A stretch of 53,003 bases of DNA, counting the filler, from Asterionella formosa (Eukaryota), in NCBI GenBank assembly GCA_002256025.1. It is 4 parts of 4 records of this genome, joined end to end, with 100 filler letters (N's around TTAATTAATTAA, not from the genome) between each part and the next. Parts side by side here need not be neighbours in the genome. Positions count along the whole stretch, not along the records: positions 13,284 to 26,461 come from NKIB01006895.1; 3 more parts are not named here. One strand, 5' to 3'. Each line of letters opens with the position of its first letter. Within the stretch, counting starts at the first letter, position 1. The position numbers and the translations under genes are program-made. Under the pieces are notes generated by a model that was not told the DNA's origin, ran no database searches, and saw only the letters and a program-made list of their open reading frames with translations. Below, piece after piece: positions 1-53,003 of this stretch.

Positions 1-547
1 AACAAATTCTAACAGCCATTGACCCAACCTACTACAACGTTCTGGAAGATGCTACATTTGGATATGCAGACATCACTGTTCTGACCTTACTTGCTCACTT
101 AGAATCTACATATGCAACATTGAGTGCGGATGATTTGGAACTCAATCGCATGCGCTTGGCCGATGCTTGGACACCAGAGGAACCTATTGAGCATTTATGG
201 ATCCGAATCAAACATCTTCATGCCATTGCCGATGCTGGTGGGGAACCTTTCTCTGACAGTACTGTCATGCGATTGACTCTTTCTGCTTTAGAACAGGCTG
301 GTGTATATTCTCACAGCATTCAAACTTGGCGTGATCGCGCTGAGCTGGACCGTACATGGGTTAATTTATGCCCGCATTTCATGCATGCTGATAAGGAACG
401 ATTGCGCCTTGGCACCGCCACCACTGCCGGTTATCATGGTGCCCATGCTGCCATTCAAACCAGTGGCCCTCCCCCATTGCCAGCTATTGCTGCCACTGCT
501 CGTGCTGTCCCTTCTGGATACACTTACAACAATGTCCAATTAGGCTA
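1..547 (+). pseudogene. Diatom copia-type gag fragment (5' end outside window, 3' truncated)
   Basis: Frame reads TAIDPTYYNVLEDATFGYADITVLTLLAHLESTY...WTPEEPIEHLW...TWVNLCPHF...AGYHGAHAA, resembling diatom copia Gag. It breaks off at VQLGY, where a Zn-knuckle would be expected. Confidence 0.7.
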
Positions 548-2343
548 TCGTATAATCCAACTAAAAGTGATAAGTTAAATCCAGACACCTCATTAACAAA
601 TGTGATTGAGGAGGAAGCTTCTTCGAATAAGGAAACTGAAGTAAATTTCGTATTCAATGCAAGTCTTGCATCGGACCCAGGTTTACCAAATAGTTATGAT
701 GTGGCAATGGCAAGACCTGATCGCAAAGAGTGGATGAAAGCTATAAAGAAAGAATTTGAAAACTTCCAAGCAAGAGGAGTGTGGAAAATTGTTAAGAGAA
801 ATGATGTGAACAAGCGAGCTTTTGAGACAAGGTGGGTATTCCGTATGAAGGAGGACGTGATAACCGGCAAGACAGTATACAAGGCTCGGTTGGTCGTGAA
901 GGGATATGAACAGATCCCGGGAGTTGATTTTACTGAGACATCCGCTCCTGTTGCAAGTGATGTTACAATAAAAACCGTTCTGGCTGTTACTATGTACTAC
1001 GGCTGGATAGCGGAAGCAATCGACGTTGAAGCAGCGTTTTTAAATGCTGTCGTCGACGAAGACATTTATATTGAGCCCCCAGAAGGATTGACAGGGATTG
1101 ATCAGAATACACATATCTGCAAACTAATTAAGGTTATGTATGGAATTGTGCAAGCTCCAAGATGCTGGTCCAAGACATTTGTGAAATGCATCACCAGCAA
1201 GACAGGCATAACGAAAAGCGAAATAGACCCAATGTTGTTTATCTACCGTAAAAACGATGGACAAATTGAAGGGCTATTGGCAAACTACGTGGATGATGGA
1301 ATTATATGTGGTACCAGGAATGCAGTCGACTATATGAAAAAATGATCAAGGAAGATTTTAATATCACGGAACAAGGTCCCCTACGAAAACACTTAGGAGT
1401 GGAATATATGCGCAAGCACGACAAATTTGGAGAATACTGGGAAGTTCAGCTGAAGAAAATTCCTACTGAAATGCATGCTACTGGAATACGAGATGCTTAC
1501 TGGTAAGAAGATAAAGTCTTATGTGACACCAGGAGCACCAGTAAAACATTAGGAGCCAATAATGGAGAAACTATTATGGAGGCGGAATATCGCAAGAAAA
1601 TTGGGAAATTATTATGGTCTACTAAGACAGATTCCCTAGACTGTGCCAATGCAGCACGTGAATTATATTCGTATTGAAGCTGTCCAGGTGAAGAACACTG
1701 GGATGGAGTTTCACGAGTTATTGGATTCTTATAATGCAAATCGGACAGAGTTCTCAAGATTCGAAAACCTAAGGAATTACGGGTTATTGCTTATGTTGAT
1801 AGTGACTGGGCTGCTAATAAGGTAAGCCGGAAAAGTACTATGGGTTTTCTGGTTACCATTGGTGGTGTGTTGATCAGCTGGCAATCAAAGGGCCAGCCAT
1901 CCGTTATGCTGTCAAGCACAGAAGCAGAATACGTTGCGATGTTGCAATGTGCTCAAGAGATCAAATTTATTGCAATATTACAGAACGAAGTGACAGGTGG
2001 TAAAAATATCCTACCAAGCAGTTTACATGAGGATAATACAGGTGCAACATTCACAGCGAAGAATCAACAGCTTGGAACAAGAACAAAACATATTGATATT
2101 AAGTTTCATCATGTCAAGAACATGATAGATGAGGGTGAGTTGCATATTGTTTTTCTAAGAACAGAAAACAATCCAGCAGACATTTTGATGAAGAATGTCA
2201 AAGAGCAGATTTTTACAAGGTTATCTGGACCTGTACTGAGTGGTACAATTTTAGAACTTCTTGAACATGGTAACAAGGAGGATGTCAAGAATATAGCATT
2301 GATGGCTATAATGAGTCACAAAGGACTGTGGACTCAACTATAG
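548..2343 (+). pseudogene. Ty1/copia reverse transcriptase + RNase H, disrupted
   Basis: Motifs SYNP, RWVF, YKARLVVKGYEQIPGVDF, DVEAAFL, MYGIVQAPR, YVDD, then YVDSDW, STEAEY, EDNTGA, TKHIDIKFH, NPADIL. Frameshift near 1340 and stops near 1504, 1676 and 1818. Confidence 0.93.
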
Positions 2344-2665
2344 TCCAATTAGTCAAATGGTCCGTTCCCAAGTCAAGAAGCTTGCTAACGAGATTGATGT
2401 CTTAGATCAATCAGAAGAAGGTTTACATCAACGAAAAGGGAACACGAAGAACAGGTTTTCGAAGTGTAATGAATGGGATTGAAACTTGGTAGTTTTTGCT
2501 TAAGCTTATAATTAAGAAACAGTGAGAATTGACAGAGTAAGGTCAATAGCGAAAACTAGCACGAAGGCTAGCAGCAGAAGGAAGACAACAATACTAGTGG
2601 TACAACACGTAAGACCTACGTAAGAGGAACCCTTCAGGCGGGAAGGAGTACGAGACCTTTTAACA
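2283..2665 (+). mobile_element. Putative 3' LTR of the first copia element
   Basis: Purine tract AACAAGGAGGA (2272-2282) is followed by TGTCAA...TTAACA (TG...CA with imperfect terminal inverted repeat). No second copy in the window to confirm the ends. Confidence 0.65.
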
Positions 2666-2847
2666 TGTTCATTACATGATCTGCACACACGTGGTAGTCT
2701 ACGAAGTTCATCAGTGACTTGATTTTACGCACATTTATATATTGTTGACCGGTAAATATCAACTGCTAACATCTGTTACTATTTGACCGGATAGACTAGT
2801 TCTGAGTATCATCAACAACAACAGCAAACAACCTCTATGAGTGAATA

Positions 2848-4149
2848 TTAAAAGATTCCGAAAGCAGTAGTAGCAGCAAAGATAAGAAAGAGAGCCCCAC
2901 TAATAATCCCGATAGCCTTCTCGGAAATATACTTAGCTAAGTATGATCCTCCCGACACAGCAATTCCAGTTGCCAATCCATGAGCTACAATAGCACCCCC
3001 AGCAACACTCACAGGATTCTGAGCAGCAGACAAAGCAATTGTAGACAAGAATGATCGGTCACCAAATTCAGCGGCAAAGACGAGACCGAAGGTGCTGAGG
3101 ATTTGGGCACTAAGCGGGATTGAACAAATAGAACAAGTGAGTTGGTCATTTCCCCCATGTCCACAATGAGTCGATTCCACCACCAGTTTGCACACACACA
3201 TTCGCATCTATAATAACTTACAGCACAGTTACTTGCTTCACTGTATCACTCCCTTCCACAGTTTCTTCAGCTTCTGCAAGTTCCTCATCCATGATAGAGC
3301 CTTTGCTTGGATCCAACTCAAAGGCTTCCTTCAATGTCTTCACCCCAAAAAAAGTGAAGGCTAAAACGGCAGCGACGTCATCCAATGGAATGCCTTGTGC
3401 AAGACCAGCGGGGACCGCATGGAATATTTGACCAATCAAGACTGATAGTAGAGTCATGGCCGCCAGGGCGCCCATGGAACCAACATATGAAACAAAACGG
3501 GACGTCTTCATCGCCAACAGGCCAGCAATAAAAAAAGTCTTGTCTCCAATTTCACTCAAAAATACCAGAGAAAAGGCTTGATAAAAGCCAGTGGCTGTGA
3601 ATGATTCCATTAAAACAGAGGTGGAAGAAACCATACTGGTAACTCCAACCGTCAAGGTCCCGAAATCAAGGGCAAGGCATTTAGCGGGAATGGCGAGAGC
3701 GCACGCTCCAATGATTCCAGCAGCGACGGCTAAAGGCTTTTTTCTTGATCTTTTCAGGCGCTCCACGTTGACCTGTTCTTCATTGTTCGTGCCCCATCCC
3801 CATTGCAATGCAGTGCTACTGGCTGGGTTGTGACTTTCACAGAGCTTCGGAAGGCTCAAGACATGATGTGGTAGAGATTGACGGCCAAGGAGAGGCTGGT
3901 GTATCGATACCAAAGGTGTGGTACTTCGTACGCAGAGGGTAAGAATCAATGAAGCAGTAATGGAGATAGAAATACAGCGGGCGATCCAAGTGACATGACG
4001 GAGGAGAGTTGCACTTCTAGATACTTCGTTCACTTAGATCTTGTTGCTTTCCCCCTTCTGAATGTTTGCGATGCGACGTACCTGAAAGCAGCGACATGGG
4101 AAGAGGCTAAGAGCGCTGATAGCAGGTAACAGACGGTAAGGAGCTTCAT
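2848..4149 (-). CDS. GDT1/TMEM165 (UPF0016) Ca2+/Mn2+ transporter, PAM71/CMT1-like, probably plastid-targeted; exons 4149-4082, 3923-3222, 3109-2848
   Basis: Two family motifs, EIGDKT and EFGDRS. Phase-compatible GT-AG introns at 4081-3924 and 3221-3110. Exon 1 (absent from the ORF track) encodes signal peptide [22 protein letters not shown]. Confidence 0.9.
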
Positions 4150-4448
4150 CATGTTCGGATGGCAGTTCTCTCAAACCTCTATCATGAGCGATGGAAGTGA
4201 TGAATGATGCAGCTCCCGTTTGCTTTGCCAAGTGTCGTCCATTTATTTGATGGCATTTTTGTGACGTGTTTTCATGAGTCACGCTCGGGAATGAAAAATT
4301 ATTTACATCTCCCGAAGTACAATACCGCTATTACATAACGTAGTATACGAAGTCTGATTAATAGGAAAACATATTATAATCATAAAAATAAACTATCTTA
4401 GTACACATGATTGACTGAAATGCTGGTACCTGGTACCAGTACACTATT

Positions 4449-4709
4449 AAATCATAATCGCTGTGTGAAGTCCGACATAGTGACTTACTTAGGTAAAGAG
4501 TAAAAGGGTAAAGTTGTATTAAAAGGATTAATTGTAAAAAGAGTGAGCAAGATCGAGCACTCACTTCTTGCTTTTTCTATCGCTATCGCTATCGCTAACT
4601 AAAATACATTTCCACTCTATCGCCAATGTCTGCATGCTATAACAACTAGTCACTGCTGCACCGTACTGCTGCATATCGCTACGTACTTCGTGCCAACCTT
4701 AATTGTTCA
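4449..4709 (-). repeat. 3' LTR of second copia element
   Basis: Direct repeat of 10724-10966; carries an extra (CTATCG)n tract. Confidence 0.93.
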
Positions 4710-4867
4710 GTCCCTTCTAGCAATATGGCGGAGGTGGCCGAGATGTTGCTTGCCACAAATCTACGACCTGGTCTTCAAAGCCACATGTCTTGCATGTCCA
4801 GGAGTTAACCAAGCATCTTATGACGCTTGATGAACCTACTAGGCTGTGTTCAATGTCAATACATGAA

Positions 4868-7800
4868 TCAATCACATAAAAAACCTTTGGTTGCTTGTGC
4901 CAGTGGCTTAGTCAGCACATCAGCCAAGTTTGTCTTTCTATCCTCTTTTGTCACTCTGATTGTGCCTGCTGCTACTGCCTCTCTTGAACGATGATAAGCA
5001 ATTGAATTGTGTTTCTTCTTAAGCGTAGATTCCGGGAAATAGCTAGTATTCTTGGTAACTGCCTCGTTGTCACAAAAGATGTTGGTTGGCCCTTCTATTG
5101 GTATTCCAAACATTCTCAGTTTGTAGCGCAGAGCCTCCACTAACTCCACAGAGATCCTCATGGCAACAAACTCGCTTCCAAAGGTCGATGTCTCAACCGT
5201 ATTTTGGCGTTTGCTGTACCACACTACTGGTGCCCTGTTAGCAAAGAGTAGGATACCAGTGTGTGAGCGTCTTGTTATACGATTACCTGCATGGTCAGCG
5301 TCAACAAAACGATGTGTTGACACCACATTTACACGGGCTTCTGGCATGTCCCCTGGAATTGGCTCATTTGCCCCTCGATAAAAATCATGCCCATCACACT
5401 TCACAAATCTCGATTCAGCAATATCAGAGTACTGGGGATCAAATGCCAAGTAATGTTCGCTTAGGTCTTGCTTTCAAGAATCCGAAGATATAATAAACCT
5501 GTCAAAGATGCCCTTTCGAGGAAACGCAAGGTGAGAAGACAGCATTGACACTTCCATTGCAATATCAATCCTTCCGAGTTCTATCGCCCACCGCAAGACT
5601 CCAATCATCTCTTGATAATAGCGGATGCCTTCTAATTCTAGCTCCGCTTTGTGTCCAGCTCCGGTCGATAATTGGCTTGAATTGGTGTGGTGCACCTGGA
5701 TGGTAGTCTCTGACCACTTGACTTCAATGCTGCTTCGACATTTGCTATGGATGCTTTAACATATTGCTCTGATGACATTGTCCAGCAGTCCATTCCATTA
5801 ATGATCTTTTGTGTGAGCTGTGCCCCAAGATAATTTTCTGGTTTTTCAATCTTGTCGTCTTTCAATTTAAATGTTGCTTGGATACCCTTCATAGTTGCAT
5901 GTGGATCATGGGATATACATAAGATATCGTCAACATATACTATAAGCATCATTTCATAGTACTCAAGCCCATTGGGTTTGGCCGCTGGTCAAATCCATAT
6001 GTCTGGATCCGCTTTGTTGCTTTGTTGGAATATAGCTCAAATCATAAAGAGCCTCAGCCAAATGTGCTTGGAAGGCCGCACCACTAGACTTTAATCCATA
6101 CAATGCTTTTCGATTGACCATCACACCTCCAGCTTCTGATCCGAATTCTGGTCCTGCAATAGTATATATTCTCTCACGGCAGTCAGCAGTCAAGTATGCA
6201 TTTTGGATGTCACATGCCAGTAATTCAAGGTCATTGAGAGGGCGATCCTCACTGAATCCCTCGAAACCACCGAGGAGTATGTCAGTGCTGCTGGGGCCTC
6301 TGTTTCATTCCCGTTGGCAACTAATCTTGCCTTTTGTCTGAAGTTGTTGCCCATCTTAATGTAAAATATAAAATGACACTTGATTCTCTGGTACCCTGGA
6401 GGGAGTTCCTTTTCATCCTGTTCCCACATCTCAAATGCCGGCCTCACGTTTTTTATCTCTGTGCAAATTGCATCCCACCAGAGACTATTGCCATTCTGTT
6501 TGTCAATTGCATCGCTTGTTCCACTGAATTTGGAATACGAATTCCAAACTTATGCATTCACTGCCAGTACTTAGATTTAATTTTGGATAGGATCCTATTG
6601 CGCTTCCTTTTTAAATTTCCAACCCACCAAGCAAAATCTGGTTCCTCATCTATTTGGTTTGCAATTGCGTACTCTGCAACTAGGACTTGGTATGAATGTT
6701 TTGCATCCTTCAGAGCAACCCAATTGGTGCTACCGTCTTTCCACTGACACAACATGTGCCATCCTTGTGTTTTCTCGCGCCTCCTTTTCATGCCATTCTT
6801 CATCATTATAAAGGCGTCGTCTTTGTCAATAGCGCTATTACTTCACGGATGGTCAATGATATCTTCTAGGAGGATATGTCTATTCCCTTCTTCATCAATC
6901 TTTGAATACAAGTTTTGATCAATGATGTTAGCAGATAATGATTCAGATACACCATCCTTAAATTCAACAGCCTATTCTTTCATGTCTTATAATGGGTTCT
7001 CATTTGCCATACCAATCAGTCATCCTTCTGCATCACGTAGCCGCTTTGTAACTTTACTAAATTGCGCGTCGCAATTGTCATTCACTCCACTTGTCAATGC
7101 TACTTCCTTATTGAGGTATGTATCAGGAAAGGTGTCAGGAGTAAAGGTTTCATCCACTTCTGGGATACTTGAATCGGATATGACTCCATTGAATTGTGCT
7201 GAAAATTCTGTATGGTTATCTTCGGTGTAGTCATCCCAATCCTGTAATTGACGCTCATCTTGCTGCTCTCTTATGGTGTGATTTTCATCTTTCATGATGT
7301 CAGCAACTTGCTTGTTGTGTCATACTCCTTACATTGCTGTTTTACCTCATGTGTCCCTAACTCCAGGTTTGTAATGCACTGCAATGTGGTTCTTGAAATA
7401 ACTCTTCCATTTGATGTCAGTATCCAGTATGACATTAGGTTTGTCAATGCGGTGTGATACGCCCAGCCAACGTCCAAACATATTGTCACCAACCCCTGCA
7501 TTATTGTGACACCAAACCCAATCATAGAAACTAAAATCGAGATACTCTGAAATGTTAGGAGTCTCGCCTGTTACCTGCTGTTCAAGAGGTGTGCGACCTT
7601 CAAGTTGAAATGATGAGTTTGCTGTTAATGACATCGTCTCACACAACCATACTATACCATAGTCCCACAGACATTTTGGTACTCTCCGCTTTGTCATTTG
7701 TTGGAACCATTTTCGTTTTACTTCTCTAATTACCGCTTCAGCTCTGTTCTGTTGTGGGCATTGTGGTTTGCTGACATGGTGTTCAATGCCATATTTCCTT

Positions 7801-10421
7801 GCAATCTGCATAAATTCAGTTTTAGGCCCAGTTTGTTTGCTTGCGCCATCAGATGTCAGCTGTTCAGGAACTCTGTAATTGCGTCTGAATTGTCGTAAAG
7901 CCTGTCCAGCCATCGACTTTCAGTCCATTGGATACGCCTTCACAAAGTATGACTTGTTTGCAAATATCTGTGCACAGGTGTTACTGGAAATAGATTTACA
8001 TCGTCCAAATAACGTGTCTGTGTAGAACTTCTGGTTCCTTAGTTTCTTCTGATTGAACATCCTGTCTGTCCTATACCTTCTGCTTAGGGGCAATATCGCT
8101 GATCGCACGCCTTGCTGAGTTGTTACCCTTAAGGTTTGTTGGGCCTGCTTCATACCAATGTTCCATCTATGACCTAGCTGATCACTAGTTATTGATGTGT
8201 GTCTTTTGTTCGATAGTATGAACGTTTTCCTTTCTTGGACGTTAACTGCCTCAATATTTCGCTGGCTCATTAATGATTTCGTCATTTTGTGAAAGCAATA
8301 AATTGACGATATTTGCAGTAGTCCTGGTTCAGTATCACTGCAATCACATTCTGCCTTCATGTGTTCTGTAGATGCTAATTGCACAGTGTGTGGGTTCCAC
8401 TTGGTGTCAAGTGTAAGGTGTACATGAGGACATTTATCAAATTATGCTTGAGTGGGAGTGGACGATTCAAGGAGGATGTTAGTTCTGCTGGTGATTAAGG
8501 GGATTGTCACATGGTTAGTTATAATGGAAACGGGTGGTGGGTCTCTCTCAAATGGGTTGTCCTGAACAGTGACACCGGCATATTGCAACTGATTTGGGTT
8601 GATCAATGAGTGTGTGAGTTTATCACCAAACCATAGACCTTCATGAATGACCGGAATATAAACTTGGCCATCTTGCTGATCCATGTAAGATGTTGCTGCA
8701 GTTACGATTGGTATGTCACATTCAGGGTTATACGCTTCAGAATTGAATGGGGCAACTTCACATCATACCCGACCAGTGTAGTGGAGCAGTACGAAATTTG
8801 ATCCAAGTGCGCATGTGTCCGCATGGGATCAAGTTCACAATGAGCTGTCTGGATATAAGTGTGATGAAGAGACAAGATAGTTCGATGAATATTAGGTGCA
8901 GCCCTTTGATTGATATGCTGCCAACGCATGAGACAGAGACGCAAGTCAATCTGTTATACTTCATTTTGCGCTTTCCTTCCCTCCAAATGCATTTCCTGCT
9001 TGACTAGCATTTGACTTCTTTGGTGTATCCTCTGCAGCATTGTCTGCATTGCCATCTGAATTGAACTAATGATTGCCGTCGTTAGCTGCTGTGTAGTCAA
9101 TTCAGATATGGTTCACTTGCTTCCACCTTGTTCTCCCTTCTTGTCGCGTTCTTTGAGAATCTTGCTTGTCACGCTCAACAAAAGATAGCTTATCCCATTC
9201 CGCTATAGAATAATATCCAGTGCTGGTTTTCTCTGGACTACTGCGTCCGCCTCCTGTTTCGTCCTTGTCCATTTCCTCTTCCTCTTTGTCCACTGTTTCG
9301 CCCGCCATGACCACCACCACAATCAGCAGTAGTAACTGCACTAATTTTCTAGACAATTGATAATCCGGGGTCTGAGAAATCTCGGAGTTTAAATGGTTAG
9401 CAGCAACAGTAAAAGTGATCCCATCTGTATTCAACTGATACCTTAGTTGTGCCACTGCTGCTGCTAATGCAGAGTTCTGCACTTTGGTAAGAAGCTCATC
9501 GACTTTGGCTCTCTCAGTTAATAGTTCATTTCCTTCTTCAAAAATGGTAAAAATCCGCTGTAACAAATCTAGGAACTTGTTGAACGGTAAGGCTTGTTCA
9601 GTTTTGTAGTGCAAGGTATTTTGGATCCGCTTTGCATCAGCTATTCTCCTAGTAGAGTTTCCTTCACCAGCATAGTGGCGACGCAAAGCAATCATGTCAC
9701 GCCTGCCATCTTGGTACTTGGCAATGTTGCGTATCCAGTTCTCAGTGTTTTCTCCTTGCAAGAACCCAATAATAAGATTGTGCACTCGCCTTGTATTGGC
9801 TATGTAATACTGCCCATTAAGCAATGCTCGATTAATCATCCTTTCATTGAATGTAGCATACTCTGTTCCTGGGGTGGGGTTCTCTAGCTCTCACATGACA
9901 ACATGTGACAATGGAATGCCATTTCCCCCAGGGATGACCAATAGGTAGTTAATGAACGCCTTCTCCCATTCAGGCCATTTACGTTCATCCTTGAATTTTC
10001 CTGGATCAGCTGCCTTTGAGTTGGTGGTGACCAATTCAATGTCGGATTTACGAATTTGAGCCAAACTGAGGGCTGCATACATCGTTTCTTCATCAAAATT
10101 TTCATGGTTTGGAATATTGCTTGCTCTATGACAGTCCTGTACCCAATGCATAACACCAGTCAGCTTCTTAGTGCGTCCTAGTCCAAAGACAATCTGTCCA
10201 TTTGCCTGGGTACGCTTGCCAACAAACTCATCCGCCATATCACGGATATCCTTCTCCACCACAAGGTAACGGAAATCTTCGAATCAGCCCAACCCTGCCT
10301 GCATGATGCCAGCCCTTCCGGCTTCTGATTCAAATCCAATCACCTGGAGTACTTTGTCAACGCCTATCAACATCATTGGTGAACCTTCATTCACAATCGG
10401 AGCAACTGCCACTTCGGCCAT
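4868..10421 (-). pseudogene. copia gag-pol, with many frameshifts and stops
   Basis: Gag from ATG 10421 (DPGKFKDERKWPEW, HYAGEGN, AGNAFGG). Protease ELD(S)HADT at ~8830, frameshifted. Integrase FYTDTLFG, SDGA, QQNRAE. RT KARLVA, KALYGLKSSG, YVDD. RNase H FVDADHAG, STFGSEF, CDNEAV, NLADVLTK. Confidence 0.92.
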
Positions 10422-10723
10422 CTTGTTGTTCTGTTCTGTACATGAATAAAATGTTAGTACGTGAGGGGCTTCACGTTTTGCTAATGCCTGATGAGATGAT
10501 CAGTCTCACTTTGGCCGCTTGCTGCGCTAGGGATTGAGAAGGATTCCCTTCCTCTATCCGGTTGTCATGCTGTGCTTCCAGAGCCCTTATCCAGCCGTCC
10601 CTGGTGTATCTGGAAATATCGACACTTTGAACACATCGCATTCACTATTTGTTTCCTTTTTCGCTTGCTTTATCCTCTTTCCGCTAGCATCGCTCTTGCT
10701 TCTTACGATGGGTCTTATAAACT

Positions 10724-10966
10724 AAATCATAATCGCTGTGTGAAGTCCGACATAGTGACTTACTTAGGTAAAGAGTAAAAGGGTAAAGATGTATTAAAAG
10801 GATTATTTGTAAAAAGAGTGAGCAAGATCGAGCACTCACTTTTTGCTTTCGCTAGCTAACAGACATTTCTACTCAATCGCCAATGTCTGCATGATATAAC
10901 AACTAGTCACTGCTGTACCATACTGCTATTTATCACTACATGCTTCGCGCCAACCTTAATTGTTCA
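10724..10966 (-). repeat. 5' LTR of second copia element
   Basis: Direct repeat of 4449-4709; begins TGAACA on the minus strand. Confidence 0.93.
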
Positions 10967-11137
10967 CTATTACTAATAATACAATATTGACTTGATGATG
11001 AGTCAAACAAAAACTGGTAACAAAAGTTGGACTGCTGTACACGATATAAGGGCGTTTTTTCGTCTGTCCCCAATTTACATCATTTGTGGTAAGATGATTG
11101 GACCATCAGCTTGTCACAAATGTTGATCTTGGTCAAT

Positions 11138-12776
11138 CTATTTATTGCCTGTCTTCTTGTTGGCAAGTGTCACTTTTTTGCTAGGTTCCTTCTCGGCTTC
11201 TGCAGACTCGTTAGTTTCATTGGAGCCGCGCTCAATACCCACTGCAAACAAAGGATTCTTCGACAACTCTTCAAATATGGCGTCTTCCTTCTTTCGAATC
11301 TCTTGCTCCTCGGACGACAACTGTTTCCTTTTCTTCGAACCGGAAACAAGCCTGATTATAATAACAAGAAAATGCTGTCGGTGAGGTATGCTACAATATA
11401 CTCCACGTTTAAATGCAGTACTGAAAATCAACTCACTCATCCAATTCCATTTCTAATCGTTCCTCGAAGCCAGGCCCAAAGTACAGCTGTGCTCCCGCTA
11501 GACAAGAAACCTTATCTTCTTCTTGGCCTTCTCCACTTCCACTATACAGAGAAACAGGCTTGATTGACGCGTCCCCCAGTGCCTTCTCAATATCAGTCGA
11601 GCACAACTGTTCTCCCTTGTTTAACTCTAACAATGTTTCCTTGCCTTCCCCATTCCTCTTTCGAACCCTGATCTCGATAGCTGTCTCAATGATTCTTCCC
11701 ATAATATCATATCCTAGAAATGCTAATGCTTGAGTCGTTTCATCACCTGGAGGTGGTAATGATGACCTTGGATCAAAGCCTAACCAATGCAGAAATCTGA
11801 CAGAAGCACTGTTCATATTGTCCCATACACCATCCTTGGTTCGACCTCTTGTTGTAGTTCGTGTTGCATCCCACGTCTTTTCTTCTTGTGTCTTTTTCTG
11901 ACTACGTCTTGGAAGAAAGGAGCCTGTTCTTACTTCTGCAAATGTCATGTACCAGTCTCCCTTCATCGCATCAGTCCGAACATCAAATTGAGCTGCACGT
12001 TCTTGCAAATGCCCACCTGTGACAATCTGTTCATTTTGTGGTTTGGATTCTTCTGCGTCCTCAACAGATACTCCGTTTTCTTCCTCTAGTTGCGTCGCCT
12101 CATGCATATCTTTCCATCGTTCATAGGCGGCAATTTCTTCCGGGAAAAGCTGTCGCAACTGTTCGACATCAAATCCACATTTCGGATCGTACGCTAGCTT
12201 GTCATAACTATCAATGGCTCGGTATAACATGGTTGAGTCAGCCGCTTGAGCTGTCGACGAAATTTTACCATATTTTCGCATGATACTCTTGTTGAATCGA
12301 TGAACTTGCCGTCTAGCCGTTGCGTATGCAGCCTTCTGGGACCGGCGAATGGCGCGAGCGTCCTTAATGGCGACTTGGAGACACCGTCGACAACCTAAGA
12401 GTGCCATTTGAACAGCAGCGGGATGAGGAGAAGGACCGTCTCCAAAAGTGATCATCATTTTGGCAGCCGCGTGCCCCATGGGAATGAGGTCTAGAGGGGC
12501 ATCGACGCCGTCATCGGAATCTACCATGTCGTTGAGTGTGGCTTTTGTGCAGGTGGTTGTAGGGTTGCTGTCACTTGAGATTGACTTTGGCTTTGATTCC
12601 TCCTCATGTATATCGTCGTATTCATCGGTATCCTGATTAACTTTGGGTACTTCCTTGCCCAACATGGCGAGGACAGCGTTTTCCACGGCATCGTTCAAGA
12701 TCTCCCCGCGGCTTCGTGCTTCCAGCAACTGAAGGACGTGCTGCATTTGTTCGTCCATTGATTTGTTAGTATCCAT
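11138..12776 (-). CDS. SPT3: SAGA subunit Spt3-like histone-fold protein; exons 12776-11437, 11351-11138
   Basis: MMITFGD..P, DVRTDAMKGDWYMTFAEVRTGSF, RFLHWL and ALAFLGYDIMGRIIETA match remembered Spt3/SUPT3H blocks. An 85-nt GTGAGT...ATCAG intron joins the two ORFs in frame. Confidence 0.72.
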
Positions 12777-13183
12777 AATCCAACGACGGTATTACATTAC
12801 TCGGTAGGCCTTCTTCCCTGACGATTTCAATGGAAGAGCAGAATTTGTGGGGGTCGACAGGGAATGATTGAGCAAAGGGACAGCAAAGTGGAAGCAAAGG
12901 GAGACAGGAGTGTGACAAATAGTGAAGGGATCATTTGAGTCGAGTCACAAAAGTGACTCGAATTATGATTATGCTCCAACTATGTCTTATAGTAAATGTG
13001 GCTCCCAGGGACCACAGAATTGTTTTGGAAAAGACGATGACGAGATGATTGAAGTAGAAGTTGAAAGATCGAAAATGGATCTTAGGAAGGAGCTTATTCT
13101 AAGTAGTAGAAAGCTCACAATAAAGTAAAGCAGAAAGTGAGTTTCTGACGTTTACTAAAGATCTAGAAGTAGATCACGAGAAA

Positions 13184-13283
13184 NNNNNNNNNNNNNNNNN
13201 NNNNNNNNNNNNNNNNNNNNNNNNNNNTTAATTAATTAANNNNNNNNNNNNNNNNNNNNNNNNNNNNNNNNNNNNNNNNNNNN
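13184..13283. other. Assembly gap with artificial TTAATTAATTAA linker
   Basis: 44 N + TTAATTAATTAA + 44 N; the same construct occurs at 26462 and 39738. Confidence 0.97.
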
Positions 13284-13313
13284 TTATTAATTTTATAAAA
13301 ACGAGCGGGCAAG

Positions 13314-16300
13314 ATGGAGGCAACTAATACGGGGAAACAAGATCGCTTGCGAGATGAACTTCAGTCGCTGCACCAAGAGATGGAAATTGCGGAGTATGGA
13401 AAGACTTATAATGGTCAATTCCGAAGGAAACTACCAAAGAAACTAAGTGGCGCACGAACGAAGAAGCGGAAATTGCTGGAAGCAAGTGATGCCAAACATT
13501 CCGCCATGGAAGTAGTTGTTGCGACAGATCAACCTAGATTGCGGGGATCTAGAATTGCCTTGGAAGAAACGATCATTCAAGGCAGTGCTATTTATCCACT
13601 TATGGGGGAGAGTCATGATGCTGGCCTGGAAAACAACGACGACGGTGAAATTGACGAAACGGACGACTCGGAGGATGGAGGAGGAGGGGGCGACTCTGAT
13701 ACAGACGAGGAAGAGGAGGAGGAGCTCGGACCCACAACTGCCATTGCCGCCATCGCCACTGCCGCACCCAAACGGCGTCTGGTTTACCGAATGCGAAGTT
13801 TCAAGTCACAACGAATGGCTCAACGTCATGGAGAAGCTCTAGGTGCTCATGCACGGGGTCTGCCAAGAGAAGCCATTCGCAAATTAGAACAAGTCGCTGC
13901 CGATGCTCCCAATGCTCCACAAGTATATTCTTCACTTGGAATGGTATACGAGGATATGATGGTTTCTCACATGTCTGGTGAGAAAATGGACGGTGACAAC
14001 GACGGGGAGTCTGCGTTGGACGAAACTCTGAGACTGGCTAAGAAGGCATACGGATCGTACCATGCGGCCGCTGTCTTGTGTAAAAAGGATTTTACTCTCT
14101 GGGTTAGAGCAGGTGATACTGCCATTAGAATTGTGTCATTAGTTAATGAAGCTATGCAATCATCAGAAGGACAAAGGCTAATACATCTAAGAACAGAAAA
14201 AAATCAATGGCTCGAAGATGCGAAACGAGATTATACGGTGGCCGACAATCTCAAACCTCCTGGTATCGATGTACCAGCTAAGTTAGCCAATGTACAGATA
14301 CAATTATGTAATTTTTCAGAAGCGCTCACTCTGTTGACTGATTTGAAAAATCGAGACGCCCCAAAACAGCAAGATACTGGGTACGATGCACTTCAACCAC
14401 GAAGCGATTTCGAGAAGAGCTACAAGGCATGGTGGCTCTACTCTGATTTGATGCTTCGCATAGGACATGAAAGTACACAGTGGAACAGAGGAATTCGAAC
14501 CAATGATAATTACATGTTCAAGCGATGGTTGAGGAAATTTGCTGCCACCTTTGATTGGCAAGAGCGGAGACTTTTGTCATTGACTCTTGCATTAGAAGCT
14601 GCTGCAGGCTCCGAAGTTTGCAGTGAAGTGATCGATTGGACAAGGCAAAGATCAAATAATCACTCTGACACTTTGGACTCGAATGGATCGGGTAGATGGC
14701 ATGGCGACTTGTTGCATGAGCCCTTGGAATCATTGGAAAACGTTGAGGTCTATCAAGATCGAGATGAGGATGAAGGAATGGAAGGCGTAGAAGGCGTAGA
14801 CATAGAAGACAATCGAAACATGGACACAAGTAGCGAGAATGTGGTTGAAAAAGTTGTGGAAGGTGAATATACTGACATGGACCAGGACAACAATGGCGAC
14901 GATAAAGATGACGACCTTGTTCCTTGTGATAAAGTCGATGGTGACTCTGAATTCGTTGTTGGTGCGGAAGTTAAAGGTAGGACCAGCGAATCAACAAAGA
15001 TGCACCGACACAGTGATTTTGAAGCTCGACGCTTAAGTATGGTTGCGGCAAACCAAGCAGAACTAAAAGAGTTTGACGAAAGAACGAGAGCATTGAGTTT
15101 CCAGGCGGATTCGAAAGACCAGAAAAGTCGAGATGCTGAGAGGAAGGTGTTATTGCAGAATCACAGAAACAAAATTGTAACCATGGTGAGTCGGCATCTC
15201 GATGCCGAAGCAACATCTGCACGTACAAGATGCAATGCTTCACTCAAGCAGCCCTTGCCTATTGCAGCATCGTGTTCGACAGTGTGTTCGATTGCTTCTG
15301 AACTAATGAAACACTGTATCGGTTTAGAAGAATTCGAAGGTGCAAGGTTGGTGGGAAACGCCACATCATCATACCTCAAACGCCGGGCTGCGTTGTACAA
15401 GGAAAGGGAAGCATCTATTCTAGCATTCACCCGACGCCAAGAGTCCACTGACAATTCGGTACTTTTGAACTTTGAATCATACGATGGTGTACGTGCAAAA
15501 ATGAAGATCACATGAATTTATCCCTATTCAATTTGCCTGTGTTACCCAAATGAATTCTAACTTATATATTCCCCAGGTGGCCGAGGATTCGTCCAATGAA
15601 AGTGATGGTGAAAATGAGGCTACCTATCTTTCGGACGAAGACATGATAGAAGGTGAACACGTGGAATCGATTTTAGATTCTATGCAGGCAGGCATTTTGC
15701 CGTCCGAGCTACAAGTTCTTTATGCTATGTCACTCCTTGGCGAAGGAGGACGAGACTTAATTGCTTCAAAAACGATATTGGCGATTGCAACGCTGGAAGA
15801 CGGCGAGTCCAGAGAAATAGTAGACACTGATGTTAGTCAAAGCAAAGCATGGCAAATGTTTCGTCGTGCCTCCACTGACACTCTGCAGAAAATTCCTGCC
15901 TTTGCTTTTGTTGCTGATTTGCTGAAAAGAACCAACAAGGAGAGAGAATGGTCTGGTAAACTTGCTGGACTTTTCCATGAACAAGTTGAATCGATGCGAA
16001 AAAGTGGCCAGCTGGGAGCAGCATTGGAAAAACCTCTTCCAGTAGAAACCGCCCAGATGGCGCTGCGACGGCAACAAGTGTTGAAAATTTTTCTGGCAGC
16101 AGCTCGTCTCAACATGAACAATATAACGAACCTAATGCTCACAGGAAAACTTGAAGACGCCGCTTCAAGAAGTTTTACGCTCCTAGATCAACTCCTTTTC
16201 ATTTTGAAAGCACTGTGGAAGGTCGACGACAACGGATCTGTGCCCACCCCGTGTATTGAGGTAAGAATATTTATGTATAAAATACGATTTCCGCCCTTAC

Positions 16301-18230
16301 GAGACGCCCGCTGACTATTCACGTGTTGTTGCAAATAGATACTCACTGTGGCATCGGCGTCGATTAGTACTATCAAGCCATGGCTGCAGCAAGATTCCCC
16401 CACTCGTTCCCTGGAAACACACAAAACAGCTGCGATATTGAGTTCGATTTTAACTATTGTGCTTGGGCGACCCATCCTTATTCCTCATGCTACCGAAATG
16501 CATACACCATACGCAGACAAACTTCCTGAGTGGAATGAATTTCCTATTTCGTCAGATTGGCAGACTAAGGAAGAGCGAGATATGTCGATCAGTGCCTACA
16601 ACCTCACAGTAGCATGTAGCGTGACAAGCTTTTCAGGATTTGAGGCAGAAGAATTCAATCTCAACCTATTGAAACGAAATGCTGGTGGCACTTCGTACTT
16701 TGGTGTGTCAATGAATGAAGGACGAGTATCTGGCTCAATAAATGCGGAAGTCGAGGAAAGGCTTCAGCAGATTTGGACAAATGCTGGACGTAGGTTGCCA
16801 GTGGTTGGCACTTTTGACCTGTCGCACTTTTTGGCGGAAGCAAAGAAGTCATCGTGGTTTGACTTGGCAGGACCCCGTCAAGACCTGATTGCGCGTTATG
16901 GAGAAAGTTATGTCCTTTCCATGCTTTTAGATTTCGCTGATTTGTGTATGTTGTTAACGTCAAATGCCGATTCTAAAAACGAAGCCCCGCTACGACTCGT
17001 ACTGAGCACAACCCTTCCCGTGGTACGCATTATACCTTTGAGTCTTGACATTGATAATCTAGGCATTTCTTCAGCGTGCCCTCACACTTTTGTTGCCAGC
17101 TGCAATTTTGTCTTGGAACAAACGTCTGGGACTCAAGTATTGGAAAGACTATCACATCTTTGTCATCCACCACTTCGCAGAGAAGAAAGGCATCCGGTTT
17201 TTCAATGATTGACTTTTCCTCCACCGACATGCTTGAGACACACGCTCCTGAACTTGATGGAGAACTCCTTACATCTTCGAAGGCAAAGGTATTCCCGTCT
17301 ATAAGGCTGCGAGACAAGTGGTTAAACGACCTGTCTTGTCGTGATCCTCTTATGAAAATTGTGAGAATACCTGCTGCAACTTTCCTTGCTGAATGGAAGA
17401 AAGAAGAAACATCTGTAAATCATTTTACCAATGATGGAGCATCATCAGAAGCAATGGAGCGAGTGGAAACCAGTATTCAATCACTGCGACAGAGTGTCAC
17501 GAATGCTGCTGTTCAAAAGGGAAGTCTGCAAGTCTCCATAGCTTTGCTGGACTTGGTGGCAAGCGGGAGAGCATACAATCCATTTGCTTGTTTGCAGCAT
17601 GCTGCGATCTATGCCAGTCTGAGCCCAAAGGGAGGTAACCATGATATTCAATTAAAAACAGTGCTACCCGAGGAAAAGACCTGCACTGCCCTGGAAGCAC
17701 TCGTCATTGTCGGTAGAGCCGATTGTTTACAAGCACTCCATTTTCCAATGGAGGCCATTTTTCTTTGCAATTTTGTTGGTCGAGTTTGCTTGGGGCATCG
17801 AGATCGACTCAATGAAGACATGGAATGGAATAGTCAATGGAAAGTAGTATCCATTTACTTGTACAATACAGCAATTCTCCTTTGGAGCACCTTAGGCACA
17901 TTGCTTTCCATGAAAGAGGCACAACAGAAGGCGTGGAATGGCTGGGACGATGAAGTGCTTGCGGAGTTAGAGCGTTCGCGGTTGGATGGAATCGCACTAA
18001 AGAAAACATTGTTATCCAATGACGAGGGGCGCCTCGTTCAAATTGAAAGCCAAAGCGACGATTCCTCACACAGCAGCAATGATGATGAGGATGATGGCAT
18101 TCTTGGTCCTCTAGTCATTTTCAATGCAATGCCGATGACTGACGCTGGTGATGAAACAGGCTCAGGTGGTGAAGTAAATACGTATGACAATGATTGCAGA
18201 AGCGATAACGGCATAATTGTTGCTGTTTGA
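13314..18230 (+). CDS. Large TPR protein (~1557 aa) with TFIIIC subunit 3 (Tfc4/GTF3C3)-like N-terminus; exons 13314-15488, 15577-16260, 16339-17022, 17100-18230
   Basis: Four ORFs joined by three phase-0 GT-AG introns. An acidic tract is followed by GEALGAHARG...EAIRKLEQVAADAPNAPQVYSSLGMVYED...AAVLCKKDFTLW, resembling the first Tfc4 TPRs. The gene structure is firmer than the product call. Confidence 0.62.
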
Positions 18231-18437
18231 ATTTCGTTTTCAAAGGGATGAGAATTATTCAGCCCTTTTCTACTGTTAAATTTATTTCCTTCACGGATCT
18301 TGGATTCTTATTTTCAATGTACCTTCGTGTGTGTTACCTTCATCTATTATATTCCATCATAACGAAAGCTAATAGTGCCAGTGACTATATCCCACATATT
18401 AGTAGTGCCTGTGAAAAATTCACACTATATTCCTACC

Positions 18438-19492
18438 TCAAGGCGACACGGTATCGGCAGTTTTAGTTTCGGTAAAATAACAAGACCTTCCGTCCGAACT
18501 GACCCACATAGTGCGTCCCGTCTTGGAATTGACATGAGCAGTGAATCCATCATGAATGGTTTTCTCCAACACTTTGGAATTGTCGTCCAGCATCTTTTTC
18601 AACGCGGCATTCTCCAGTTCAAGTTTGGCAATCATTGCCTGCAGATCCGGTCCAGCTCCATTGACCAACACAGGCATAGTCGGGGCAGCAGGAGGGGAAA
18701 TAGCAACGGGTGGCGCTGAAGCAGTAGTACTGCTTGCCAAAAATCCTTCCTCTCGCAATTGTTGCACCCATGCTTGAACCCTTGATTCTGAAAGTTCTTC
18801 TTGATTGACAGCATCCAACAACAATCCACAAAACAAATCTCCACGAATGGATTTGGACGACTTGTGTTCATATCCTTCCTGCGACGTGTATCCCATCATG
18901 GTACATCCCAGCTTTTGAAAGACATCATGTAATTCACCAGTGGCATCGGCATAATTATCCGAATAGGACACGGAATCACCAAGACCGAAGACTGCCACTT
19001 TCTTAGACTGCAACGACAAGTCCTGCATTTGGCGATAGTAAATCTCATCCCATCCGACCCCACTTCGTTCTGTATCGGCGCCAGTGTTCCAAGTGGGAGT
19101 TCCTACAATATAAAAAGTCGCAGCACTAAAAGTGTCAGAACCGAGGGGGCAATGTGCAAAATAGGGCGAACCCTGCATCCTGCAACATGGGAAAGCAACA
19201 AAGCAGAAAATGACGCACCAACAATCAAGGCATCGTATTTGTCAAACTCAGCAGCTAAGCTATTCTTGACTTCATCAATGTCAATGGGACCGACAGCTTC
19301 GCCATCTTCAAATTGTGAAGCAATCAATTCAGCTGCCTCTTGCGTGCTTCCCGTCGACGTGCCGAAGAAAATACCCACAGCATCTAATGCAACTCGGGAT
19401 TTTTGATGCTGTTTCGACGGACCACGGGCGGTAAATCCAAGTGTGCTTGTGTAGCATATCCAGCAAATGATGAAAGGCAAGAGTTTCGTCAT
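18438..19492 (-). CDS. Plastid-targeted long-chain flavodoxin with C-terminal extension (~312 aa); exons 19492-19219, 19102-18438
   Basis: FMN-binding motifs GIFFGTSTGST, LIVGTPTWNTG and VAVFGLGDSVSYSDNYADA. Intron 19218-19103 (GTGCGT...GTAG). Signal peptide ends TLG|F. Confidence 0.95.
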
Positions 19493-19815
19493 GGTATACT
19501 GTCTGTCGATGATTTAATACATCGTCTGTTCAATGCCGACCACTGAAATGCTCGTTATCATCTCCCTGTAAGATGTATTAGTTTTTATACAATACCATAT
19601 ATATTTAACATGCCTGTGGATGATGCGAACCCCGCCATGATAGATAGGTATACATGGCCTTAGTAAGCAATTTGATTTAGATACCGGTAGATGGTCGCGA
19701 GGATGGCCTGAATTTCATCATCAGGGGCAGTTGAAGTATGCAAATTGTTGATGTTGCATGCTTGCATGCTTGAAGCAGATGGCCCAGCAAAGCGACAACA
19801 GCAACTCTGTTATTC

Positions 19816-19936
19816 TGGTACCTGGTACCAGGTACCTAGTAAGTAGAATCACTTACAGGTACCAGGTACTATACTACAGTACCAGATAGGTGAAAGTAGA
19901 ATGTGGTACCTGGTAGTCTACCAGGCTAGGTACCGG
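19816..19936. repeat. Cluster of TACCAGG/CCTGGTA (GGTACC-containing) motifs
   Basis: CTGGTACCTGGTACCAGGTACC, CAGGTACCAGGTAC, GGTACCTGGTAG and TACCAGG within ~120 bp upstream of the flavodoxin gene. Confidence 0.8.
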
Positions 19937-20445
19937 CTCAACATTAGAGTCTACTGTACTATGTGAAACCACACCATTGTTCAAACATTGCGTTGTGATT
20001 TATATTAACCCTTTCTATTTAGTTTTTCTAGCTACTGCTACAACGACCAGTAAAGCAAGAATATATCAATTTGTTGTCACCACGAACATCATTGTGAATA
20101 ATGACGATATCAGGGAGTGGGGGGAGGGGGGTAGTGTTTTTGAAAAACACTTGTCGTTGGTGCGATGTGAGGCTACTACGTATAAGGACATGATATGTGC
20201 AGCTAACAATGTTTCATCACTCACCTCTCCAAGTCAATCATCAGATACATATGGTAAAGAGCTCATTTCTGGTGAGAAATCGTACTTACAGATGAGGAAA
20301 GGAAGGCTTGAATCATCAAACCATATAGCTATACTTTAGTGCTTGTAAAATAAAAGGAGCAGGTAGATGCATTGAAGATCAAGAGGTGATTCAAAGGACT
20401 ATAGATTTAGAAATGCAGCATGATTGTCTGCAAATATCAAATGTC

Positions 20446-22575
20446 TTACTGTGGTCGCAACCATCGAACTCGAGTTGGAATGATGTCATCATCCGGATTG
20501 TAGTCAAGTAGGGGAATAGGTGTAGGTGGGTATTCCAGATGGGGAATAGGAGGCACCAAGTCTTCTTCTGGATCGGAAGGTGCGTGTTGAAACTCAGCAT
20601 ACTTGACTGGTAGTTGCAGTGGCTGCTGTGCCGGAAAACCATCCTTGATTTCATCTTCATTTGCAGAAAGAGAAGAAATCTGAGGCACATGAGGTAACTG
20701 CAAAATGTTAGGCAGTATCTCGTTATGACAACTATTGGACGGAGGTGCAGGGTGATCAGCACGTGGAAGAGCAATAGGTTTTGCTTCAAATCCATCAACT
20801 CCATAATTATGTGATACAAACTGGCTTGTCATTGACTCGCTAGTATCGAAAACAGGATCATTAGGTTCATCATCAAAGTTCAATTCTTCTTCGTCGTCAT
20901 CCCAACCATTGTTGATGTTGATTGGGTAGGCTTGCTGGTGCATCGCCTCAGGACGTACAGGTTCTGTTTGTTGATAAAAGTCTGGCAGGTGGTCATGCGA
21001 ATTTACAAAAGGCACAGAATCTGTTTGTTCATACGGGGCTGGAGGTGTCTGTCTTTTCAGTATATGATCCGTTCGATAAAGGGGAGGTGCCTTTTCTTGA
21101 TTGGTAATATCCTCGGGCACGATTGTATTTGCCAACCGACTAAGACCCGACATGAGAAACCCTCCTAAAATAGGTTTTGGTCGGCTGCTTGGTTCGACCG
21201 AGTATCGATTCAATGGTTGCTCTTGTGATGAAGTCTTGGTATGCAATTCATGTGCATCCATAATATCTGCAGTAGACGGCAATGTGGGCATAAATTTGGT
21301 CAATGCATTCACCTTGGTCGAGACATTGGCCACTTTATCGATTTGGCGTAATGCAGATGACAATCCAGTCGATGTTTGCTGAGCCATTTGTTGTGTTTTT
21401 GAGAGCTGCTTGAGAAAATTGTCACGGACTGCGTCGGCTGAGGAAGGTTGTTGCTGTTCCATGCAGTCGTCATCCATTTCCGATAAGAATATTGCTGTGC
21501 CTTTGAGGATGGTCGTGTCTGTTATGGCTAGTTTGATGTCCTTGATTTGATAAACTACCACCTCTTGGTCTGGATCTAATATGACATCCACAAATATCTC
21601 TGCCACATGCATCCTACGCCCATCCTGGTCGGGGAGTGACAAACTCATACAGCAGTCAACCTGAACAGAAAACGCATCCATCTTGAATTTACAAAATGTA
21701 CAAACGGCAGTGGCCAAGAATTTTGGAACAATGAGTTCACCAGTCATGACGGTTATAATATCCGCCAAAAGTGATTGATTTGCGGCTCTGATCAAGATGG
21801 AGTTGGGTTGTGAAAGTAGATAGTTTCTCAAATCTTGCTTGTTTGTGATAATAATTCCTTGCGCCGTTGTAATTTGATAGTCCATCCTTGGCACTTCAAC
21901 ATCAACTGTGTACGCCAACAGCTGTGGACGAGCCCTGTAATACTCCAAAAGTTCCATCGCGTGGTCTGAAGTGTTGTATTCTGCTTCCAACACAACATTG
22001 AGGCTCTTGACGAGGTGAGGCAAACCCTGAATGTACGACAGCAATTTCTTGTAGATGGCCAATTGGTGGGTTGAAAGTTCCTGATCCTTGGCTGGTGGCA
22101 AAGTCGCAGGCTTTGGTTTCGAAGGCGCTGTGAGTGGTTCTTCTCCGCTGTAAGGTTCAAGGTCAAGGTCTAGATCATCGTCGTCGTCCCATCCGTCCGC
22201 GTCGAGCGTATCCGATTCCGCAATGACTTCTATTGCAGGCGGCGAATTAAAGTCGGTTCGCGAGGGGTACGCATCGTCATTCAGAGCAACACGTTCCCCC
22301 TCATCCCAACTCGAAATGACTGAGTTGGCGGTTGCGTTCGAATCCCTCTTGCTTGCATTCACTGCAACTGTCAAGGCTGTTGTGACCGACGCTGTCGACG
22401 CTCGTGTCGATTCCACAGCAACAGCAGTCAAGGGTTGATACATGTCCGGATCAACGCTGCACTCATCATTCGCAGCCGATTGCAATGACAGGCCATCCAA
22501 GACTTCATCAACGTCGCCCCAACCATCGTTCAATCCAGACAGATCGTCAATATCATCATCCCAGCCGTCGTTCAT
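20446..22575 (-). CDS. Hypothetical protein (~709 aa) with repeated (D/N)GWDDD motifs
   Basis: Long uninterrupted ORF; likely start MNDGWDDD at 22575; acidic, Pro-rich termini around a globular-looking core. Confidence 0.8.
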   Translation of the reverse strand: MNDGWDDDIDDLSGLNDGWGDVDEVLDGLSLQSAANDECSVDPDMYQPLTAVAVESTRASTASVTTALTVAVNASKRDSNATANSVISSWDEGERVALNDDAYPSRTDFNSPPAIEVIAESDTLDADGWDDDDDLDLDLEPYSGEEPLTAPSKPKPATLPPAKDQELSTHQLAIYKKLLSYIQGLPHLVKSLNVVLEAEYNTSDHAMELLEYYRARPQLLAYTVDVEVPRMDYQITTAQGIIITNKQDLRNYLLSQPNSILIRAANQSLLADIITVMTGELIVPKFLATAVCTFCKFKMDAFSVQVDCCMSLSLPDQDGRRMHVAEIFVDVILDPDQEVVVYQIKDIKLAITDTTILKGTAIFLSEMDDDCMEQQQPSSADAVRDNFLKQLSKTQQMAQQTSTGLSSALRQIDKVANVSTKVNALTKFMPTLPSTADIMDAHELHTKTSSQEQPLNRYSVEPSSRPKPILGGFLMSGLSRLANTIVPEDITNQEKAPPLYRTDHILKRQTPPAPYEQTDSVPFVNSHDHLPDFYQQTEPVRPEAMHQQAYPININNGWDDDEEELNFDDEPNDPVFDTSESMTSQFVSHNYGVDGFEAKPIALPRADHPAPPSNSCHNEILPNILQLPHVPQISSLSANEDEIKDGFPAQQPLQLPVKYAEFQHAPSDPEEDLVPPIPHLEYPPTPIPLLDYNPDDDIIPTRVRWLRPQ

Positions 22576-23142
22576 TGCGGATGATTCTGAATTACAACTA
22601 GAATGATATTTTTTTATCTCTTGAGTTTTTTTTTGGGACGAGGTCATCCAGGACCACAGGTAGCATCTTATCATCGTATTCATATATGAATAATTCATTG
22701 CGGTCATACCTCGCTCAGCCATCATGTGGTGAATGACTTTAGGGTATATTGACGATGATGACGACAAGTTTAAAAACGCTGACGCACGACACCACCAACT
22801 CGAGTCTCTTGTGGTGGTGGGAAAGGAAGAAAACAACTAACATACCGGTTTATATGTAATTACATCACACGAACCATCACCATCAAGGAAAGGATGAAAC
22901 ACTGCTCTGCCTTGTATTTCAACACTTGCCTCTTTTATAAAATATACTCCACCATTCTTGTGCTCCTATCTGATACTACAACCAAACAAATCAAGAAAGT
23001 CTAGAACAAGATGACTCATCGTCGTCATGAGTGTTTGAATGCCACTTATTATTATGAATCTCCAACTATTACTATTCGTATTCCCGGTACTCGGAATAAT
23101 AATCACAATAAGAAGAAGAAGAATAATGCAATTGTAATTCTG

Positions 23143-25115
23143 ATGGTGCTGATAATGGCAGCATCAACTCTGGTTGCCAGGACAGATGGATTTCTTGTCC
23201 AAACCACAACGACCACCATCAGACGACACCCGACCTTCATCTTTACCACATCTGATGGGACGCCACTTCACAACAAGCAACAACAACTGCAATTGCAATT
23301 GCCAGACATGAACTCCTATGCTGCAGGATATCAAACTGTCTTTACAGAGCTCCCATCACAGTCATGCACACCGTCCATGGGATGTCTCCCCTCGGATCTC
23401 ACGGGGACATACTTTAGAGTAGGACCTGCCATGTTTTCAGCAGGATCCATAATGCCTCCCAAAACATCCATAGTTCAACCAAAGAAAGGACCACCAGTCC
23501 CAGACGGCCAGTTGAAAGAACGGATGGTTACACATCCATTTGATGCTGACGGTGGAGTATTGGCGGTGACCTTTTGCAGCAATAACAACACAGCTGTATC
23601 TAGATTTAGATATGTCAGGACCAATGCATTTACTAAAGAACGAAAGGCAGGACAACGAATGTACACGGCCATGGATACGACACGGACTATGGGAGCTGGG
23701 CGGGGCAATGATTTGATATTGCCACTATTTAGACATCATTTACAACCGGGGCTCAACAAGTATAGGAAAAACACATCCAACACCAGAGTCATGGTATGGG
23801 CCAACAAGGTACTGACGTTGTGGGAGGGAGGACTGCCATACAAATTAGATATGTTAGCACTCAGTACAGAGGGAAGGTCACAATTGGGTGGAATTCTCAA
23901 GGAAGAACAACCCATGGGTGGAAAGGCAGTATATGATTCGAAACGAGATAGGATGGTCATGTATGCCAACCAACCCGATGCACGATCATCAAAACTCACC
24001 TTGTATGAATTCAATGCAAAATTCAAATTGACAAATGAAGTCACGACAGAACTTCCTGGATTTGCACTCTTGTCGGACTTTGCTCTCACTCAGAATTATT
24101 ACATTTTTGTACAACCACCTGTGACTGTGAATGCTGTGAAATTCATGTTTAACAAGGAGCCAGGAAATATTTTGGAATTGCAACAAGGACCCTCGGTAAG
24201 TGGAAAACAGGTTCGATAGTGACAGGATGGTGTTCTATTACATACGAACAAAACGCTCAACACTTGCTTGTACCTGGTATTATTTTTTTTTCATAATAGA
24301 CACTCCATTTGATCCCTCGAGACGGGAGTCGTAAAGTACAAAAATCACTATCCATACCATTTGATGGAGTTTTAGATGCAGATTTGCAATTCATCAATGC
24401 ATTCGAACAAGATGACGGCATACTTGTGGTGGATGCGATTCGTTTGAAGGAACATGAGACAATGAAAGGGCCGCTCCCATCATGGCCGTGGGCATCGTCA
24501 TTGGATGCCTTTCAAAGGAATACATGTCAACGATCATTGGTACGATACCGTGTGTCCAAGGATGTTGTATCCAAAGAAATTCTTTTCAAGTCGCAATGTT
24601 ACTTTGGAGGTATTAATCCAGCATTAAGTTCACAACGTCACCGATATATTTATATGGCGATTGGGTCCATGGAGGACCAAGTAGCTCCTCCTCAGGGGAT
24701 CGCTCGATTCGACACGGAAACCAAGGAGGTGGAATCGTGGATGCCACAAGCCCATGAATTTTGTGGAGAACCCATGTATGCCAAAAGCCAAACATCCACT
24801 GACAATATTGATGATGGTGGATACCTCCTGTCAGTACTGTTCAACGGGACATCGAGTGATTTGGTTGTGTTGCGTGCTAACAATGTTGCAGCTGGACCCA
24901 TTGCACGTGTCCCTCTAGGATTGGCGGTCCCACACGGATTGTATGGATGTTATACCGACGAAGGTGAGTTCTCTTTTGAGGAAATCGATCGACGAGCGAA
25001 ACTTGCTGATAAGATGGAAAGTCGAGGAAACATGTGGAATGAAGTCAAAAGTGATTTTTCTGGTCTTGGACTACGCCTTGATGATTTCGAAGAATACTTT
25101 GGTGATATGATGTAA
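23143..25115 (+). CDS. Carotenoid oxygenase (RPE65/CCD/ACO family) homolog, probably plastid-targeted, lacking canonical His ligands; exons 23143-24195, 24300-25115
   Basis: LPSDLTGTYFRVGP, HPFDADG, RFRYVRT, KNTSNT, LWEGGLPY, EFCGEPMY, DDGGYLLS, GPIARV. Phase-0 intron GTAAGT...ATAG. The start could also be the upstream in-frame ATG at 23011. Confidence 0.92.
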
Positions 25116-25348
25116 ACTGTGGCAAGCTTTTCTGCACTATTTATTTTATGGCTTTTGCTAGACTACATATAGTAGATTGGCTTCCATTAATGCAGCGACT
25201 GTAGTCTCGGCCAGCTAATGAAAAGGCTTGTTGCGACAAAAGTCATGCATAATATATATATATATACTGTAATACAATTCAACAACGATGGGTTGTATCT
25301 ATTTCATCAATGGAAAGTTAGTTTTATCCATACCGGTAGTAGGATTTG

Positions 25349-26461
25349 TCACAATATAGAATTGAGTTGTTTTTCTACGAAATCGCAAAATTCTTCCAAT
25401 TGATTCTCTTGTTTTGCCCTTGTCGCTTGTTTGCAAAATTCCAGTAGGTGAGTAAGATTGTGACAAAACAATAGAATTTGTGCCAAAAGTTCCTTGGCCA
25501 CAATTAAATGATGTATATAGGCACGACTATGAAAATGACATGCCAAACAAGAACATCCTGGTACCAATGGACGAGCATCTCTGGCAAAGATGGGATCGCC
25601 AACATTGAAACAGCCATTGTGATCTAATTCTAGTGCTGATGGTATCGTCGTTTCTTTCAATGCTTTTATCTTTTTTGTTGCCTTGTTGGTATGACTTGAT
25701 GTGAATATCGGTAGTCCATCCATCATTGTAAGATCACATCCAAAAGCAAGTTGAGATTGAGACCATTGCGTAGGCAGCGATGTTCCAATGGTGTCGACCC
25801 CCAACCGTACGAAATCCAGTAATTGTTGGAAAGTGTGACAGGAAAGGACGACCACAGGCTTCGTTGGATCACATTCCGTAAGCACATGGCCAAGTCGTTC
25901 ATTTCTTTCTTGTCGCGAAGAAATATGATCTGTTCCTACAATGGCATATCCAGATGCAGTCGATGGTAGTCCTCTTGGCGAGGGTGGTGCTTGATGGGGA
26001 GTATTGCCTACAAGTACAATTGGGAACAATACCATCATGTGATTGCAGGTATCCTGCAGTATGGCTTCGTGGTGTTTCCACCACGACATTGTTCGTCGTG
26101 CTGCTGTTTCCTTGCGTTTTTTGGTATCGTGGTCGGTGGCCATGTCAAACATGGCTACCGACGAATTTGCGAGCGAAACTAGCGGCAGTGAGGACGAGGT
26201 CGCAGGAGCAGCATTAGCAGTAGTAGTACACATGGTTCGATAGGTGTTTGGTGTCAGAGGAAGTCTCCCATGAGGTGTCCACAGCATGACATGAGTGTCG
26301 TGAGACGAAACGGGGGATTTCCCAATGGAATCTTGCAGCAAGTCAAAGGTTGGGAGCAGCAGCTTGTGATAGGGTTGCACTGTCGGGTCCACCACCAACG
26401 ATGTGGACGCGAAGCCATACCCATTCGGCTTTGTCGACTCTGGCGAGGGAAATGTCGGTTT
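25349..26461 (-). CDS. QTRT2: Queuine tRNA-ribosyltransferase accessory subunit-like (5' end lost in gap)
   Basis: C-terminal TGT Zn site PLVPGCSCLAC..HSRAYIHHL..KELLAQILLFCHN; LGVD motif. No catalytic DSGG motif visible. Frame is open up to the gap. Confidence 0.8.
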   Translation of the reverse strand, partial: KPTFPSPESTKPNGYGFASTSLVVDPTVQPYHKLLLPTFDLLQDSIGKSPVSSHDTHVMLWTPHGRLPLTPNTYRTMCTTTANAAPATSSSLPLVSLANSSVAMFDMATDHDTKKRKETAARRTMSWWKHHEAILQDTCNHMMVLFPIVLVGNTPHQAPPSPRGLPSTASGYAIVGTDHISSRQERNERLGHVLTECDPTKPVVVLSCHTFQQLLDFVRLGVDTIGTSLPTQWSQSQLAFGCDLTMMDGLPIFTSSHTNKATKKIKALKETTIPSALELDHNGCFNVGDPIFARDARPLVPGCSCLACHFHSRAYIHHLIVAKELLAQILLFCHNLTHLLEFCKQATRAKQENQLEEFCDFVEKQLNSIL

Positions 26462-26561
26462 NNNNNNNNNNNNNNNNNNNNNNNNNNNNNNNNNNNNNNN
26501 NNNNNTTAATTAATTAANNNNNNNNNNNNNNNNNNNNNNNNNNNNNNNNNNNNNNNNNNNN
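26462..26561. other. Assembly gap with artificial linker
   Basis: N run with TTAATTAATTAA at 26506-26517. Confidence 0.97.
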
Positions 26562-26825
26562 TCTAAGTAATTTCTTAAGTAATTTTTATTTAAGGGCAAT
26601 ATGGGACACATCGAATTTTTCGGCAATAAAATTGCCGATTTTAGCATGACAACCAGAATAACAGTAATATGCATAGAGATGGTACAACAAGCGTAAAACA
26701 CACGAGAATGATTGTAACATGCAACATCAATGAAAATTTAACATGATGTTTGGAGCAACCAAATTATGAAATGCGATGTAATAAGTAGCATCTAATGAGA
26801 AATTGAAAAAATTGTTTTGGGTTAG
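26562..26825 (+). repeat. AT-rich dispersed repeat, inverted copy of 32865-33129 (probable DNA-transposon end)
   Basis: Colinear reverse-complement match over ~265 bp, roughly 80% identical by eye (e.g. AAACACACGAGAATGATTGTAACAT vs ATGTTACAATCATTCTCGTGTGTTT). Confidence 0.88.
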
Positions 26826-28502
26826 AAATGAAAAAAAAAAGAGTTCCAATGGAGACGTATGCATTGTGAATCATTGTAGTACTTACACAGGCAACATTGA
26901 CTGTCCACCACCACACAATCGAAGACCAAAAGAAGAAGAAAAAAAGCTGAACCCAATGTAGACCTGCATCGTTATTTAGCGTCAATGATCTGGTTGCTGC
27001 AACCATGCGCATCGCTGTAGTAGCCTGACACCAGTAGCAGTATTTCCGCCACAGTCATTCCTCTCCGCCCACCAAACAGGCAACCCTAATCATTCCATTC
27101 TGAGCAAGCATGATTGCCATGCTGCTCCAGCACTATTGTCTCTCTCTAGCTGAGTATTCATGTAGCTTCTGATACTAACTCGTAGCAGAAATGTAGCAAA
27201 GCGCGTTAGTACAAGAAAAGCATTGCTTGGCGGCAATATTGACATCATTGTCAACGACTATACAAATCAACAAATACAATCAACAACGGCACAATACCAC
27301 ATCTTCAATAAGTAGTCATTGATAAATGCATTGGTTCTTACGTAGATATATACAATCGAAACAAAACGACAGTGTGTAATGACAAACAACGATGGAAGCG
27401 ATCAAAACAAACCACAGAAGCAATCAAATCTGAAAGTCGATAAATACAATCTACAATTCACATTCAGTGTTTCACTGTTGTACTCACCGATCCGCTTCAA
27501 CTAGCATAACAAGCAGCAGACGATGGGATCAAAGAAAGGCGAACGTTGCCTATTGCAAGCCCGAATAGAGCAAAGGCAGGCAAGATAGAGTGAGAACTAT
27601 ATTTGTGACGACGAAATCGGGCATACGGTACGTAAAATCAATGAATATGTGAACGATATAATTCAACATTTCAGGTCTCGTAAAAATAATACCTAGTCTA
27701 CAGAGATAATACTATAACGTGTTCAAAGTAAGCGTTAAAGTATAGCTTGAATCTACAGACAGCAACTACGATTCAATATAAACGGATAAAAAATATCATG
27801 AGCATACATTTAGGCATACTCCTGATTTATATATGTGTTATGGCGTGGAACAAAATTAACTCTTCATTCAGCAACGTAGATATAGTATAAACGTTTAAAT
27901 ATCATTTTCGTTTGTTTGAAATGGAACTCTAACTATCTGGCGCCGACTCCTATTTAATTCAAATATTTGTAAGGCTTTTTAAAGGAATTTGAGAACCTGG
28001 TCATGAATCAGAATTGAATAACATTGCCAGACTATGACATTAGACTTTTACCAGTTCAACCAATTTGTTTTGATGTGCATCCTGTAGTCAAACAATATCT
28101 GTTAGCTAGTATTGTGCTATCTGGAAGATAATATTCCATATAACCTGTAGTCTTAGTATTAACTTTTAAGTATTAGTCTCAATAATCACTGTGATGTCAT
28201 GCTTCTCAGACATTGCACACAAAACAAGGTGAATGATGAAAAATGAACAAATTTGATAGAAGCATCAACAATATATTTTTTGGAAGTATTCCTTGTGCTG
28301 ATCATATAAGTAGCCTGAGTCACCACTTCATTCAACAGGGGGAGGGGTCCACTTTCCTGCATAGTTGATGAGCAAAGTAAGTTCTGTTTCTGGCTTACTT
28401 TTTAGCAACAAGTGGCAAAACTGCCAAAGCAATGTTTCAAACAACATATTGTGATAGAGTTCAATCTCTCATTGAAAATTCAGTTTAGCATCCACATTGA
28501 AT

Positions 28503-29237
28503 CTATAGCTCATGCACCATATCTGGATTCACCACAATGAGGTCAAGAATGGATGAGGAAGTCATTTCTAGAAGAACCTGATCCATTGTTAACAGTGTTT
28601 CTGCGTCTGGTTCTGCTGTTGCCACACAAGATATAACATACGATTCCTTCAAAGGCTGAGAAATTGTAGTCCATGGTACTTGAAGGGGAATACTTAATAT
28701 ATGAAACCCGCTCATGATACTAATGGTCTCGTCGTTTAGATTCGAAGACACAAACCCGAACATTTGCAAGGCTTTCTTCAATTGTTTTGCTGGTTCAGAG
28801 CAAAACCTCAATGCAACCACATCATCTCCCTCTTGCTGAAAGGCTTCAATACGAAAATTGGGTTCGCCAGCAAATTCAAAGGTCGTCCATTGTCGTGCTA
28901 GCGGTGACGCAATGATGGTATCACCTAGATAGATTTGCATGCCTACCATGACATAGCTAGGAACTCCACTTTTGAAAAGAATGTCAAGGGTGGGCCTCAT
29001 TTTGAGGCCTTCTGTCCATCGAAGAGTTAACGATGTCCCCGAAAACCCAGTGGCGCCTTCTTCGATTGCCCCATGATCATCGAGTACTTGCCATCGCGAA
29101 AATGAGTATACATAGCTAGTTGGAAGAGATTGGGTCCGTCCGCCAGGCAAGCCAACTATGTTCACAATGTGGTTTTGCGCCGTAGTACTTAACGAGGCTG
29201 CACTTGATAGAAATAAAGCCAGCAGAATATAGTACAT
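28503..29237 (-). CDS. Hypothetical protein with signal peptide (~244 aa)
   Basis: Within ORF 28503-29525, the ATG at 29237 gives MYYILLALFLSSAAS|L; no recognisable domain. Confidence 0.75.
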   Translation of the reverse strand: MYYILLALFLSSAASLSTTAQNHIVNIVGLPGGRTQSLPTSYVYSFSRWQVLDDHGAIEEGATGFSGTSLTLRWTEGLKMRPTLDILFKSGVPSYVMVGMQIYLGDTIIASPLARQWTTFEFAGEPNFRIEAFQQEGDDVVALRFCSEPAKQLKKALQMFGFVSSNLNDETISIMSGFHILSIPLQVPWTTISQPLKESYVISCVATAEPDAETLLTMDQVLLEMTSSSILDLIVVNPDMVHEL

Positions 29238-29982
29238 TGTATTGATATGATCGTATCGCAGACTTTGGGCGGCGATATGGTCCAAGGAGCCACGACCAGA
29301 GCACCGGTAAGTAGGCTGGTAATTAATTCTTGACGGAGCAGAGGAGAAACAGTTGCTCATCCAGTTATTATAGCTGGTCGATCCTCTCAATAGCTGAGAG
29401 AGGAGCTTATCTTTCCAATGAATAATTTTGATGTTTCTTATTTGAAGCGGCGGTTTGTCGTTGTCACTTTGTCTACTGATGATGATTTTGTTCACAAGGC
29501 GGGCGTCGGTTTGGGTATTGAACATCTACTGGTTTTTATTACGAGGACCGGTATAAATCATGTTGCTCGAGTACCGGTACGTAACCTGGACCAGGTACTA
29601 ATATAACAACTGCTGACGACGTTTTTTAGACCGCCAGCCAATAACACGATGTATTTGTATTTTGCATCAATAGTATAAACATAACGTTGTATGCATGTAT
29701 ATACCGGTATATGGGAGACTTTAACATGGACATAGACCCTACCGGTACATGATGATGATGCACAAGGCAGCAATGTCATCAATGAATGGTGGTGACATGT
29801 CATGCTATACTATACTATAGTTTAGTATCGTATACTATACTAATAAATCATGATTTTAGCCGAAAGCAAAACGATATACCGGTAGTTCTCGATCAACGAA
29901 TAGCTACCACTCCTCTGCACTCCCGCTCCCATTCCTCTTTCCCTGCTCCCGCCTTTTCTCCTCAAACTCTTCTGAACGGACC

Positions 29983-30327
29983 ATGGATGCTGCTGCACTG
30001 AATAACCTGACACCTGAGCAAGTACAAGCGGTCAAGGCCCAAGCACAGCAACAGGCCAACATGACTGTTACTCAATCTCTCATGAAATCCATGGCTGAAC
30101 TATGCTTTCATAAATGTGCTGGGTCTTCGGTGAGTCATTGTGTTTATTGGGATCATGCAACGTTTACTGTGAAAATAGTCTAACCACTCTGTTCGTTCAT
30201 CCGTAACCACAAGGGGGATAGACTGGATAGTCGAGAGCAAGCGTGTATGGCATCTTGCCAGGACACGTACCTTGAACTGAGAGCGCAGGTTACAAAGGCA
30301 CTGGAAAAGAGGCAAGATTCGATGTAA
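29983..30327 (+). CDS. Mitochondrial small Tim chaperone (Tim13-like, twin CX3C), 86 aa; exons 29983-30129, 30214-30327
   Basis: Splicing GTGAGT...CAAG gives ...ELCFHKCAGSSGDRLDSREQACMASCQDTYLE..., the twin CX3C motif. Confidence 0.9.
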
Positions 30328-31372
30328 GGCGTCATTGGAATTTCCTGAGCACCATACAAGAAGCCGACATGTGACTTCCTAACATTTGCTAATGGCGAAT
30401 TATTCGAGCTGTTTGTATCCTGTATCACTCGTCAACGTCACAACTCTTTGGCATCCTAAAACGATGCAGATGTATGATGGTTCACATTGATAGGCAACTC
30501 CCTTGGCAAAGTGCATCTTTACTTAAGGTTGCACATATATATATAGCTAGCTCTGATGTGCAATTCCGATTGTAGGTTTACCTGGAATTGTTAGAGGTAT
30601 TGGCCCTCATGCACAATATACCAGTGCATGATTGAACCAGTCAATCAGTTATTTGGTACGAGGCTAGGCCCATCAGTCATGCAAACACATGACACTTATA
30701 GTGTATGGTCTATACATTTGTGAGTGTGATGTCATAATAGATTTGCAAATTGGATTTTTTGGCCCTGAACATCTTTGAGGCTGATACTCAAGGCAAGCCA
30801 GATATTAAGCCCATTTCTACTCCTAGGTTTTATGATCATTGCTTGGGCTACCTGCTTGTAACAGGTCCATAGTTTTGTTAGCATGCATAGGAGATCTCTC
30901 AATCACCTTTCAGAAAAGATGGTCATCTTCACTGCAGCATCAGTGGAAACTCCAACCACTTGGGTAGGGACCAGCACAAGCTCCTGATAGTAGGGGGTGG
31001 GGGTTCAAATCAATTTTCCTTGCATACCAACAATATCGATGCATGATGGTGAGACATGTGAGAATTGGAACCAAAAATTGCTTTGAAAAATGGGGGAATA
31101 AAACCCAACAATCTTAACTTGGAGTCAACTTAATTGACCGCTATATTAGACCATGTCCAATCTTTGGGGCTGATATTAAAGGGATTGATATTAAAATTCC
31201 TGATAATCATTGGTTCTTACCAGGTACATCTTATCTGAAAACAAGAATAGAAAAGAATGAGTTTAATGATGGGCAATATTGGACCTTTGGCAAGATTTGA
31301 TGAGAATATAAGAAATATAAAAAATATTTTTTTTTTTATGGGCAATAGTGAGCTAAAAATGACATTTATGCA

Positions 31373-32332
31373 TTATTTGTGGGCAGTAGGTAAGCAAATG
31401 GCGCTATCTACTAGTTTCCCAAAAATGTTGTCTGGTGGCTGCTGGTATCCATGTTTTGGGTCAGGAAGCCAGCAGAAATCTAGATTGCGCAAGGCTTCCA
31501 CCCGCTCCATGTTCAAGCCAGAAACCATGACGCCCTCAACCTTTTCTTCAATGGTTATACTTAGTACATATTCTCTGCACACTCGCTTTTGGTGTCGAAC
31601 CCAGCGACCCAACTGTGTATCCTCCTCCCATGTTTGGGGAACGTGGCAATGACCAAACCTCTCTTTGAATTTCCGTAGGGACTCATAACTTTTCCACCAG
31701 ACTATCGAGCTAGGATACCATAGAAATCCAGCGTCATCCAACAAATCGATCTGCTCTTTGGTCAAAGCTTTCCCCAATTTCGTGTCCATAGTCCCAGCTT
31801 TTGCTTTCTTGAACTTGTTTCGTTGACAAGAACACCATGACCCGAGCTGCTTGTTTTCAGCCCACGCAATTGGAACGTTACAATGCCCAAAGCGATCCCT
31901 AAAATCCAAGAGTTCCTGGTACTTCTGATCCCATTTGGAAGTTCGAACTTTCCATACAAATCCGATCGAGTTCAAGCGCGCAACTCTCTCCTTTGAAAGG
32001 AATGACAGGTGTTCCTTTTCTGGAGTTTCGAGATATTTATATTGCATCCGTTGGTTTCGAACCCAAATACCCAAAAGTCTAGTTTCGGGATCGGCACTTG
32101 GGTTGCTGTGCCCATTCATTGCGATGAAATTTTTGATCTGCTCAAAACGGTCGTTCCACCGTTCCTCTGCTGCATTTGCCTTGGAGAGCAACGCATTCTC
32201 ACATGGCGCAACAATTGAGGCAGCAAGCTGTTGCATATGCTGTGCCCTTTCTTCACCAATCGAGAAAGCGCAGCACCCATATCCTCTTATAATGAGGCCA
32301 GCAAGGACAGACACAAAAACTCTCCCCGACAT
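31373..32332 (-). CDS. Helicase-associated (HA) repeat protein, three repeats, with N-terminal signal-like segment
   Basis: Three W...L..F...GH..VP......LG.W...QR...L..ER...L..(I/A/L).F.W units; no helicase motifs. Confidence 0.9.
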   Translation of the reverse strand: MSGRVFVSVLAGLIIRGYGCCAFSIGEERAQHMQQLAASIVAPCENALLSKANAAEERWNDRFEQIKNFIAMNGHSNPSADPETRLLGIWVRNQRMQYKYLETPEKEHLSFLSKERVARLNSIGFVWKVRTSKWDQKYQELLDFRDRFGHCNVPIAWAENKQLGSWCSCQRNKFKKAKAGTMDTKLGKALTKEQIDLLDDAGFLWYPSSIVWWKSYESLRKFKERFGHCHVPQTWEEDTQLGRWVRHQKRVCREYVLSITIEEKVEGVMVSGLNMERVEALRNLDFCWLPDPKHGYQQPPDNIFGKLVDSAICLPTAHK

Positions 32333-32471
32333 CAGTTGCTCTATTGGACCAAAATCTTCGTTTTATGTCTAGAATATGATTCGTGATCAATATTTGTATT
32401 TCGTTGCAGAATAATCGCTCGCTTGTAAATAATGCTGATCCATGTTGTGATGGTGCAAAAAATGTTCTGGA

Positions 32472-32864
32472 NNNNNNNNNNNNNNNNNNNNNNNNNNNNN
32501 NNNNNNNNNNNNNNNNNNNNNNNNNNNNNNNNNNNNNNNNNNNNNNNNNNNNNNNNNNNNNNNNNNNNNNNNNNNNNNNNNNNNNNNNNNNNNNNNNNNN
32601 NNNNNNNNNNNNNNNNNNNNNNNNNNNNNNNNNNNNNNNNNNNNNNNNNNNNNNNNNNNNNNNNNNNNNNNNNNNNNNNNNNNNNNNNNNNNNNNNNNNN
32701 NNNNNNNNNNNNNNNNNNNNNNNNNNNNNNNNNNNNNNNNNNNNNNNNNNNNNNNNNNNNNNNNNNNNNNNNNNNNNNNNNNNNNNNNNNNNNNNNNNNN
32801 NNNNNNNNNNNNNNNNNNNNNNNNNNNNNNNNNNNNNNNNNNNNNNNNNNNNNNNNNNNNNNNN
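32472..32864. other. Assembly gap (393 N)
   Basis: Uninterrupted N run. Confidence 0.99.
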
Positions 32865-33154
32865 CTAACCCCAAAACTACTTTTTCTATTTCTCATTTGA
32901 CGCTACTTATTACATTGCATGTCATACTTTGGTTTCTCCAAACATCATGTTCAATTTTCATTGAAATTGTATGTTACAATCATTCTCGTGTGTTTCACGC
33001 TTGTTTTACCATTTCTATGTATATTACCCTTGTGCTGGCTTTCATGCTAAAATAGGGAATTTTAGTGCCGAAAAATTTGATATGCCCCATATTGCCCCTA
33101 ATTAAAAAACCCTTAAGAAATTACTTAGAGCCTAAAAATTACTTAGAAGTCCCC
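32865..33154 (-). repeat. Second, inverted copy of the 26562-26825 repeat, with probable terminus
   Basis: Reverse complement begins GGGGACTTCTAAGTAATTTTTAGGCTCTAAGTAATTTCTTAAG, with a subterminal TCTAAGTAATTT duplication. Confidence 0.85.
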
Positions 33155-34427
33155 GAATGGCAAGACGACAGCTGGAGCGAGAATTGCAGCAAAGCAAAGT
33201 TGGTGACTTTTTGGCTTTTCACATGCTGATCGGCAGACTACGAGGTACCAGCAAGTTACGGTCATTTTGCTTAAATAAACAATTTAATCTCGGATAAAGA
33301 CAGCTAAAGCTTTAGTTTAGCAAATTTACCGCAACTTGCAGGTACCAGGTGTACCACACGATAAACATTGTAGCCAGTCGTATAAAACATGAGACCACGT
33401 AGTAAAAACTTTTCTCGTTATCTGAACATCATGACAATCAACAAGCTGCAACACAAGGAATGAAATCCAGTACAAGCAGCAAGGCATAGGGATTTAGGAA
33501 GACGACCAATGAAAGGCAAGTGTTAATCGAGAGCTTTCGTTCAGTGCGAAAATGACAGATTGATCTATGATGTAAACCTTTGCTGAAGAGCGCCTTCCGG
33601 ATTGGATGCGGTAAGGCCACCCTCGAGTGCCTGGACCTTGAAAATGTTGGGCCCTTGGGCGTGCAACTTTCAGGAAACGGGAAGCCCTTAACCCTAACAG
33701 TTTTGTCAAATTATGCCGAGAGATGTCCACTTTTATTGTCCATTTCGGACTCTCTGGTGGGCTGATCAAGGCTTTCTCTCCCAATTTCCCACGGATCACG
33801 ACAGTTGGACTGTCCCATGGTGGCGATTCAATCAACGGAAGTTCGTCTCGAAGGATGGGCATGGTGGCAACAACACAGTTTTGTTTCCTTTTGGAGATGG
33901 TGATTATCCTTCTTGGTCGTTCAGTTGCTACTTGTCTACATATGACACGGCAAAGAATGGGACAATTTCTGTCGCTTTTTTGGCGTGGGCTAGACTGGGT
34001 GCTTCGGTATGGTTGAGTCAATGGATGGTCTGAGAGCTGCGTGCTCGGCTGAAGTCCACCTAGCCGATTTCAAGTGAGGGGAAATGAATCTGAGATCAAA
34101 TTTTTTGTCAAATGCTGGTGCCATTGGTGTTTTGTATCATGCTCATACCATACTTCCTCCCTCGTTTTCCCCTAGTTAGTGGGTTGATCAATTCTTCCCC
34201 TTTGCGATGCTACCTAATACACCTGTCACCCATATGATGCATAATAGTGGTAGCTGTAATGATGCTATATACTAATACCATCATAACATTTGGGGGGAAC
34301 AGCAAGAGGACCAGCTCAAAGACTCACACTCACGAAGCAAAAATGAAAACAAGATTGATCAGTGCAGGAGATATTAATGGCGGATCCAAACAAACTGAGC
34401 TACATGATATTCTGAAATAAAATAGGT

Positions 34428-35195
34428 TTATACCCAACCCCTTAAGCTGCAATGCACACGAGCCACTGAGGTCATGTAGTCCTGGAAACCAATGTCTTTT
34501 GCATACCTTGTTGCTGCAGCCCCCTTCATGTAATTGGCAGCTTTTCCTATCTCTCCTCTTGATTCGCAGTATAGGCCCAGGTAGAAGGCAGCATAAAATT
34601 CGTCTGCGCTACTTCCATTGTGTCCAGCTAGAGCTAGATCTTGCTCATTGGCTTCCCCGCGAAAGAGTGAGTACACAGTCGACATAATTTTCCTTCTGTC
34701 AGTCTTTCCCTTTGGTAACGACATCATGCCTGGAGGCGGTAGCACTTCTGGAGTCAATCTTGATAGACATGCGATATCCCAAACAATCTCTTCAACGTCC
34801 AAGGGATTGACTCTTACATCCAAACGAAATTGCTCGCTTCCCGCTTGGAACTGGTCCTGGTAATAGTAGCTGATTCCTCGTTGCCACAAGAAAGGCCTCA
34901 AAGATCCATCAGGTACAGCAGCATCTGCTCGATCAAAGAAACGGATCGAACCATCGATATCTCCCATTTTAAAGGCTTTCATTCCCTCAGCAACAAGTTG
35001 AGTCGGATTTTCCATACGAAGATCCGATTGGGGGTGTATAGACATGGAACGAAAGGATCCTGGTTGCTTCGACGCTCTCATTCTCGCAAATCGGAGTCCA
35101 TTGCCAGGAGCAATGAGATTTATGAGATATATCGCCATGCAGAACAAATGAAGTAGCAGCATATTGCGTCTTCCAGAGTTCCTAGTCGTCCTCAT
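34428..35195 (-). CDS. TPR-containing protein (NlpI-like family found in phototrophs), with signal peptide
   Basis: GMKAF..GDIDGSI..FD.A, PFLWQRGISYYY, QFRLDV.VNP.DVEE.VW, FYAAFYLGLY.E, DYMTSVARVH. Confidence 0.85.
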   Translation of the reverse strand: MRTTRNSGRRNMLLLHLFCMAIYLINLIAPGNGLRFARMRASKQPGSFRSMSIHPQSDLRMENPTQLVAEGMKAFKMGDIDGSIRFFDRADAAVPDGSLRPFLWQRGISYYYQDQFQAGSEQFRLDVRVNPLDVEEIVWDIACLSRLTPEVLPPPGMMSLPKGKTDRRKIMSTVYSLFRGEANEQDLALAGHNGSSADEFYAAFYLGLYCESRGEIGKAANYMKGAAATRYAKDIGFQDYMTSVARVHCSLRGWV

Positions 35196-35411
35196 CCAGA
35201 TCTATAGGGTATGTATGCAGTAGAACACGTCGATTAATGGTGTCAATTATTTTCTTGGCAATATATATATATATATATAACAGTAAGGTTTGATAATCAA
35301 AGAGTTAAATTACAGAATACCGCGCGGTAGCTACATATAATAACGGGAACACCATCTGGTGTCGCTCATTAAACAGATCATGAAACAAATAAATGAAGAA
35401 GTGCAGCCATA

Positions 35412-36500
35412 ATGGCGGTTCCCAATCCAAACACCATTCAAAATCGCAACAAGTCTCGATGTAAATACCGGCATCTTGATTTGTGGATTCTCTGTTCTCT
35501 ACTAGTTGGCTTATTTTCAATCATCCGTTTCCTTTCGACACAAACCAGTTTTCAAGACGAAGCCACCGCCAGTTCTGTCATTGACCAACATGAGCCAGTT
35601 CAAACGATAATGCCTGTTCCACTAGAATCAGAGCGCATATTCTTATCAACCATCAGATCATGCATTCCAGCGAATCATACGAAATGTATGCAATACATTC
35701 CGCCAGGAACCACAGCTGAGAGAATCGCTGTGCTAGTCCCGCCAGGGGAATTCGGTGATTGGGTAACCAAGTGGATCATTCGAACGATATGGGCGACTTT
35801 CGGCAAAGAGCAGTCGGAGAAGCTTCAACTTATTCACATTAGCCACATTCCGCCCTATGGGTATGGGAAAACTCACGGGTGGACGAAGTTGATACGAGTG
35901 TTGCCTTCAACATTGATGCTCGGTGCTGCTGATGCCATTCAATCATCTCTCGATGATGGACAGTCTCAAAAAAATATTTCGCTTGACGACCTCAAGTCCG
36001 CCTTTCGAATGATGACCAGATGGCATTGTCGGATATCTCACATTGCTGCTCATACCGCTCTATTGACTATCAATATGAAGGATTATGATGTAGATCCAAT
36101 GTCGGTTACCAAAATGCTTGTCAGATTTGTTGATCCCGCCAAGGATGGACATTCCCTAGAACCAAAAATGATTAACGTGTATGGAGATGATGACCAGACT
36201 GGGAATGGCTATTTATTAAATGGCCATACAATTGGTTTGCTGACATGGATACAACAATCGTCTGGACTGCATATAGCGGAAGAGCTGGAAGTAGTATTGA
36301 AAGAAGAACTTCAGATATCCAAGGATTTTTCGGCATGGCCCTGCCAATCGTTATGGAGCACTGGAGAAGGAGGGGGAAAATCTGGTCCAATGGCAAGCAA
36401 ACTCGCCGCGAAACTTTCACCAGATTGTAATGCAGAGTACACAACATGTGTTGTCAAGAAGGACCATTGTGAAGAGGCTGGTGATCCCATCTGCACATAG
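35412..36500 (+). CDS. Hypothetical type II membrane protein
   Basis: 362-aa ORF with one N-terminal hydrophobic helix, a PPYGYGKTHGW block and a Cys-rich C-terminus. Confidence 0.8.
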   Translation: MAVPNPNTIQNRNKSRCKYRHLDLWILCSLLVGLFSIIRFLSTQTSFQDEATASSVIDQHEPVQTIMPVPLESERIFLSTIRSCIPANHTKCMQYIPPGTTAERIAVLVPPGEFGDWVTKWIIRTIWATFGKEQSEKLQLIHISHIPPYGYGKTHGWTKLIRVLPSTLMLGAADAIQSSLDDGQSQKNISLDDLKSAFRMMTRWHCRISHIAAHTALLTINMKDYDVDPMSVTKMLVRFVDPAKDGHSLEPKMINVYGDDDQTGNGYLLNGHTIGLLTWIQQSSGLHIAEELEVVLKEELQISKDFSAWPCQSLWSTGEGGGKSGPMASKLAAKLSPDCNAEYTTCVVKKDHCEEAGDPICT

Positions 36501-36569
36501 TCAATGTTTGCGAATTATATCTTCTGTAGTAGCAGTTACCAACTAAAGCGTTGTTATTGTTCTATGTTT

Positions 36570-37793
36570 CTACATACCTCCAGGAAATGGCTGAGTAACT
36601 TCGTGAAACCACCCAGCCAGTGCTATCCTTGTGCCTTGCTTGACTACTTCTACTTGATGGGGAACAGACACTGAATCAAACATTACCAGCAAGCCTCGAA
36701 GTGGTGCAATATTGGTCGCAACTGCACCCTCGGGGTCACTACCAGCTTCCCATGCCGAGCGGTCTTCAAGCAGGAAAAATTGACTAGCAATTGTTGACGA
36801 AATGAAGAGACGAAGATCGTTTGATGGCTTCGAAGAGTCAGCGTCTGCTTTGACACATGCTTGAAGAAAATCAGTGACTGCCATACCCAAAAGTCCCTCA
36901 TTGACCCATGGCCTAGTGAGATAGTTACGCTCGTTTTCAGTAGTAATGGTATATAAAATACAATGGGGTTCATCTTGGTCATCATTGACTGGAAACCAAC
37001 TATCCAAATAGACCGGGTGAGTCATAGTATCTGCTGCCTGCAGCCATCCGACCTGCAAGTTTCCATCGTGCTGACTACCTCCAGGTCCTTTATTAGGCTG
37101 ATGAAACGTTCGAAGCGCCCCTCCATTTCTGTCAAGATCCCATCCTTCGTCACTTAAGTATATTAGCCAAGATATGGATCGTCGGGACGGGAGCAACCAG
37201 CCCTTTGCTCCCTTGAGGTCTTCGTGTCGTTCGTCCATGTGCCTGGCTAGTGTCGAACCCGAAGTGGACTTGGAATAGTAGCATTCATGTTCCAGCTCTG
37301 CATTCAACAGTGTCGGTCTATCCAAAACCTGAGCGAGCACCGCTCGTAGCGCGTGTAACTTTTGAGCCACTTTAGCAGCTTCCGTTGTAAGCAATCGTTC
37401 GTTGTCAATCGAATCCCTCCACCATGGCACCGATGCGGTCATTCTATCGCGCTGCCCAAACTCTTGCTTCGATCCTTTGACAGTGTTGGATAATCCTGAG
37501 GGAACAAACTTTCCACTTTTCGTCTCCAAATCCTTTATATCGTCAAGTAGCACTTGAATCTCTTTTTCATTAAGGAAATTATGGTGCAAATGGACTTGAC
37601 CAGCAACAGCGATGTTTCTATGGAGCTGTTCTACGTTAAGCCCAAGCTCTTGGCACAAGGACAGCCGAGCAGTTGAGGCCAATGCTGCCACATTCTGAGC
37701 TAGTATGGCGAGAGCTCCACAGTATAGGTATAAACGGACGAGCCTTGGTTGTTGATGAGCTGGAATGATATTAGTCATTATCATTGTCATCAA
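36570..37793 (-). CDS. 2OG-Fe(II) oxygenase superfamily protein (prolyl-hydroxylase-like)
   Basis: HxD (RHMDE), SWLIYL, GGALR, LVMFDS...PHQV...RIALAGWFH; exact start uncertain. Confidence 0.88.
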   Translation of the reverse strand: MMTMIMTNIIPAHQQPRLVRLYLYCGALAILAQNVAALASTARLSLCQELGLNVEQLHRNIAVAGQVHLHHNFLNEKEIQVLLDDIKDLETKSGKFVPSGLSNTVKGSKQEFGQRDRMTASVPWWRDSIDNERLLTTEAAKVAQKLHALRAVLAQVLDRPTLLNAELEHECYYSKSTSGSTLARHMDERHEDLKGAKGWLLPSRRSISWLIYLSDEGWDLDRNGGALRTFHQPNKGPGGSQHDGNLQVGWLQAADTMTHPVYLDSWFPVNDDQDEPHCILYTITTENERNYLTRPWVNEGLLGMAVTDFLQACVKADADSSKPSNDLRLFISSTIASQFFLLEDRSAWEAGSDPEGAVATNIAPLRGLLVMFDSVSVPHQVEVVKQGTRIALAGWFHEVTQPFPGGM

Positions 37794-38099
37794 TAATTTT
37801 ATACATAATTTGCAATATCGAAGCTTATGAGCGATGCATGGTGATTTTATTTATTTTATTCACATTTCGGCACAAATATATTCTATACGTGCCGGGATGT
37901 ATGATCTTTTGGAAAATTCTCGACAATGTTTGTGTTCTTTTCTTACATCGGCAGACGTACCGGTATATCATCCTCCGGAATATGATAGATTACATAAAAT
38001 GTTGTGTTCACATACCGTATGTACTCTCATCTCTCATGTACTGTTTTTTTATGAAGAGTGCATACATAAAAAAACATAGCAACGATCTTTAATATCATG

Positions 38100-38640
38100 G
38101 CTTCAGTCGCTTTGCCAAGGACCTCCACTCTTACCAGTACTCAACTTGAGTGTGGGAGCGATATACAGGAAATTTAGCCAGTAGTAGGAGAAGCTGGGTG
38201 ATGGTGGTAATGGCGGATTTACTTGGAATTCCAACACCTTGGTACCAGCCCACCTTAGTACTCATAGTCCAAAGACTATCTTGTGCTACCGCCACTTACA
38301 GGCACAGCCAGCCCAATATGGAAGACCTTGCCTTGCCTGCCAAATGGCAGCAAGCAGCACCTACACTTTGATCCCTGGCCAGGATGTCCCCAATGCCCTC
38401 CAGGATCAGCCCCACCCACCAAATGCCCTCTAACAAGGGCCCCACCCCCTGTCTTGCCTATGGCCTATAGGGCAATTCTAGTCTTTAGACCCTGAGTAAG
38501 GTGGTACCAAGGAGTTGGAATTCCTAGTGATTCTGCCATTACCATCTTCACCCAGCTTCTCCTACTAGCTAAATTTCCTGTTTATTGCTCCCACACTCAA
38601 GTTGAATAAGAATGGGAGTCCTTGGCAAAGCGGCTAAAGC
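38100..38640. mobile_element. Foldback/MITE-like element with ~150-bp imperfect inverted repeats
   Basis: 38100-~38250 is the reverse complement of ~38500-38640 (GCTTTGCCAAGGAC/GTCCTTGGCAAAGC; TCAACTTGAGTGTGGGAGC/GCTCCCACACTCAAGTTGA). No clear TSD. Confidence 0.8.
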
Positions 38641-38685
38641 TGCTGAAACCTGGGATGGACACAAGGGTGTAATCCCATTGGCAAT

Positions 38686-39012
38686 CCCCCAAATACAAAT
38701 ATGTACCCTGGCAGTTGAAAAGAATAAGAACACATTGTTTTGCCAAAACTGCTGACACTGAAAGCAACCTTGAGCATAATGGAAGACTGGTTTGGTGTGA
38801 TTTGCAATAAATGGATGACCTTTTCTGGAGTATTAACACAATGTTATCCTTCCTTTGGTTTCTGAGCTTGCTGTCAAAGTCAGCACTGCTTACTCAAACC
38901 AGTCTTCCATTGTGCTCAAGGTTGCTTTTGATATCAGCAGTTTGGGAAAACAATGTGTTCTTATTCTTTTCAACTGCCAGGGTACATATTTGTGTGTGTG
39001 GGGGGGGGGGGG
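38686..39012. mobile_element. Second foldback/MITE-like element with ~110-bp inverted repeats
   Basis: CAAATATGTACCCTGGCAGTTGAAAAGAATAAGAACACATTGTTTT has an exact reverse complement at ~38947-38992; ends are a C-run and a G-run. Confidence 0.8.
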
Positions 39013-39737
39013 TTGCTCAGTTGGTTAGCACGCCTTCATAGGTTTGATTCCTGCATTCTTCACCTGTCTTTCTATTCATGGTGTCCCTACTAGGGTTCTG
39101 GGAGTGTGGCTAATGAATTAGAAAGACAGGTCCCTGTTGTGCAGTGCGGACAACGACGGTACCAGGTACTGATCCCCGCACGCCAGCAGACGAAGTCACC
39201 ATGCTGTAAATAGTGTAGAACATAAAAAGAATACAAAAAAGAATATATATCTGTATATTAATCCTAAGGAATCAATCATTGTCTATTTATACTGGTGTCA
39301 CATTCGATTTTCATGTTGATAAGCAACACTACCAACCATAATCTGGTCATCGACTAAACTTGTTTCTTCTACTGGCGTTTAACTCTGTTTCGCTCGCATT
39401 TTGCAAGAGCGCCATCTATATGTATCTCCCTATTAATCCAGTTCCAAAGTAATGTCCAGTAAATTGGAGGTCGACGCTCCGCAAAGATCAAAAACGGTGC
39501 GCAAGGTTTCCACATTTGTAACTGACTCTGCACCAGTCCTCACTTTCCCTGTCGATGTCGTCAACCCCCTATCGCACCTATCGTCATTGGCAGACAACCG
39601 ATCGACCTACCCAGCCGTGGCTCGCTCCTGCCTTCACATCAATCAATTTGCCGGCGCGGAACAATCGCTCTGGCATGATGCCACCTACGTCAAGTTGATT
39701 TCTTCCATTCTGACTGCCGTCACTGAATGCGCGCAGT

Positions 39738-39837
39738 NNNNNNNNNNNNNNNNNNNNNNNNNNNNNNNNNNNNNNNNNNNNTTAATTAATTAANNNNNNN
39801 NNNNNNNNNNNNNNNNNNNNNNNNNNNNNNNNNNNNN
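39738..39837. other. Assembly gap with artificial linker
   Basis: N run with TTAATTAATTAA at 39782-39793. Confidence 0.97.
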
Positions 39838-40053
39838 GGCACGGAATCCCCTAAACGTAATGCGTTTGCGTTGGGTTTTTCACTCCCGTTAGCATCGTTT
39901 TTTAGGGTTACCGAAACCAAAACACTGTTTGGTTTGCGTTTTGGTCCACCGTTAGCAACGGCCTCAATACTGGATTTTTTATTTATCAATACATGACATA
40001 CCGGTACCGTAGTTCACAAAATGGCATGCATGCCGGTTGATTTATAAAGAGGA

Positions 40054-40300
40054 TACCAGGTACCAGGTACCAGGTACCAGGTACCAGGTACCAGGTAACC
40101 AGTTACCATCACGTAACATGTACCGGGTATGGTACCCTGGTAGCAGGAATTTAGTAGACAACCTGGTCCCAGGTACCACCTACCTGGTACCAGGTACCGT
40201 TAGTCTGTTGTCGCACTACATACATGGTAACCAGGTACCACGTACACCGGTGTATGGAGTACCAACAAGTACCAGTGGTACCAGCACCAGGGTACCACAC
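40054..40300. repeat. (TACCAGG)6 tandem array followed by degenerate units in both orientations
   Basis: Six perfect heptamers at 40054-40095, then many GGTACC/CCTGGTA/TACCAG variants. Confidence 0.93.
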
Positions 40301-40557
40301 TGGCGAGAATCAGTGAACCAGTGTACCGTAACATACCGTTGTGGAGTGTATGCATGTACCGCTATACCGGAATGCATGTACAGGTAGTCACAACAACATT
40401 ACCGGTACTCCCGTTATCCAATAAATAATGACACTTGCATCGATTTAATTACATCATACCGGTACGCTCACTAAAGAAATTCAGCAGATTATGACACGAA
40501 ACATCAACTCATGTTGGCTCAGTCCATCGATCCTTCTCGCTTCTTCCGCATGACAAA

Positions 40558-41869
40558 ATGATCCGAGACGGAAGCAGTAAGCTCCATCAGCTTCTTGCAG
40601 GCAGCAGCAACACACACGACGAGAAGACTTCCTCTCGAGGATCATCTGTACAAGGAGCTGCTTTGAACTTTACCAACACCATTGTAGGTGCAGGATGCAT
40701 TGGCTTGGGAAATGCCATGGCTCGCTCTGGGGGGCTGATATCCATTGCCCCTATTCTGTTTTTCGCCATTTTGACGAAGCTCTCTTTGATTTGGTTATTG
40801 TCCTATCCGTCGAAACAGAGGGAGCCCTAGGATCGTATGCGCAACTAGGACAAATCGCCTATGGTATTCCAGGTCGGATAGCTGTCATGATATCAAAATT
40901 TCTGTGCTCTTTCGGAGGTCTCGTTGTCTACATCAAAATTGTGAAGGATAACTTTGCATCGGCTTTGCGTGATCTCACAAAACAGGAATATAATCAAGAT
41001 TTTGTCACCTTGCTTCTCAGTGCTTCTGTCGTGCTACCCTTATGCCTACTTCGAGATATGACTCATTTGGAGCGTGTCTCCATCATTAAGATCTTTGTTC
41101 TTGTATCTATTCTATCGAAAATAACATACCTATATGTCACAACCCTGGAGGCACTGTTCGAATAACAGGTGGATCCACCAATTCAAAGTGGTTCGAAGTA
41201 CGGGTTGGAACCTTTGTGTTCACTTTTGTGGCTCAGCACACTGTTAATCTTGCCTTTGAATCCCTTCGAACTGAGCTAAGGTCAGTGGAGTGCTGGAAAC
41301 TCGTGTCGACAGTGCTTCTCTCGGCGTCCTTGTCGTTAGGGGTAGGAACTATGGTCCATATTACCTTTTGGCAACAAACTACAAGTGCAATCTTGGAATT
41401 GTACCCGCCTCTACCTGCCGTGGCGATCGCAAAATCATTACTATGCTTCATGGTGATGTTTACATATCCACTATCTTTCTTAAGTTGTCGCCAAATAATA
41501 ATCACGCAAATACCAGGATGGAATGAAGTCATGATACGACCCGATCGAAACCAGTCAGAACGCTGGTTCTTTTGGGACGGGCAAGACAAGCAATCGATCT
41601 CATCACTATACATTGCTGTGACAGTTGCCCTCTGGGGCACAACGACATTACTTGCCATCCTCCTACCATCGCTTTCTTTTGTTCTTGACCTTGTTGGATG
41701 TGCAACAGGCACAATAATTGCCTTTGTTTTGCCTGCCCTATTTTGGTTCAAACTCCGAGGCTATTCTAGCATTGCTGTTCTCATTCTAGTGGTCGGCGGT
41801 GCGGTTGGCCTAGTTGGAACATATTTCAGTCTCCGGGACTTGGCACATGATGCTCTTCTGTTACTTTAA
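40558..41869 (+). pseudogene. Amino-acid transporter (AAAP/SLC38-like) split by two -1 frameshifts (pseudogene or sequencing error)
   Basis: GAALNFTNTIVGAGCIGL, SY..LG..AYG, LPLCLLRDM..L, GTFVFTFVAQH, FTYPL and LDLVGCATG..IAFVLPA lie in three frames. Shifts at ~40786 and ~41141, with no intron-sized gap. Confidence 0.85.
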
Positions 41870-42066
41870 CCTGACATCATCAACCTACTCGGAGTCCTGT
41901 CTTCTCACGGAAAGTTGCAGACTCGCTAATTCAGGTGCAACCCAATATAGGACATTGCTGTATGGCTTGGAATGCTGAGGTCTCCTATCCAGGAGTAATC
42001 CATGCAAGAGAAGCGGCAATCAGCTGAAACAATTATTTTAAATGACTAGCAACTTACGTATCGTTG

Positions 42067-45000
42067 CTACAAATCCCACGCATCCAACGGTCCATCGCTC
42101 CCAGGATCATTTCTCATATCGTTCGATGATGAGACCGTTGACATAGTAGGTTGAGATGCGCTTCTATGAATACCCACTTCACCCTCCTCATCTGAATCAT
42201 CCCAATTGCCTTTTGAGTTAGCTAGCTGCGCCAGGTCTTCCTCCAAGGATTTCGTCGCATCAACATCGTCGGCGATAGCTTCATCTTCAGTTTGACCAAT
42301 AATGTGTCCTTTGGTATTGCGTTCGGCCTTAGCAAGCTGATTCTCCGCTGTCTTAAGTTGGGCTTGCTGCCGTGCCAAGACGTCCTTGAGCATCTCTGCT
42401 GCAGTCGTCCCTCCTCGGACACGACGCAATTGTTCCGGTTCATACCGACCACGAGGAATTCCTGGCTTGTCCATATTCAAGCCATGTGCATCCGCCCAAG
42501 CCAACCAAGGCATCCATGTATCGGGGTCACCTCTACGTAGCGTTTGGTCGTTTCCAATCACAATGAGAGCCCGTCGAGCTCGAGTAAACGAGACATTGAC
42601 ACGACGCCAATCAGAGACAAATCCAACAGCTCCATAATCATTACTTCGAACGGCGGAAAAGACAACTGCTTCTTTTTCTCTACCTTGGAAACCATCCGTC
42701 GAAGAAACTTCAACGTATGGTGGAGCACTGCAAAGCTGTTTGGTCATACGTCGAATCAACCGGGCTTGCGCTGCATATGGAGTCACAACAGCAATATCAG
42801 AAGCAGAACATTGACCACCTGCCAAAAGGGCTGCAACTGCATCGCAAGTGGCTGCTGCTTCGGCTTCATTGATCTTACTCACGCCATCGTCCATTTCTCG
42901 ACCGTGATTAACTGGAACAAATGCAACTGGGAATTCTTCACGTGGCCAAGGAAACCCTGCCAATGGGCGTCGCTCTGGTGCGCTGACTCCGTTGCGAAGC
43001 TTTCCTCCGTAAAAGAGGTCAGAAGGAAACATTGCGATTCCTGGGTGCATACGGTATTGAGTATCAAGCATGACTGATTCATAGAAGCGGAATGGTGAGT
43101 AATCTGAAATTTTGCAATTTATGACCTTTCCATGATAGGCGCGATATACGAACAAAGCTTACATGGTGGAACACCGCAGGCTACCATTCTCGAAAAGAGT
43201 GGAACTCCCAAGCCTTCCTCTTCCGCTCTTGTGCTCAATACAGTTGGCGGCAACTGACAATGATCACCCACCAAGACAAGTTGACGGCATCCTCGGGTCA
43301 AAGGGACGAGGACAGCAGGCTCCGTTGCTTGTGTCGCTTCATCCAGCAATACCCTCTCAAACACCAACTTATCCAAAATATCGCCACCTGAACCAATGCA
43401 CGTACAACACACAACTTGGGCATTTCGAATCAACTTCATCTTCTCCTTAATTGCAGAAGCTGATGTTGCTTGCTCGCGGTTGCCAGGCTGGGCGGGCCTA
43501 TCAATACAGAACCGCAATAGCTCTGGACGAATCGCCTCTGGTCTTCCCAATCGTACCACTCGCAGTCCCGCATTTGCACACCCTTCAACCAAATTGTCTA
43601 CGGCAATATTTGAATCACTGGTGGCTAAAATCGGATTGGGCTGCTGGCCAGTCGTGGCAGCCTCCGATGCTGCTAATCGAGCCCAATGCTGCAATATTCG
43701 AATTGCCACCGCCGTTTTGCCCGTGCCTGGAGGTCCTTGCACCAGTGTTAGACGATTTGTCGCAGCTCCCTCCACTGCCAAGGCCTGACTTGCATTCAAA
43801 CCTTCCAATGCGCCGTGCCGTTCCAATGCCAATCGAGACGCATCTTTGACACAGTCTGCGTCATCCCCTTGATCTTGTTCATTCCAAGCCACTGGTTGTG
43901 AACATAGTGCCGCAGTTGACGTCATTTCCTGGCTCCGAGTGGCGCTCAAGTTATTCATGACCATATTTTCGTCCATGGCCGTAATGGCTTGAATCAATTC
44001 TGGGGATGGACGTCGCAGTGCGTTGTCCAACGGCGCTGCCATGGCAACAGCAGCTGCCAACTGTCGATTGAATCCCATACGATTCGCCAATTTATCAATG
44101 CGGTAGACATTTCCTTCAACTGCTTCGGTCAACATGTTGTAGAGTTGTGCATTTGTCTTGTCTTGTAGACGTAACATCATAGGGTTGGTACTGGTGACCG
44201 TGGCTTCAATCATGTTCCGATCCAACGATTCTGCCGACATAGGGTAGGGCCCAGCGTAGGGCAAGATACTAACAGCATCCCCAGCTTGAATCCCTCGATT
44301 CTCCATACTGTCAGGGACAAAAACTCCCAATTGATGCCCTGGATCCACCAAAAGCTCTGTTATCTTTTTTGCTCGTTTAAGCTTTGCATCCACCACGCAC
44401 ATGGACGAACGAACCAGCCGCTCACAAGGTGCCGAACAAATACGGTCGCGGGCCGACGTCGCCTCCTCCAAAAACTCCAGGGCAATGCCACGTACAATTC
44501 TCAAAAAATATGTTCGCTTGGTGGGCACGTCAAATTCCGTCGCAATGCAGAGTGCGTTAATCATGTCGGCCGCGACAAATGCAGACGAGTTTCTTAAATT
44601 TTGAGGGAGACACAGGAGGATCGATTGTGCCTGTACACAAGACATGGTTCCTGGAAGGGTACAGTTGCGTAAACAATAGAGGCCCTCGTCAAACATGGCT
44701 GCCATAACATATGCTTTGAGGACTGTTTCCAAAACCGTGGCTTCCAATGCAAAGTTGTGATTGGCCCTATCGTGGAGTAGTCGAGTGAGTGTGGTCGGGT
44801 CAGATCGTTCAACGCATGCGCGTACCTGTCGATTGAACAAGAGCGCAGCCTTGCGATTGGCCTTGTGATCTGTAGATAAACCCTTTTTCTTTCCTCTCGA
44901 TTTTTTCGAAGCAGCTGCTGCTATGGGTTCGTCCTTCTCGTTCAGTGATTCTACCGAGTCAACCTTACGAACCTTGACAAGGGACGCTGATGTGATGGAC

Positions 45001-45740
45001 ACTTGCTGGGCTGGGAGATTCTTCAAAGCGTCTGTGGTGGTGACAATGACAGGTGTAGGAGGTTCTTCAGGTGCTGTAGATGTCAAAAGCTGATCAGATG
45101 CTTGCTTCGGTTCCTTTTTCTTGCGAAGGAGTTTCTTCCTTTTCGGTTTGTCGTTTAGCGTATTGCTTGCGGAAATTTCAGCGACAGTAGTCGTATCAAT
45201 AGCTGCGTCCAGTTGGTGTTGCTTGACAACCGACTCTTGTAGAAGATTAATTGACGCTAGCGAATCCGCGAGTTTGCTCTCAATTGCCAAAGGGTCCGTA
45301 TCAGAATGATTGCTGCTTCCGTTCGTGCTGTGCTGCCTTTTCAAAATGATTGGAATTCCTGGTTTGGTGGGAATCAATTCCGAAGAAACGGGAGGAACAA
45401 GGTCAATGATTAATTCTTCCTCGAGCTGATCTATCATTGTGGCATCAGCGGGTCTGCTGGCCGCATTGCCGCGTCCAAACGGTCTCACGCCGCTACGAGT
45501 TCCTCGTCCACCACCACTTCCGCTTCTCGCCAGAGACTTTTCCCCAGGGACCCCGTCAGTAGAAGCAGATGCATCGCTATTTCCTCCTCGGCTCGAGCGG
45601 CCTGCTCTTCCTCGTCCACGTCCGCGCTGTCTCGAAGGATTCCTTCCAGCCCGTCCCGACGAATTTGATTCCGCTGCGGGCAACGAGGCGTTCGATTTCA
45701 CTTGCTGGTACTGCCTTGATTGCTCCGTCGTTTCTATCAT
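42067..45740 (-). CDS. Upf1-like superfamily-1 helicase (~1194 aa); exons 45740-43163, 43073-42067
   Basis: QGPPGTGKT, SNIAVDNL, DEATQ, LVGDHCQLPP, QYRMHP, VTPY, DGFQGREKE, RRVNVSFTRARR. 89-nt intron GTAAGC...ATCAG. No Upf1 CH domain, so not called UPF1. Start uncertain. Confidence 0.92.
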
Positions 45741-45939
45741 AAGCACAAAGAGTGTTATAACGTAATGTATATGTGTGGCGCAAACAAGAGCCCAAGTTTG
45801 CACGATGTGAATGTTCAACAACAACACAACAAGATAATGGAATGAAATGGAGGCCGCTGCTTGTCTGGGAGAACAAATTTCTCGTATTTTGCTTGGATTG
45901 GAGCATTGGTTGCATCATCATTGATATGTCAGTCCTGTG

Positions 45940-46395
45940 CTGGTTCCAGGGACCAGGGTACTACCAGCTACCTGGTACCTGGTACCTGTAGTACCACTTA
46001 CCAGGGTACCAGGTACCAGCATCCAGTCATAGCATTACCTGGTACCAGGTACCACGTACACGGCTACATATGTACATAGCCATCATGCCAAGTACGGGTA
46101 ACTGGTACACCTCCTGGTATCAGAACCAACTGGCACTCCGTACGTTCAGGCAGGTGAGTACCAGGTACCAGTAGCTGTTGAAGTGGGTCATAGATTCTAG
46201 AGACACCAGTGGACGGACGAATGTCACATGACATGGACGAATGCAGTACCATAACAGTCGTGGTTTACCGGTAGTTATATTTTTAAATGATTGATCAATA
46301 CATAAAGAAAAAATAATGATTCTGGTGGTGGCTGAGGATGGGTGGAGGATGGCTGCTCGCCCTTCCATTACCGGTACCTGGCTACCCGGTATCAG
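45940..46395. repeat. Degenerate TACCAGG/CCTGGTA motif cluster
   Basis: CCTGGTACCTGGTACC, GGGTACCAGGTACCAG, TACCTGGTACCAGGTACC and similar, upstream of the helicase. Confidence 0.85.
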
Positions 46396-48199
46396 GGACA
46401 TCCGGAAAACGTGATAATTTTGGGGGGTTAAATATTATTAGCTAATTATTCAAAACTTTAGACCGGTAGCTACATATATTGAGAGCACGTCGTGCAAGGG
46501 CTAGCACGCTTCCATGGAGGCTTGGCTTGTGCTCATGACCCTTGCTGCTTAAGTTAAAAGTAAATATGCATTTGGTTCTTAAGTTAAAAGTGAATGAGCG
46601 TTTGGTGCTTATGTTCATAGCATTCATTTACACAGTTGGTCTCATCAGCCTCCCTTTTGAGGTTGCCAAACAAGCAATCGGCGATGTATCGTCCCTGTTC
46701 TGGTGTCAAATCCCTCTTCTTATGTATATTGACTACTGAAGGGTCAATGAAAAGGGGGGGTCCAGAGCAAACATTCCAATCAGGGCACGATTCTTCAAAA
46801 AAACCGCCAAAAAAAATTTGAGGTGAGGTTCACCTAATTCTAGTTTACTTAGAACATATATATTATGAACACCATTTTGTTAGGAATAATTTTTAATAGT
46901 AGGGGCTGTTAGCTGGAGGGATATCAGAGCTTGCGCTTCATGATTGGCCAAGCCGCAAAAGTTTTGGTGCAACTTTATATGAACAGAGGGAGTAGCGATT
47001 TATATGCTAACCAATGCTTTGAAATCGTCAATTAGCTTGCGTTACTTCCATACTATTTAGTACCAAAGGTTGCTGTCGACGAGAAATGGAATGAAAAAGC
47101 TAATTTAATTTCTACTCCATTCAGCTGGTATCACATTTATATACTACTATGTATACAGGTATCAGAAAGTATTTCCGTTGATAGATTCATATAATGTCCC
47201 AACAGTTTTTTTGTTGGTACAAATATGCAACGACGTCATTGTGCTTACTCCTCTACCTAAATGGAGAACATCACCTGCGGCCTCTTGGCGTGACTACCTG
47301 AAACAGTACGTACGAGATTTTGTCATGAAATCCCCACAATCACCTGTGAAATGAGTTGTAACAAGAGGAGCATCACCCGACAGATGAGAACTTGAAGTGA
47401 TTGATGTGCAAGGTCCAAACGAATTCTTGACAAATACCATATGCAGGGTATACTACTGTTATGATGGACACTTAAACCCGGTTAGCTGGTACCAGTAATT
47501 ATAGTATCAACAAAAGTAATAAGAAATAGTTTTTGTGGTAGCAATCGAGTAATATAAAACACGGTTTGGGGATAAAAAAATTTCATGTATACATTAAAAA
47601 ATATGTCCTGAAAGACAATGTTATGATTCAAAATGGGTAAGATTTAATGGCTTAGATCTCCATAAATGTATGTTCTACTTCAGAACTGATCAAATGATAG
47701 CTATCCCCGTTCTATCGACTACAATAAAGTTCGTACTTGGTTCGAATTTTATCATTTAAGAAACTTCTATAATTTTAGTCGGAAGAAGGAGTTATTAAAC
47801 ATTGACTCTCAGTTTTTAGGTTGTCCCTCTGAGGCCAAGGATTTCGCCATCACGAATGTCATCCGCAATTCTCATGTTGCTGCATGAGTATACCTATATG
47901 TGACAACATTTTTCATGAATGGAATGTGATTATAGTTTACAGGGAACAGTTATATACGAAAATAAAAATGAATAAATTGAGTACCTTAATGTTGTGATAT
48001 TTTTTCTGTAGTACGTACACACAAAATATTTGGGAGTGTTGCTGTGCCAGTTGTAGGGGTACAAGATTATGGGGGATACAAGACACCAGGTTTACGATAC
48101 CAGGGTATCGGTAGCTAAATTTCGGTGTTCTTATTTGTTGTATTGAAAAACAGTCGGACGACATTGGTCGAAGCAATTTTCTCGCCACGACTTTCAAGG

Positions 48200-48340
48200 T
48201 ACTCCAACACTACATCAGGTACTGGTGCAAATATACCGTAAGTACTTTTGAACACGTGGTACCCTGGTACCTGGTACTGGTATCAGGGGATCTGTTGGTA
48301 CCTGGTATGGTATATTCTGGTACAACCCTGATACCGGTAT
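48200..48340. repeat. Degenerate TACCAGG/CCTGGTA motif cluster
   Basis: GGTACCCTGGTACCTGGTACTGGTA, GGTACCTGGTA and TACCGGTA upstream of NAPE-PLD. Confidence 0.8.
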
Positions 48341-48489
48341 CTTCATTTGAAGAATACCTGCTCTGCGGATTATTTGTGATTTTTTTGATAATCATCTCAC
48401 CACAAATCTCGTGTCCGAAACACCACATAATCCTTTTCCTACCCAGGGTCGGTTCGGTCTATGAATTCACTGTCACTGTCATTGTCGTG

Positions 48490-49833
48490 ATGGTGTTTGT
48501 TGAACGGAGTTTGCAAGGCACAGTAGCGAGTCATCGTCGTCAAGGATTCACCTCTCTTGTGGCGAAAATAAACGGAAGTAGCATCAATGCTCTCAGATCT
48601 GTTGGTTCGACTACGGTCAATGAGAAGAAAACGGACGTTGGCAGCAGCACCACAAGCAACGACAGAAAGGAAAAATTCTCAAGTAGGAGCAATGTAGTAG
48701 CAACTACATCGCATATTATTCATCGTTCTCCCATTGACATTGAAAGACTTGTCAAAGCCCGTGTAATCGAGCGCGATTCGTGGTCCATCCAGGGTCAACC
48801 GGGCATTGTTGATATTGTCAAAGCAATGTGGAACCATGCTCCCGAAATGCTGTTTCATCAAATCCCGTCGCAAGACGAACTCAATCAGGTCTTTCCAGTA
48901 CTACCCATGGACTGGGATAAAGTTGTCAATCCACCACTGGAAGAAATCCAAGTCACATGGCTGGGCCATGCCTCGTTGCTTGTCCAAATGAATGGGGTGA
49001 ATATACTGACAGATCCGGTCTTTAGTCAACGATGCTCTCCTTTCCAATGGCTCGGTCCAAAACGATATCGACCTGCACCCACATGTTTAAAAGTGCTTTG
49101 CTCTCAAAAATTGAAAATCGATTTAGTTTTGATTTCCCATAATCACTACGATCATTTAGATTTACAATCGATTCAAGATATTATTTCGTATTCGTCGGAC
49201 GACATTCAATTTGTTGTTCCACTGGGAGTCAAGGCATGGTTTCGCAATAATATCATCCCCCGTAATTTTGCTGGCCATGGATCGTCGCCTTCATCACTTC
49301 TGTCAAAGATTCACGAAGTGGACTGGCACGAAAATGTTGACTATTTCGGTTCTTGCCCGGACCATCCAATATTACAAATTACTTCTGTCCCTATGCGCCA
49401 CTGGTCAAATCGCGGTAGCGACAGGGATGAAACACTTTGGTGTGGGTATGTCCTGCAAACTAAGATGAGCGATAATAGTGACACGATACCCTTGAAATTT
49501 CTTTTCCCTGGTGATACGGCATGGTTTGATGGTTTACATGATATTGGGACCCGATACGGTCCCTTTGATGTCAGCGCCATTCCGATTGGAGCGTACGAGC
49601 CACGAGAGTTTATGAAGTCCACTCACATTAACGTGGAAGAAGCCATCCAAATGAAGGATGCGGTTCAAGCAAAAATGGCAGTTCCAATTCACTGGGGAAC
49701 GATAGATTTGCCATTGTGCCATGAACCAGTGATGGAGCCAAGAGAAAAACTATTGCAGTTCATGAAGGGGAGACCAGACAAGAATTCCTTTGTACCGTGG
49801 TTGATCGGAGAAACGAAGCAAAGTAAAAAGTAG
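48490..49833 (+). CDS. NAPEPLD: N-acyl-phosphatidylethanolamine phospholipase D-like metallo-beta-lactamase-fold hydrolase
   Basis: VTWLGHAS, ILTDPVFSQRCSP...GPKRY, ISHNHYDHLD, HWS.R, LWCGY, GDT, IPIGAYEPR..M...H, PIHWGT. First in-frame ATG at 48490. Confidence 0.92.
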   Translation: MVFVERSLQGTVASHRRQGFTSLVAKINGSSINALRSVGSTTVNEKKTDVGSSTTSNDRKEKFSSRSNVVATTSHIIHRSPIDIERLVKARVIERDSWSIQGQPGIVDIVKAMWNHAPEMLFHQIPSQDELNQVFPVLPMDWDKVVNPPLEEIQVTWLGHASLLVQMNGVNILTDPVFSQRCSPFQWLGPKRYRPAPTCLKVLCSQKLKIDLVLISHNHYDHLDLQSIQDIISYSSDDIQFVVPLGVKAWFRNNIIPRNFAGHGSSPSSLLSKIHEVDWHENVDYFGSCPDHPILQITSVPMRHWSNRGSDRDETLWCGYVLQTKMSDNSDTIPLKFLFPGDTAWFDGLHDIGTRYGPFDVSAIPIGAYEPREFMKSTHINVEEAIQMKDAVQAKMAVPIHWGTIDLPLCHEPVMEPREKLLQFMKGRPDKNSFVPWLIGETKQSKK

Positions 49834-50090
49834 TGTACTGGTAGCTACGTACGTTTTGCACAGTCTTTACTCATATCTTCCTTTCCAGGTGACAGATCAA
49901 GAATCACCCTGTTCATTGTTGCACAACACTCAAAGTCTTCTTTGACACAACCATGCAATCTATTTATTCCTATCTATTCCAGCAATGGGACAAAAGTGAA
50001 GGATACATGCCGCAATCGATACAAACACAGTGGATGGTCATATTAGGACCATTTCACAACGCAATCCCACCACCAAAGACGACCATCACG

Positions 50091-51545
50091 CTATGCGACT
50101 CCTCCCAGGTCGCCTAGGAACGCGCTCCAATCCATAGTTTCAAAGTCCTTCCGAAGCTTGTCCAATTCTGGCGATACTCTCTCTCCAAGCGTGTTGTAGC
50201 CGTTCCACGGAACCTCCTTGGTAACTCCGAGCCGGATCCACTCAGTCGCAATGATTTTTTCGCCCGCCCATACAGGACATCCACTATGTTCAGTAAAGCC
50301 ATTATCCATTGTCTTGGTTATTGGGTCAATGTATGAAAAAAATATAGCTTGATTCTTTGCCCCTTGAACATGCACCCCAGCATTTCGAAAGTTCGTTGAG
50401 CCTCCTTTTGTTGGAATGGTACAATACATGACCATACTAGCGACACGCATTGCATGCTTATGAGGTTTGCCGGAACAGTCTCCATCACAATGTGGCAAGT
50501 ACTGGTCTGGTGGTGATGAACTGTTGCTGTTTGGTTCTCCTTTCCCTGTATAGCGAATGCTCATGATAGGCTCTTGTCCTTCTGAAGAAAGGTTTATTCC
50601 CATGGAATGAGATGCATATCGAAAGATTCGCTCACGCAATCCATGAATTGGATTCGTTTCTGGTAAATTCATTGTAGAAATGGCAGCTTGCATGGCTTTC
50701 CGACTTTCGGATATAGTGACATGGCCTTTACCATCATAGGTTGATGCATTAGTATAATGAGCTTGATTTTGAATAGCATTACATTCCTCGTCGGAAATAA
50801 AGTCGTGAATAACTTGGATGCGACTTGATTTCCAATGATGGAGCGTATGAATCACATACCGTTGTTGGGGGCTGTCCGGATCGACCCATTCGTTTATCAA
50901 TACAGGATCATTGGTAGGCAAGGTGTCGTCAGCACATGTATAGCGTTCAAAGTCAGCTGCCAATCGTTGCTTTATTAAGTGTTCCCTGTCAAAATTAGCA
51001 TTCATCCCATTCCATTGGTCCAATTCGATGGTTGCTGCTGTCATCAGGCATGCTGAAATTTCCTGTAGCGCTGCATCGAATTCTTCCTTGCTGATATTCT
51101 TGTTACGATTCATTTGTTGGTGTCGTCGACAGGGACGAGTCCATGCCTTGACGATATCGATTGTTGTTGTGGTGCTGGTTGTTTCATGTGTCAGAAGGGT
51201 CTCATTCGGATGAGTGTTACTACTGCTCACAACAACAACGAAAACGCCGCTACTGCCAAAGTCAATCTCGTGAGAGTGCATAACATGTGACCCAATATGT
51301 ACCGAGGATGAATCCAAGAGCTGCACTGTCAGTAGGGTCCCCGGTCGAACTTGTCGTTGTTGTAAATGGCGCTGCTGGTTGTACCAATAAACAGGAATGG
51401 AAGACGCCGAATCATTTCGAATGGTTAATAGAAGCGCATTTCGAATCGGCTCCACTGGTAGGATCAGAGCATAAAGAGCAATAAGAGTAACAATGCTGAC
51501 AATAAAAGAGGAAACTCCTGTTGAGTTTGTCGTCGTTGACAGCAT
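50091..51545 (-). CDS. Prolyl 4-hydroxylase alpha-like 2OG-Fe(II) dioxygenase, membrane-anchored/secretory
   Basis: DFISDEEC, QYLPHCD, RVASMVMYC, GGSTNF, TEHSGCPVWAGEKIIATEWIR. First ATG at 51545, followed by a hydrophobic helix. Confidence 0.88.
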   Translation of the reverse strand: MLSTTTNSTGVSSFIVSIVTLIALYALILPVEPIRNALLLTIRNDSASSIPVYWYNQQRHLQQRQVRPGTLLTVQLLDSSSVHIGSHVMHSHEIDFGSSGVFVVVVSSSNTHPNETLLTHETTSTTTTIDIVKAWTRPCRRHQQMNRNKNISKEEFDAALQEISACLMTAATIELDQWNGMNANFDREHLIKQRLAADFERYTCADDTLPTNDPVLINEWVDPDSPQQRYVIHTLHHWKSSRIQVIHDFISDEECNAIQNQAHYTNASTYDGKGHVTISESRKAMQAAISTMNLPETNPIHGLRERIFRYASHSMGINLSSEGQEPIMSIRYTGKGEPNSNSSSPPDQYLPHCDGDCSGKPHKHAMRVASMVMYCTIPTKGGSTNFRNAGVHVQGAKNQAIFFSYIDPITKTMDNGFTEHSGCPVWAGEKIIATEWIRLGVTKEVPWNGYNTLGERVSPELDKLRKDFETMDWSAFLGDLGGVA

Positions 51546-51922
51546 TGTTGTACCGGTAGTCTTTTCATGGCGGTATGGAACTTCCGATTTTATAAACTTA
51601 TATGCATACAGTGACGGGCATATATTTTTGTAGATGCTATAAGTATTATCAAATATAACAGCCGAGTCGACCTGTCCGGCGCGCACCGATAAAAATATAG
51701 CTTGGTTTACATATAGATGGATATGTATATATATATGTTTACTTTTGTATTTTACATATTGTTACCAACACGTGCATCCAAGGGATCACAAAAGTCTCTG
51801 TGGTGCAAGATTCTATAGTCCTTCTTGACACAATTTGAGATGATGATTCATGTTCATCCTCTGCTGAGAAACACAGTTCTTTTTCGTAAAAGTAAGGTCA
51901 TCGCCATCAAAAGCTCGCACCT

Positions 51923-53003
51923 ATGAGCTTAGTAAATGTCTTCCGAGAGGAAGAGGATAGCGGAGATAAAGTGGAAACTATTATGGACCAGATTGAGAAC
52001 TGCTTGGCGCAGTCCCTTTTGATCTTCATGTTGGCGGATCTCCGATTGCTAAGTGCGACTGGAAGAATCTCGACAAAGTACGAGACGCTCTCCATTGACA
52101 GCGATCGAGTAATGAAGACGAGTGCAAATGAAATCACATGCTTATCCGATCCGAGGACGAATCATAGAGTAGGAAGTAGCATATCACCGGCTCACATAAT
52201 GACAGTTCTGTTCATCGAGATCATGAATGAAGTACAGGTACACAAGGGGAAAATTACTATTCCTGCAGATGGATCTGGAAATTTTTTGCAGGAGGAAACA
52301 GATACATTTGAGGATCCCAATCGACTTCTATCAATTGACACAGGATACCTGCAAAGAAATGCGATGCTGAAGCAAGCTGAAGGTGATATGCATGATCTCA
52401 TCAGGGGGTACGCTAGAGGCTTGCGCCGAGATCTCAAGCAGGATCTAGCAGAAGTTGAAAAGGCCGCAAGAAGTACACCCCACATGAAAATAAAGGACAA
52501 AATAAAGGAGCTTAAAGTGCACTTTCAAAAGCCTCAAATCAAGCGTATGAGAGCAAAGAGTCACTTGGAGACAATGCACGAGTTTGTTGGGATTCAGAAC
52601 TCTCTTCTGAACTCAGCTGGTGGAGCTGCTTTGGAAAATATGCATAGCTCACTTGGTGATGCTGCTGGAAGAGCATCGTTTCGATCCAGCGTTGTAGGGG
52701 CCATCGATGACGACGAGTCCATGGTCGATCACGACAAGGATCTGCTGCGGCGAATGATGGAGGTGGCCGTTGAGTCCAGGGAATTTGATCAACTTCACTT
52801 TGTAAAAGACTTTTTCAAGGAGGGTTCCATCTCGCATGTTATGGCTAAGTCTACCGCTCAACTTGTTTGGCTTCATGATTGGTTTCCTACGAAGGAGTGT
52901 ACTTATGCTATCTCCGTAGATGTAATAAGAAAGAAAGTCCTAGTTGTCTTCCGAGGTGCGATTACCAGACAAGATTGGTCTCACGCTTTTGATTCCAATT
53001 TGC
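51923..53003 (+). CDS. Class-3 lipase-like protein, runs off the window end (not in ORF track)
   Basis: Open frame from ATG 51923 (MSLVNVFREEE...LLIFMLADLR...) to the end, finishing CTYAISVDVIRKKVLVVFRGAITRQDW, the typical start of a Lipase_3 domain. GxSxG lies outside the window. Confidence 0.75.
   Translation, partial: MSLVNVFREEEDSGDKVETIMDQIENCLAQSLLIFMLADLRLLSATGRISTKYETLSIDSDRVMKTSANEITCLSDPRTNHRVGSSISPAHIMTVLFIEIMNEVQVHKGKITIPADGSGNFLQEETDTFEDPNRLLSIDTGYLQRNAMLKQAEGDMHDLIRGYARGLRRDLKQDLAEVEKAARSTPHMKIKDKIKELKVHFQKPQIKRMRAKSHLETMHEFVGIQNSLLNSAGGAALENMHSSLGDAAGRASFRSSVVGAIDDDESMVDHDKDLLRRMMEVAVESREFDQLHFVKDFFKEGSISHVMAKSTAQLVWLHDWFPTKECTYAISVDVIRKKVLVVFRGAITRQDWSHAFDSNL

Follow-up and report, generated by a model that had tools for sequence, protein, structure and literature searches.

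The locus and its transcript

The window is a stretch of 53,003 nucleotides, assembled from four records of the diatom Asterionella formosa. It contains a two-exon gene for a homolog of the carotenoid oxygenases (RPE65/CCD family). The gene and its neighbours are arranged as follows.

23143-25115, plus strand: carotenoid-oxygenase homolog gene, two exons, 622 codons in total
23143..24195, plus strand: exon 1, 351 codons, presequence and N-terminal CCD propeller (PF03055, E 2.7e-45)
23143..23193, plus strand: predicted signal peptide, ending at a G/F boundary, first half of a bipartite plastid presequence (read from the sequence)
24196-24299, plus strand: intron of 104 bases, phase 0, GT..AG, spliced in X2 and X6 contigs
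24300..25115, plus strand: exon 2, 271 codons and stop, remaining propeller and C-terminal tail (PF03055, E 2.5e-33)
25352-26509, minus strand: queuine tRNA-ribosyltransferase-like gene (PF01702), tail to tail with the CCD gene
20446-22836, minus strand: acidic open reading frame, 796 codons, repeated GWDDD-like motifs, matching no Pfam family, divergent from the CCD gene
395-2340 and 7350-9890: fragments of Copia-type retrotransposons (RVT_2 domain found at 395-1342; adjoining frames retroelement-like by eye)
18441-19241, minus strand: flavodoxin domain, unrelated
31376-32362, minus strand: helicase-associated repeats, unrelated
36573-37850, minus strand: 2OG-Fe(II) oxygenase, unrelated
42070-45914, minus strand: Upf1-like AAA_11/12 helicase, unrelated
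48115-49830, plus strand: metallo-beta-lactamase-fold protein, unrelated

Pfam matches across the window give no functional clue from the neighbouring genes. The queuine tRNA-ribosyltransferase match also occurs at two orthologue loci, L048 and L051, and so marks a small conserved neighbourhood.

The intact frame and intron read in the first-pass annotation are confirmed. Both exon frames are open, and they match PF03055 with 155.7 and 116.3 bits against a cut-off of 27. The 104-base intron is precisely absent from contigs of RNA runs X2 and X6, which belong to two studies. It is retained in an X8 contig, and X7 leaves the exon joint uncovered; these contigs come from four of the 22 listed runs and give no expression level.

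Public assemblies contain a 666-residue spliced product (P0003), which differs from the 622-residue product by three residues and a 44-residue upstream extension. This extension corresponds to an upstream in-frame ATG at 23011, which would place 44 residues (23011-23142) ahead of the signal-like stretch. Because strain contigs vary there, with several substitutions and in-frame insertions, 23011-23142 is probably 5' UTR. Most orthologues open with a signal-like stretch followed by Phe, and a start at or near 23143 is therefore favoured. A loose signal-plus-Phe regular expression, applied with neither a chance control nor a targeting predictor, is matched by 66 of 81 orthologues. From this presequence pattern, the protein is predicted to be located in the plastid.

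An intact fold without the four-histidine iron site

According to PMC6060882, the iron ligands of the Synechocystis apocarotenoid-15,15'-oxygenase (ACO) are His183, His238, His304 and His484, a set called absolutely conserved, and three of the four are backed by an outer-sphere Glu. These are Glu150, Glu370 and Glu426 in PMC13734108, and PMC3299332 gives the four His as the mark of the CCD family.

The first-pass annotation had read K, S, Q and Y at the four ligand positions, and alignments to ACO bear this out at codons 23923, 24073, 24387 and 24942. Its account of the second shell was incomplete, since it had missed that the equivalent of Glu370 is Tyr at 24600. The other two outer-sphere acidic residues are kept.

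23923..23925, plus strand: Lys261, replacing ACO His183 at site 1 (alignment to Synechocystis ACO; orthologues K64 A10 S4 T3)
24073..24075, plus strand: Ser311, replacing ACO His238 at site 2 (alignment to ACO; orthologues S70 N10 L1)
24387..24389, plus strand: Gln381, replacing ACO His304 at site 3 (profile alignment; His in 9 of 81 orthologues)
24942..24944, plus strand: Tyr566, replacing ACO His484 at site 4 (alignment to ACO; orthologues H43 F21 Y16 N1)
24600..24602, plus strand: Tyr452, replacing outer-sphere Glu370 (none of the 81 orthologues has an acidic residue here, whereas 214 of 215 His-intact relatives do)
23824..23826, plus strand: Glu228, matching ACO Glu150 and present in all 81 orthologues
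24768..24770, plus strand: Glu508, matching ACO Glu426 and present in all 81 orthologues

Orthologues were collected as 120 matches, and 39 partial ones were excluded from the alignment (A1), leaving 81 full-length sequences with 51-62% identity. The best-named close matches are the diatoms Attheya, Extubocellulus, Cylindrotheca, Seminavis and Eucampia, and the public names of the orthologues are apocarotenal oxygenases. None of the 120 matches has His at site 1 or site 2. Among the 81 full-length diatom-type orthologues, His is found at sites 1 to 4 in 0, 0, 9 and 43 cases. No ligand His remains in 31 of them, site 4 alone is His in 41, site 3 alone in seven, and sites 3 and 4 together in two; two is the maximum, and three or four ligands occur in 0 of 81. 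Since none of the 81 retains His at site 1 or site 2, the loss there is old. It does not correspond to four independent substitutions in a single copy, as had first been proposed.

Assembly errors can be excluded as the source of the substitutions, because the orthologues share the loss and none of the differences listed among strain contigs lies at the four codons (nine weaker differences fall outside this listing). The replacements at the old ligand sites are varied (K/A/S/T, S/N, Q/H/E/K and H/F/Y), which fits a dead site and not a new catalytic one. At site 4, where 43 of 81 orthologues have His, the mixture of H, F and Y resembles drift that followed the death of the iron site. A Schiff-base role for the Lys at site 1 was rejected, as this Lys is missing in 17 of 81 orthologues. 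The His of the PHG motif, which the first-pass annotation had named as a possible occupant of the metal site, is unlikely to have taken it over; 57 of 215 His-intact relatives have this His together with all four ligands. Judged by the lost ligands, Fe/O2 cleavage is very probably absent from the Asterionella protein.

Some more distant sequences have partial sites. In P0126, P0134 and L032, His is kept at site 2, and sites 1 and 3 are without it. Intermediate states of the iron site are represented, within the tailed clade described below, by P0159, which still has two His, and by P0218 and P0126, which have one each. Such states offer a handle on the order of the His losses. Three rows with one ligand off were excluded from the His-less count, and the apparent site-4 His of P0124 is an alignment artefact, the fourth His lying outside that reading frame.

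A structural model (AF2) built on the 81 sequences has a pLDDT of 81.7 and a pTM of 0.81; a single-sequence prediction reached only pLDDT 30 and was discarded in its favour. The first-pass annotation had called for a comparison of such a model with ACO and RPE65. The model superposes on Synechocystis ACO (2BIW) with Z 39.5 and an rmsd of 2.4 A over 454 aligned residues at 30% identity, so the fold is predicted to be intact. It matches the seven-bladed beta-propeller with helical dome of ACO, and its similarity to RPE65 and NinaB is lower (Z about 30-31). A homodimer prediction for residues 167-666 scored 0.00, which is evidence neither way. Searching the ESM Atlas with the mature protein returned generic RPE65 clusters only.

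The equivalents of ACO Glu150, Glu426, Thr136, Trp149 and Phe371 are retained in 76-81 of 81 orthologues, and the old cavity may therefore still matter. Positions of the Phe113, Phe303 and Pro372 type, which we take to line the tunnel in ACO, are altered in essentially all orthologues. The segment aligned to ACO residues ~108-130, presumably the membrane patch of ACO, is 44 residues long in diatoms versus 28-29 in His-intact relatives and contains 1.1 Phe and Trp residues versus 2.8-3.0 (parsed in 69 of 81, 53 of 102 and 52 of 55 rows). Cys is found at three positions in 73-79 of 81 orthologues. The diatom clade also has an insertion, which lies in this same segment.

23692..23766, plus strand: diatom-clade insertion with a conserved His-His pair at 23734-23739 (His198 and His199 in 80 and 81 of 81 orthologues)

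Selection was measured on 53 metagenome loci, of which 32 intron-free coding sequences were compared together with the Asterionella gene (33 sequences, 528 pairs, Nei-Gojobori). In 11 pairs with dS 0.17-1.4, which are partly non-independent, dN/dS is 0.063-0.137. Most remaining pairs are saturated, including all 32 with the Asterionella gene, so these values concern its orthologues. Among strain contigs, 20 of the 26 coding differences listed are synonymous. The gene is transcribed, under purifying selection among orthologues, and not decaying. The first-pass annotation had asked whether the His loss is shared with dN/dS below 1; these values and the absence of His at sites 1 and 2 in all 81 orthologues agree with that.

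Relatives and the C-terminal tail

Relatives were found by a profile search of 1.8 billion representatives and by a second homologue search. In a tree with the tail excluded and the His columns masked, the Asterionella protein falls in a clade with ACO homologues of red algae, ochrophytes and dinoflagellates (support 100/99), and further trees place it in the same clade with SH-aLRT values of 99 and 98. Cyanobacterial ACOs are the outgroup to this algal clade. AU tests did not separate one His loss from several (p 0.316 in one comparison; p 0.701 in another, the one-clade tree being 6.65 log units better), and the His-less rows sit on long branches. A profile made from nine non-diatom His-less proteins gave 28 matches and no further His-less lineage.

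The protein ends in a tail of about 50 residues that is found in the red lineage.

24960..25112, plus strand: red-lineage C-terminal tail, ~50 residues, a helix followed by W-N-x3-S-x-F-S-G-x-G (motif at 25035-25070)

In diatom orthologues the tail core has a mean conservation of 0.92, versus 0.70 for the propeller, and 23 of its 32 columns are at least 90% conserved. The model contains tail helices at residues 621-636 and 641-648, of which the first is confident, and pLDDT is below 50 at residues 644-657. Segments that become folded on binding a partner are typically, like this motif, conserved yet poorly ordered in a model of the single chain. Alternatively, the tail may do no more than pack against the propeller, or it may have a part in oligomerisation.

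Searches with the tail alone returned no Pfam family, a best PDB E of 0.88, and one ESM Atlas match of 0.81, which is at chance level. With a moment of 0.33-0.41, the tail motif gives no support to a strongly amphipathic membrane helix. A role in binding Rubisco or the pyrenoid was set aside since the tail is also present in Cyanidiales, which are not known to have pyrenoids.

The distribution of the tail was scored with a profile built from His-intact rows only, at a threshold of 20 bits. A coverage filter had removed nine of 258 rows beforehand, including His-less P0218 and P0289, which are tailed (44 bits). The Asterionella protein scores 44.5 bits. The threshold is reached by all 32 His-less rows, by 59 of 102 His-intact rows of the clade (the other 43 are tail-less) and by none of 113 rows outside it. 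Tailed His-less proteins occur in diatoms, Polarella and two relatives, Chattonella, Chrysoparadoxa, Rhodosorus and further rows. The association of His loss with the tail is statistically not independent: there are only two independent pairs (sign test p 0.5-1), and diatoms make up roughly two thirds of the His-less rows. It is also biased, because the search profiles contained the tail and favoured tailed rows.

The tail had at first been listed as a feature of the pseudoenzyme. It is also found in His-intact ACOs of red algae and ochrophytes, and hence does not belong to the His-less proteins alone. The dinoflagellate His-less proteins P0140, P0147 and P0312 share a tail ending in G-x-x-x-R with the His-intact Rhizochromulina-type proteins P0157, P0178 and P0180. 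This shared variant may hint that His was lost in dinoflagellates separately from diatoms.

His-intact copies with no tail or a short one are found in Odontella, Scrippsiella, Heterosigma and Galdieria. Among diatoms, the His-intact tail-less Odontella P0510 is the only named row in a 10-row clade with an SH-aLRT of 100. In dinoflagellates, His-less tailed Polarella stands against intact tail-less Scrippsiella, and in raphidophytes His-less tailed Chattonella against intact short-tailed Heterosigma. Such a pattern is expected if duplication split two functions.

The Asterionella genome has two other CCD genes, both His-bearing.

L002:1150-3051: CCD paralogue with four His, signal-like N-terminus, tail-less
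L001:959-2827: CCD paralogue with three visible His, the fourth out of frame, signal-like N-terminus, tail-less

L002 branches outside the clade of the iron-free homolog. It adjoins a RecA/Rad51-like open reading frame, recognised by eye. When the assembly (15,436 contigs, which may be incomplete) was queried with proteins of Pinguiococcus and Odontella, no copy from the same clade with its His intact came to light.

Comparison with known systems and possible roles

The Asterionella protein shares with Synechocystis ACO the seven-bladed propeller and the Glu150 and Glu426 equivalents. Unlike ACO, it is without the four ligand His and Glu370, and it has a presequence, the His-His insertion and the 50-residue tail. 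Cyanobacterial ACO rows are without the tail. With the His-intact ACOs of Galdieria, Cyanidiococcus, Porphyridium, Scytosiphon, Ectocarpus, Pinguiococcus and Rhizochromulina it shares the clade and the tail motif, but these proteins retain the 4-His site and the Glu370 equivalent. They are automatically annotated, and literature searches found no experimental study of them. RPE65 and NinaB are isomerases with the same fold and a changed reaction; unlike the Asterionella protein, they keep iron. Pseudoenzymes such as iRhoms and pseudokinases combine a conserved fold and purifying selection with lost catalytic residues, and they have active paralogues.

The first-pass annotation had proposed a non-catalytic pseudoenzyme. 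What stands of this is an intact, transcribed and conserved CCD fold without the 4-His iron site; the idea of four substitutions in this one copy, and of a tail special to the pseudoenzyme, falls away. The best explanation, to which we give about an even chance, is a non-catalytic binding or scaffold protein of the ACO fold that acts through its conserved tail. An ancestral red-algal ACO would have had two jobs, Fe/O2 cleavage of alkenes and an interaction that depends on the tail. Duplication would then have let the two separate, with some copies keeping the four His but not the tail, and other copies, the Asterionella gene among them, giving up the iron site and keeping the tail. In such a copy the propeller would be a stable platform, and the tail motif would fold on a conserved plastid partner, which may be a protein complex or a membrane surface.

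A protein of this kind may still bind pigment. As a carrier or sensor of carotenoids or apocarotenoids, the iron-free propeller would hold a pigment or cleavage product uncut, with the tail as a tether only. The retained tunnel-side and second-shell residues and the predicted plastid presequence agree with this, as does the uptake of carotenoids by the tunnel and nonpolar patch of the CCD family, described in PMC13734108. Against it stand the substitutions at positions of the Phe113, Phe303 and Pro372 type and an entrance segment that has grown in length and has fewer aromatic residues; moreover, the best-conserved part is the tail rather than the cavity; a carrier is unlikely, though worth considering. 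New chemistry is improbable. The protein could, for example, be an isomerase or hydrolase that needs no metal and works with the retained Glu residues, or it could have a new metal site made from the His-His insertion and conserved Cys. Glu228 and Glu508 are invariant, and the His-His pair and the three Cys are nearly so; RPE65 shows that a CCD fold can switch its reaction, though with iron kept. However, replacements at the old site vary freely, unlike those of a new active site, and the His-less proteins of dinoflagellates, Chattonella, Chrysoparadoxa and Rhodosorus show no His-His insertion.

The protein could also be a regulatory subunit that binds a His-intact CCD paralogue and activates, inhibits or localises it, as the first-pass annotation had considered. 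L002 and L001, with four and at least three His, would be the candidate partners, and other diatoms, dinoflagellates and raphidophytes have sister copies whose His are intact. The idea is weakened because the possibly incomplete assembly yielded no such paralogue from the same clade, L002 lying outside it, and only a small likelihood is left to it. A decaying pseudogene or sequencing artefact might be suspected from the lost catalytic residues and the long branches of the His-less rows. This reading is refuted by the selection and splicing data: the frames are open, transcripts are spliced, dN/dS is 0.06-0.14 and 81 full-length orthologues exist, so that its probability is negligible.

The preferred reading of a tail-dependent binding or scaffold protein can be extended to the whole red lineage, tentatively and with somewhat less than an even chance. 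Red algae may have given a cyanobacterial ACO a tail that docks to a core plastid machine. This moonlighting function could have come to outweigh catalysis, leaving an iron-free structural or regulatory plastid factor that is kept in diatoms, dinoflagellates, raphidophytes, a chrysoparadoxophyte and a red alga.

Literature searches, made mostly on open papers at the level of listings and abstracts, found no account of His-less CCDs, of a CCD-fold pseudoenzyme or of the tail. The passages found in PMC2483416 do not treat CCDs, and those of PMC9054022 do not mention them. As far as these searches reach, the iron-free CCD-fold subfamily of diatoms and other red-lineage algae is real, conserved and undescribed.

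The four His are treated as invariant in CCD/RPE65 enzymes, and a conserved iron-free subfamily would point to a non-catalytic job for the fold. The name apocarotenal 15,15'-oxygenase is then likely to be wrong for many entries in databases, and models of the diatom apocarotenoid and ABA pathways that count iron-free copies are likely wrong. Knockouts are routine in model diatoms. The tail may provide a compact handle on a plastid interaction in globally important phytoplankton.
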